Source of the DNA: Squalus acanthias
Lineage: Eukaryota
Direction of reading: 5' to 3'
Length of the DNA stretch: 64,000 nucleotides
Assembly: GCA_030390025.1 (NCBI GenBank)
Contig: CM059446.1
Span: 38,440,001 to 38,504,000, forward strand
Below the pieces are notes generated by a model. That model did not search any database, was not told the DNA's origin, and worked only from the letters and a program-made list of their open reading frames with translations. Every line of letters begins with the position of its first letter. Position 1 is the first letter of the stretch. Of the stretch, positions 1 to 64,000 are shown piece by piece. The translations under genes were made by a program, and so were the position numbers.

Positions 1-674
1 ATTTTAGCGCCCTGAAAAAGTTAGCACTCCTGCGCCATAAATTCAGTAGTAGCGCCCCAAGCAGGAGGCGGGGTGTTACTGGAAGCACTCGCCCTCCTTC
101 TTGGGGTGCTACCAGTGAATTTCGTGGCGCTACGTGCAACAGCGCCACGCGCGTCGGCACGTAGCGCCGCGTCATTGCCGGCCTCCCTCCCCTGATTAAG
201 GGGGAGGGCCCTTGCGCTGTGCGCACCGGGGCCCTGCTGGACCACCGGGGAGTGGGGTGCCGGGAAAACAGCCCGGCACTCAAGAGGAGTGCCAGGCTGA
301 GCGATCGCGGCCGGCCCCCCGAAGAAAAAACGGGAAGGGGGCAGGTGCTGGCAGTCGGCCAAATAAAAATGGCCGTCCAACACCTGCCCTTTAAGTAGTG
401 CTGCCGCGGCTGCAAAAACGCCACCCTGATCCTGTCGGACATATCGTCCGGCGATAGGTCAGGGGGCGCAACCCAAGTTTGCGACTAGGGCACTGCGCAC
501 GGCGATGATGTCATCGCCGGTGGCACAGCATCGTGGGGTGCTACCGGCTACCGCCGCCGCTAACCTCCCGCTGAATTTCACGGAAGGTGTTAGCGGCGGC
601 GCGCCTGGGCGCTAGGGGCTTTGTGCCTCCCGGGGGCGCTAACAGGAGGCACAAAGCAACCCAATTTTTCCCCC
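1..674 (-). mobile_element. Harbinger-type GC-rich MITE (family A), cut by the window start
   Basis: Ends in ACCCAATTTTTCCCCC, the family TIR; reverse-complement homolog of the complete copy at 39755-40422. Confidence 0.85.
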
Positions 675-1214
675 TACAGGTCTTCAGAGGGGCACAAATA
701 CAATGGAGACCATGATGCTCCATCTGAGCCAAAAACAAGCCATGGATTCCCCAGCAGTAAATGACTGACATTGCAGTGAGCTCGTGTGTTCTGGATTTTC
801 AGAATGATGGAAGTTGCAGGTAGATTTATGGAGGAGCCATTTTCTGTTACACAATGACCGATTGAAAAATCTCTACTAGCCTAAAAACTATCTTCTTCCC
901 AAAGTTCGCCGCATCTGAACTGATTAAAAAGTATCTTAAATATTAAATCTGAGAGAAAAGTACACAAGAATTTAGTAAGACCATTAATACTCGCAAGCGG
1001 CGCGAAGACTGGTTCTTCCCAGGAAACATAAACAAACCAACTGCTCGCACTCAAACCACACGAGGTAAGTGCACGAGAGGAAATGTCTACCTGCACTGCC
1101 CTTTACATAATAAACGTGCAGGTTAGGGTTCATTCCCCAATGGTATACTCATGGAGTTCACCCACGCATTCTGCATGTGAACCCTGGAATCAGGTAGGTA
1201 GGGCCCAGCACCAG

Positions 1215-1410
1215 CATTACTGCGATCACCAGTCCGTGATCAGGCACAGAATTTTGGAGGGGATTGCACGATACCCTAACAGCAGCCACGATACTTTCAT
1301 TTTGCGTCAATCAACTGTGTCAGCACTGTTTCAGGGAGCAGGCAGAATGAACAGACGCCAATTAGGGCACAAGAGCTCCCCTTTGGAGCCCTCGCTATTA
1401 ACACCCAAAC
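1215..1410 (+). pseudogene. Harbinger (HARBI1-like) DDE transposase fragment
   Basis: YCDH...IARYPNSSHDTFILRQS...LGHKSSPLEPSLLTP resembles the ARYPGSxHDxxILRQS and LGDxGYPLxxWLMTP motifs. Confidence 0.8.
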
Positions 1411-1469
1411 AGAGGTAGTAAAGAAATGAAATTAAGCTCATGCCTCCACTTGAAATCTTTCATTTAATT

Positions 1470-1770
1470 CATTCTGAGGATCTGAGCGTCGCTGGCAAGG
1501 CCTGCATTTATTGCCCATCCCTAGTTGTCCTTGAGAAGGTGGTGGTGAGCCTTCTTCTTGAACCGCTGCAGTCCATGTGATGAAGGTGCTCCCACAGCGC
1601 TGTTCGGTAGCAAGATCTGGGATTTTATCCTAGCAACTATGAAGAAACGGCGATATATGTCCAAGTCGGTATGGTGAGTGACTTTGAGGTGATAGTGTTC
1701 CCATGCATCTGCTGCCCTTGTACTTCTGGATGGTGGAGGTTGTGGGTTTGGGAACATATTCTGGTGGAGC
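1470..1770 (-). mobile_element. CR1-type LINE 3' fragment inserted in the Harbinger transposase
   Basis: gcgtcgctggcaaggcc..catttattgcccatccct..ttgagaaggtggtggtgagc tail, also seen at ~22465 and ~30760. Confidence 0.7.
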
Positions 1771-1779
1771 AGGCAATTG

Positions 1780-1975
1780 GCATATTGAAACAGATTTTGC
1801 TATTTGGACAGACCAGGACCGCACTACAGACTTGAGAAAATGTCGAACGTTATCAGCCTTTGCGGTATCCTGCACAAGTTGGCAATACAGAGAGGGGAAA
1901 CCTTTCAGCGAGAAGACCATGAAGGGCCGTCTGCAGCCTTCACTGAGAAGGAGGAAGAAGAAAAGAAAGGGGCGC
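1780..1975 (+). pseudogene. Harbinger transposase C-terminal fragment
   Basis: LDRPG..Y..EKMSNVISLCGILHKLAIQRG followed by an acidic tract; homologous to the 42881 ORF (CCALHNIAQQRG). Confidence 0.75.
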
Positions 1976-3439
1976 GTGAATTTATATAGCACGTTCCACA
2001 TCCTCAGGACATCTAAAAGCACTTTACAACCAATGAGGAAAAGGAGGATGGAAAACTGGGCTGATGTGCGGTCAGGAAGACTGATCCGTCAATTGTTCAT
2101 TTGTAGGATTTTCCCTTAAAAGTTGCACTTATGGCTCTCCATGAACAGTCCTATGGTCATTTCCATAATATACTGGCTCTTGAACAACATACTCTGCTTA
2201 ATCACCACTGCATTTTCTACTATCGCAGCCTGTGTCCCACCATCTGTAACATTCATATGTCCTTTCTGACATTTAATCTACAAAGTACATTCCAAAGAAT
2301 GTGCAACCAGTTTATTTTCCTACTCAGGTTCTGTGTCTCTGCTTTAACTTTTAGCTTTCGGTGCTCGACCTTGGTGAGTATGTAAGGTCTATGTCACCTG
2401 TTTCCTAGTCACGTGCTCCTTCTAAGTTCCATTACATGTGATGGCCGGCTCCTCAATAGGGACCACGTGACATTGTTTTGATGATTCCCTTTCTTCTGCA
2501 GGGTCATGAAATGGGCCTACAATTACTGGCAGCACTTCAGCCCTTGCTCCTGTCCCCTACCTGCTTCTGCTATAGTCCTCTGAGGGAGACAACTGGGTTG
2601 GGCAAATAGGTCATCATCCTGAGAGATAGATGCCTCATCATTGACTCTTCCTGCCGTGCCAAGTTGCTAGTTGTCCCTTGACGATCACCAGGCATCTGTG
2701 TGGGAAGGGCCACTTGTTTGTTGCTAAAGAATGGGAAGAAGGCTCTCAATTTCTTCTCAAGCCAATCCCCGAGCCTCTTGAGATCAGAAGTGAAGCTCCC
2801 TGTAAACTGAAGCTCCAGGTCTCAATCGTGGCGACACAGGGTTGGACAGCAAAGCTGTATCTACACTGGGACTTTCTGTCCTCGGGGGCTCCCACAGATT
2901 ATGTCACTTCCTCTGTGCTAGACTGCAGGTTCCCCAAACCATTTTTTAATGCCTGCACAGATATAAGAACTACTGTCTATTCTCTGCCATTCCACAGAGG
3001 AAGCTCTGAAGGACGTCACAAAGTTCTTCTGCTGATTAATAAGTTTAGCTCTGCATGCAATCTCTTGTAAAGTATTAATCCATGGGTTCTGCAGAAGATG
3101 CATGTCTGGCCCTTCCTCTTGTTGCTGCTGATCTCCTGTCACCTCCACTTGCTCTTCCTCATTTGTGCCTGGTGTCTCATAAGGTGACAATTCCTGACCC
3201 TCTTCTTCAGATTCCCCTATAGTAAATGTGTGTGAGCTGGTGTTTATGGGGGCTGGAGTGATTGACAGGTACTTGTGCAAGGTGCTGGCTCATCTACATT
3301 AAAGAAAAATATAGCCTGTATTTATATAGCGCCTTTCACATCCTCAGGACGTCCCAAAGCATATTGGGGGAACAGTGCTTGATTGCATGCATAGCACAGA
3401 GATTCATTTCATTTGATTTAGCACACTTTATTCAACTGT

Positions 3440-3700
3440 ACCTCGTCACTCTTCCTCAGGGTGAAGAGTTTCTTCATCTGCTTCTATGAGCTATGGACGT
3501 GGAAGATTGTATTGATTCTGCTGGCTACCTCCTGCCGTGCTTGCTGTACATTGCCTTATATGGGTGTGTTCCACTCAATCCCAGAAATTGAAACCTTTCT
3601 CTGTTGCACCTGCTGCAGCAGCATATCCAGAATCTCCTCATGGAAGGTGGCAGTTTTGGCACTTGGCCTAGGCACAGTGCCACCCTTTTCTCCATAGTGA
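3440..3700 (-). pseudogene. Harbinger Myb/SANT-like gene exon 1 remnant
   Basis: Minus frame FHEEILDMLLQQVQQR...ARQEVASRINTI...KQMKKLF with internal stops; Myb/SANT (trihelix) pattern. Confidence 0.6.
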
Positions 3701-4424
3701 GCCACAACAGTCTGTGCCCAAAGAAAGGAGCAGCGGTCATTTAAAAGTATGAGCCCTTTAAGAGTTGCAGCCCTTTAAGAGCAGCAGCCCTCAAAGGGCC
3801 GCTGCACTTCACATTCCAAACTAACCTGCTGCCATTTTGCTCTTTCCCATTGGAAAAAATGCTGGGAGTATATTACAATTATTTAAATGAGATAATATCA
3901 CCGAAACTGACTGTTGGGGCCATTTTCTGAATCCGACCATTAGGGAATCAACCCTATTATGCATTCTTAATTTAATTGCTGTCCTGTTTAATTTTTTTGA
4001 TATGGGACTTGGGGAGAGGGGGAGAATTCCACTAGCTTCGATGTGCAGCAACATCATAAAATACAGTTGTGAGGATTTCCTGTACTTGGTGATTCTCGTG
4101 AAATCGTATATGTAAAGTATGCTAGGAATAGCACATGGGACAGATCTTCACGAGTGCATTTGCATTATCACTACACAGATCAACAGAGGAATTCTTAATG
4201 CAGGATTAGAAAACTTTACTACTGATTCCCAGGGCCCTGGATACAAGGAACCGTATTACTCTTTCTGGTTACTTTTTAATTAAGTTACTAGAAAGTGACA
4301 GAAAATAAAATTCTCTCCGGTGCGCCCAACTCATGTTAAGCACAGTAGGAGGGAAAATGGGATTCATTTCAGGCAGTACAGGTAGGGTTTGGAGCACAGA
4401 CATCAAAGCTACTTGCAAAATCTC

Positions 4425-4485
4425 TGTTTCTCTCTCCACAGATGCTGCCTGACTGGCTGATTATTTCTAGCATTTTCTGTTTTTA
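4425..4485 (+). mobile_element. Short Penelope-type terminal repeat insertion
   Basis: tgtttctctctccacagatgctgcctgac... flanked by the 12-bp duplication ttgc(a/c)aaatctc (4413-4424 / 4486-4497). Confidence 0.65.
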
Positions 4486-5114
4486 TTGCCAAATCTCCCG
4501 TTTATCCTGGAGTTCTTGGTTCTATATTAAAATCAAAATGGGTACAAGATAACTGCAGTAAGACAGCAGTCCTGCAATTTTCATTTTGAAGCCTTCCTTA
4601 CAGAAACAACCCTGAGGACGACAATAGAAACTATTCTTGATGAAACATCAGTCCCACAGATGTCTTCTGTGGAGGATGATTTCACTTACTGGAAATATTG
4701 TATAATTACTACTGAAATTTATATGGGATAACACCGAGAGCAAATTACATGGTATTTGTATGTTCCATTACAATTTCTAGTTTCATACTTAACTGTGATT
4801 TGTAGTTATTTGTCCCATATGTTTACATTTATGTATCCAGGATGAGAAAAAGCCATCAGGCCCACATGTGCTTACTCCCAGCCTTGAGCTGATTTCATAC
4901 CCGTGCACCAACCCTCCCTTCCCCCCACCCCCGCCACCTCCTGGGAGAAGCTAAATAAAACTCAGGGAGCTGCAGCCAGTTCAGGGGGTGCGCCGTTAAC
5001 AAATTCCTCTCCGACTGCGCTTGGGTAATCAGGCAAGTCCCAGGAGGTCCCAGATCCACGCATTATTTTCGAGAATAATTTACATCCATATGCCGTGATC
5101 ACCTTGTTTTCTTA

Positions 5115-5330
5115 CAGTGTGACAACACTTCAAAAGTACTTAATTGGCTGCAAAGCGCATTGGGACGTTCATGAGGTCATGAAAGGCGCGATATAAAAAC
5201 AAGTTCTTTCTTTAAATTAGTATTATTGCAGCAAAAATAGGAACATTGTAAAATATCAAACTGAAGTGGCATGTTAAGGCACAGGCCGTGAAAGGCGCTA
5301 TATAAATGAAAGTCTTTCTTTTCTTTCTTG
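5115..5330 (+). mobile_element. DeuSINE/L2-type 3' tail fragments
   Basis: cttcaaaagtacttaattggctg...gaaaggcgc(g/t)atataaa tail motif, shared with the SINE at 63231 and the L2 tail at ~11875. Confidence 0.65.
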
Positions 5331-5495
5331 TTTGCAGAAATCAATTTGGTTTCAGCCGATGTGGTCAGATTATTAAGTTATCATTATTAAAATTCTTCAT
5401 CTACAATTAAAAGTAAATGTGTTAAAAATAATTCACAGCCCCATGAAGTCTTTGTGCAATAGTAGTGTCGAAGCAACTACAACATTGGGGGCGGA

Positions 5496-5511
5496 GGGGG
5501 GGGGGGGGGGG
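5496..5511. repeat. poly-G tract (16 nt)
   Basis: Direct reading. Confidence 0.9.
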
Positions 5512-7429
5512 AAGTGAAAATGTTATTGTGATATATTAGCACTCTACATTATAATCAGTTTCTGTAAGGTTATAACTTGCGAGTAACCCATTGTCATCTA
5601 GTGTTGGATCTCAGAGATTCCACTGAGGAACCATTCTCATAAAAGAACTAACGTGGTTTGAAAAACTCTATCCTTTCCTATCTAATTTGAAGATCAAGCA
5701 AACATTAAAGAAGTGTTTTCCTGTACTGAAAGGTGAAAAAGGGGAATAAACATCTTGCACTTCATTACAGTATCAGTTTACATATCCAGGAAGCACAAAA
5801 AGGCTATTTCATCAAGCTAATTGCCTGAAAGTAGAGAAAGAACTTTATCTATTAGTCTATTATGGAGCTTTTCTTAATCACAAATAGGCCTCTGTTTCCC
5901 CAGGGGCGGCGTATTCTAATTTACAATTGAACCACAGACCAAAGTAATCAATCTTTCGCAGCACTTTTACACTGTAATTGCCGTGACATAACAAAAAGTC
6001 ACTCGGGTAAAGTCGGGGATTGAGGTGGAGATATTTACCAGGAATTAGCCTAGGGTGTGAGTAGCCATGCTCCGATGGTATGAATATTCAATGAGGGCTC
6101 ATTAGTAGCAGAGTGATGTTGTGACGGATGGTGTCCCTAGACCGATATGGCCTAAACATGAATTTTATAATGAGTCATATTTCACTACATGTCAACATGT
6201 TCTTTACTTTCTTCCCTCTCACCTCTACCATCTCTGCTTTATCAACACCTCACGATCCCTCTTTATCTCAATGTAATTTATTCTCTCAGCTTCTCTTTAC
6301 AGGAATACAACTTTAGCGAATTGCACTAAGATACAAGCCTGAACGGAATATCAATTAATTTGAATGCAGACACTTCTCAAAATCATTTTTTCAAAAAAAA
6401 AATCAGTGTCTCGCACATTTAGTCAGATGTAGTCTACTTTGATTTATGATGTTATCTCTCCAGTTGATACAGTGGATCACATTAGTGACCTCCTCAAGAC
6501 TGCATTTGGAAATTAAAAACTTCCAGAAGACCCTTGTTAACAGACTAAGAGACAATTAAATGTGTTCCGTGTAGCCTTGCATCGAAGATCAATTTTATTG
6601 CTTCACAATGACTTCCATAGACTCTCACAAAAGACAGCTGCCAAAAACTGGAGTAGCTTTTCAAATGTTACAATTGCCTTCTGAGTGAGAGCTCTTAAAT
6701 ATCTACTTTAAGCTGCATTAGAGATGGGTTATATGTGTTCCGTTTAAGGCTTTTTCATATTCTCCTAATGGAAATGGAGAGAGAGATGTGATTTTAATGC
6801 ACTTTTTCTCCCCAAAAAACAGTACATTAAACTACTACCATCACATCAGTAAAGCACTAGGTTAATTCTAAAATATTCTTGAATTATTGGACTTAAAAGC
6901 ATTTGAAGTGCATATTAGGAACTACATTTAACTAAAGTGTATACAATTTTTCTAAGGACATTTTACTCTTATGCCCATATAAGACACCTGTATAGTACAT
7001 TTCTTCTGAAGGAGCTGTCAAATGTGTACAATGTAATTTAAGAGCAAATAATTTGAAGAATTCCTCAGTGTGTTCTATCTGCAAGCAGGTATATTCAACA
7101 GTGTTCCGATTATGTGTGTAAAGTTTACCAACATTATACATTTAACCATTTTTATTGAGACCCATGTGGACTAATACAATGACCCTGTATGACTATCCCT
7201 CTGTGTGTCCATACCTGGCCAGACTAGCAGCCACAGAATCTTAGCTACATGGGTAGAATTATGAGATGAGCTGAATCAGGATTCATCACTAATTTTTTGC
7301 TGAGGTCCATATGGCCAAGGCCTGTCTGCCCCAGTCCCTATGCAGCCTGACCCCGTTTCCATGGCAGCTTATGTTATGGGGATCGACTTGCTTCCGCTGC
7401 CGTCAGTGTACCTGATCTTGGGCTACTAC

Positions 7430-7530
7430 AATAACAACAACTTTTCACAGAGCGTTATCAAACAAAATTTGACACTGAGCCACATAAGGAGATATTAGGA
7501 CAGGTGACCAAAAGCTTGGTCAAAGAGGTA
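7430..7530 (-). mobile_element. L2 LINE 3' end fragment
   Basis: Reverse complement of cctctttgaccaagcttttggtcacctgtcc seen at ~11600. Confidence 0.7.
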
Positions 7531-9289
7531 CAAAGGCTGGCCTGGCTGAGGGTGTGTCACCTAAAAAAGAAACAAAAAATGACAGAAAAACAAAACTGCT
7601 GGAAAATATATTTTCTGCATGAATGAAGATAGGTAGACGTTTCATAAAATGACTGAACAGTGCAGCTCCTGACAATGGCAACAAATTAAAATCAGCAAGT
7701 AGAGAGCTTGAGTAAAAGAATGTGACAGACGCAAGAGACAAGCAAATAATAAAGGGATAAGATCTAAACCAAAAATCAAGAAAATAGTTCAACTTATCTC
7801 CTTTCCTTTTTTAATTTTGTTTTTTCATTCATCAATTTATCAACTTTTACTTATTCTTTGTGGGTTTTTTCCAATTTTCTCTACGTCTTCATTAATTTGC
7901 TTTTAAACATGTTCTTTGCCTGGTTGTCCCATGGACTCAAGACACCTTTAGATTTTTTACACATTTTTTCTTCCTTTTCCTCCGTTCTTCTTTTCTCTCT
8001 GTTACAAATCTGTTCCCTTGAAGCTGTACAAATGTTTTGCTGCTGTGCCTGGTTCCCCTATTCCACTGCTTCACACTGAATAAAGGTGATGATTAAACAA
8101 AGTGCAAGGGCTCTAGCAGTCAAGTGTGAAAGACCAATATGCGGACTGCTAGCTCCGTGGCCTCAGACAGTTAAGGACTGCCGAGATCTTGCAACGAGAA
8201 AAAGAAATAAGCACACTCTGGAGGTTTCGCAGTCTCACATCATATCTGCACCAATGGGAAAGACCTGGGGCAACCTGGAAGAACTGGCAACATTGTAATT
8301 CAGAACTGAAGGGTCTGGTAGTCTACCCGCCCCTCGTGCTTCGACAGAAAGCGGAGCAGTATGATTGGGGGCGGTGGGGGGGGGGAGAAAGAGTGCAAAA
8401 GGCAAACTGCAGGTAAAGAAAGGCAAGGCCACACATGACCTGTGAGCTGTACTTTTAAGGGTTGCAGTATTAGAGAAGAGAAACTGGAGGCAGGCTTGCG
8501 TTTGAGAAAGTCACACTTGACGGATGAAATACAATACATCTCATTCTGTATGGAGAGTGCAGGTTCGTCATTTTATATGATAACCAAACACATATCGCCT
8601 GTTAACTGGTGCACTACGTCCCGCCCACAGTACACCAGACAGGGCTCACTTAAATAGACTAGTAAGGATTCTTTTACATTTCCCCTCTTCCCATTTTGCA
8701 AACCCCTCCTCTCTAACTCCGCCTGCATTAGGCACCATTCATCAGCATGCGCACGGCACCGGTCTCTAGGCCTTTGTGCTACTCTGTAGCCTGCCTCTTG
8801 AAGTGTGGGAGAGCGACTGACCTACGGGCCTCAGCCACAGAGTTTCCCTCCCACTCCATTGGGAAGTGACCCTCCCCATGCGGAAAAGTTGAGAATAGAC
8901 AGGGTGGGTGGGAATCATGGGTATGAGTTGGTGTCCTACAACTTTAGTAGCCGGATGATTCCACCAGGCCAGATAATTGGATAATGGGAAATGGTGCACA
9001 ACCATCATATCTACACAAATGTAGATTGGTCACCAGGTTTAGTCCAGATGGGTTTTATCTTTGGCAAAATGGCTGTTTGCCATACCCAGCAAGCCACTGT
9101 TGGATCACTGTTCTTTAATTTCAGTAATTCAAATGTGGTTTTACATTCAACTGGCTGGAATCACCTTGGAAGTCAAACTTTCCTAAGGAACTAAAATACT
9201 ACACAGCCCAACTCAGACTCTTACATGCATATTCAAAATTATGCAACAGTTCAACCAATTGTTCTTTAAGGATTACATAATGACGTAGG

Positions 9290-9380
9290 ATAATAGGATC
9301 AGGTGTAGGCCGCTCAGCCCCTCGAGATGGTTCCGTCATTCTTTTACACCATGGCTGATCTGTACTTCAACTCCATCTAT
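9290..9380 (-). mobile_element. CR1 3' tail fragment
   Basis: gtaggccgctcagcccctcgag...catggctgatct is the reverse complement of the tail at 47245-47310. Confidence 0.65.
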
Positions 9381-9687
9381 TTAGTTAAAATAGTTAATTG
9401 TCTATGACTGTTTCTATGCCTCAGATCTGTTAACAATTTCTCATCTCAATGATTTAAACTCTTGTAAATAAGAAAATATCAACATACAACAAAAGAACTG
9501 GTCATTTAGCCCATCAAACTCATTCTTCCACAGACCAAGTACAATCCGCTTGGTCTACTATGGACTCTGCTTAATTTATTTATTACCCTTTCTTACTGTG
9601 TTAAGCCAATATTTACTTAAAATTCCACAACATGTATAAAAATGTTGATGTGCTTTATACACTGTATCTGGAGTATATAGCATCCAT

Positions 9688-10559
9688 GGGAGAGAAATTC
9701 GGTATTGCCCCATTTGGCGAGGTTTAGCGCCTGTCACTAATTATCGCCTCCGTTTGCAAACTTGGCTTCTATAGCCCCTGGAGGTGATTGGAGCGCTAAA
9801 TCAGGTGCTACACACCTCTCTTAAGGCGCTAACGCCGAGGAGCGAGGCACTACCTCAGAGCGCTGGCGAAGCTCATGTGATGTCAGTCAGCAATGGAACA
9901 CAGACACACTGGTGCCGGCCAGCTCTTAAAGTGGAGGGTCGCTCTTGCTCTCCATCCACACCCTGCTCATTGCAGCCTTGAATCTCGGCCTGGAGAGACC
10001 TGTACATCAAATCTGCTGGAAAGAACAATGGAGAAGCTCAGGGAAAGAGCTCAGAGTGCAGCCCCCCAAAGTCTCTTCTAAATTGATGCAAGGAAGGTCA
10101 AATCAAAATGAACCTGCAAAGTGCTGCTCAGTACCCAAAACTCCTTCACACAGCGTTGAATCGCTCCAGAAGTCTCTCTCTCTCTATCAGAATGCGTGGT
10201 GCAAAAATGTCGCCGACAAAAAAAGGCAGGAAGCGGTCGTCTTTAAATAGCGCTCCCCCAGTCCCTTCCCGACTGCAAAACGCTCCCCTCAACCTGTCGT
10301 TGCTAGAGGCAGGCGGTAAGGCAGGGGGCGCCACTCAATATCCGGTCCGGGGCATTACCGGGGCGTTGCACGCTCGACTGACGTCACGATCTGTGGGCGC
10401 AGGAGATCGTGGCGGTAGTGTTTAGCGCCACCGCAAAATGTCTGGTCAATTTTGCAATCGGCGCAAACATCGCCGCACCGGGCGCTAGTTGCTTTGCGCC
10501 CCATTAACGCCCTCTTAGGGTGCTAACGGGAGGCATAAAGCAATCGAATTTTTCCCCCC
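9688..10559. mobile_element. Harbinger non-autonomous element, longer relative of MITE family A
   Basis: TIRs GGGAGAGAAATTCGGT / ATCGAATTTTTCCCCC; flanks cat/cac; subterminal sequence shared with 42014-42672. Confidence 0.8.
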
Positions 10560-10720
10560 CACGTATTTTAAATACCCCCTACATACTGTCAGTTTGACTG
10601 CACAGTGAAGTCCCCAGCTCTGCTATATATTCAGAAGCACATTTCCTGCATGTATATACAATCTAAATTCTACATACCATTTCAATGGCCCTTGCTTCAT
10701 TTAAACTAAGATATACAGTA

Positions 10721-10757
10721 AGGTCTGACGAAAGGTCTCGACCTGAAACGTTAACTC
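10721..10757 (+). ncRNA. Minimal type I hammerhead ribozyme motif
   Basis: aggu-CUGACGA-a-AGGU(cucg)ACCU-GAAA-CGUU-aacu: both core boxes, stem II, palindromic AACGUU in place of stem III, stem I 3/4 paired. Confidence 0.65.
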
Positions 10758-10854
10758 TGTTTCTCTCTTCACAGATGCTGCCTGACCTGCTGAGTATCTC
10801 CAGCATTTTCTGCTTTTATTTCAGATTTCCAGCATCTGCAGTATTTTCTTTTTG
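10722..10854 (+). mobile_element. Short Penelope-type insertion beginning with a hammerhead motif
   Basis: 10-bp TSD tatacagtaa (10712-10721 / 10855-10864). Confidence 0.75.
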
Positions 10855-10902
10855 TATACAGTAAATACCATTAAAGCTGATATTGTTCTCTCATAGCTAA
10901 TT

Positions 10903-11302
10903 GCTTGCATTTATACAGCACCTTATCACAACCTCATGTCCTCCTCAAGATTTCCCAAAGTGCTTCACAACCATTATTTTTGGAGTTCGGTAAAACACAG
11001 CAGCCAATTTGCACACAAGTTGCAAATGAGATGAATGAGCAGTTAATCTGTTTCTTTAGTTGTGGGATGGGTACAAGGAAGGATCCCCTGGCTCCTTTGC
11101 AAGGCGAGCCATGAGATCAACATCCAGATTGGCCGTTGTTCCAACTTCTCACCCAAAAGACAGCAACTCCGACAATGCTGCACTCCATCAGTACTACATC
11201 AAAGTGTCTGCCTGGGTTATGCATACAAATCCTGGGTTGGGGCTTGAACTAAAAATGTTTTGATTTGGGTCAAGAGCACTACTGACTGAGCCAAGCTGAC
11301 AC
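10903..11302 (-). mobile_element. DeuSINE (SacSINE1-like), degenerate near-full-length copy
   Basis: Reverse-complement similarity to 63231-63652, from the tail (ttgcatttatacagcacc) to the head (ctgagccaagctgacac). Confidence 0.75.
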
Positions 11303-11409
11303 TTATGTGCATGTGTGTTGGGGAAGCTGTATACTCACAATAGCAGAAAATCTAATATTTGAAAAGAGGACCAGCTATGTTTCTGATCATGGATCATATA
11401 TTCATTTAT

Positions 11410-11905
11410 ATCTCCTGTCTCTGTAACTCCCCGAGCTCTACAACCTTCCGAGAACACTGCGTCCTTCCAACTCTGGCCTCACTTCCTTCGCCCCAACATT
11501 GGCAGCCATGCCTTCAGCCATCTAGGCCCCAAGCTCTGGAGATCCCTCCCTAAACCTCACCGCCTTTCTCTCCTTATTTAAGATGCTCCTTAAAACCTAC
11601 CTCTTTGACCAAGCTTTTGGTCACCTGTCCCAATGTTTCCTTTGGCTCGGTGTTAATTTCTGTCTGATTCCGCTCCTGTAAAGCGCCTTGGGACCAATGT
11701 TCCCCCTAATTTTAAATTTGGTTGCGTGGTCCCTTTAACGGGCTGCGCGGCCCATTCAAATTTTCGCGCATGCGTGAAATTTCACATTGCAAAAAGCCGA
11801 TCTCGGGCCGCGCGGGGCCCAGCAGATAGCTGTGCGGTCGTGCGGCCCGTTGCTTGGGACGATTTACTACATTAAAAGGTGCTATATAAATGCAAGTCGT
11901 TGTTG
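11410..11905 (+). mobile_element. L2 LINE 3' end, interrupted by a hAT MITE
   Basis: ccttcagc..ctaggccc.aagctctgga..tccctccctaaacc..ccttaaaacctacctctttgacc; tail aaaggtgctatataaatgcaag+gttgttg. Confidence 0.75.
11695..11852. mobile_element. hAT-type MITE (158 bp)
   Basis: Exact 8-bp TSD CTTGGGAC (11687-11694 / 11853-11860); termini CAATGTTCCC...TTG, right TIR eroded. Confidence 0.8.
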
Positions 11906-12059
11906 TATAAATAGTAGCTGTCAGCTCAGACATGGCGCAGATATGGTGCACATACATTCCATAGCATGCATCGGAAGTTCCTGATATGTGTATCTTTTCT
12001 AGGTCCCAATTTGTTCCATGCTTTTTCCAGGATTTAAAAAGAAATCTGGTTTTATTCAT

Positions 12060-12190
12060 TGTAAACTGTTGTATTTCCTACCTTACAAAAGTGACCACAC
12101 TTCAAAAGTACTTCATTGGCTGCAATGCATTTTGGGACATCCTGAGGTCATGAAAGGCACTGTATAAATGCAAGTCTTTATTTTCTTTTA
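12060..12190 (+). mobile_element. DeuSINE 3' fragment
   Basis: tttcctac.ttacaa.agtgac.acacttcaaaagtacttcattggctg...gaaaggcactgtataaatgcaagtc. Confidence 0.7.
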
Positions 12191-15100
12191 ATTTGTTAAC
12201 CGCATTTTTAATCTAACCAACATTGACTGTGACACCAAAGTAACTGTTTAATTGACAGGACCTCTGTTATGGGGATTGGTCTTAATTAGATGTGACTGAA
12301 TCAACAACAAAAAAATCAATGATAATTTCTGGAGTTAATGTACACCTCAGTACTGACTCACAGAAATGTATAGAGTGGGCAACTTGTTTTAAACAGCGAA
12401 CGAGTCTGTAAGACACGTTTTGGGAGCCACTTATGTTAATCCAGAGAGTCAAATTAGACATGTTTAAACCCCTCATCCCTGTGAGACAGTTTGATGGCGA
12501 CAAATTCAATACAGTGCCACTGAAATTCATGACTATAAAGGTTAATGGTTGTTTACTTAGGTCGCCCAATGTTTAAGTAATGGCATTTTATTCTCGAGGA
12601 AAAAGTTGGCATAGAAATCAGAGTGTCTGTTAGCACTTCTGAACCCTGAGCAAGACTGTTGTTACGAAGCTGGACTGTGGCTCTAATTGTGAACGAGAAT
12701 AAAAATCTCAAAGTCATCTGGCAAGATAAGAGGAGACAGAGGAGCATTGTACACCTAATGACAGACTCCTCTGCATCCCTGATGTCATGGGTCATCCATG
12801 TTAAGAATGTGTGCGTCCAATCATCTACTGATTGTTATCATGGTAGGCCTCAAGCACAAATCAGACATGAACTAATTTTGTGCTACAGTGAATGAACAAT
12901 GACCTTTTGGAGCACTGATGACTATATGATAGAGTTATGCATTTATAGCCTAAAACATGGTGACATTAGCCAGTGTACCAATTACAGGACACTCCTTCCA
13001 TTAGATTCCCCAAACTGTTTATATGTTTATTTACCTCTTATTTGCAAAACTGTCACGCAGAATCATAGGTGGGGCTGCAAATACAAAAACTGAGAGTGTC
13101 TATGCAAAAGAGACAAAATGGTCATCATTTATTATACTATTTTGTTTCCAACACAGGCTATTATTATTTAGTACATTTACCACCCTATAGATAATGTTAA
13201 ATAGAGAAAAATGGAATATCCACTTCATTTCATTTGTGTTTACTACAACATGAAGCCTACTTTAATAGTCCTGCTGTCTATTGCCTCTCACCAGGCATGG
13301 TTGGCAAGTGTGAATGACTTTATACAAAAAAAAGTGTAATACCATCAGCTTCTGTTTCTTGCCACTTCCGTTCCATATAGTAGTCCAAAAGTATGTTACT
13401 GCTGTGACAACGAACCTGAATACAACAGATTTACGACAGCACTGAATGAGGGTGTAGTGGTTCTCTTTGGAATGTTATTAGCCATTGTAACAAACTTCAT
13501 ATCCCATTGGAATATGATAACATCTTTGACCTAACAGGATATATCAAAGTGCTTGTTGTATAAAATGTGTTTACTATCTGTATTCACAACCTTTTCTATT
13601 TACACGGATATAGCTTTACCTGTGCTATTAAAAGTAACTGCACTGATAAACTATGCCATGAGGTTGCAGCCTGTAAGCTGCTCATTTTAAACACATGTCT
13701 TTTCAAAAGAAGTTTCTAGTTTTCTATCGATTTCTGTCAAATCCTTTACTGTTTGGAGTATGACAATAATGGTCATTTTCATTTGACTATATTCAATCCA
13801 TACCCCATTTTCACCTTTACAAATGTTAATCTGTTAATTGTTCAGCTAATGGGATGACTTTTACATCAATTTTTTAGTAACTGCTAGAATGTAGGCAGTA
13901 TAAATGTCATATGCTACGCCCTTTAAGGAGTGCTGAACAGTTCTATTTTTATTTTATTTAAATATAGAACAGCATTTTTTCAAATAATTTAGCTTTTGTT
14001 CCATTACATATTTTATATGCACTCATTTTAATTGCATACCTTTGACAAGTGCAACTGGAGTGTCCTATAATATGTTTATGATAAGTTTTGTTGCTTTGTA
14101 TGTGGTGGTTGATTGGCTTCCAGTTCCTCAAAAACACAGGAGAGACAAGTGCTCCCAATAAATCTTACCAGGTCACCAATCGTCTGATTGACAACGTTTT
14201 TAGAATACGGTTATCTACTTTAAAAATAATTCATATCCCTTCACGTTTTAGCTGAGTAAAGAGTTAAGCCATACTCCTTCCATCGGAATAAGCATAGAAA
14301 TGAGATCTTTAACAATGCTTAAGTAAATGTACAATCGGGCATGTGCAGTGATAATAAAAGCTAAATACTAAAAAGTAGGAAATTGTCAATTCTAGTTGCA
14401 CCAGGCATAAATACCTTCTGTAGCCTACGATATGAAAAACAGATCTGGTTGGGAATTTTGAAAAGATGTTGCAAACTAGTGCATTTAAAAGCCTAGCATT
14501 TTAGCGGCTTATCTTCATCCTGTCAATCATCAATGAGCCAAACACTGTCCCTGCTATAATTCCAAATCTTTCTCACTTGAGAATGAGCCATTTGGTGCTA
14601 TGCCATGCTCAGAGAGATAGTCCATATGATTGCCTTTGGATTGGACTGCATACTGATTTAGTGTTTACAAAGCGTCATTCAATGCGACCATAGATGTCTC
14701 ATTTGGTAATTAGAAATTTATGGTCCTCTTTACAGTATAATTAATAAAGGCAAAACTATAAACAGGGGCTGATAAATACGCCAGAGAATATCATACTTCC
14801 ACTCATGAACTCCCAGGAGCACTTACTGACACACTGCCAGCGTTTTCATAGGAGTGTCTCCAGACACATTGCAAGCATCTCCATTGATGTCTCAAGCTAT
14901 CTTTAGAATGTTCTTTTGTTTACAGGTAAAGACCAGCATTAAAATTACTGCCTGCATAATTGATATGAATACCGAGATGCTAATGGTAAAAGTAAAGTAT
15001 TTGTAAATTTTGTGCCTGACAAATCAGAAACTGTAACGCTAATTGATAGTTTTCCATATATGAAAGCTGCATCATTAGTGACAGCAGACTGGTAGAGACT

Positions 15101-17514
15101 GTGCAGTGCATGACAGTAAAAGCCTCTATGGACTGCAAGGTCATTTTTTGCAAGCAGGACTTGGTAAGTTGAAGGGTTAAGGCGGCAGTATTATATTTTC
15201 CAACCTACACTAGCTGCATTTTAAAATGATCAAAAATGCTCATTAACACCCATGTGCCTCTTCATATTTAACTAAAATGGTGGGGCTTCCAGTAGCTGGG
15301 GAAATAAATGTTTGGTGGAAAGCGACAGCTTTTGTAAGTGGTTCAGTTATCAACAAAGTTTACGATATCTAAAAATGTTCGAAGCACTGCAGAGGGAGAT
15401 GAAGTTATATCTAATAGATACCGTAGGATTCATTTTCACCTTGTGTTCAGTCAGTGCGGGTTCGTAAAGCGAAATCCTGCTATCTGAAAATGCTTTAAAC
15501 ATTTGCCTCTTCAGCAAAATAAAACAGGATTTTAAACACATTGAGGCCTGCACTGAAAGGTGAGAACATTTTAATTAAAGCAGGTTGTGAGAAGGATAAG
15601 CGCCAGGGGTAGGTTCTACTTAATCAGTGACCCGAGGCAAAAGGTAGGAAGGGTGAGACATGCTTAAGAAAACAAGACCAACCCTTCAGATTTCAACATA
15701 GCATGCAAATTGGCTGCAAGAATTTGAACAACTAAAAATTATATTAACCAAGAAAACTTGAACATAATTCATGTTACTGCTATACTTCAAAGCTAATTGA
15801 TTCAAAATAACTTTAAAATGGGATTTGGATTTTGCAGTGTTTTGGGCCAATTGTCTGTTGCCCTTTACTAATATTTGATAATGAAGATTTATAGTTTCTC
15901 TGTTACAGGGGAAATCACAAGAAGCAACACTGCCTCGTTGATTCATTTAGCAGGAAGTGTTAACAAAACTACATTTCCCACAAGTTCCTACATTTACTGG
16001 TAATTAATTCCCATAAGGCACTACATTTCAGTAGGAAGTGCATTTGAAGTCTCGTGCATGTGTGAACATGACTTCAATTTGATAGTTCTGTAAAAACAGG
16101 TAAAAGAAACCAGATATAGTTTATGGCTTAATCAAGTCAGAGTTATACTTTGATAGAGGTAGTTAAGCATCAGATAAATAAAAAGGTCCTATATGTTGAA
16201 GGAAATATAGCAGTGATCTAAATGCAAACGTTATCGTGAGCTTGATCAGGAGTTTGTGCAGAAAAATAGATGTGTACTTACTGAAAAAAAATATATTCTA
16301 TTTGTGTGAGCTGCCTTGTTATATATAGGCCACTTACAACTGAAGCTATAGGGCATTGTTATGTTGTACCATGAGAATCGCCACCTTAGGCCACTGCCCA
16401 AGATAGAAACGGACATGGCAATTGTTACAACTATTAGGTCACAGGCTGCAAAGAAAGTTTTATAGAGGAAGATTACAGGATTTGATCTTTGCCTCACAAT
16501 CACGTCAACAGCCGTTTAATAAAATGACTGGTGAGCTAAATGCTCTGCGTATATTATCTCGTAAAAGGCCAAGACCTCATTCTGTTGATTACATAGGCTG
16601 TAATAAACAGAAACAATGCTGGCACACAGTGCTTTAAGGGTTAAACTATAAAATGTCCTCTACTCAAATCCTTTAAATAAACTTGTGCAGGTTTACTGTG
16701 AAAACATACTTTTCTGCTAATCCTGAAAATAATAAAGCATTACAGCATTTCTGGATTTTCTACTGATCCTCCTTGATTATATAAATTAGAGTTATAACAG
16801 CGTTTGAAGATCCTGAAACAACACAGCAGAGTGAGGGGTGATTTTCATTGGCGTTCGAGACCTAGGAGAAATAGGTCACTCGATGATTTCTTGAGGGATA
16901 GTGGGGAATATTAAGGTCAGACGGCAACATTAAAACACACTCGCACACACATTATGGTTTGTGCCTTGGAATCTTTATTGTCCATCAAAATAGGTAGACA
17001 GAACCTAAGTTCAGCATCTTATCTGAATGACTGGGTCTCCAACAGCGCAGTGAATTCTGTCAGTATTAAAGAGAGCTTCAAGTCTTCCAGTCGGGGTTGG
17101 ATTCCATAACTTTCCGATCTAGTGCTGAAAAATGAAGAAGTGATTGGTAGAAGGTTATTATCAATTAAGGAAGCACTGAGGAAATTTGCTTCGTTCAGTG
17201 CCTGTGTGGGCTAAAATGTGTTTCATTCTAAAGGAAAAAAGGTGCTGCATAACTATTTTCAGGCCATTGTTTATATAGCCTTAGTGAGTTTAATACAGCA
17301 CCAGCACATTATTATGTAGCCATTGATTGTATGAGAAATTTGTAGCTACCCAACATATTTTCCAACCCCTATGCAGAATGACTTGATAGCTGTTTATTCA
17401 TATTGTTACTATTACTACATCACATATTCACAAAAGGTGCAACTGGTAAGAGGTCAGCAAAAACACCAGATTTACAAAATACGAATCCCAACTTTATCAT
17501 GTTGCTGAAAAATA

Positions 17515-18720
17515 GGACCTCAGATAGTGATTGACGAGAACATAAGAGGCATCTACCTTAATCCGGATTACGCACCAGTTTGTATCCAGAAGGCAATGCA
17601 CAGGAACCTTTAGCACGCTACGCAACTGGAAAAAGCAGTGCAAGCGCAAAGCCAAGTTAATGCTAACCAGGAGGTCCTCGAACACAAATATGCGTTTGTG
17701 ACAGTAGAAAGGTTAAATACTCCGATGAAAAGGCATGTAATGCATGTCATACATATAATAAACCACCAGATTTTGCCATGGTCGGAATTACCAATCGACA
17801 TGGGTTTCCAGAATTCTCCATGTAATCAGCATTGACGGGATTTGCGTATTTCTGTTTAGAATGCAAGGAATGTGTTCCATGTGACCCCACGCATTAACTC
17901 TTTCAGAACTGACATTGTTTGCTGCATTTCAACACAAGTCCTTTCTATAATATCTAAATTTGTTCAAAAGATTTTTTAGAAAAATAAAGTCACTGGAAAT
18001 TTGTCTTATTAATACAATCAATCATTACCGAAAAATGAGAATGAGAAAGAACAGTCTTGATATTTATTTAAAGATGTTTTAATCCAAGTCTTTAACAAGT
18101 CCAGATAAATTAAGGCTATCTTCCATTCAGGCTGTTGTAATCATCCCTAATTATAGAAATGGGAAGGACTCCAATGTGTATGCAACCTACAGGCCCATAT
18201 CTCTCGCTAACTACCGCTATAGGATACTGGCCATTAAACTAGACTTGGAAGTCACTTGTCTGGTCCATCCAGACTAAACTGGCTTCATACTAAGAGCTTC
18301 ATGGACAACACTACACAACCATTCAATGTGCTGCAAATACATCTTTTCACCTTAAAGGGACACACCTCAGCAGTTCAGCAGCTGAATAAATATTGTACAT
18401 TGTGGTATAAAGCTCCTGTACTTGTAAAACACCACATCCTCTAACTTAGCATGAATGTTCTTTGGTTAGAAACAAGATAGAGTGCAACTTCTTATTCCTC
18501 ACTCTGAAATGAATAGCTGTTGGATACTTTTAGACAATAGGTCAAACCCCTCTACTGTAGCTCTATGTCTGCAGTGCACACATGGCTAACCGCTGTTCCA
18601 TATTCCCCCTATGGAGGGGTCAGGCAGGGTTGTCCCCTATCTCTCCTCCTCTTTTGCTTGTCCATAGAACCTCCTAGAACTTATGACTATTGGGCAAACT
18701 TTTTCATCCATACAGGCTGG
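17515..18720 (+). pseudogene. Highly decayed L1-clade LINE remnant (RT fragments; possible ORF1 tail upstream)
   Basis: GKDSNVYATYRPISLANYRYRILA (~18160-18235) and GVRQGCPLSxLLFxLSIEP (~18615-18675); IYLNPDYA..QK at ~17550 weakly resembles the L1 ORF1 C-terminus. Confidence 0.65.
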
Positions 18721-19744
18721 TGGCATAGAATTTAAAAAATCATCACTATGTAAGACATGACCAACTCCACCTCATGCTACCCCAGCATCACCCAGTCTAT
18801 CAAAGACTTTTTATGGCTATTATGCTATTAACTCAACTCCAAAATAGAAGCTATGGCCATAGTTCAAATAATATCAAATCAGAGAACTGCACCTTCCAAT
18901 ACATCAACAGAAAATGTTGGACAGATACAGATCAACATTCTGGGCTGAAAAATGAGAGACGAATGAGCATTTTAATAGAACAAAAAGAGAAATGGAAGAA
19001 AAAAACCCAGAGAGGAATAATTGATGGAATGACTCCTAATTGATGTAAAAGATCATCTCAGTCAGGCAATGAAAAGAAGCATTAAATAAATTAAAGACTA
19101 GATAAACAATGACTGTATGAGTAACTAAGGCAGTGACAGACACACCCAAGATAAAGGTGTGAAAATGGGATACATTCAAACACAGAAAGCCCACAGTTCA
19201 GGTTTGAAGTTCAAACAGAGAATGCTGGCAAAGCACATTGTCACATCAGGCATCATACCTGAGACATGACTCAGCAACAACTCACAACTAAAAAGGTAAG
19301 GAATGTACCAATCAAAAACAGGCAAAGAAGAAATATAAACTGCCAATAGAAATCTGAAGCTATATGGAAACATCCCATCAACAATCAGCAGTCAGGAAAG
19401 CATCAATGAAGAAAAGGGGATTAAATGAAATCACTCAAGTATTTTCTGAAAATGCTTTTGGCCACTATGTTGGATTCTTAATAAGTTGAGGAACTTAGTA
19501 TTGGAAATAAGATTTGTAACGCAATAAAGTCAGAAGACATTTCAAAATTCAGAAGAAAATCATAAAACTTGCCTACATGGCAGCCTTTCATGTGTTTAAA
19601 ATGTATCAACCTTTTTCCAATCAGGGTCTGAGAAATGTAGGAATTAAGCACATTGTAATCTGCTACTTGCCAAATCTCCAGCCAATACTTCTCCTCCTCC
19701 TCCTCCTTTCATGAACAGGACAAAATGACCCAGCAGCCTTTGTA

Positions 19745-19930
19745 TCTTGCAGGGCAGTTTCTCCTATTTTCACTGCCTACAATATAATCCCACCACGAAA
19801 CACATCTTCCCCTCCCCACCCTACTCTGCTTTCCAGAGGGACTGTTCACTCGCTCACCACCTCAAACTGCCCCTCCTTTGGCACCATCCCATGCAACCAC
19901 AGGAAATGCACCATTTGCCCATTCACACGA
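19745..19930 (+). pseudogene. Penelope-like element ORF fragment (RT to GIY-YIG linker)
   Basis: LQYNPTTKHIFPSPPYSAFQRDCSL, then GTIPCNHRKCTICP in a shifted frame (Cys motif upstream of GIY-YIG). Confidence 0.7.
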
Positions 19931-22454
19931 CACAGCCATATGTGCCAGATGTAAGAATTATACATGAACAGATAGACAAAAATGTTGCAGCTACAGGCAT
20001 TCTAGAATGCACAACAATGATTCATCTATTTCTATTCTAAAAATGGCTTCAGACTTTTCAACTGCTTGAACTTAAATGTCATCATTATATTACAACCTCA
20101 CTAAAGAAAATGTACCATTAAAAAAGCCACAGAATTTGCACCTATCAAATCTTTTCATTGCGATGGTTGATTTCTCAGTAACTGAAATATACTAAATCAA
20201 ACCTTATTAATGTCATACAGATTTTTTTTAATCACAACAACATGAATAAACTCACCTGCCAAATTCTTGTTTATAATCTTTTGGTCTCTTTATTAATGTT
20301 TTTGCTCAGAGGCCTACTGGTGTCGGAGAAGCCTAGCTCTTTATTTCCCTTCCATAATGCTACCCCAGTCATTTTTCTTTGCTTTTTCCCCAGTTGCCAC
20401 TGTCCCTCCTTAGTTACCCCACGCATGTGCACTGCTGGATCCTTTCCTTCAATTTGATTTCCTGTCCTCTGTCATAGCACAACACTCCAGTCACAACCCT
20501 ACACACTCACCATTACGCTCTACCCTGTTTTTCCTTACTTAACATTGGGCCTGTAAGGGCAACTAAAAATGAAGTGACGTTGGTTTGAGTTGCCAGGTTC
20601 TTGTTTTCCCCCAGCTTAGAATTTAAAGGTAAAAATACCATTTACAACATGAGAAAGCCATTAAAAAAACACACTTCTGCATAACATGCTTATTTTTACT
20701 CAGAGTAACCTGTAAATCCCTGGAAAATGTTTTCTCAGGAGGCCTGTTCCTGTGTCGTAAGCCTGAGGCTCAATTTCGAGTACTTGGCTGGAGCTTAAAT
20801 TATTGAGTTGGGCTTTCCTAATCATTTTGTAGACACCTTGGTACTTTCTTTTTGCTGCTCAGCATATCAGTCACAGTAAGCCCTTGCCCTCTTCATTTTG
20901 GCTGCACTGGGCACTTAAAAGTCAAAGGAACTTTGACAGAGTCTGCCAGCATTTACTGTTTTGAAGCCCCGCCCCTTGTGGTGCAGTGATGAAAATATCT
21001 GAAATGCTCTGAAGTAACTTACTTCTTTGTATTAAAAAACCTCAAAACAGCAAAAAAAACATGAACTTACATACATTATTCGAAGTAAATTACGTTTATC
21101 TGAGGTAAATTCTAGAAATTGTTATGATGAAGAGCAAGACTCACCATTCACAGAGCATGCCGTATCTTTCTGTTTTTAAGCCTTCCTTTCTCACTTTTCA
21201 AGATGATGGAAAATCACTGACAGGCCCAAGACAAGAAACCATTTTGGGGGCTTGCAGGTAATTTTTTGAAAGCAGTGTGAAGCATGAACTTTTCAACATT
21301 TTGTGAGCAAGCTTTTGTCAAGGAAAGCAAAGTAGGTATGAGGGTTTATATATCTATGCAATTTATGTTTATCAACGGAGCCATGCGTCTATTTGCTGTT
21401 CCTCTCCCGAGTAAATCTCAAGGTAAACCATGAACTTTTCAACTTTTTTGGAACTACTGAGAAAAGAATTAGGTTACTGCATTCAAGGGTTGTCAAAACC
21501 ATGCCAAATTTCAAATTTGTGATTTTTTTTTTAATATAAATGGTTATGGCAGCTGCCTTCTTTTGTTAATACTGAGAATTTAAAAACGATTGTTCATGTG
21601 AAAACATTTACTTATGCAGCTGCTGGAATCTATTTCTGGTAATTGATTGGCTCGAACTTTGCATTCATAAAGCAGCAACAAAGCGCAACTGAACAGATAG
21701 GGAGCGTACAAACTGCACACGAGGAACATGGGTCGAGAAACCACCAGTGATGAACTGCTATGACAAATCAAATAGGAACAGTCAGAAAAAATATACCAAT
21801 AAAAGGAAGGAGTTATCAATGTTCTACCCTGTCTTCCTGGTGTTAAACGTTATTACCATTCTTTAATCAATGGCAGTCAACTTTTCTCTTCAGTGAACAT
21901 CACCACCTTCATTTTTGGTACTTTATGATGTGCTGCCCTTTTAAGGTCATTCAACTGGTGCTTCGTCCACAGCATCCCTGGCAATGTGCGAGCTTCTGTT
22001 TATTTTTGGGCCATCTTAATTCAGCCACTTCCAATGCCCAGACGTTGCTGACATTTTGCTGGGTGAATCCATTCTGTCATTTCTTTTTATGAAATTCTTG
22101 AGCTTTTATGTGCAGTTCTTTCTGTGAAATGTGGCATTTTGGTAAGTTTAGATGCTATTTTCTGCACATTAATGCCGGCGTGCTTTAAGCCACATCATTA
22201 ACAAAGGTTAAGTGGCTCATTAGTGGTCATTAAGGTGGTAAATTAGCATAATTTCATCTAGCATACCATTGAAGGGCTTGTTACTGCTGGTGGTAAGGTG
22301 CCACAGAGAAATGCAGACAACACCATTGTACAAATCAACAGTACATATCAGCCATTTGCTCATATTTCCCACCCAAAAGTGCTTCTCTGCCCAACACAAT
22401 AGGATTCATCTCTGTGAGAATAAGTATAGATCCGACTATTTAAAAAAAATGTAT

Positions 22455-22710
22455 TTGTTCCTGGGATGTGGGCGTCGCTGGCAAGGCCAGCATTTATTGT
22501 CCATCCCTAATTGCCCTTGAGAAGGTGGTGGTGAGCCTGTTCTTTGTCGCGGTTTGGTACAACTGAGTAGTTTGCTCGGCCATTTCAGAAGGCAGTTCAG
22601 AGTCAACCACATTGCTGTGGGTCTGGAGTCACATATAGGCCAGACTGAGTAAGGACGGCAGATTTCCTTCCTAAAGGACATTAGTGAACCAGATAGGTAT
22701 TAATGAAAAA
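22455..22710 (-). mobile_element. SINE/LINE fragment carrying the CR1-type tail
   Basis: Same tail as 1470-1770, joined to the gagtcaaccacattgctgtgggtctggagtcacat...ggacattagtgaacc body. Confidence 0.65.
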
Positions 22711-23596
22711 CCGGTAGTTGAAACTATGCTACCGTTCCCGATATGGTATGTAAATGAAACACACTCTTTCAACATTATCCCAGAAAGCTACCACAGATCT
22801 CATCTGTAAACTCCAGAGCTTAGAGGTATGGAAGCTGATTGATACCCTCAGTAAAATTTGTCATACACATGAGAAAACTAACCTTTCAGTATTGTTATAA
22901 ATTCAGGTCTGCCATCAAAATCTTTGTGGGTCAGTTGCTCTGATAAATGGATCACATGCCCCTTACGTGTCAGGGTTGACTCACACTGCCCAATATCTAT
23001 GTACACAATAGCGTAACACAGGGGATGTAAGAATGCGTCCTTCCGAACATATGAATTGGATATGTAGGGCTCGATTTTGCCAGGCCCGAGGAGGCGAGAT
23101 TGGAGGCGTCTGAGGTGGTAAAATTGCAAAAAATGGCGGACGGGCCTGATCCCACCTCCATCCCGCCTCCGAGCAATTTTCCCAAATGCGTGTTTTCTGA
23201 CCCCATTTCCATCCCGCCTCCAAGAGGCGGGATAGGCCCTTAAGGCCCTTAACAACCAGTTAAGTGCCTCTATAATCCCATTTTGAGAGGCCTTTCTGAT
23301 TTGACCACTTTTCCCACGTCCTGCACGCCTCCTCTGGAACACGCCAGTTAATCCTGGCGGCCTCACAAGTGGACTGCTTACTAACAGCTGCAGCTCCGCC
23401 ATTAAAAAGGAGTTTTCAGCAATCATCATTTGCAGGTGGCAGAACTTTGTTGTCTCAGGTCTGGGGGAACTTTTAGCAGGCATACTCATTGTTGTGGAAG
23501 TTTGGAGCCTGACTCCCATCTCCAGTGTGACCTACTGGGAAACCCCTCTCGCCACCTTGACTGAGCGCTTCCTCAACTGAGGCATATACCAGAAGC

Positions 23597-23811
23597 ATGG
23601 GAACCATTTATTTCCTTTCCTCCTGGACATCAGATTCGGACGAAGACCAGCCGTGGCAGCAACAGATCCATGAACAACAGCAGCAGCAACAACAGGAGCG
23701 CCAAGCTGCTGCTCACCCACCTGAAGCTGCACAGGCCAGAAGGCGCCAGCGCGCGACCAAATTGCTGCCCGGGATGCAAGGGATGCACTCATCTTGGCCA
23801 GATTTGCTTAG
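23597..23811 (+). pseudogene. Harbinger transposase reduced to its N-terminus fused out of frame to its last 16 codons
   Basis: MGTIYFLSSWTSDSDEDQ..Q-rich start; 23761-23811 reads IAARDARDALILARFA*, matching IAGRQARDALIHARFA* ending at 43171. Confidence 0.8.
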
Positions 23812-24043
23812 CCTGCGTAATCAAACAATTTTGACTCGCACCTTCTTATCAGACCATCGACAATGGCCAAGAACCTGCGGATTCCTATCACTCTGACCAC
23901 CATACTGACAATTGCAAGTCGCCCTAAGCCCTCAATGTGGAAGTCCCATTAGCAAAATGACACACGCCACAACTGCAACAGTTTGCCATCAGAATTTTTT
24001 GTGACAATAAGCAACTGATGGCTTTTCAAAATTAAACACAACA

Positions 24044-25481
24044 TTACACCCAAGTGTCTATGGTAGCCAGCCTTACCATGGAGGTAGCCAGCCTTACCAT
24101 GGAGGTAGCCATCCTTTCCAAGGAGGTTGCCATCCTTTCCGTGGTGATGCGTTCATGCGCCAACGCCTCCACAAAGGCTCTGCTCATGTTAGCGATGGAC
24201 TTCTCCATTCGCTCCACACTCGCAGCGACCCTGGAGACAAAACCTGCCAGAGACTCCTGCACCTGTTCCTGGAGTTCCAGCACCGCTCTCCTTCTGGATG
24301 GACCTGGAGGCACAGTGTTGACATGCAGCGGAGCTGAGCTGGGAGCGTCCTCTCCACTGCGACGAGGACTCTCCACTGCTGTTCCTGTCTCCACCATCTG
24401 CTGATGCTCACTTGTGAGCTGTGATACACCAGGTGACAACTCTACTCTATGTCCCGAAGATCCCACCGAGGTGTGAGTGTCTGCACTGGTGCAGGGTGCG
24501 CTTAATTCTGCTGACGGAGCGCCCTCAGAGGTTGCAGCTTCCTCTGAGGAGTCTGGAAGCTCAGGCTCTTCCTCCTGGACAGTGGGGATGGGGGCTCTCG
24601 ATGGTCCTGTGGGGGAGTAAAGGAAAGAGTTAGAGATGTGAGGTAAAGGTTGCATGCACGTTGAATTGTGCAGATGATCATAAGTCAATCAGTTAGAGCA
24701 TCAGAATCATTATCAGTCACTCATGCAATGTCAATGAGAGAGATGCCAAACTATTCTGTCACCAGCTTGCTGTGATGCGCCCGTCTGTCCGTCCCCCACT
24801 TGGGAATCCTCCTCGATCCCGACAATTTCCAGGGACGCCTCCTCCGAGGTGGTGAGCTGGGCTACTGAGGGTGGCCCTCCTCCTGTCCTCGCTCTTTCCC
24901 TCTTATTGTGGACTCTCTTTTCCTGCAATGAGGGACACAAGTGGAGTTTGAGTGAGAGTGAAGGAGTGAGTGTAGTGAATCCATAGCATAGATGCTTAGA
25001 AGGAGACAAAGAGCCCTCCCTGTGTGTTGTAAGTTGTTGTCATTGCGTCACAGTGATAGGGAGTGTGAGGGCTGCATGGTCGAATAGTTAAGTGATTGTG
25101 ACCGTAGAGAGAGAGGGAATGGGTAAGGGTGCAGGGATGTCAGTGTCAAGTGGGATGTGGAGGAAGAGGTTGGCAAAGCAGAGTGCTGGTGAGGAGAGGC
25201 GATGGGGATGAGATTGAGGATGATGAGAAAGTCCTACTCACTTTTCCTGTGCGGAGAAGGTCATGAAACCTCTTCCTGCACTGCAGCCAGGTTCTGCGGC
25301 ACATAGAGATGGCATTGACCTCCTGGGCCACTTTCAGCCACATAGCTTTAGTCTGTTGTGGTGGCTTTTTTCTCCCTGAGGAAGGGAAGAGCACCTCCTT
25401 ATTAGATCTTGCTCCCTGCACCAGAGTTTGGAGGGAGGGCTCATCAAAGCGAGGTGCACACTTTTGCTTGCTGGTGGACAT
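24044..25481 (-). CDS. Harbinger Myb/SANT-like DNA-binding protein, 3 exons (25481-25242, 24922-24763, 24606-24044), 320 aa
   Basis: Exon 1 CAPRFDEPSLQTLVQG..W..VAQEVNA..RRTWLQCRKRFHDL; GT/AG sites (GTGAGT, TTGCAG, GTGACA, CCACAG) with matching phases 0 and 1; 963 nt with no internal stop; RTGGGP motif; C-terminal heptad repeats. Confidence 0.85.
24060..24142. repeat. 21-bp coding tandem repeat (about 4 units)
   Basis: ggtagccagccttaccatgga units; on - they encode ERMATSL/ERMATSM/VRLATSM/VRLAT. Confidence 0.85.
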
Positions 25482-28031
25482 GGTCGGTAAATGAAGTCCT
25501 TCATACAATGTCCAAAGCGTTTCCAGTCTCCAGAAGAACCAAGGCTGCTTGCAGGCCTTAAATCCAGCAGCACTGATGATGTCATCGGAGGCGACTTTCA
25601 GGATGGAAAGACTAATTGGGCCAGGGGTTCCCACATGCTGGAAATCAAGTGCCCAATTAGGGGAAAATCCCACTTTTTTCCCACTTCACGTCGGAGTCGG
25701 GGTCCTGACAGGAAAACCACCTGACACGCCCCAGCCCGACCCCAATGACAAAATCGAGCCCCATGTCTTTTACACATCTCCTCACGTGCTTCTTTAAGCT
25801 TCTGAAGGTGGACCGAGAAAACTCTTGATAAGATGAGGCCAGATACGAATTGTGAAACTGTTGTATTTCACAGACAGCAAATGAACACGCAGCGAAACAG
25901 ATTATTCTTGGATTCACTTAATTCAATCAGCATAACTTGTCTTTGCATAATAATATAAAATAATGAGTATGCTACACTTCCTCACATTAGTGGGTCACCT
26001 TGCTTGATTTAAACAAAATAACATCTCATTACCATCTTGCATTTTAACCTTTTGAGTCTGGCGAGAGCGCACCCTCATAACTTCTGTTTGAAAACCTGAC
26101 TGACTGCAAGTCTATCTGTCTGTGTTTACAACCTAAGGAAGAGGCCTCTGCTAGGCAAACCCAGCCGAGCACCCTGTGAACTAGGAACCTCCCAATACCA
26201 TGGGACTGAGGTATTTATCAATTACTGAGACAGGCTAATAATTTGCTCCTTGTTTACAGTCTTTGAGGAAACAACTTCAAAGCCTTGCCCATTAGTATCT
26301 TAACCAGCTTTCTTCTGAGTGCCTTTTTTAAACTTGCGCAAATACATGTTGCTTTACAACACATCCCTTAAATATAACTCTTTTCCCTCAATCCTCTCTG
26401 TGGGAATATGGTCAAAGAATCCTGAAATGTAACAAATATATTGGTGAGCACACACCACAAGAAGATATAGGAGGTGCCATCAGAATCAAGATGGTACATT
26501 ATGTTTGCGAGTACACTAAATCTGACATTTAGAATCTGACCACAAACATTATTTAACTGTGGGATATTTGCACCAAAATATATATTAAAAATATGTATTC
26601 ATTTCGATCATATTATGAATACAAGATTGTTTGGTAATTCTGTGCATTTCCTAAACATCACTTTACAATTTAATTCTGCCGATATTCTGTTCTAATGTAA
26701 ATAATAGTGAAGGATATCAACTGCTCCAACAGCAGACGGTTCTAATGTTAATTTATTTAGCTCAAGCCCTCCTTAATAATAGCTCAATTAATATGGTTCT
26801 TGCTCTGACCACCAGATATTTATTAAACCGAAGTTTTGTCATAAAATGCACCCTGGAGCTGAAAAGTGATCAGGGTCCAATACATTGCAGCGATAGATAG
26901 ATTTACAAAAACAGGAATAATGTTGCGTTCTGATATTGCAACATTGTCATTGTTCTTAATCAGTCCTTTAAGTGCCTCTCAAATATGTATATCAACTTCA
27001 AACAAGGCCCCATGGCTTTTAGAATAACATCACAGGTGTCTAACTAAGTGCCTGACAAGCATGCCTAAGGTCCCAGCTGGCTAAATCAATGCCTGATCAT
27101 TTTCATTTACCTATCACAGTCCCCTTTGAACATGGATATTACAATTTGCCATTACTGCAGCCTACAGAAACACTTGCATGTTCAAATGCAGGTCTAAATT
27201 ATATCATTCAGTATTGAATTCTCTCAAAGAGACCCCAGCAAACATTTTCTGCGTGAACACTTGCCAAATTGTACTTAAGCTTTTTTTTATATATTCAAAA
27301 ATGTTGTAATGAATGGTTAAAATTCACAGCACATCAAGCAATCATCTTCAGCAGAATCATTCCTTTTATATCACGATTCATTTCAGAGATTCAGATGTTG
27401 CACTGCCACATTTTGTCAGCTGGAGGTGTGACTCATTAGTGCTGCTATACTCCCACAACACATCAGCTCCGCAGTTGGCATTTGATGATGCTACTAAGCA
27501 TCACGAGGTCAGGTTAGGTACAGTCAAGACACTAATGCTCATGCTTTGGAATGTGCCAGCAGTACAGACTCAACCATATGCTAGCAACTAAAGTAAAACT
27601 GAGTTTTGAGAGGGTATAAAGACATATATGGACACACTCAGAGTTAACGTGTGATACATTAATGTAACAAAGTAAATTAAATTAGCACCTATAATAATAG
27701 CACTCCCTTCTCTCTCATCACCAGGAAGGATAAGGTTACATTTTAAGCTATTCCCAAACAGGTTTTGCTTGACACCTATCAGGTTTTGCACTGGACAGTC
27801 CCATGCTTAAGTGGGCTGGTCAGAAATTTGAAAAGTGTAAATCAGACCTCTATTGTTTTTCTGCTTTGCTTCCTCATTGTAGCATCTGTCATTACTTACT
27901 TTTTCGATTTAATTTTCATAAGCAGAAAACTAAAGATCAGAATTGAATGATCCTAGCCACATTCTGCCTCCTGTCTAGTTGGGCACAAATGGGAATCTTA
28001 GATCGAAAGACCAACAAACTAAAGGTTGCAT

Positions 28032-28034
<3 letters not shown>

Positions 28035-28062
<28 letters not shown>
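28035..28062. repeat. (GA)14 microsatellite
   Basis: Direct reading. Confidence 0.95.
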
Positions 28063-28794
28063 TACAACAGCAGCATACACAGCAAGCTCAGCAAAAGAGA
28101 AGACATGAAGTCACAGGGAATGATGTTCCAGGGACTCCATAGTCTTAAAGGGGCAGTGTTTTCATGTAAAATTGTTTGGCAAACCTCTTTATTTTGGGGG
28201 GGAGCAGGTCGGGAAAGAGATGTGCAATATTTCTGTCACAACAATTTCACCTTCAAGTGAAGCGATGATGGGTTTCAGTGTGACCCTGGAACATCACTTC
28301 CTGTGATCTCACCTCCTCTCTCTCTCTCTCTCTATGAGCTTCATGTGCTTGGTATTGATGTAGCTGTCTCTTACTATTTTGTAAACAAATGAAAAAAAGT
28401 TTTGCCAAGTACACGCTCACGAAGCCTGTGTCTTTTGTTGTTGTTATTGTTTAAAGGTAAATTCATCCTGCATTACAATAACGGGCCAGATATTTCTGCG
28501 ATGGCGAGCTCGGTGAAGCACACCATAATATTTGCTGTCTAGTGTGCTGATCTCGCCATCGATAACCTACTCTATATTTTCCTGCATTGCTAATTAGCAT
28601 AAGCCGCAGTGGGCACAGCGGCCAATCAGAAGCGGTGCAGCCAATGGCCAATATAATGATTTTGCCACTAACGGTGCGATTTGTTATGGTGGTAATTGAA
28701 GCGCTGAGCTCCACATGAATGCAGCATTAGCACCGCCTCTTCTGACCTAGATTCCGATGTAAACTACATTTCCACTCGTGAAATTAACGTGTCA

Positions 28795-29431
28795 GTGGAT
28801 CCTCCTGGTTAGTGGCTCAGTGAGTGGATCCTCCTGGTTAGTGACTCAGTGAGTGGATCCTCCTGGTTAGTGACTCAGTGAGTGGACCCTCCTGGTTAGT
28901 GACTCAGTGAGTGGATCCTCCTGGTTAGTGACTCAGTGAGTGGATCCTCCCGGTTAGTGACTCAGTGAGTGGATCCTCCCGGTTAGTGACTCAGTGAGTG
29001 GATCCTCCCGGTTAGTGGCTCAGTGAGTGGATCCTCCCGGTTAGTGGCTCAGTGAGTGGATCCTCCTGGTTAGTGACTCAGTGAGTGGATCCTCCTGGTT
29101 AGTGGCTCAGTGAGTGGATCCTCCTGGTTAGTGGCTCAGTGAGTGGATCCTCCTGGTTAATGGCTCAGTGAGTGGATCCTCCTGGTTAGTGATTCAGTGA
29201 GTGGATCCTCCTGGTTAGAGACTCAGTGAGTGGATCCTCCTGGTTAATGACTTAGTGAGTGGATCCTCCTGGTTAGAGACTCAATGAGTGGATCCTCCTG
29301 GTTAGTGACTCAGTGAGTGGATCCTCCTGGTTAGTGGCTCAGTGAGTGGATCCTCCATGGTTAGTGACTCAGTGAGTGGATCCTCCTGGTTAGAGACTCA
29401 ATGAGTGGATCCTCCTGGTTAGTGGCTCAGT
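28795..29431. repeat. Minisatellite, 22 x 29-bp unit GTGGATCCTCCTGGTTAGTGRCTCAGTGA
   Basis: Units counted directly; head-to-tail with no spacers; one 30-bp variant. Confidence 0.97.
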
Positions 29432-29729
29432 TGCCAGATCTTTCTCATTTGCAGGTTCCTCGGTGCCAGCACTAAAATTCTCAGATGCCATTTGCCCAAA
29501 TTGATTTCTTCCCCGATTTCGACATCCTATTAAATTGCTTCACTAATGAGGGTTCCCATCCAACCCAAGCAATCAAGACCCGTTAAAGGGTTCTTTTACA
29601 CCAGCTGTTTGAGCACTAACTCCAGTCAAAGAATTAGATCAGAGTTCAGCCTTGGTACTAACCATTAGTGTTCGGAAACATTTGCAGTTTTCTTTAGTCA
29701 TTTTGTGAAACCATCGATAATATTTGCTA

Positions 29730-29826
29730 AAACAACAACAGCAACTTGCATTTATATAGCGCCTTTAACACAGTAAAACAGCCCATGGCGCTTCAGAGGA
29801 GCGCTATCAGACCAAAATTGACACCG
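29730..29826 (-). mobile_element. L2 3' end fragment
   Basis: aacaacaacagcaacttgcatttatatagcgcctttaac...aaaattgacacc. Confidence 0.7.
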
Positions 29827-30575
29827 ATCGATAAATCACACGACTGTTAGGCCACCAGTACCAATATTTTCTAATCTATCGGGATGAGGAAAGGATGGGA
29901 ATCCTCCAATTCTGGTTTAAAATCAAATATAAGTAAGCCATAAAAGTCACAGGTTCAACGACTCAACAGTTAACGTTTTGTTGCCGGGAACGACTTTCTC
30001 ATCGATAAATCAAGACCTTGAATTATTAATCAAGGCCGAGGGTTCGGGTGTAAAATACCTCCTGTAACTGGTCAGTAAGAACTAGTCCCAATCGGCAAAC
30101 ACATTTAGCGCATTGTTTAAAAGCAATCAGTGAATGCATTATAAAGTCAATAAATCACATCACTGCTAGGCCACCAGCACCATTATGTTTCAGTCTAAGT
30201 GGCAGCAGAGTCAAAAGTGGCTTAACAGGAAAATCCCGATTGCCATTGATTTCATTTGGGGGCGGAGCTATGATCATTAGCTTCTAACTGATTTCACCGG
30301 GGCAATGGCGGAGCGGTGCAAAAGCCCAAGGAAAACGGCATAATAAATGGCCCAGGTCACTTAATCCCTAACTTCCTCTTCCTTTTGTGCCATTGAAGGC
30401 TCTCTACGTGGTAGATGCGTCATTGTATGTCCCCAGGAAATTCTGGGCCAATGTGATAACATTGATTATATTTTAAAACATTGAAATGGTCTTAAAACTC
30501 TTTGACACCATAAAATAACACCCATTAACTTTGAACATGATAACGATACGAACATTTCGAGAGTTAATAACAAAC

Positions 30576-31277
30576 GGGGTGATTTTAACCCTTCGTGCCT
30601 GGTGGAAACTGGGCGGATTGGCAGTTAAAATCGGCCAAGTTACTTACCCTTCCCTGAAGCCCCTGGGAACCGACCAATCCAAATTTGAATTTGCTCCACT
30701 GAGCAGGCAGCAAGGACACCCGCCCAAAGCTGGCGGGGTTTTTAAAAAATTTGTTTATGGGATGTGGGCGTCGCTGGCAAGGCCAGCATTTATTGCCCAT
30801 CCCTTAATTTACATATGCATGTCGGGTTTCAATGACATCATCGGGACACTGACTGCAATTTTTACTAGGCGGCCTGAGCGGGAATCGGCAGTGGGTTTCC
30901 TGCCAGGCCAACCCGGCGAGGAAGTGGATCAGGGCCAGAAGAGGCCCAAAAGGGATAGGCTTTATATTTTCTTTTACTTTCTTTGTGGGGGCTCAGAGGA
31001 GCAGGAGTGCAAATCTGGGCCCCATAAGGAAAGCTTAGCCTTCTCCTGCTGCATTCTCACCCCACCTCTCCGCCACCCCGTCCCAGATTGTGGAATGGCC
31101 CGGCAGCCTATCCCACCACTTAACCTGCTGTCAGAGGGCGAACTCCGGGCTGCGCGATTTTCCACCGATTTCCTGCCCAGAACGGGATTCAAAATCGGTT
31201 GGGTCTCATTCTGCAATGGGTGGGAGAGAAATGAACTCACGAGCGTGGTTTTCCGCTGGCTGTTAAAATCCAGGACC
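30576..31277. mobile_element. Harbinger-type MITE containing a CR1-tail fragment (~30755-30805)
   Basis: GGGGTGATTTTAAC...GTTAAAATCCAGGACC termini, aaac on both flanks, GC-rich interior. Confidence 0.65.
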
Positions 31278-34200
31278 AAACCTTTGTTTCATTATTATTG
31301 GCACAGTTTCAAAGAGAGGTGTGTTGTTAATGTGTTTTTGCAGCGATATTTAATTCATTCCTGACTCTCTTGCTTTCCGTTTTTTTTTAGCTGACACTGT
31401 TTGTGGTCAGTTATCCAAGTAATTAAATCTAATTTAAATCCAATTACTCCTGACGAATAAAAATGCAGTGAGGCACATGCTGGGGCGGTATTTCAATTTT
31501 TGATTCCTGGCTGCAGAAATAGTTCTAACAGCACTTGGCATTGCTCTGTGGCTTGTTATGTGGCGCACAGAGTCATCACCTGACGTGGTGTATGGCTCAC
31601 ACTTGCCGGAGACAGATTAAATTCTGTTTATGTCAATAACATGCCATGGACAGACTTGCAGGCAGGAGCAGGGCAAGCCTCTGAAAAGGCCAAGGTTATA
31701 AGGGTCAGGATCATCGAGCAGCACGCCCAGACATGTGGGTGTGAATAATATTAATCGTCTTACGTGAAACCTATTATTTTAGGTCGGAAATCGATACTAC
31801 CTTTATGTAATTAAACTAAAGTCACAAATGTTAATGTCGGTTGTACCAGTTCAGGCCAGTGTAGAGTTAGTGAGGTATGTTGTTTACTGGCAAATATTAT
31901 TTGTTGCATTTTTTAGAAAGAAAGTTAATCTTTAATTTCCCTGGTTTAATGCCATGTGACTCGGTTCCATTAGAATCCCTCCAGTTTCTTTCTTTCCAGA
32001 TTTTCCTTTAGTAATCTTGCAAATACTCAACTCCTGCAACAATAAAATAAATAGTAATATATTTATGCTTGAAATAGTTGTGCGCCTGTCCTATTGTTTT
32101 ATTTCTTCAGGTTCTTTTCCTTTTTCTTGATGATTTGGGAGGGAGAGGGGGTTGGGGGGGGGGGTGAGTGCAGCTGCTTCAACCCCACTTGTTCTGGCAA
32201 GGACATCCACCAGTCTCTGCTGTCAGCCTGCCTGAGGAAGAATTCTCTTGTGCTGGAGTTTCTGCTGGCAGACAGACAGGCCGTGACAGAATATCACTGG
32301 GAGGCACCAGGGCAGCAGAGGAGCAGAAAGTGCCTGAGCTGATGATCCCTCTTGTACAGTGGAACTCAGAATATCATCAGGAGAAGGCTTGACAGGCAAC
32401 ATTTGTGTGGCCAACTGGGGAATTAGAAGCCAAGGTGGAATGGATCTGTCGCAGCGGTTCTACACCAAGGCAGACACATGCTGGGACAGTTCATCCACCT
32501 CATTGCCTAAACTCTCCAGATGGGTACAAGCCCTGTCAAACCTCAACGATCCAAAGCCCCAAGAAAATGCTGCGCAAAGGGATCATTAGGCTGAGCTTCA
32601 TGATGCCAAAGGCACTTATTCCTAGATGGACAATGATGCTATTCCTTTGGAGGTTTAGTGCAAAGGGAAAGGAAGGAGTGAGAGGTGCTGAGCATCTGAT
32701 TGTGAAAGTGAGCATTTCTCTGTTGCTGAAGGCACAAGAAGACCCGTGGACTATTGGCAGAGGATTCTCTCACATTCTTTGCGAAGTCGGCTGTGCTTAG
32801 TGCGGTTACTGGGTGAGGAGATGGTGTGAGCCTTGTGGTGACGTGGACTCTCCACCACCTTCTGTGAACATAGAAAAGAATTGTGCCTGCCCCTTCATTC
32901 TATACAAAAAGCTTATTGTGTACGGACACGAATTTTGAGCATTGAACTCTGGTTCTCTGGGGCACTGCCTTGATCATTGAGGAGTGAGAAGAATAGAACA
33001 GTGGAACCGCTGTACATCATTTTCTTCCAGTGATAGCACATGTCATGTTTGGCATTTAGGTGACACCATGATGCCTTTCAATGTGATTTATATTTAAATT
33101 ATAATATTTGGGAAACACTGGAACAACGTTGACCAAACGCTTTTCCATACAGTGCCTCTTTAACTTATTAAACACTCGCCTGGAATTTCTGCTGGGGGCG
33201 GGGAGGGTATAGGGGGGGCATTCACCAGCAAATCAGTGGAACTCCTGGAGAAACGTCACGAGTGGCCAAAAACATCTATTTCCGTCATTATTCCAGGAAT
33301 TCCACTGATCTTCCACCTATGTTATGGCGGGAGATTGGGAGGACCCCATGGAAATCGAGGGCCTATCTGCATGGTTAGCGGCTTGTCTTTTGAACCAGAA
33401 CAGTCCACTATACAAGTGTGCTGTGTTATAGTACTGTAAGTAATGTGGATTTTTAAACATGAAATATAAGCCGTACTTTTCCATTGTGGGTGCGGAATGC
33501 ATATGTTGTCATGGCAGATATTTTGCTCTGTGGCAGACAGTGGTGGAAGAAACATCTGGTTCAGGAGGAAACAGCAAGCTGAGTTTGATTTAAAAAAAAC
33601 ATCCTGTTGAGGACATGACTTCACTGTGTGGAAGAAGACCATCTTTGTAAAAATATTAATTCAAATGGGCAGAGTAATATGTACTTTTTCCTATCACTGG
33701 TGATTTAGAAAGAAGACAAAATCAAAAGCACACAAACATTCAACGCAGTCCCTTCCCCGAATCAGTCTATTATGTCGATCCAGGCAATAAGTCATTATAC
33801 CAACACAAAATAATTTTACTTGAAGGAACAAGTTAGCTTGCTACAAAATGGGGTGATACAATTACTGACCAATGTAAAATTCAGGACATAGCATGAGAGT
33901 GCACTTTACTTCACCCCGACACAGTACTGCCGCCAGGATTGCATCACTGAACGTAATTTGCATGGATAGCTGATTTTGCACGATTTTGCAAAGTGGTCTC
34001 GTTAGCATAATTTGAGAGTGCCCCAGTTGCAAGGCACTTGCTGATTTTGGAGGGCGGCTTATCCAGCACAGAAGCAGCTTTTAAAGGGCTGCTGCTCGCA
34101 TTTAAATGGAAGCCGCAGTAAATGGTAGCACATTAGAAATTCTTCTAATAAGCAGTGGAAGGTGCCCTTCAAAACTGAAGGGTACCATCCTATCAAGCAC

Positions 34201-34311
34201 AATGTTCAAAATGTCTGGGTGGAGCTGGCTGAGTCAATTAACACAGTGCCTCTCATCCGTAAGTTGTGGGAACAAATAAAGTAAACTTTTCCCAGTGATC
34301 AGGTAGATTGC

Positions 34312-35045
34312 CACAGTCACATTTGGGGAGGGCTAACAAGGCAAGGGAATATACTATAAATGGTAGGACACTGAGAAGTGCAGAAGACCAGAGGGACCAC
34401 AGATCCCTGAAGGTAGCAGGACAAGTGGTTAAGAAGGCATACGGGATACTTGCCCTTATTAGCCGAGGCATAGAATATAAGAGCAGGGAGGTTATGCTTG
34501 AACTGTATAAAACACTAGTTAGGCTGCAGCTAGAATACTGCGTGGAGTTCTGGTCACCACATTACAGGAAGGATGTGATTGCACTGGAGGAGGTGCAGAG
34601 GGGATTTATGAGGATGTTGCCTGGGCTGTGGAATTTTAGCTATGAGGAAAGATTGATAGGCTGGGGTTGTTTTCTTTGGAACAGAGGAGGCTGAGGGGAG
34701 ACCTAATTGAGGTGTATAAAATTATGAGGGGCCTAGATAGAGTGGATAGGAAGGACCTATTTCCCCTAGCAGAAGGGTCAATAACCAGGGGGCATAGATT
34801 TAAAGTAATTGGTCGGAAGTTTAGAGGGGAATTGAGGAGAATTTTTTTCACCCAGAGGGTGGTGGGGGTCTGGAACTCACTGCCTGAAAGGATGGTAGAG
34901 GCAGAGACCCTCATCACATTTAAAAAGTACTTGGATATGCACTTGAAGTGCTGGAAAGTGGGATTAGGGTGGATAGCTCTTTGTCGGCTGGCACGGACAA
35001 GATGGGCCGAATAGCCTCCTTCTGTGCTGTAAATTTCTATGATTC
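34312..35045 (+). mobile_element. CR1 LINE 3' fragment (ORF2 C-terminus plus tail)
   Basis: LYKTLVRLQLEYCVEFWSPHYRKD, LEQRRLRGDLIEVYKIM, FFTQRVVGVWNSLP; gatgggccgaatagcctccttctgtgctgtaa tail. Confidence 0.95.
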
Positions 35046-35175
35046 TACGATTACCCATAATGTGTTTACTCAATGTATATGGCCATAGGATGTATACCAC
35101 AATAAGTTTACTGTACAGCCTCACTGAAGCAACAGACAAAGCACTCAGGCAAACTTTCAGCTCTTTCACCCACAC

Positions 35176-35270
35176 ACGAAAGGTCATCGACCTGAAACGT
35201 TAACTCTCTTTCTCTCTCCACGGATGCTGCCTGGCCTGCTGAGTTTTTCCAGCATTTTCTGTTGTTATTT
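35176..35270 (+). mobile_element. Penelope-type terminal repeat with a truncated hammerhead
   Basis: acgaaaggtcatcgacctgaaacgttaac..., lacking the 5' CUG of the core. Confidence 0.7.
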
Positions 35271-37349
35271 CACGTCAATGCCCATATTGGTGCAGCATCG
35301 ACATTTTTGCTGGCAGTGAAATATGCCTCTAATGTCACACATTAATCTTGCAAGTCCGCCACCAAAACGCAAGCTGATGGTCTACTGCATTTTCATGGAC
35401 TTACACAAAGTCATATGTAGGCTGTGCACTTGAGTGTCACTGGCGGTGAAATTTGTCTCGTGCGGCAGCTCAAAACGGGGGTTATTGGATCGGCCGCCCG
35501 TTATACGCCCTGCCCGATATTCCATTACAAAGGAACTGAATGTCGAACGGAGAGTATAACGGTCAGCCGGTGTGATACCGCTCATTTTGCGTTACCGCCT
35601 AAGATGATTTTCTATCCCAGTGTCTCTACCCTTCAAAATTCTAACATCTGTACATTTTGTGTATGCTTACAAGAAGAGACTGCACATGACGGATGGGATG
35701 AAGATGTACTGGAGTACCAACTACCAGCCTGACTTGATTCGAGGAGGCTGTCCTCCAAACTATGGGGGCTGGAGGCCATAGAAGGACTGCCTTATTTGGC
35801 AGATATCACTGGGGGTTGCTACGAATGTCTGATGGTGTAAAAATTAAATGATGGACCACTTTCACAGCCACCAGCAGATGGCTAGATGTTGTGTGAAGTT
35901 CTGGACTCAGCATAGCTCAGTCACTGCCTCCCTCTTGAAGAACAGATGCTGAATGTAGGCCTGTTCTGACATACAAAGGTAGCTCCGCTTATGTTTATAG
36001 ACTCATCTCCTGATCGAAGGGGGATGCAGTCGAAATGTTTATGGTGTAATCCCTCCTGCCTCTTCTCCCTCGCCAGAAACTCCTCTTCTTCCTCCAAATC
36101 TCTGAGTCAATGAGGAATACTCTGAGGAATTCCAATCCTCAGCTATTTAGTTGCTGCAACTAAAATTGCTGCTGGCAACAATATTATGGTGGAATACCAG
36201 TAGAGATTTCTTTTTAAATGCTAATAAGAACGGTTAATCAAAAACATACAAATAATACCACAGTAAAAATTGAGTGAAAGGAATCCAGAACTCCCTAATA
36301 AATAATTTTCAACTCCAACAGGAAACACTACAGTACACCTTTAAAAATTCAATTCTTAAAGGCCAGAACATGCCTTCCTTTCAGCTCCCATTTTATATAG
36401 GCTTGCAAAGCTGTCAGCGCATTCGCAGTGAATAGCTCAGGAAATCGTGACTGACAGTTATTTACATAAATTTGCATTTAATTTGGGGCCTTAATGAGGT
36501 TCTTCCATGCTTCTTCTACCAATGGGAAATCATGCACCTTACAAATCGGGCGAGAAGCAGGAACCTGGCCTACTCGCCTGATTTTTCTCACCCCTCATTC
36601 TTGCCCGATCGGCGTCTGCATAACCACGGCAACCGATCAGAACATCTACCCTGTAGGGTATAAATGACTGTGTACGTTAGTGTTATGGCACTTGCTATTT
36701 GTGAGCTAATGGTCAGTAATTTTCTGTGTGCGCTATATTGCATGATTACTTCCTTCTTTGGGACTACATCAAATTGCAGGAAGGGAAGCACATGGCACCC
36801 CAATCAGGCACTGCGTCAATTAAAGCGGTCAAAGAAGGGCTAATTGCATGTTGAGGCACTAGCTCCACCTTATTCGGAATCCCATTTTGTATGTGTACTA
36901 CATGGATAACTCCTGTTTGAAATGGAGGCGGGGTAGTCACTGCAGACTACTTTGCACCTGATCACCTTGCACTGAAGCTATGAGAGGTTGAAGATATTTT
37001 GAACTCGCAAAGTATTGAGAATGGGAATTGGGTATTGGGTTTGGCTTCCGCTTGGTGAAGAAGGAGGCAGAAGAACAGGAAAGGGAAGATTACGATGACA
37101 TGGCGAATAAGGCATGCAGTGTCCTCCTGAGCAAAGTTGATATACCATCCCAGGCATTGGATGTCAAATGAATGGCATTTTATGAAAATTAGCTTATGCT
37201 GGGAAGCATTACTTGCTCAATTAACACTGGCAGACCATATTAATCATCTGTGCAGCACCTCCAGTGTTTGTGGAAGATATTATGGCCCTAAACTTCTATA
37301 CATCAGAGTCCTTCCAGGCCAGTAAAGGGATTGCTGCTGCAAGTACCTG

Positions 37350-37620
37350 CTTAGCTTAGTTGGCTGGCACTCTTACCTCTGAATCAGAAAATGTGGGCAC
37401 AAATCTCATTCCTGGACTTGGTTACATAATCTAGACTGAACATTTTACTGCAGTACTGAGTTCTCCCTTATTAAAATGTTAAACTGAGGTTCCCTCTGCT
37501 TGTACTTGAAGAAGAGCCAAGGAGTTCTCCTGGTATCTGGGCTAAAGTTCCTCCCTCAACCAATGTCACCAAAGCACGAGATTAACTGAACATTCATCTC
37601 ATTTTGCTGTTTGTGGGAAA
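37350..37620 (+). mobile_element. DeuSINE, degenerate
   Basis: Head gcttagttggc..cactcttacctctgaatcaga; Deu-like gaagaagagc..ggagttctcc..cctcaacc..ttgctgtttgtggga. Confidence 0.7.
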
Positions 37621-39754
37621 GGGCAAGTAGAAGGTTGATTGCTGGGAGACCTTTGGAGCCATGACTCATGACAACCATGGACAATAGCAGACCACAGGTA
37701 CAATGGGCCTCATGCTGTGACAAGGATACTCATGAAGCATATCAGGGCATGCTCAAGCAATGCTTCAAGTGACTGCTCTGAACTGGGTGTATGTTACAGT
37801 ACAGTCCCTCCCCCCCCCCCCCACCACCCACCAGACCAATTGCTTCCTCCCCTCTTCCAAGGCCTACCAGTGGGCTGGTGTTGGCTTCGCAGTGGTCTGA
37901 ATTTCAAATTGTCTTCACCAGCGAGTTGCCTGGGGATGTGTCTGTAGCTTGCTGGCCTCATGCAAATGAGGCCAGAGGCCCAATATTGGGTGCGCCTCAT
38001 TCCTGCCCGTTACGGTGCGCCAAGTTCCCAGCGCCTGCTGATGTGACCCAATTTCTAGGTCCTGCTGCCCACTGTCAAACATTACAGGTCAGGCATAATG
38101 TGCAAATAAAGCTCCATCTACTCTGCCCCAATAATCTGCTCCCGACTGCACTGATGGAGCGTGCATGTGTGCTCCACCCACTATCCTCATGGCCTCTCTG
38201 ATTAAAGCTATCAGTTCGAGACATCTTTCATTACAATATGACTATCATTGAATTTTTGCATGGTTGCTCCTTGGCTTGCACTGTTGTATTGCTATTCGTA
38301 CCCAGAATGAAGCAAAATACTAATCTTTGTTCCCTGCTGCAAATGGCCTGCAGAGTCACTTGATTTTGAGCCAGACTTAGTGTGAACATCACCATACAAT
38401 GGAGCAGAGCCTCCAAGATGAACTCCAATTTTCACAATTTATGCCAATGCAATGGTGGTGGATGGCAAATATTTGAGCACAGATGCCAATTAGAGTGGCA
38501 TCACAGAAACGTTGGTATTCTATTTTACACTTGGCACATTAGGGCACCAGCCAATCACTTGTATCTTGTTAATGAACATAAATTGCTTATATAATTAATC
38601 TAAATGACACACACAATATAAGTGGTGCAGTTACATCTGTGCTATGAAACTATGACAAAAACTGTAACATTAACAGGAAAAACTTCAATTTTGTAACTGG
38701 AAATCCCAGAAAAGAGACTTTCTGTGACCTAGAGGTCAAATTTATCATTCAGAACGTATGACTCCTCTCACATGTTATTATATATTATCCAATAAGCTGT
38801 TGAGCAAATAGACACTGACTCATGTTGGAGGCAAAACAGAAAGTGCATTGGAAGTGGTGGAACTAACAAAAATACTGGGGTAAGGGAATTTTACCCTGCA
38901 AAAAAAGTCTGTTGGCAGAAATCCAAAGGAGATCACTGTCATGTACCTGACTCCTGACTAGGAAGAGAGAGTTCTGGTACTCAGCCAGGAGCAAGTTGAA
39001 GATGAGAGGACCTTTACATTTCTTTCAGAACCATTTAGGCAAAGGTAAGCTTCGACAACACCTAATACCTCTGCTTTGGTTTATGATTCTTCATTGGGGA
39101 GGTGACGAATAGAATGAGGGTTTGGGTGGTGGGGCGATAGGGAAGGAATAGTGTCCGGAATGAGGATCTGTTCTGCTTCCCCCATTCAATTAGCAGTTGG
39201 TCTGTTTTCCCTATGGTGGGCTGAGGACATAGCAACCATGATTTTGTGATGTGTTAATTTGCGCCACCATTGCTCATCAGCATTGTATGGGTTGGAACCC
39301 AGCCGCTTTCTAAGTTATTTTTCTTTTCTCCCCTCCCCCTCTTTCAGATTATAGAAATGAAGAATAAGGGGCCTGCAATCAGGCCTCTACCAATGGAACT
39401 GCATAACTAGCTGCAAAAAGGCCTGTAAATGCGCATCAGAGGGACTCATTCTCGAATTAACCTTTCTTGCCAAGAAGCATTTAGTTTGCACTTGTTTAAG
39501 ATCAAGAAGTCATTGTGTAAAGTGTGAGGGAGAAACCCAGCTCTATCATTCTATGCCACAGTTTGTTGGAACTCCACTGAGCTGTGACTTTGAGCCAGTT
39601 GTGGGAAGACCATCATGATGGTAGCATAATGGACTCATTCATCAAATTCCACTTATATTACCAGGAAAAACAACCAATGAAAGGACTTCAGTTCCCCAAA
39701 AAGCAGGAGTTCAGAAGATATTTCTTCCATTTAGTAAGTTGTTCTAAACAATTA

Positions 39755-40422
39755 GGGGGAAAAATTGGGTTGCTTTGCACCTCCCGTTAGTGCCCCGGGG
39801 GCCTCCTGTGAAATTCAGCGGGAGGTGAGCGGCGGCAGAAGCCGGTAGCACCTCGCGGCGCTGCGCCTCCGGCGATGACATCATCGCAGTGCACAGTGCC
39901 CCGCTCGCGCCCCGGCTACAAACTTCGGTCGCGCCCCCTGACCTACCGCCGGACGATATGTCCGACAGGGTCAGGGTGGCGTTTTTGTGGCCGCGGCGGC
40001 GCAAATTAAAGGGCAGGTGCCGGGCGGCCATTTTCTTTTGGGCCGCCTGCCAGCAGCTGCCCCCCTTTCGCCTCCTCACGCGGGGTGCCTCTTGAGTGCC
40101 GGGCACTTTTCCCAGCACCCCGCTCCTCGGTGGTCCAGCAGGGCCCCGGTGCGCGCTAGGCCCCTCCCCTTTAATCAGGGGAGGGAAGCCTGCAATACCA
40201 TGGTGCTATGTGCTGTGCACGTGGCGCTGTTACACATAGCGCCACGATATTGAATGGTAGCGCCCCAAGAGGGAGGGGGAGCGTTTCCAGTAGTGCCCTG
40301 CCTCCTGCTTGGGGCGCTACCACTCGATTTACGGCGTGGGAGTGCTAAATTGTTTGGGGCGCTAAAAGTAGCGCCCCGGCGAAGTAAGCGCCCCAAAGGG
40401 TGCACGACCCAATTTTTCCCCC
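39755..40422 (+). mobile_element. Complete Harbinger MITE family A (668 bp)
   Basis: Perfect 16-bp TIR GGGGGAAAAATTGGGT; TSD TTA (39752-39754 / 40423-40425). Confidence 0.95.
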
Positions 40423-41062
40423 TTAGTCTGGTATCAATAGCAGAAGAATGGCTCCTTAACTTACATACACAGCCATTTGTCTCCAATCCTTTGGTATTAA
40501 CATACCAGTGGCAGCACATAAGTACTTAGCTTTTCAGGTTTACGTACAGCATATTACGCTGCCTGGTAAAATACAATTTTTGCACCAGGTCATGCCAGAA
40601 TATGTAAATTACACCAACTCTTTCACTAATACCAGACATTGAAGACGACTTAGCATCTGCCTGACTCCAACAACCTGGGTGTAACCTCACCGAATTCTGC
40701 ACTCTGAATCAATCCCAGCAATGACGTTAACCCACCTCTGATATAAGGCCCTTTCTGAGGCAGGTCAGTGCTAAGGTTTGTGGGATTTGTGTCAACATCC
40801 GTGTCCACCAGGATCTGCTCGCAAAATCTGGCCTATTCATTCTGCCTATCATGTAGAGTAAAGAGGGTCAGAAATACATGTGCACTCATATAACATCTGA
40901 TGCGTGCATGTACCCAGCATGATGTATGTATGAATGTGTTAAAGTAAAATGACATCTGTGGCGATTCCCCAGGAAGCAGCAGCAGTCTAAATGGGTCAAC
41001 TGCCCTGAATCCTCCAGTACGGTGTGACACACTGAAGCTAGATTAAGGCACCAAGACACACT

Positions 41063-41780
41063 GGCCCGGATTTTGCGGTGGGTAACGGCGGAGAACTTTC
41101 AGTGTTCGCCATCATTATCCCTCTGAAACTGACCGTAACTTCAGGATTTAGCGCATGTGCATCTAAATGCAGAAATCCTGAAGTTGCGGTCAGTCATTCA
41201 CTGCTCCGACACAGGCTGCGCTGTGGAACCCGCCCATAGCCGGCAATCAGTGTAATCAGTGAAATCAGTGAAACTGATGAAAACTTGAACTTTTCTGTGC
41301 TAATATTGCTGTTAAATACCCCATTAAAGGTTAAACCTTGTTGGAAAAGCTATAACTGGGGTTTTAACAGTGTATTGACTGCGAGACAACTGTTCTGACC
41401 CTGAAAAACTCATTTTTATATTTGTGTAGTGTCAAAATTCTCCATTATAATAAAAATTACAATTTAAATTTTAAAAAAAAGTTTGTTCATGATATTTCAG
41501 CTTCTACCTTAACCCCATGTATATGTCCCAATCTTTATTTCGCTCTCTGTAACATTTTTAAAAAGTGAGGATAAAGGCCGCTTTTTATTTCCTAGTTTGC
41601 TGTCTGCGAGAATTCTTCAATGTGATTGGCTGCTTAGACAGCTTGATGACGTCACTGCTGGACTAAGCTAGGAATCCCCTAATCACAGCGCTACAATCAA
41701 TTACACATCAAGAAACCTCAAGCTTATGCCACAGCGATCGCAAGATCTTCCTAACAAGTGTTTTGCCAAAATGGCTTTCG
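41063..41780. mobile_element. Harbinger-type MITE with AT-rich core, right end eroded
   Basis: Left TIR GGCCCGGATTTTGCGG; internal inverted repeat gaccgtaacttcaggattt...aaatcctgaagttgcggtc. Confidence 0.6.
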
Positions 41781-42013
41781 CTGATTCTCAGGACACACAG
41801 TTCAGACCAATGCAGTCCCACATTAATGTCAAAAGCTAATAGGGATTCCAAAATGTTTCCTTTTAATTAATAACCCTCATTATTTTCCAGCAACATAGTT
41901 GAAACTGCAATAGAAATGATTATTAAAATTGGAAATAAAAGCCGATTGCTAGCTGCTGCATGCAATGTGTTCAGTAAATATGTAGCAGCTACTATTAGCC
42001 TTTCTGAATCCAG

Positions 42014-42672
42014 AGGCTAAAAATTGAGTAGTGCCCCATTTGGGGCGCTAACGTCACCGGGGCGCAACTGGAAGCCCCGCATCCCTCTTGGGGCGCTGCG
42101 AGTCAATATTGCGGCGCTACGTGCCGCGGTATTGCAGGCCTTCCTCCCCTTCTTAAAGGGGAGGGGCCGTGCGCAGCGAGACCCAGGGCCCAGCTGGGTC
42201 CTCGGGGATCAGGAGTGCCGGCAAAAGAGCCCAGCACTCAAGAGAAGTGCCGGGCTCTTGGAGCGCAGCCGGCACTCCGCGGGGTGGGGGGGGGGAGGGG
42301 GGGCGGTTCAGGAGGCCGGGGACGGGAGCTCAGGCAGGTGCTGGCAGGCGGCCAGCAACAAAAATGGCCGCCCCGCACCTTGCCTTTAAATTGCGCCCCC
42401 CTGACCCAGTCGGACATAGCGTCTGGCGGTAAGTCAGGGGACGCTCCCAAAGATCGCGGCCGGGGCACGAGCGGGGCGCTGCGCACGGCGATGATGCCAT
42501 CGCCAGGTGGCGCACTGCCGCGGGGCGTTACCAGTTAGCGCCACTGCTAACCTCCTGCTGAATTTCATGGGAGGCGTGGGCAGCACCACGCCCGGACGCT
42601 AGTTGCTTTGCGCCCCGTTAGCGCCCTCTTAGGGCGTTAACGGGAGGGACAAATCAACCCAATTTTTCCCCC
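42014..42672 (-). mobile_element. Harbinger MITE family A
   Basis: TIRs AGGCTAAAAATTGAGT / ACCCAATTTTTCCCCC; TSD CAG (42011-42013 / 42673-42675). Confidence 0.9.
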
Positions 42673-42871
42673 CAGGTGTCTTATAGCTTTTAAGGAGTTT
42701 ACTCTAAAAAAAAAAGAACTTGCATTGATATAGCACCTTTCATGACCTCAGAACATCACAAAGCACTTCACAGCCAATGAAGTACTTTTGAAGTGTAAAC
42801 CCTACAAACAGCAATGAGATTAATGGCCAGATAATTTGTTTTCGTGACATTGACTGCGGTCTAAATTTTGG

Positions 42872-43171
42872 ACCATCGGCTTGCTCAAAATGCACTTCCG
42901 ATGCCTAGCCATATCTGGAGGAGCCTTACAGTATGCACCAGCCAGGGCGTCCAGAATCGTTGTGGTCTGCTGTGCTCTGCACAACATCGCACAGCAGCGC
43001 GGCTTAGTGCTACTGGATGAACAAGTGGCTCAGCACACAGCCTTCTCGGAGGAAGAGGAAGAGGACGGGGAGCGACACTTTGTGGGGTCGGATGTGGCCA
43101 ATCCAGCAGCAGGCGAACACATTGCTGGCCGCCAGGCAAGGGATGCTCTCATCCATGCCAGATTCGCGTAA
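42872..43171 (+). pseudogene. Harbinger transposase C-terminal fragment
   Basis: TIGLLKMHFRCLAISGGALQYAP..IVVVCCALHNIA, a HARBI1-family motif; natural stop at 43171. Confidence 0.9.
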
Positions 43172-43348
43172 GCTTACGCTTTAACCACAGGTGGCTGGCA
43201 CATGGAGATGAATATAAGTCCGACATCCTCAAAACCCCAGGCATCATCTGTCTACTAAACTGCTCAGTGTCACCACCAACATTCTACATGGAAATCACCC
43301 CGAGCCCTCACTCTTGAACTTCCATTTCCCAGAACACAGCTGCCACAC

Positions 43349-43588
43349 TTTAGGTGATCTCAGCAGATTATTAAACCTTTTTCGATACTGAACCCATGTG
43401 CGTCTGCACACAGACCTCGAACTCACCTCCTCAGCAACTTGCAGCCAAGCTGCCTTGGTTTGCTGAGGAGGCCTCCTCCTTCCATTTCCAGGGAAGAGGA
43501 CCTCCTGACGTCCTCTAACTCCCTCCACAAGAGCATGGAGGGAGCCCTCATTGAACTTGGCTGCAGCCTTAGTTTTTGGGGCTGCCAT
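43349..43588 (-). pseudogene. Harbinger Myb/SANT exon 1 (80 codons); exons 2-3 deleted
   Basis: PPQQTKAAWLQVAEEV..RRTWVQYRKRFNNLLR; same length as, and clearly homologous to, exon 1 at 25242-25481; TIR ..GATCGAGCCC ends at 44056. Confidence 0.88.
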
Positions 43589-46109
43589 TCCTGCAGCAGC
43601 CAGCAACTTTAAGAGAAAAAAGCATTAATTTTGCTAAGCCAATGATTGGAACACATCTGGCATCTTTTTCATTTCTTAGTCACATACTACATTGACAGAT
43701 AAAAAAAATCATAAATGTCTTCCTGGAATAATATGACCAGCAATTTCATTCAATTATTTGTGTTCACACCAGCCGCTGTCAACTCCCCTTTCTAGATAAT
43801 ACAGCACCAAGCCATTCCAGTTACATTTTTTGCAAAGGGGACATGGCCCCTTTAAATTTTTACTCCAGAAACACGTCATCAGACACAAGAAACTGACATG
43901 CTCCAAGCAATTGGCTGGAGGGACCCGCACGTCGGCCGTAACGAGGCCAATCAAGCAAAAATCGGAACTGCGGGCTGGCGGCATCCGGGAGCGGGTCCGA
44001 AAGCTGCCGAGCAGCGGGCCCGCCCTCAACCCGCCTCCTCGAAAAAGATCGAGCCCAGCATCTCCGACAGTCCAGCACTCTCTCAGTACTGGTCTGAAGT
44101 ATCATCCTAGATTATGTGCTCAAGTCTCTGGAGTGGTGCTTGAACCCACAACCTTCTGACTCAGCAGCAAGAGCATGCCTCTGAGCCAAGGCTGACACTA
44201 AAAATTTCAAGTTTGATATTAAATACATGTATCATGAAATACATGAAAACTGCTTTAACAACACAAACCCACCAGAGAGCAAAATTTGATCAACCGCACA
44301 TACTTCCAGTACTTTGTTATATAAATATTAATATAGATCTTTAAATAGGCCAGGAAAAAAGATCCTACGACTTTAATAATGCTGGTCAGAAGCAAGCTGT
44401 ATTTTTACAAGGCACGTTTTATCGTGCCTTCTAGATTTGGCCTGAAGACTATTTAGCAAATTTCAAATTAGCTGATGATAGATGAGAGGTAAGTGAATAC
44501 TGATGTCTATATGTTTATTCCAGAAATATTTTAAAACACAGCACCACAAAAAGACACCGAAAATCGCAACAACCAAAAAGGGACCAAAATAATCCCCTTA
44601 CTAAATGCGCTAACTGCGAAGGGCAAAACGGACTCAACTTCTCATTAACTCGGAGGTCAACTAGAGCCCAGCAACGTGTCTTTCACGGTGTCAAAGGTTT
44701 TCTGAAACTCTCTGCCCTGCCCTTTGTACAGAGGCTGATAACCATGAACTTCCTGTATGAGCTGTTTGTAAAATATTTGACAGTAATTCACATCAAGTGG
44801 GGCTGGTGAATGGAGCGCACAGATAGCAGCAAGGATAAAGTGATAACACATCTCTCAAACAGATGCCCCTTTTTATGGCTAGAAGGGGATGCTTAAAGTT
44901 GCAGGTGGCCAGGGCTTGCATCACGCCTGTAGAGGGCTGTAACAGCTCCCTCAGAGGTCTAGTTTTATTCTGTATTTAATCACCCAAGGTTATATGAAAC
45001 AGCATCTATGTAAGAACAGCATGATGAGAGCCATAATCTGAAAAGGGAAAAAAAAGACAACCATTAGGTTTTTACTTTGTGACCTTTTTATTAACGTACT
45101 AAACTGTAGCCAACAGATGCACACACCCTTTTTAACAGCTGAGATAACTGCCTTCAGTTATTAGTTACAACTGGTAATAAAGCTGCAAGAGAGAGCTGCT
45201 TTTCTGCAGAGTTAAAGTGACAGGTTCCTCTTTTGATCTAACTGACAGTCGATATTTGAAAACAAATCCAGATTGAGAAATCCCCCTCTTAACATCTTTA
45301 GCAGCTTTCGAGAAGATTCATGGACCCTATTCTATAAAAAATATGACACTGGCTGAACCCAAGACCCTCCATCGCTGAGTTTAAGGACCAGTAAAGATTG
45401 GAGTTAAAAGCCCGTTCACTGAGTGGAAGGCTATGATCTTGAAGGACAATTTCATTTTTGCTATTCCGAAGGAAGCTTATTTTGCAAAGTGCTAAATAAG
45501 ATCTGTAGATTTAAACAATCACCTGTTTATATGCTTCATTATAAATAACTGTGAATTGAAAATGGCTGATCTAATGAATTTGTAATTGGTTGGTCTAATT
45601 AGCGGATTTCTGGTCGGCACTCAATATAGTACAACACTACGAAGTAGATGGACTTTAAAAGCAGCAGTAAAATAATTGCTATAATATCTTCTTGATTGTG
45701 TCGCTATTATTACTACAATTTTTTATCTTCATTCTTTGCCTTCCTGCCTCCACCACTTTCTGCTTCAGCCAGGACTTAAGAAGAGGGTGGGATAGCACGA
45801 GCTGTAGATAACCTCCTATCAGCTACTTGGAGAGAGGCGATGTGGGGTGGGTTTGATCTTCTTGGCAATTTCTGCTCCTCTACGGGATCCAATCTAGGAT
45901 GCTGGCCAAGATCTGCCAACAAAAAAAACCTCATCTGCAGTAACAAAGTTCAAATGTGAGCTGAGGCCAAGGTCCCGGAATGGGAGTCCGGTGCTTTACT
46001 GCTTGGGTTACCAGGTCACCTTGTCATAAGAACATTTTAATCTGGAGTGGTAAATGAACAAGGATAGAGATCAACATTTATTACAACTAAAACTGGCATA
46101 AATATTAAA

Positions 46110-46325
46110 TTGAGAGGTCGCACAACACCAGGTTATAGTCCAACAGTTTTATTTGAAATCACAAGCTTTCGGAGCTTACTACTCCTTCGTCGGGTGAAGT
46201 AAACCCGACGAAGGAGTAGTAAGCTCCAAAAGCTTGTGATTTCAAATAAAACTGTTGGACTATAACCTGGTGTTGTGTGACCTCTCAATTTTGTCCACCC
46301 CAGTCCAACACCAGCATCTCCGCAT
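46110..46325. mobile_element. Penelope-type foldback insertion with two hammerhead-like motifs
   Basis: 89-bp inverted arms 46107-46195 / 46203-46291 (87/89 match); 13-bp duplication cataaatattaaa (46097-46109 / 46326-46338). Confidence 0.85.
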
Positions 46326-46524
46326 CATAAATATTAAAGGCAGGCTCAGGTCAGCAAAGTGGCTCAATACTGCAGGTAATGCAAAATATGTGCGCACCAA
46401 TATTGTATGAAGCAATGGGTGTATCAGAAATAACATAATCAGGAAATATGAATATGGATTAGACTCATCTTCTGTGGGCCATGAAATATTCATATTATTG
46501 CATTAAATATGTAGTAACGCGTGA

Positions 46525-47335
46525 CTCTTCTTGCCATAGAGGGAGTGCAACGAAGGTTCACGAGATTGATTCCTGGGATGGCGGGACTGTCATAGAAACA
46601 TAGAAACATAGAATCTAGGAACAGGAGTAGGCCATTCGGCCCGTCGAGCCTGCTCCACCATTCAATACGATCATGGCTGATCATCCAAGTCCAGTACCCT
46701 GTCCCTGCTTTAATCCCCACAGTACACATATCCCACCCTACCCCCGTAACCCCACGTATTTAATTCCCCCTAACATATCCCATCCTATCCCCATAACCCC
46801 ACATATTTAATCCCCCCCTAACACTAAGGGTCAATTTATCATAGCCAAATCAACCTAACCCGCACATTTTTGGACTGTGGGAGGAAACCGGAGCACCCGT
46901 ATGAGAAGAGATTGAGTAAACTAGGCCTGCATTCTCTTGAATTCAGAAGAATGAGAGGGGATCTCATTGAAGCATACAAAATTATTACAGGGCTTGATAG
47001 GATGGATGCTGGGCTGGGGAGTCTAGAACCAGGGGCCACAGCCTCAAGATAAAGGGTAGGCCATTCAGGACTGAGATGAGAAGAAATCTCTTCACACAGA
47101 GGGTGGTGAATCTTTGGAATTCTCCACCCCAGAGGGCTGTGGAGGCTCAGTCATTGGTATATTCAAAACAGAAGTCGATAGATTTCTGACTAATAAGGGC
47201 ATCAAGGGATATGGCGATAGGGCCGGTGAATGGAGTTGAGGCAGAAGATCAGCCATGATCTCATTGAATGGCGGAGCAGGCTCGAAGGGCCGAATGGCCT
47301 ACTCCTGCTCCTATTTCTTATGCTCTTATGTTCTT
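46525..47335 (+). mobile_element. CR1 LINE 3' fragment
   Basis: YEKRLSKLGLHSLEFRRMRGDLIEAYKI; tail ggctcgaagggccgaatggcctactcctgctcct. Confidence 0.92.
46592..46899 (-). mobile_element. 5'-truncated HE1/V-SINE-like element nested in the CR1
   Basis: (CATAGAAA)n CR1-type tail plus V-domain ttggactgtgggaggaaaccggagcacccg; internal ~45-50-bp tandem duplication. Confidence 0.75.
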
Positions 47336-47712
47336 CTCTCGACTGCTGCATTCTGAGCAGTGGAAGGATCAATCTCAGTCTAAATGCTCAATTCAAGTCT
47401 TTTAAGAGAAATTCGGGGATAGGGTTGCTTTCAATCTATAGTATTTCAATATAAAGATAGATTCTGATAATGGTAATCATTATTGTGATATCACAATAAC
47501 TGGAGTAATCATAATAAATCAACAGTAAACTACAACTTAAAAAGTACAGTGAGTTTTTCCCCCCCACATTATCAATTATTGCTCTGTGGCGAAGGTTACT
47601 TGAGTTTAATTGAGAAACTGTGTAACAACTGCAAGAAGTAAACTAAAGCAACAGGGAAGTAATAATAATAATAAAAAATTATGACCAAGTTGGAAATTGT
47701 TGGAAAATCATT

Positions 47713-48455
47713 GGCCCAAAAATTAGTGTCTCTACGCGAGAGTACGCACTGTGTACTCTCGCGTATTCTGTCTCCAATTGCCGGTTTTCTGCATGCACTG
47801 CGCATGCGCTGAAAACCGGCACTTGGTGATTTCAAAAGGGGGCGGTTCCTAGGTGAACCGCGTGCGCGCTACAGGCTGCGCGCACGCAGTGCACTTAGTG
47901 CTTTGAACGCGCAGGTAAGCATGGAAGATTTTGCACATAAAGAAAGGAGGCGTAAGACCCTCTTTTAACAAGGTAAGTAGTTAATTAAGTATTATTTTGA
48001 ATTTTTTTCAACAGGTATATCTTTTTTAGAGACTTTAAAGAAAGGTAAGTTTATTTTTATAACTTTTTTAAAAGATTTTAAATTTTTTTAAAAATTTAAT
48101 TTTTTGTTTAAAGTGGTTAATTTATTTAACTATACTTATTTTATTAATGTGATGTTTTTTTTTTAAATTTAATTGCGGTTTAGCTGTTCTTTTGAGGGGG
48201 TATAGATTCATAGCTTTCACAGCACTTGCTGTGAAAACTATGAATGAAAGATGGTGTGCTGCCATTGGCTCTAACTGAATCACGTGATCCCACAGCTCGC
48301 ACGAATTAACTGCGCCTGTGGGATACGGAAGCAGTGCACAGCTGCTGTCTAGAAAATCAAGTTTGTGCGAGCTCGGAATGAAAAGGCAGGCGCGCAGTGA
48401 GATATCGCGGGAAGCCTTACCCCCGCACGAAGGCTCCGTCATTAATTTCTGGGCC
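47713..48455. mobile_element. Harbinger-type MITE, GC-rich arms and AT-rich core
   Basis: TIRs GGCCCAAAAATTAGTG / CATTAATTTCTGGGCC (14/16); TSD ATT. Confidence 0.88.
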
Positions 48456-48654
48456 ATTAGCATAATGAAGTGAATTATACAGTGGAATCTTCTTTATTGT
48501 ATTCTGCATTATCCATCTTCTCAATGATTTGCCAGAATTTCCACTGGACAAAGTGTTGCACAGCCCACTAACTTCAAACTTTGCACATACAGAAAGAAAT
48601 CAAAACTCACAGCTCAATTAATGTTATGTGTATTGTACGGCTCTTCATTTTCCT

Positions 48655-48850
48655 GATAGGGTGGTGGATACAGATTCAATAGTGGCCTTCAAAAGGGAAT
48701 TGGATAAATACTTGAAGGAGAAAAAAAATGCAGGGATATGGGGAAAGAGCGGGGGAGTGGGACTAACTGGATTGCTCTTCGAAAGAGCCGGCACAGACTC
48801 GATGGGCCGAATGGCCTCCTTCTGTGCTGTACTATTCTATACTTCTATGC
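48655..48850 (+). mobile_element. CR1 3' fragment
   Basis: SIVAFKRELDKYL; gatgggccgaatggcctccttctgtgctg tail. Confidence 0.85.
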
Positions 48851-49011
48851 TCGGAATATTGCTATATTGTAACATCTAAATAATTATCCGTTTGTTCGCA
48901 TTATGTATGTAGGGGGCAGGAGTGGAGGGAGGTACCCACCATGGTGAATTGCAATCAGTCAGTATAAAGACCTTTTACGATAGGAAGATATGGTAAAGTT
49001 CTGGGACTAAC

Positions 49012-49235
49012 ACCAGTGGCTCAGTTAGTTAAAGCTACAGTTTAGGAAGTCCCAGATTGGATCCCCAGTCTAAGCTGCATTAACTGATCTCAGCCAGTAG
49101 GACTACAAGTGGCCTCAGCTTCCCTCAGTTAGCAAGGGGAAAATCAGCCACTCCTAATCACTATCTTGTGACACATTACAGGAAGTGTAGATGTTGAGTG
49201 AGGACAGGATCGAGCTCAGCTGGCTGCCCCCTTTG
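49012..49235 (+). mobile_element. tRNA-derived SINE resembling LF-SINE
   Basis: A box gtggctcagttag; ctgatctcagcc..ggggaaaatcagcc..gtgaggacaggatcg motifs, recalled from the LF-SINE consensus. Confidence 0.5.
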
Positions 49236-49754
49236 ATGGAATAAGGATACAAATTTCCACCTGCAGTATTTGATACATTTGTCTTGTATTGCGTTTTACG
49301 TTGATTACAAAATGAGTTTGGATCATTGGGCCAACTGAACCTGTTAGTTCAAACCTAACCTGGTCACCTTTACCCCTCTCATTTATCCACCTATTTTCTT
49401 CCCTTTTTCCTCTCCTGAAGATAGTGGCTGTGGGATGGGGTATAGTTCTATGATTGCTCTTGTTCAGTTGGCTCTTATTCATGTGTGAGCCTTGACAGTG
49501 AGTGTTGGTAGATTATTCACAAGATCACAAGTTAGCTTCAGATGAAGAAAGCCCTTAAGCCCATTCCATTTCCCCCACCTCGAATACTAACCCTACATCT
49601 TATCATTATAGCATCTAGTTCGTTCTTAAATGAGTCCAGTATCCTGGCCTCAGCTACCCTTCTTGGTAACCTGTTCCAGTCCTTGGTCACCCTCTGTGGA
49701 CAAAAATGAGAAGTCGCACAACACCAGGTTATAGTCCAACAGATTTATTTAATT

Positions 49755-49792
49755 TTATAAGCTTTCGGAGCTGTCGCTCCTTCCTCAGGTAA
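49755..49792 (-). ncRNA. Minimal hammerhead ribozyme motif in a Penelope-type terminal repeat (49705-49795)
   Basis: uuac-CUGAGGA-a-GGAGC(gaca)GCUCC-GAAA-GCUU-auaa: intact core, perfect 5-bp stem II, palindromic AAGCUU. Confidence 0.7.
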
Positions 49793-50111
49793 GTTAGCAG
49801 TGAGAGAATCTCCCAGAATTCACAATTTAAACACAGACAAAATCTATTCAAATATTTCCCTACATCAAAGACACACTAAGAGCACAGCCAAGACAATGAG
49901 ATGTGTCCCAGGGGGTCCAACGTGTCAAACCACCTGCTGGCTGCATATCCTGTCAATTTCGATATCGCGATATCGGGTTCATGTCACGATACAGAACGTG
50001 ACTTGACATCATGGCCGGTCGAAGCAATTCCTGATGCCTGTCCTAAATCTGCCCTTTACAATCCTAAACCTCTGCCCTCCTATCCTGATGGCCTGGCATA
50101 CTTTTAGACAT

Positions 50112-50294
50112 AACAACAGAAAATGCTGGAAACACTCAACAGGCCAGGCAGCATCCGTGGAGAGAGAAACAGAGTTAACGTATTAGGTCTGTGACCCTTT
50201 CTCTCTCCACGGATGCTGCCTGGCCTGCTGAGTGTTTCCAGCATTTTCTGTTGTTTATTTCAGATTTCCAGCATCCGCAGTATTTTGCAATTGT
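50112..50294. mobile_element. Penelope-type foldback insertion
   Basis: Inverted copies of ctctctccacggatgctgcc...cattttctgttgtt; 14-bp duplication atactt(tt/tc)agacat (50098-50111 / 50295-50308). Confidence 0.8.
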
Positions 50295-53131
50295 ATACTT
50301 TCAGACATGCCAGCCATCTGACTTTTAAGCAATGGACTCCCACGAACATCTAAATGCTGCTTCACCTCGGCTTTCCATTCTTTTCAGCAAGCCATAGTGC
50401 TAACTGTAAACTTTCTGTTTCTTGCTCCAAGCTGGCCCAGCATCCTTTGGCATTAACTTTCCTAATTAAATGGCTTCATAGAAAGGGAAAACTGGCATAA
50501 TCACAGGTCAATTGGGATTGGCTTGATTTGTAGCATTAACAATTTCTCCAAAGGGGGAAAATTGTGTCTCCTCGGAGAAATATCTGTCTGTAATCACTCA
50601 AAAGCAAAAGTGGAAATTATATCTGTTAATTGCAAAAGGCAGAGATAAAAATATAAGTCTCTCATAATTTTCAGTTGCAATATAATCATCAAACAGTTTT
50701 ATACGAAGATTGCTCTTTTGAAAGTCTTAAACAAAGCTTTATTTTAAAGATTACGGTAGATTCTTTTTCCTATTGTTCAGTGTACCATCAACAAACTAAA
50801 GGGATAGGCTGTTCCTACTTTAAAGCTAACCTGTGGAACAATACAAGGTCCTTAACATTGAATGAACACATAAGCCCCACCCCGATTTACATCATTGTTT
50901 CACTGAGAACATCCCTCATAGACTCTAATCTAAGTGAGTAACCGCAGGGTCAAATTTTCGTTATGACAATGACTAATAAAATGCAGGGGAATCAATTAGT
51001 TTAATTAAATCTCTGACTATTTAAAACAGTGTCTGCTGCAAAGTTGAGTAATGAGGAAGGGATGCTCTCTGGCCCTATCTGTCTTAATGCAACACTAAAA
51101 TTTTCTGTCGTGACTTTTTTTACACTTGTGTCTGGCTTAAGGGACTCTTGAGAACACTTGAGGCAATTATGGGTCTTAAAATAAAGCCTTTAAAAAGGAG
51201 GGGCAGGGACTCTATTGCTCTTGTGCCCAAGGAATAGGAGTCCTTTGCCTTCATACTGCTAATCCAACACTCATGGACATGATTATCTCATCCTGTGCCA
51301 AGGTTTGAACCTGAATAGTTGGTATGTCTTAATTTAAATAAATCCCTTCATAATTATTCAAAGTAAGACATGGTCAAAGGAGTGCTGAGTGCGCAGTTGG
51401 TATATACAGTGTCTTTTGTCTTGGGAGTAGAGTTGCAGATTTTTAGCTGGTTAGTAAAGGCCGGCACAATGTGTGCAGAAAACATTTAAAAAAAGACACA
51501 CAGCTAAGTCATCCACATCCTAGTTACACAGTGTGAAATCCAGGTGGAGGGTTTAAAAAATATTTCCTCTGCGGAAATCTTCACAGGCAGAAGGAAAAGA
51601 AAAGGTTGGAGCTGGAGAGGAAACCACCCAGCAACTTTTCTTTGTAAAAAAAAACTGCGCTTCTCAAGTCAAAGTGATTACACGCTTGAAAGGTTTGAGG
51701 GTGAGATGATTTCACTGTCACAGATGCAGAGCTCAATGAAAGAGACTGCTGACAAGACATGTGGGTGCAAAGAAACAACCAGCTTTAAACACTACAGAAA
51801 ACTTTTTCATGTAGGCAGGAGACTATATGAAAGTGACTGGAACTTTCAATTAGAAATGTAACAGCTATTCAGTCGGCTTTTGTTAGGGGGCTATAATCCA
51901 TTAAAATCCATTACAGCAACCAAACAGTACCATAACGTGCAATGTTACTGTCATGAAAGTCATAGTGACTCTTAAACATTAAAACTTAGGAAGATAATTG
52001 TATTTAGTTCTTAGCCTATATTTAGCTGTAGCAAAATCCCATCTACTTATTGTTTTTCAGACATACACACATTTGTTTTTTTTCCGCCAGCTCCCAAAAT
52101 GTCTGCTATCCAAGTGTATTTCAATATCTGTTCTTTTGGCTTAAGTTTAGAAAATAAGTTTGGCCAGAAAGCTTTGCTGTGCAGAGACATTTATGGATCT
52201 CAGCTTAATAGTTATTTAATATTGGCTGAGCAAGCTTAAAAGGGATCTGTCTCTTCCGTGGTAATAGATAGATATTCTGATGGTTACTGATTCCTTGGGA
52301 ATTAGGAGTTAAGAGAATGATGCCTATCAGCAGTCGCTGCAATTCTGTTAGCTTAATTTCTTCCCTCTTCTCTCCCCTCCCCCCCGCTTAATTCCCTTCA
52401 TCCACACTAACCTCCTCAGTCTAGAGGGTGGGACAGTTCAGCCCACTGACATCTCCAGGGATGCCAGGAGCTGCAGTTGAGTGGCGCAGGAATGAAGCCC
52501 TCCCTCCCCCACAGAACTATCTGAAACTGCCAAACTCGCCCTCTATGGGAAGCCTAAGTGCAAATGTCAGTCGAGACTGGAATCTGAACTTGGGTCCCTG
52601 GTTGAGGGGTCCAGCCTTGCAGCTACCGGTGCTGTGTGATCCTAATACAAATGGTGTAGCAGGGGAACGTCTAGAGCAGTGCGTAACTGCTATATAAGGT
52701 TGAAAGATCTCTGCTTTATGTTACATCAGGAAAACAGAAACCGAAGTTTTAGTGGGAATGTCATATGCCCACTGTCTTAATCAGAGTAATATAAAGTGAT
52801 AGAGTGATGCGGCAGTCTGTCGTGGAACTTGCTTTCATTTCATGAGCAACTTCTCTTGTTCTAAAACACAAAAGAAATAAAAGCTGCATTACACCAGGCA
52901 AATGTATATGCAGATAGATCCAAACCAACTGAACTCAGTGCCAGAACCCAGTCTGAAAAGCCTTCACCATTTGTAACATCATGTAAAATAATCTGCAATC
53001 ATACTTTATTGATAAATATTGAAGTATTTAAACTACATTAAAATGCCTCAACACTAATCCATTGCTAGGCACTTATTCCACCTCAAATCTTGGTCCAAGA
53101 CACATACAGACTTTGTGTCTCACTGAGTATA

Positions 53132-53250
53132 ACCTTCAGCTGCCTAGGCCCTAAGCTCTGGAATTCCCTCCCTAAACCTTTCCGCCTCTCTACCTCTCTC
53201 TCCTCCTTTAAGAGGCTCTTTAAAGCCTACCTCTTCCTGTCCTAATATCT
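53132..53250 (+). mobile_element. L2 3' fragment
   Basis: ccttcagctgcctaggccctaagctctggaattccctccctaaacc, as at ~11515. Confidence 0.75.
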
Positions 53251-53261
53251 TAGGACATTAA

Positions 53262-53968
53262 GGCATGCCTTGATGTCAAGAGCAGTCACTCTCACCTCCC
53301 CTCTGGAATTCAGCTCTATTATCCATGTTTGGACCAAGGCTGTAATGAGGTCTGGAGCCAAGTGGTCCTTCCGGAACCCAAACTGAGCATCGGTGAGCAG
53401 GTTATCAGTGAGTAAGTGTCGCTTTATAGCACTGTCGACGACATCTTCCATCACTTTGCTGATGATTGAAAGTATACTGATGGGGCGGTAATTGGCCGGA
53501 TTGGATTTGGCCTGCTTTTTGTGGACAGGGCATACCTGGGCAATTTTCCACTTTGCCGGGTAGATGCCAGTGTTGTAACTGTACTGGAAAAGCTTGTCCA
53601 GAGGCGCAGCTAGTTCTGGAGCACAAGTCTTCAGCACTACAGCTGGGGTGTTGTCGGGGCCCATAGCCTTTGCTGTATCCAGTGCGCTCAGCTGTTTCTT
53701 GATATCACGTGGAGTGAATCAAATTGGCTGAAGACTGGCTTCTGTGATGGTGGGGACCTCAGGAAGAGGCCGCGATGGATCATCCACTCGGCAATTGTCG
53801 CTGAAGATGGTTGCGAACGCTTCAGCCTTGTCTTTTGCACTCAAATGCTGGGCTCTGCCATCGTTGAGGATGGGGACGTTCATGGAGCCTCCTCCTCCCG
53901 TTAGTTGTTTAATTGTTCACCACCATTCATGAGGGGATGTGGCAGGACTGCAGAGCTTTGATCTGCTC
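53262..53968 (-). mobile_element. CR1-clade LINE ORF2 (reverse transcriptase) internal fragment
   Basis: GPDN..VLKTCAPELA.PL..LF..WKIAQVCPVHKK..NYRPISILSIISKVME..QFGFR..ALDIKA. Confidence 0.95.
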
Positions 53969-55989
53969 CATTGCTTTGACCAAACCATCCCTGTTGAGAG
54001 CAGCTGGACTTCCATTCCACCCCGCTCAAAACATTTTAATAATATTTGGTTGCGTATTATTTACAGAAAAAAAACTTGATTTGATGCAGTTTTATTGAAG
54101 AAATGAAACAGACTGTGATATCATATGATAGCACAGAAGTTGACGTACTGTGAATTTACTGGTGCTAGGTGCCATTGATATATTGTCACGTATTTGCTTG
54201 TGTAATGCAATACCTCCAATGTTATCATGTAACAGAAAAGGTAGTATTGCTTTAACAACAGTTCCCCTCTACAGCCCAACAGAGCTTTCCCTATCGGCTT
54301 AGTGTTGTATTTAATGTTCATGTCTGGTTTATGCCATAATAGATATGATCCATAATAGGCACAACCCTCCACTCAGGGTGTTAATACTCCCCAGTATATC
54401 TTACAATTAGCATTTGATTAAGACCCATCCATGGTCCTTTCAGCCTTTTATGTTAGGTCAAATTGCCTGTGATGGAGTAAAGCACGCAGGCACCCCAGTA
54501 ATGAACTGGCTAGTAAACCGTTTCAAGTGAAAAGAGAACCATTTTATCACCCTAATGAAAACCAGTTGGCAATCCTTTACTCCTTTTTAATCACTTATCA
54601 GCACAGCTGCTCAAGCATGAGTCTTCAGCCTTAACCATTTAATAGTTTTACCTGTTAACACTGGAGGTTTTAAAACTGTTTGCCGGACTGCCAAATTCCC
54701 AGCCTAAAATGCCCCGTGAAACCTTCCTGTAAATTGAACAGCGGATAACGTCACGCCTAACGCATGATGTCATTTCTTAACAGCGGAAAGTTCAGGTCAG
54801 AAGGCCACTCCTTACTTCAACGGCCGTAGCCTTTCTCTGTTTGATGCTCCTGTCCATTGCCAGGTACCGAGACAAAATGCTACTTTTGCAGAAATACTTG
54901 TGCTGCTTTGGGATATGTGTGTGCATCATTTTAAAGGAAGCGGAGTCAGTTTAAATGTGGAATAAATACAAATTTACGCAACCTTCACGACATAGCACTG
55001 ATCTAGCAAAAACAGAGCTACATCCAGGAAAATTAAGAATACCATGAATATATTTGAAGAGAAACGTAAACAAAGGGTGTGTGTGGCTTTGCTCTGCCAA
55101 TAGAAGATTCTTCTCTCCTGACAAGGAGGCTGTGGTTTCAAGGAACTGAGGTACCTGTCACTAGGATCCACCTACCTAATTTGGATGAGTTTTACCAGTT
55201 CCCAGCTGGGCTTCGAGATGTAGCATCAAGGAAAATGAGGTGTTCCATCGAAAGAACATAGGCAGGTACGGAACAAGAGAAGGTTAATTGGCTCATCAAA
55301 CTTGTTCCTTCCACAGACCACATACAGTTTGGATTCCATCCTACTTACTTGATCTCCTGAGGCAAGTAACTAAACCGCAGGTAAAACTTCCGAGATGATA
55401 AAGCTGTGTGAAATTTCTCGTCAGCTCCCAAGGTCATCGAATGAAACTGCAAGATATCGATCTAATATGGTTATTCAGCCCTGACCCATTACATTCCACA
55501 GAGCTTCTATGTTCTGAATAGTGCAGAGTCTATCAGAATGTTTTTGATCATCTGTGTCTGTACTTACTTGCATAGCCTTCATTACCTCTTAATCAGATAT
55601 CAATCCAGCTCCTTTCTAAAGGAGCTAATCAGCATAGCAACCGTTACCTTTGACAGGGTCTAGTTCACATATCTACCAGTCTGCAGGGAAAATAGTGGTC
55701 TTTGAGATGGCAATATTTTAAGTTGTGATTCCATGTTCCAGTGGGGAGCAATGTTCATGCTGCGGACAATCACGGGTGGGCAGCCTATAGTTTTTCATCC
55801 ATTCATGTTAAAGGACACAAGATCACGGCTGCGTGTCCACAATTTCCAATGATGCACTCCATGCGAGTGGTGCTGCCCACTGGGAGTGCTGGACCATGGA
55901 ATCACCCCTGTTTAATGAAGGGGCGTACCCCGCTCGCAGCATTGGGAATGGGCACTATAAAGGTAGGACATTCAAAAGTACAATCTTAA

Positions 55990-56350
55990 CAATCTTGAGG
56001 CTTGTGTGGAGCATAAACACCAGCACAGATCAGTTGGGTCGAATGGCCTGTTTCTGTGCTGTAAATTCTATGTGACATAGTCACTAATAAATCCAATAAA
56101 GAACTCAGAAGAAACCTCTTTCCCCAGAGAGTAGTTGGAATGTGGAACTCGCTACCACAGGGAGTAGTTGAGGTGAATAGCATAGATGCATTTAAGGGGA
56201 AGCTAGATAAGAACATGAGGGAGAAAGGAATAGAAACGTATGCGGATAGGGTGAGGTGAAGTAGAGTGGGAGGAGGCTCGTGTGGAGCATAAACATGGGC
56301 TCAACCTGTTGAGCCGAATGGCCTGTTTTTGTGCTGTAAATTCTATATAC
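55990..56350 (+). mobile_element. CR1 3' fragments (duplicated tail)
   Basis: FPQRVVGMWNSLP..IDAFKGKLDK; two gtggagcataaaca..gaatggcctgtt tails. Confidence 0.85.
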
Positions 56351-58856
56351 TCTAATGTCTATCTTTAATGCGAAAACAACAACTACAACTGCTACGGCTA
56401 GATTATTATTGCACTGCTCATGTACAAGAAATATCTCTGAGCAGTTTACAAATGGAAAGGTTCACACTGAGCGGGAAATACATAGGAGAAGGAAGTGAGG
56501 CAAAGTGGAAGAGGGTCTTTTGTTGGGGAAGTTATGAAGCCAGGAAGGAAAGTAGCTGATGATGTGGTTCTGGGAGAGAATTCCAGAGAACAGTTCAAAG
56601 AGCCGGCACATGCACGATGGGTCGAGTGACCTCCTTCTGTGCTTTAAGATTCTGTGGTTCTACGAACAGGGGTGAAGCGACTGAAGGATTGGTTCCCAAA
56701 GATGGAGCGAAGGGGGCAACAGTCAGAGGAACATACGTTTCCCTTGGAAGCAAAGAGCCTCAGATAGGGATGCCAACCATTTGGGGGGCCGAGGAAAATC
56801 AGCATGGTGACTTAACTCACCTAATCAACATCTATACCCTGAACCATCCCATCCTCTTGGCTGAAAGAGGACAATGCAGCGAGAAAGGAAACAAGAGTGG
56901 AAGATAAAAAGGAAGTTTCAGTAACAGTTCCGTTGCTATCTGATTCAGTGAAGTCAATAGAGTAAATTGCAGTGCTAATATGTGTAAACATCAAATGTAC
57001 TTAAGTCTAGGTGGCTTGGCTCTCACCTTTTATCTGATGTTTCTCCATAATCAGTAACCTAGCTCATCATTTCTGAACAATGCCATAATTTAGTGGTATC
57101 AATACAAATGAGCCTGCAGGAGTTGCTATTGGGTCTGCACAGCATGTTCTTAGGATCTGGGCCCAAATTCTTCACATAGCAAGAACACCTGAGCATGGGG
57201 TTACTTATGCCTGGCAGAAGCACAGTTGAGGTTCAAGGTCAGTGCCTGCACACACACACTAGGACACTAACACAGTTAGTACTTTTCCAGGGGGCAGCTC
57301 ATTGCAATTCGTCCTCAAGATAGCTATTCTCAGATTTATTGCATGAACACAAGGAGATTTTGTTGCTGACAGAGTTTAAACCAAGCCCTTCATGGTGGAA
57401 GCTAAATAGCTCCACTGTTAAATCATCAATAAATTCCCCAGGATGTAAACATTTAAAAATGAACTTGTGCGCGTGAAAGTACAACAACCCCAGATCAAAA
57501 CACAGACACAAAAAAATCAGAATCACTTGTAATGAAGAGATACCCTCTGTGAGCATTCCACTGCAGTGTTGACTCCAACATGGCAGTTGGATCTAATCTG
57601 TATGTAGCTTCAGCAACATCCTTAGCCAAATAGGTGTTTTACACCCGTCACTTTGACTGAGTTTGAAGTTATTCCAGTACAGAGCAAAATCATTAGTCTT
57701 TCAGATAATTCAGAAAATAAAAACATCCTCACTGACTATCACTCTGAAGAGAAGGCCACAACTCACATTACCAGTCTTTACATGTTTCTCACACCTTTAT
57801 ATCAGAAGCCACATCTACAGTACACAAGGAAAGGACCTGCACTGTTTGTGCATGTAACAGACTGCAGTTGGAAATGCCTCTTGTTTTTCCACTAGTCATG
57901 CGCCCGACTGTATAGATCTCCCATTCTATTTTTGCACTAAACATTCACAATGCCTCATATCAATTTCTCTTAAAATCTACTTTCTTTTTAAATAAAGCTG
58001 AATTGATCTGTATCGGAAGTGTTAACTCAGCGGAACACATTGTGCTGCATGAGAACCCAAGCAATCTAGTTTCTGTTTTATCAAAGATCAGGCTGCTGAA
58101 TCCAGGTTCTAGTGTTGAGAAATTCTAACTGAAAGTGAATGTGTATGTGCAGGATAAGTGATCTGAACAATGTTTTCAAAATCTAGTTTCTGTAACTCAA
58201 TTCAAATTGATCTCTCTTTTATTTCCCAATAGGTGCTCACTCACAGTAAAGCCTTACAGAGGCTGAAATCTGTAATATGTATCTTTACTCTATATGTTTC
58301 AGTTAATTTTTAACCTGGCTTGTTTATCTATCAGTTATCCAGCTAACCATTAATATCAGTTTACTGACTGATGGCCCTCATGTACCAGTCTGGCATCCCA
58401 TAAAAGTCAACATTTTTATCAATGCTCTATTGCTATCTGAACTGCCTATCTGAAAGAAAGTAGGAACTGAAAAGTATGGTGCCCTAGATGATACAAACAG
58501 GGGCTTCAGTATTTCTGCATTGATTGATTACTTGCTCTGTTCCTTTCAGTGATAGATCATTTATAGAGATCTCGGGTAGAAGTGAGATGTCTTGACTTAG
58601 TTAGATCTTTCTGTGTCCTAGAAAAGACAACTAGACTCAATTACAATGTCAGTGCATCCACCGATTGTCAAATACGACGAAACTCCAGTGATAAATAACT
58701 GCTGGTCTCACACTGAGACACGCACGTATAAAGCCAAAGGTTGTTATGGGCGAATGTAGGAGACCAATTTTCTTTCATTTGGAGCATCTGTCAAAAACTG
58801 TAAATAGCAATATGGTCTATTTTTGGTGATGTACTACTTTTTGACCAACCTCTCAT

Positions 58857-58860
<4 letters not shown>

Positions 58861-58894
<34 letters not shown>
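58861..58894. repeat. (TC)17 microsatellite
   Basis: Direct reading. Confidence 0.95.
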
Positions 58895-58897
<3 letters not shown>

Positions 58898-60870
58898 ATC
58901 TCTCTATATCTCAGACGCATTCATATTTCTCGCACATCCTTTACCAAAACTCCTGTTAGATTTTGAAATTGGTATCTATGTTTGATATTGAACATTTTAA
59001 GGAATCCTTTTTGCCGCATTACCGGTTATTTTTTTAGTAAGCATTCATTTCTTTGCAAATTGCCTTGAATTCATGCACACAAACATACATTAATTCTCTC
59101 CACCTACCATGTTGCTATTCATCCCAGGAATACAAATCTCAAGTATAAATGTTAAGAGTTTTATCTTATTTTACACTACTGCATGGGATGCACAATACAT
59201 AGGTCAAAGAATATTTTCATTCAATCATTGGGAGATGTATTATTCTTTTAATGTGGTTAGATATAGAAAAATCATCGTATTTGATTTTAATAAATGCGTT
59301 CCAATTCTAGTTTCTTGACAGTGAACAAAGTGGCACCTTTAAAGCGATCTTTACGGCCAATGGAGGCAGATAGCGAGGTGCCCTCAAATCTACCAGTACC
59401 GGGATGATAGCAAAAAATAAAATTTTAAATAAAAAGCATGAAAGTCATCATTTCTCTTGCAATAAAAAGCTCTGTGTCTCCCCCCCGCCCCAATCATTTC
59501 TTTTAAACAGCCTGGAGCTGGAACACATCACGAGGAGGTCAAAGCACCGAAAGAACAGAGCAGTGACAGTTTCATTTGTTACTTGAAGCACGTGGCCAGC
59601 AGTCACCTATCCTCAGCCGCGAGTGGAGTCCAGAATGTGACATCTGGAAGGGAGAGACACTCACAGGAAGGCACTGATGTGAATTTATCAGCAAAGACAA
59701 ACTAGCGAAAGGAATGACTTAGTGAAAAATTGCTCCATTGGGTTAAAGATGAAAATGAACACATTGTGTTCTTTTCATCGAGCTGTCCTTATGGCTCCTG
59801 CTGTTTGTTACAACCTAATTCTGACATTTGGGCAGAAACATGTTAGTTTAGAAAAAGAGCATAGTCTAGAAAAGAACCTACTGACTGATTATTTTATAAA
59901 TATATATGATATGCATACATTGATAATGATTTAATTCTTTAACATTTATCTTCCTTTGTTAAATGTCCAATGATTATGTTGTGCAGAGAGCTCCAGTGAT
60001 ATATTATGGTGTGCACTAAAATACGAATATTCCAAATATAGCTGTTTGTAATATATTGCCCTAAATTTGACTGATAAATGCAAATGACAATATTATGAAA
60101 CGTGTTCAGTTTAGGAGTCAGTCTATAAATATGAGATAATAAATAAGAGTGTACTACAAGGCAGTAATAGATTGAGGGATTCCCATAATATAAATTACAA
60201 GTGCAAAGCTTAAGCAGCTTATCATGTCATCTTAACTCGGCTCTGAAATAAATTCCTACATTTATTCTGCATGATACACACAATAAGAAATAATTTAGTG
60301 ACTTCCTAGATGGAGTTTGGACACAGAGTAGTTTACTGGAGCTAAGCAATAATAGATTGGAAAAAGAATCTACTGGGCCCCCCTTCTGCCTCGGCACTGG
60401 ATAGGTGCCATGCACCTGGACTCCTCAGGCCTCAGGCCTCCCCCCTCCCCGCCACCAGCAGCAGGCCTTGTGCAGGCAAAAGGGGCAGGAAAGTGGAACT
60501 TGCCTTGTTGCCGGTCTCGGGGCCTTCAGGCTGTTGCTGGAGATCAGCAGTCAGAAGGCCCCAGGGCCCAAATATCAGCAGGGTCACTTAAAAATGTCAT
60601 TACCTGCTCCTGTAGGCTACTCTTCAGCTTGCTGTCAGGCTCCCCCTGATGCTCTGATTTGAGGAGGGTCCTGGCACAAGTCCCACTACCACCAACTTCT
60701 TACTACTCTTGTATCCGGGGGCTCCTGGACTGCAAGGTAAGGACGTTGAGGAAGGAAACTTGGGAACATTCCATTGCACCTCATTTGCATTCCCATGCTG
60801 GACCCCTGATCTGCCCGAGGGTGAAGCCGGGAAATCCTGGTGGAATGTTAGCAGGGGAACGAGGGTGAAG

Positions 60871-61036
60871 TAACAACAGAAAGTGCTGGAAACACTCAGC
60901 AGGTCAGGCAGCATCGAGGAGAGGAGAAACCGAGTCAACGTTTCGGGTCGAACGCTTCGCCAGCCTGACCTGCTGAGTGTTTCCAGCACTTTCTGTTGTT
61001 ATTTCAGATTTCCAGCATCCGCAGTATTTTGCTATT
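60871..61036. mobile_element. Penelope-type foldback insertion
   Basis: Inverted arms aacaacagaaagtgctggaaacactcagcaggtcaggc / gcctgacctgctgagtgtttccagcactttctgttgtt; 14-bp duplication with 12/14 match (60857-60870 / 61037-61050). Confidence 0.78.
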
Positions 61037-61749
61037 GAAAGAGGGTGGAGATTTGGTGCTATAAGTCTCCGCCCCCTTTTTCTTGACCTTAATACCTAGG
61101 AAATAGGCATTTCCCCAGGGGCAAAGGTCAGGAAAATCAGTTCCTGTAAGCCATGGTGACTCAGGCTGTAGTGGCAGCACATCATATGATTCAAAGTTAT
61201 ATGAAGTATGTTTAACAGTTCAATAGCCAGAACAAAGTGAATATATAAAGTGTACATATTGTAATGTAATTGCATTGCAAACAAGAGCTAAAGGGCAAGA
61301 ACTTATTGCATTTGTTCCGAGTCTGTCAATTATGCATTTCATGATGCATTTATCCCGTCCTCTCCACCTGTCAGTCTGCTGCTGATGAAGGGATGGATAC
61401 TGATTAATGCGGTGACCACAAACTGATTTTATTCCATTAAAGACAGTTCAGGTGTCCTTCTGCGTGATGCTTCACTCCTCCATGACCCAATGGGTCATGT
61501 ACTGAAAGATTTGAAGGATAAAGAATCTGCTGGATGTGCAGCAGTGGCACAGCCGGTAGTGCATAGGTGCGTTCCAGGTTAAGGGGCCAAGGGAGGGGAC
61601 CTCCCATGTTTTCTGAGACCTCCTCATTTACATAATGGAGGGAAGCTCCGATCACAGTTTGGGGCACCAGTTGGGAGCGTTGAGTGCATGACTTAGAAGT
61701 GCAGGTGTGGTTCCTTAAAGAGACACTTGCCCTTCCTGTTGAGGACAAT

Positions 61750-62508
61750 GGCCTGTATTTTCCGATCGGAGGCTTCCTGCGTGCGGAGGCCTCCGATCTG
61801 GAAAAAATCTACGGACTTACCTGAGGGATCCCGAGTTCCGGACATTTCCGCTCCTGGGCCTCTCCAACTTGAAATGCGCAGGGCCCTCGTATCCCAGAGG
61901 CGCAGGCGGTTCGCAAGCGTCCCTGGGATCACGTGGGCCATGGGGAGCCAATCAAAGAAGGGAATCTCCCTTCATACACTTGACAGATAGACCCGTCAAA
62001 TATATGAATGGAGATCACCCCCAAAACACTGTAAAACATTAAATAAATGTTTTTTTAAAAATCACATTTTTAAAATGAGTTAAAATTACATTAAATTAAA
62101 TATTTTAAACAAAAATTTAATTTTTTGACAAAAATAATTAAAGTTTTTTATGGGGCTAAAAATAAACTTACCTTTTTTTAAAGTATTATTAAATTATAAA
62201 AGAGTGAAACATTTTTTTTTTACTTTTTTCAACTCTTATGCTGGTAAAAGCAGGCCTTACACCTGCTTTTACCAGGCGTAAGATTTCTAAGGGTTTTCTG
62301 CAGGCAGAGGTTCTCCAGAAAGCAGAACTCTCCCCCCGCAGAGGCCCTTCTGTAGGACAGGCGTCTGATCTGTCAAGAGCATTCTTGACAGATCGGAAAT
62401 ACCGGTTTTCAGCACATGCGCTTGGCTTGCCTGAAAGCGGCATTTCCAATGCCCCTACGGGTGTGTACACAGCTCATACCCACCCGTAGGGATCGGAATA
62501 TACGTCCC
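61750..62508. mobile_element. Harbinger-type MITE, GC-rich arms and AT-rich core
   Basis: TIRs GGCCTGTATTTTCCGATC / GATCGGAATATACGTCCC (14/18); TSD AAT. Confidence 0.88.
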
Positions 62509-63230
62509 AATGAGTTTTTGTTTCCTTTAGTTGCTGCATCTGCAGAAAGAAAGAAAGAACTTGCATTTATATAGCCCCTTTCATGACCTCAGGAGATCCC
62601 AAGGCGCTTTACAACCAATGGGGTTGTAGTTTTACCGTTTTCGGTTTTTTTCCCCCACAGAGGTGAAACAGCGGTGTCTGTGTTGCAGCGTACAGGCTAA
62701 TTCAGTCCTTCCGCTCTCCTGAAATTTCAAGCGTGCTCAAGAAAGAAAAGCAGCAAACGTCCATTTAAATTCAGCGGCAAATATTTTGTGGAAGCCAGAA
62801 AGTGTCAGGGGACCAGGAGTAAGCCATTCAGTCCATCGAGTCTGCTCCTGGCAGTCTACAGCTACAGATTACATCCAGGTTCTATAAAGCATAAAGGGGT
62901 TGATTCTAACTGGAGGCGGGGGTCAGTGCGGAGGGGGTGGTGGCAAAGTGAGCGGTGCGCATAGAACGCAGTGAGGCCAGGCTGATATTAAGTGCCGGAA
63001 CTCATTTACATGGGGTTTGTCTGCTTCCTGCCTGAATCCCAGTGAACAACCTGCCTGGGGAGGAGTGGGATTCCATGCGGCAGGTGGGCAAGCCAGGGAC
63101 CTGCAGGAAGAATCCCTGGCACTAAGGTAGGTTGATCATGGGGGTGGGGGGGAGTCGGCTGTGGTTGCGGTTGAGGGGAGGCGAAAGCTCGGGGTAGGGG
63201 AGGCCCAAGGTTTCCTTATGGGGTCCAGAG

Positions 63231-63652
63231 GTGTCAGCCGTGGCTCAGTTGGTAGCACCCTCGCCTCTGAGTTCGAAGGTTGTGGGTTCAAGTCCCACTC
63301 CAGAGACTTGAGCACATATATTCGAGGCTGACACTCCAGCGCAATACTGAGGGCGTGCTGCACTGTCGGAGGTGCCGTCTTTCGGTATGAGACGTTAAAC
63401 CGAGGTGAATATAAAAGATCCCATGGCACTATTTTGACGAAGAGCAGGGGAGTTCTCCCTGTGTTCTGGCCAATATTTATCCCTCAATCAACATCACTAA
63501 AACAGATTATCTGGTCATTAGCACATTGCTGTTTGTGGGAGCTTGCTGTGCACAAATTGGCTGCCGCGTTTCCTACATTACAACAGTGACTACACTTGAA
63601 AAAGAAGTACTTCATTGGCTGTAAACGCTTTGGGACCCCAGACCTTGTGAGA
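63231..63652 (+). mobile_element. DeuSINE (SacSINE1-like): tRNA-derived head, Deu domain, L2-type tail (3' end clipped)
   Basis: A box TGGCTCAGTTGG 63241-63252, B box GGTTCAAGTCC 63285-63295; AmnSINE1-like core aaagatcccatggcact..ttgctgtttgtgggagcttgctgtgcacaaattggctgc. Confidence 0.9.
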
Positions 63653-64000
63653 AAATAATTCTCGATCCTCAGACCCTCAGCATCTATTTCAGTAATTTCT
63701 AAAGCCATCAAATGCAAATGATGTCTTTGTACACTTCCAATGTGATTCAAATGTTGGGCAAAGTTATGGTTTTGGGGAGTCATCTCTAATTTTTCACTTG
63801 CTGGTGCATTAGACCTCTTGTACCTGCCCACAGGTTCAGAAAGCTCACACTCTGTGTCTTGCTGCATTTTTAGTCAAAATCCTTGATGGGATCGAATCAG
63901 CCACCTGTGTTACACCCCTCCTGATTTTACTTTCCATTGATGTCAATGGGCGGGTTAGGTTAATATTACCCTACCCCCCACCCCCCACCCCCCCACCTAA

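Follow-up and report, generated by a model that had tools for sequence, protein, structure and literature searches.

The element at positions 23,067 to 25,761 of the window, the whole stretch of 64,000 nucleotides of Squalus acanthias DNA analyzed here, is a non-autonomous member of the PIF/Harbinger superfamily that carries two internal deletions. It first lost the transposase core and later about 193 codons of the Myb gene. The element likely spread on transposase, and likely also Myb protein, that complete relatives supplied in trans; the open Myb frame is likely a passive relic of its youth. We give this reading as a whole a probability of roughly 0.75. The family to which the copy belongs has kept its DNA-binding gene and lost its transposase, is multi-copy and has its own insertion sites.

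Structure of the element

The features of the window copy are collected in Table 1. The earlier note had reported both terminal inverted repeats (TIRs), and these form a pair of 16 nt that is 94% complementary. It had also described a transposase collapsed to about 54 and 16 codons joined out of frame, which is close to the 52 and 18 codons that we measured. Compared with 11 two-gene relatives, the missing transposase segment is about 1.0 kb (820-1,041 bp), and the remnant has no transposase family match in a profile search. The element thus lacks the DDE core of an autonomous Harbinger. It belongs to PIF/Harbinger by its TIRs, a family-level 3-bp target duplication, an extended target preference, and a parent with DDE_Tnp_4 and a separate Myb/SANT gene.

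Table 1. Features of the window copy, with positions in the window.
Feature	Position	Strand	Basis
Whole element, 2,695 bp, subfamily S (transposase core and Myb C-terminus deleted)	23067..25761	+	colinear with 30 fetched relatives
Left TIR	23067..23082	+	repeat detection; 34-nt left-end pattern
Two subterminal 28-nt direct repeats, 86% alike; candidate Myb-binding sites	23146..23224	+	repeat detection
Transposase N-terminal remnant, ATG at 23597, 52 codons	23597..23752	+	aligns with start of 414-aa consensus transposase of two-gene relatives
Junction 1, deletion of about 1.0 kb of DDE core, common to 3.2-kb and 2.7-kb classes	23752..23753	+	1,071 exact matches, control 0; alignment
Final 18 codons of transposase with stop, in a different frame from N-terminal remnant	23755..23811	+	ORFs, alignment
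Read-through tail DTWV*, from parental 3'UTR	24044..24058	-	alignment with parents
Myb exon 3, truncated, 563 nt	24044..24606	-	ORF reading
Junction 2, 593-bp deletion at 4-bp microhomology; about 193 Myb codons including basic tail gone	24058..24061	.	alignment; 130 exact matches, control 0
Four 21-bp units giving heptad-like repeats; one unit duplicated relative to parent	24062..24145	-	repeat detection, alignment
Intron 2, GT..AG, 156 nt, predicted	24607..24762	-	ORF reading; no joint among those listed
Myb exon 2, 160 nt, RTGGG motif	24763..24922	-	ORF reading
Intron 1, GT..AG, 319 nt	24923..25241	-	ORF reading; matching joint in contigs of two runs, one study
Myb exon 1, Myb/SANT-like domain, 240 nt	25242..25481	-	PF13873 match
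Right TIR	25746..25761	-	repeat detection

The opposite-strand Myb frame was found as the earlier note had described it, with three exons, 963 nt, 320 aa, GT/AG sites at both introns and no internal stops. The Myb/SANT domain, RTGGG motif, low-complexity linker and heptad tail are all present, and exon 1 matches Myb_DNA-bind_5 (PF13873) with an E-value of 4e-11 and 43.1 bits (cut-off 21.7). The same note called this gene intact, which does not hold against the nearest 3.27-kb parents, as junction 2 has removed 593 bp, about 193 codons and the parental stop. About 38% of the gene is lost, while the Myb domain itself is whole. The suspicion that the final residues (IDTWV*) stem from a deletion junction was right, as DTWV* is read-through into the parental 3'UTR. 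Myb proteins of both the 4.27-kb two-gene and the 3.2-kb Myb-only parents are about 490-500 aa long (488 aa in the consensus of the 3.2-kb class). The full-length DNA-binding gene is therefore present in the 3.2-kb class and absent from the window subfamily. Where the two overlap, the consensus Myb of S and that of one 3.27-kb group do not differ.

The family intron-1 joint was found in contigs, presumed to represent RNA, of two of the four runs used (out of 15), both from one study; this joint is not tied to an element class. Spliced reads had been proposed as a check on the gene. Intron 1 of the family is indeed spliced somewhere, while no intron-2 joint occurs among the 15 joints listed (seven further joints exist).

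Family size, parents and target sites

All 30 relatives that were fetched are colinear with the window copy, 2.67-2.71 kb long and 94.8-96.4% identical to it. Exact matches in the genome numbered 1,071 for junction 1, which makes this an amplified family, 130 for junction 2, which gives the 2.7-kb S subfamily at least 130 copies, and 1,481 for the 34-nt left-end pattern; the control gave zero in each case. The earlier note had held that a single copy without spliced reads, with neutral divergence and a longer parental Myb C-terminus, would mark an ordinary recent deletion. The copy is far from single; neutral divergence and the longer parental C-terminus were both found.

The parents, 4.27-kb two-gene elements and 3.2-kb Myb-only elements, are present in the same genome. 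The two-gene parent was located with a pattern excluding junction 1 (836 matches), and 19 two-gene copies were sampled from at least several hundred. Copy L083 encodes a transposase matching PF13359 (E 4.5e-35), and one of the 19, L152, has an open stretch of 426 residues. PF13359 profile matches elsewhere in the genome were also considered as parents and rejected, as they belong to remote Harbinger families that have hardly any DNA similarity to the window family.

A census of the first 66 left ends listed on contig C1, biased in that the left-end pattern derives from the S subfamily, gave 46 junction-1 copies other than S, 6 S copies, 12 copies with a transposase core and 2 with other deletions. 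Myb-only copies thus number 52 against 12 two-gene copies, and nearly all transposase-less copies have Myb sequence. No element shorter than 1.6 kb and no transposase-only copy occurred among the 66. The excess of Myb-only copies together with this lack of short ones is not obviously predicted by chance deletion. The single copy tested that keeps the transposase and lacks most of the Myb gene is L082, and its junction, the sole candidate junction examined, matches the genome once, at L082 itself. Searching for the deletion junction, as had been suggested, therefore confirmed amplified Myb-only copies and did not reveal a complementary transposase-only class among the sampled ends.

An exact 3-bp target duplication flanks 16 of 30 family copies, and 7 have one mismatch; the window copy lies between GTA and CAT and lacks an exact duplication. 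Beyond the duplication, the 16 sites show a preference for A at -7 (16 sites), C at -4 (12), G at +1 (14) and T at +4 (13).

Mosaic structure of the subfamilies

Both Myb-only and two-gene subfamilies are mosaics, and junction 1 occurs in several backgrounds. In the left kilobase the L135 group has the S state at 32 of 33 informative sites, and across bases 1,500-3,000 it has that of a two-gene group at 85 of 87 (Fisher p 1e-25). L125 and L104 carry the junction block within an L083-like frame, and trees interleave the transposase-less and two-gene classes. Because of this mosaic structure, recombined segments have to be separated before selection is tested in families of this kind. Our narrow literature search found no published account of a junction moving between Harbinger subfamilies, which is weak evidence of absence.

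Neutral decay and tests for selection on the Myb gene

S copies, including the window copy, decay at the neutral rate after insertion. The 30 S copies hold 410 replacement changes, 184 silent changes and 17 stops, against 413, 188 and 23.2 expected from the non-coding spectrum, and the Myb frame is open in 13 of 30, where 46% is expected by chance. The window copy differs from the S consensus by 14 replacements and 4 silent changes, in line with the expected ratio of 2.20 (p 0.86). Its open frame therefore reflects youth, as the earlier note had cautioned. S is among the younger subfamilies, with copies 1.3-2.5% from the consensus; other subfamilies lie at about 1.8%.

The transposase-less subfamilies were compared by allele-frequency classes and group majorities, which replaced branch-wise mapping, and changes were counted on a fixed reference in which insertions are invisible. 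Rows omitted were 8 S copies (star alignment), 6 of 40 with large insertions or truncations, and 8 of 40 census copies that were unaligned. L220 and L222 were left out as near-duplicates of L219, and L181, L182 and L211 repeat L166, L158 and L128.

Across subfamilies the Myb domain is conserved. Each of the five consensuses of transposase-less subfamilies has a stop-free Myb frame and canonical splice sites, as far as an alignment blind to insertions can tell, where 2-3 disabling changes would be expected under neutrality (P 0.07-0.12). The missing first base in one consensus was an alignment artefact. Private fixed changes in codons 1-120 comprise 10 replacements and 14 silent changes (p 0.006 against a ratio of 2.15), and those in codons 121-488 are neutral (24 and 9). 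However, in codons 1-120 the replacements private to transposase-less subfamilies run at 0.051 against an intron rate of 0.045 (p 0.83), and the silent changes are in 2.3-fold excess (p 0.036). The adjoining 5'UTR has a six-fold excess of private changes. Such a silent and 5'UTR excess is what imported patches would give. Since private replacements run at the intron rate, these changes do not establish selection without a transposase. The few alleles shared within two subfamilies (19 replacement, 6 silent) show no constraint. A low ratio of replacement to silent changes in shared alleles had been considered as a sign of selection in transposase-less lineages, and that reading was dropped after normalizing to introns. 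A search for two-gene donors of two transposase-less subfamilies found a transposase core in none of the 60 nearest Myb genes (30 each).

Origin of the family and alternative explanations

In the history that we propose, the 4.27-kb two-gene family found in the genome gave rise, through the 1.0-kb deletion, to the 3.2-kb Myb-only class, which was amplified with 3-bp target duplications. The recurrence of one junction in several mosaic backgrounds suggests exchange by excision-gap repair or ectopic conversion, which may have refreshed ends and Myb segments and would likely explain the open, conserved Myb gene of the transposase-less class. One Myb-only subfamily then lost the Myb C-terminus and still reached at least 130 copies; full-length Myb in cis is therefore dispensable for spread. 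After insertion the copies decayed neutrally, as the counts above show. Mobilization was probably in trans, because Harbinger transposition needs both proteins, which are able to act in trans (PMC2836001, PMC9392472), and target duplications arise here without a nuclease gene.

An unlikely alternative is that the 3.2-kb Myb-only lineage was kept by an advantage from its own Myb, through own-end binding or as the limiting partner. The Myb gene would then be selected without transposase, with the window copy as a truncated branch that arose late. The open frames in all five consensuses, the low private ratio in codons 1-120, the lack of a transposase core in the 60 nearest Myb genes, the 52 of 66 transposase-less census copies and the spliced family intron 1 are consistent with this. 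However, the low ratio is due to a silent excess and not to a replacement deficit, codons 121-488 and the few alleles shared within two subfamilies are without constraint, the truncated S subfamily was amplified too, and the Myb half of the proven mosaic came from the two-gene group. In addition, a protein produced in the cytoplasm would hardly be expected to act preferentially on the element that encodes it. A similarly doubtful variant is that transposase-less Harbingers are semi-autonomous and long kept by an edge from the Myb DNA-binding domain only, with constraint in codons 1-120 and a dispensable C-terminus, as the 2.7-kb subfamily shows. The junction would then travel like an allele between subfamilies, so that the Myb-only form captures the ends whenever a new two-gene wave arises. 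If true, a gene without catalytic function would be under selection in a cut-and-paste element that is itself non-autonomous, and a transposon protein with no catalytic role would bring a benefit in cis.

The truncated 320-aa protein, which keeps the DNA-binding domain and lacks the basic tail and some of the helical region, might instead sit on ends without bringing transposase and so damp the family. Its domain is complete, the frame is open in 13 of 30 copies of a rather young subfamily, and in Arabidopsis HDP1/HDP2 the Myb C-terminal region is reported to be needed to bind the transposase-derived partner (PMC5339849). We nevertheless consider such a dominant regulator very improbable, as there is no copy-level selection and the expression evidence is not assignable to S copies. 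Other subfamilies are equally young, and the time at which activity ceased therefore does not single out S. Still less credible is a split transposon in which Myb-only and transposase-only elements complement each other, as the earlier note had raised and as has been proposed for Caenorhabditis inopinata (bioRxiv 10.64898/2026.05.26.728016). L082 would fit as the other half, but it is alone, transposase-only copies are absent from the sampled ends, and two-gene elements are common (12 of 66), one of 19 with the long open stretch. Early domestication of the window copy, which would make it a host gene like NAIF1 or the MSANTD genes, was also raised earlier and has as little in its favor; the open frame and canonical splice sites suit it, but the copy keeps both TIRs, has at least 130 sister copies, shows no purifying selection (14 replacement and 4 silent changes) and is open at a chance rate.

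Comparison with known systems

Single-gene Harbinger derivatives have already been described, from sea kraits in 2021 and from a nematode in 2026, and the window element is a further case. Harbinger-Snek of Laticauda sea kraits has solo-ORF variants (PMC8437027). In the available part of that account, the kept protein is unnamed and selection and mosaicism are not addressed. Harbinger-Snek has many short non-coding variants, whereas our 66-copy census has none, and it may still be active, whereas here no copy among the 30 fetched exceeds 96.4% identity to the window copy. Harbinger-1M_cIno and -2M_cIno of C. inopinata resemble the window family in the retained DNA-binding gene, the loss of the DDE transposase and the presence of a 3-bp target duplication (PMC13668399). 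As in the window family, DNA-binding-only derivatives are reported there to have expanded beyond transposase-bearing ones, with supply in trans proposed (bioRxiv 10.64898/2026.05.26.728016, also PMC13668399). However, MADF-only copies there are 19 of 258, short non-coding copies dominate, one transposase is intact and the element is active (PMC13668399). The window family has more than 1,000 Myb-only copies and frequent two-gene copies; its members are decaying, and the subfamily of the window copy also lacks the Myb C-terminus. With its size and several subfamilies, the family is a test bed for a question that the authors of the C. inopinata study raise, namely what makes DNA-binding-only derivatives expand beyond transposase-only ones.

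The 4.27-kb parent resembles zebrafish Harbinger3_DR (PMC2836001, PMC9392472, PMC9179366, PMC3158080) and rice Ping/Pong with mPing in its two genes, TIRs, 3-bp duplication and extended target preference. In these canonical systems deletion derivatives are reported to have moved in trans, as probably happened here. Unlike them, the window element encodes no nuclease, and it is not a MITE, being 2.7 kb long with most of a Myb gene. Harbingers carrying Myb, not Myb-only ones, are the subject of the available part of PMC5741667. NAIF1 and MSANTD1-4 share with the window gene a Harbinger-derived Myb/SANT domain and no linked transposase. They are, however, host genes that are fixed and syntenic, with an age of about 430-500 million years (PMC9392472), whereas the window element is multi-copy, TIR-bounded and neutrally decaying.

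For repeat annotation, the window copy can be treated as one ordinary dead member of a large family of non-autonomous elements. Among young Harbinger copies, nearly half are expected to retain an open spliced Myb frame, and such a frame should not be read as evidence of domestication.

Structure and origin of the window element

The Harbinger element in the window belongs to a real, amplified, non-autonomous subfamily with a truncated Myb gene, and the window copy itself decays neutrally. The anatomy described in an earlier note was recovered: both TIRs, a stop-free Myb frame whose first exon encodes a Myb/SANT domain (PF13873, E 4e-11), and a collapsed transposase, for which the note had counted about 54 and 16 codons. 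No exact 3-bp target duplication was found at the ends of the window copy.

Features of the window copy and of other repeats in the window
Feature	Position	Strand	Description
Whole element	23067-25761		bounded by 16-nt TIRs
4-base word	23058-23066, 25762-25770		repeated one base outside each end
Transposase remnant	start 23597	plus	52 codons, then last 18 codons out of frame
Junction 1	23752-23753		transposase-core deletion
Junction 2	24058-24061		Myb C-terminus deletion; 593 bp lost relative to nearest parents, at 4-bp microhomology
Myb gene		minus	3 exons, GT/AG introns, 963 nt, 320 aa, no internal stops
Myb 5'UTR with first codons	~25400-25560		alignment region, hypervariable
Harbinger remnant	42872-43570		transposase C-terminal part (PF13359, E 4e-6); Myb exon 1 on minus strand (PF13873, E 4e-9)
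Transposase fragment	1212-1406		45% identical to parent transposase over 65 residues
Other sequences	28791-29431 and 30519-31364		tandem array, 58-bp period, and 281-residue open stretch without Pfam match

A pattern that excludes junction 1 matched 836 relatives, and most of the 20 fetched from these are two-gene elements of ~4.2-4.3 kb or their remains. The two-gene consensus encodes a 414-aa transposase (PF13359, E 4.5e-35 in the copy L083) and a Myb protein with a basic tail at its end. Among 40 junction-1 copies picked consecutively along C1, a contig of the own genome, 29 are 3.1-3.4 kb long with the whole Myb gene (consensus 488 aa), 5 are of the 2.6-2.7 kb window type, and 6 are truncated or interrupted.

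Junction 2, with 130 exact matches, takes ~193 of ~502 Myb codons together with the stop, so the Myb gene of the window copy, which had been called intact, is open but not intact. The parents thus have the longer C-terminus that the note had named as speaking against its reading, and its suspicion about the final residues was justified, as the last four derive from 3'UTR. The junction 2 region of the 2.7-kb subfamily contains one duplicated 21-bp unit, and its Myb consensus shows no difference from that of one 3.27-kb group over their common stretch.

Family size and element classes

Within the same genome, a DNA search gave more than 30 full-length colinear matches at 94-96% (40 of 13,703 candidates scored), and a 31-nt pattern spanning junction 1 had 1,071 exact matches (control 0), both counts being lower bounds; Myb-only copies are therefore an amplified family, as proposed. 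Target duplications in 30 fetched relatives are exact 3-bp repeats in 16, which share a near-palindromic target preference, and have one mismatch in 7. Imperfect duplications in 14 of the 30 exceed what 2% divergence would give. Three copies on different contigs (L007, L020, L023) are inserted at an identical point of a repeated host sequence, with near-identical 12-nt flanks, which is consistent with an extended target preference.

A left-end pattern had 1,481 exact matches, and we classed the first 66 ends listed on C1 (40 fetched, 26 from earlier-fetched copies). Junction 1 without junction 2 was found in 46, while 6 were window-type, 12 had the transposase core and 2 had other deletions. 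Since the pattern came from the window subfamily, more distant ends were missed. These 66 ends included no copies below 1.6 kb and no transposase-only copies, which speaks against the split system that had been suggested; L082, which keeps the transposase without most of Myb, is a single copy. One of 19 two-gene copies, L152 (G000:C1:34563680-34568320), is open for 426 residues across the transposase and has an exact target duplication. L084 (G000:C1:22113229-22121500) is a nest of three members, with a window-type copy inside a two-gene copy and an inverted third beside it, and the junction-1 copy L101 (G000:C1:1245044-1248544) carries a 37-bp unit repeated ~16 times in tandem in Myb exon 3.

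Two-gene and Myb-only copies are interleaved in trees because some groups are mosaic. In its left kilobase the L135 group matches the window subfamily at 32/33 informative sites, and over its Myb half it matches a two-gene group at 85/87 sites (Fisher p 1e-25); in L125 and L104 the junction block lies within a frame closer to L083. Thus, one deletion with identical breakpoints occupies several backgrounds. These mosaics likely arose through exchange in gap repair or ectopic conversion, mechanisms familiar from other cut-and-paste elements.

Selection on the Myb gene

The 30 subfamily copies differ by 1.3-2.5% from their intact consensus, and as best matches to the window copy they are slightly biased towards little-changed copies. 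Measured against the mutation spectrum in the copies' non-coding sequence, replacement (410 vs 413 expected), silent (184 vs 188) and stop changes (17 vs 23.2) agree with the neutral divergence that the note had also named as adverse to its reading. Start, frame and splice sites are all kept in 13/30 copies, and the chance of no new stop is 0.46 per copy, so the frame is likely open through youth, as had been cautioned. In the window copy we counted 14 replacement and 4 silent changes, no significant deficit of replacements (p 0.86). By this comparison neither it nor its sister copies show any sign of selection after insertion, which leaves early domestication of the window copy without a footing.

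Across subfamilies, Myb codons 1-120 are under strong constraint among alleles shared between copies (57 replacement, 60 silent for those shared with two-gene copies; singletons 102 and 21), as expected for a gene serving active elements. Evidence that the transposase-less class kept Myb under selection of its own is mixed. All five of its subfamily consensuses have an open Myb frame, their private fixed changes in codons 1-120 number 10 replacement to 14 silent (p 0.006), and none of the 30 Myb genes nearest to each of two such subfamilies has a transposase core (0/60). However, with 2-3 disabling changes expected, their lack falls short of significance (P 0.07-0.12), codons 121-488 are neutral (private changes 24 / 9), and private replacements in codons 1-120 match the intron rate (0.051 vs 0.045, p 0.83; scaled to copy-level decay). 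It is instead the private silent changes that are in 2.3-fold excess (p 0.036), and adjoining 5'UTR changes in six-fold excess, which imported patches from more distant, unsampled elements fit better than a replacement deficit. With a sample of just 19 two-gene copies and a series of tests, small p values in either direction call for caution. We consider semi-autonomous transposase-less lineages improbable. In the 5'UTR region the subfamily consensuses are separated by 15-34 differences per 100 bases, compared with mostly <10 inside the element; turnover of the promoter, or exchange with distant elements, could account for this promoter/UTR patch.

Expression and mobilization

Intron 1 (319 nt) is skipped exactly in contigs of two of the four sequencing runs examined (15 listed, none on record as RNA), both of one study and one other organism, their RNA status being a guess. 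This joint, one of the two that the note had proposed to look for, supports the splice model at family level, attributable neither to one class of elements nor to the window copy.

The window element is unable to cut itself out. Both proteins are required and act in trans in assays of rice Ping/Pong and zebrafish Harbinger3 (PMC2836001, PMC9392472). Since both ends and the subterminal repeats are kept, the transposase and Myb protein of two-gene relatives likely moved it in trans, and since the truncated subfamily amplified, a full-length Myb in cis was dispensable. Any protein made from the truncated gene would retain the DNA-binding domain, having lost the basic tail and some of the helical region. 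In the Arabidopsis HDP pair the partner derived from a transposase is bound by the C-terminal region (PMC5339849), which makes a role as regulator conceivable, though unsupported by the present data.

One-gene Harbinger derivatives are already known, and the window subfamily is a further case. Sea kraits have variants carrying one of the two genes, multi-copy like the window family, the kept gene going unnamed in the text consulted (PMC8437027). In C. inopinata, MADF-only derivatives are reported to have expanded with the DNA-binding gene alone, like the Myb-only class here, and supply in trans is proposed (bioRxiv 10.64898/2026.05.26.728016).

Other Harbinger sequences

The second, more distant remnant in the window is 70-74% identical to the parent consensus and keeps the Myb start, with exons 2-3 seemingly absent. 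The fetched copies L031-L060 belong to another family of Harbinger type, in which many transposase frames of 384-392 residues are open and which looks younger than the family of the window element.
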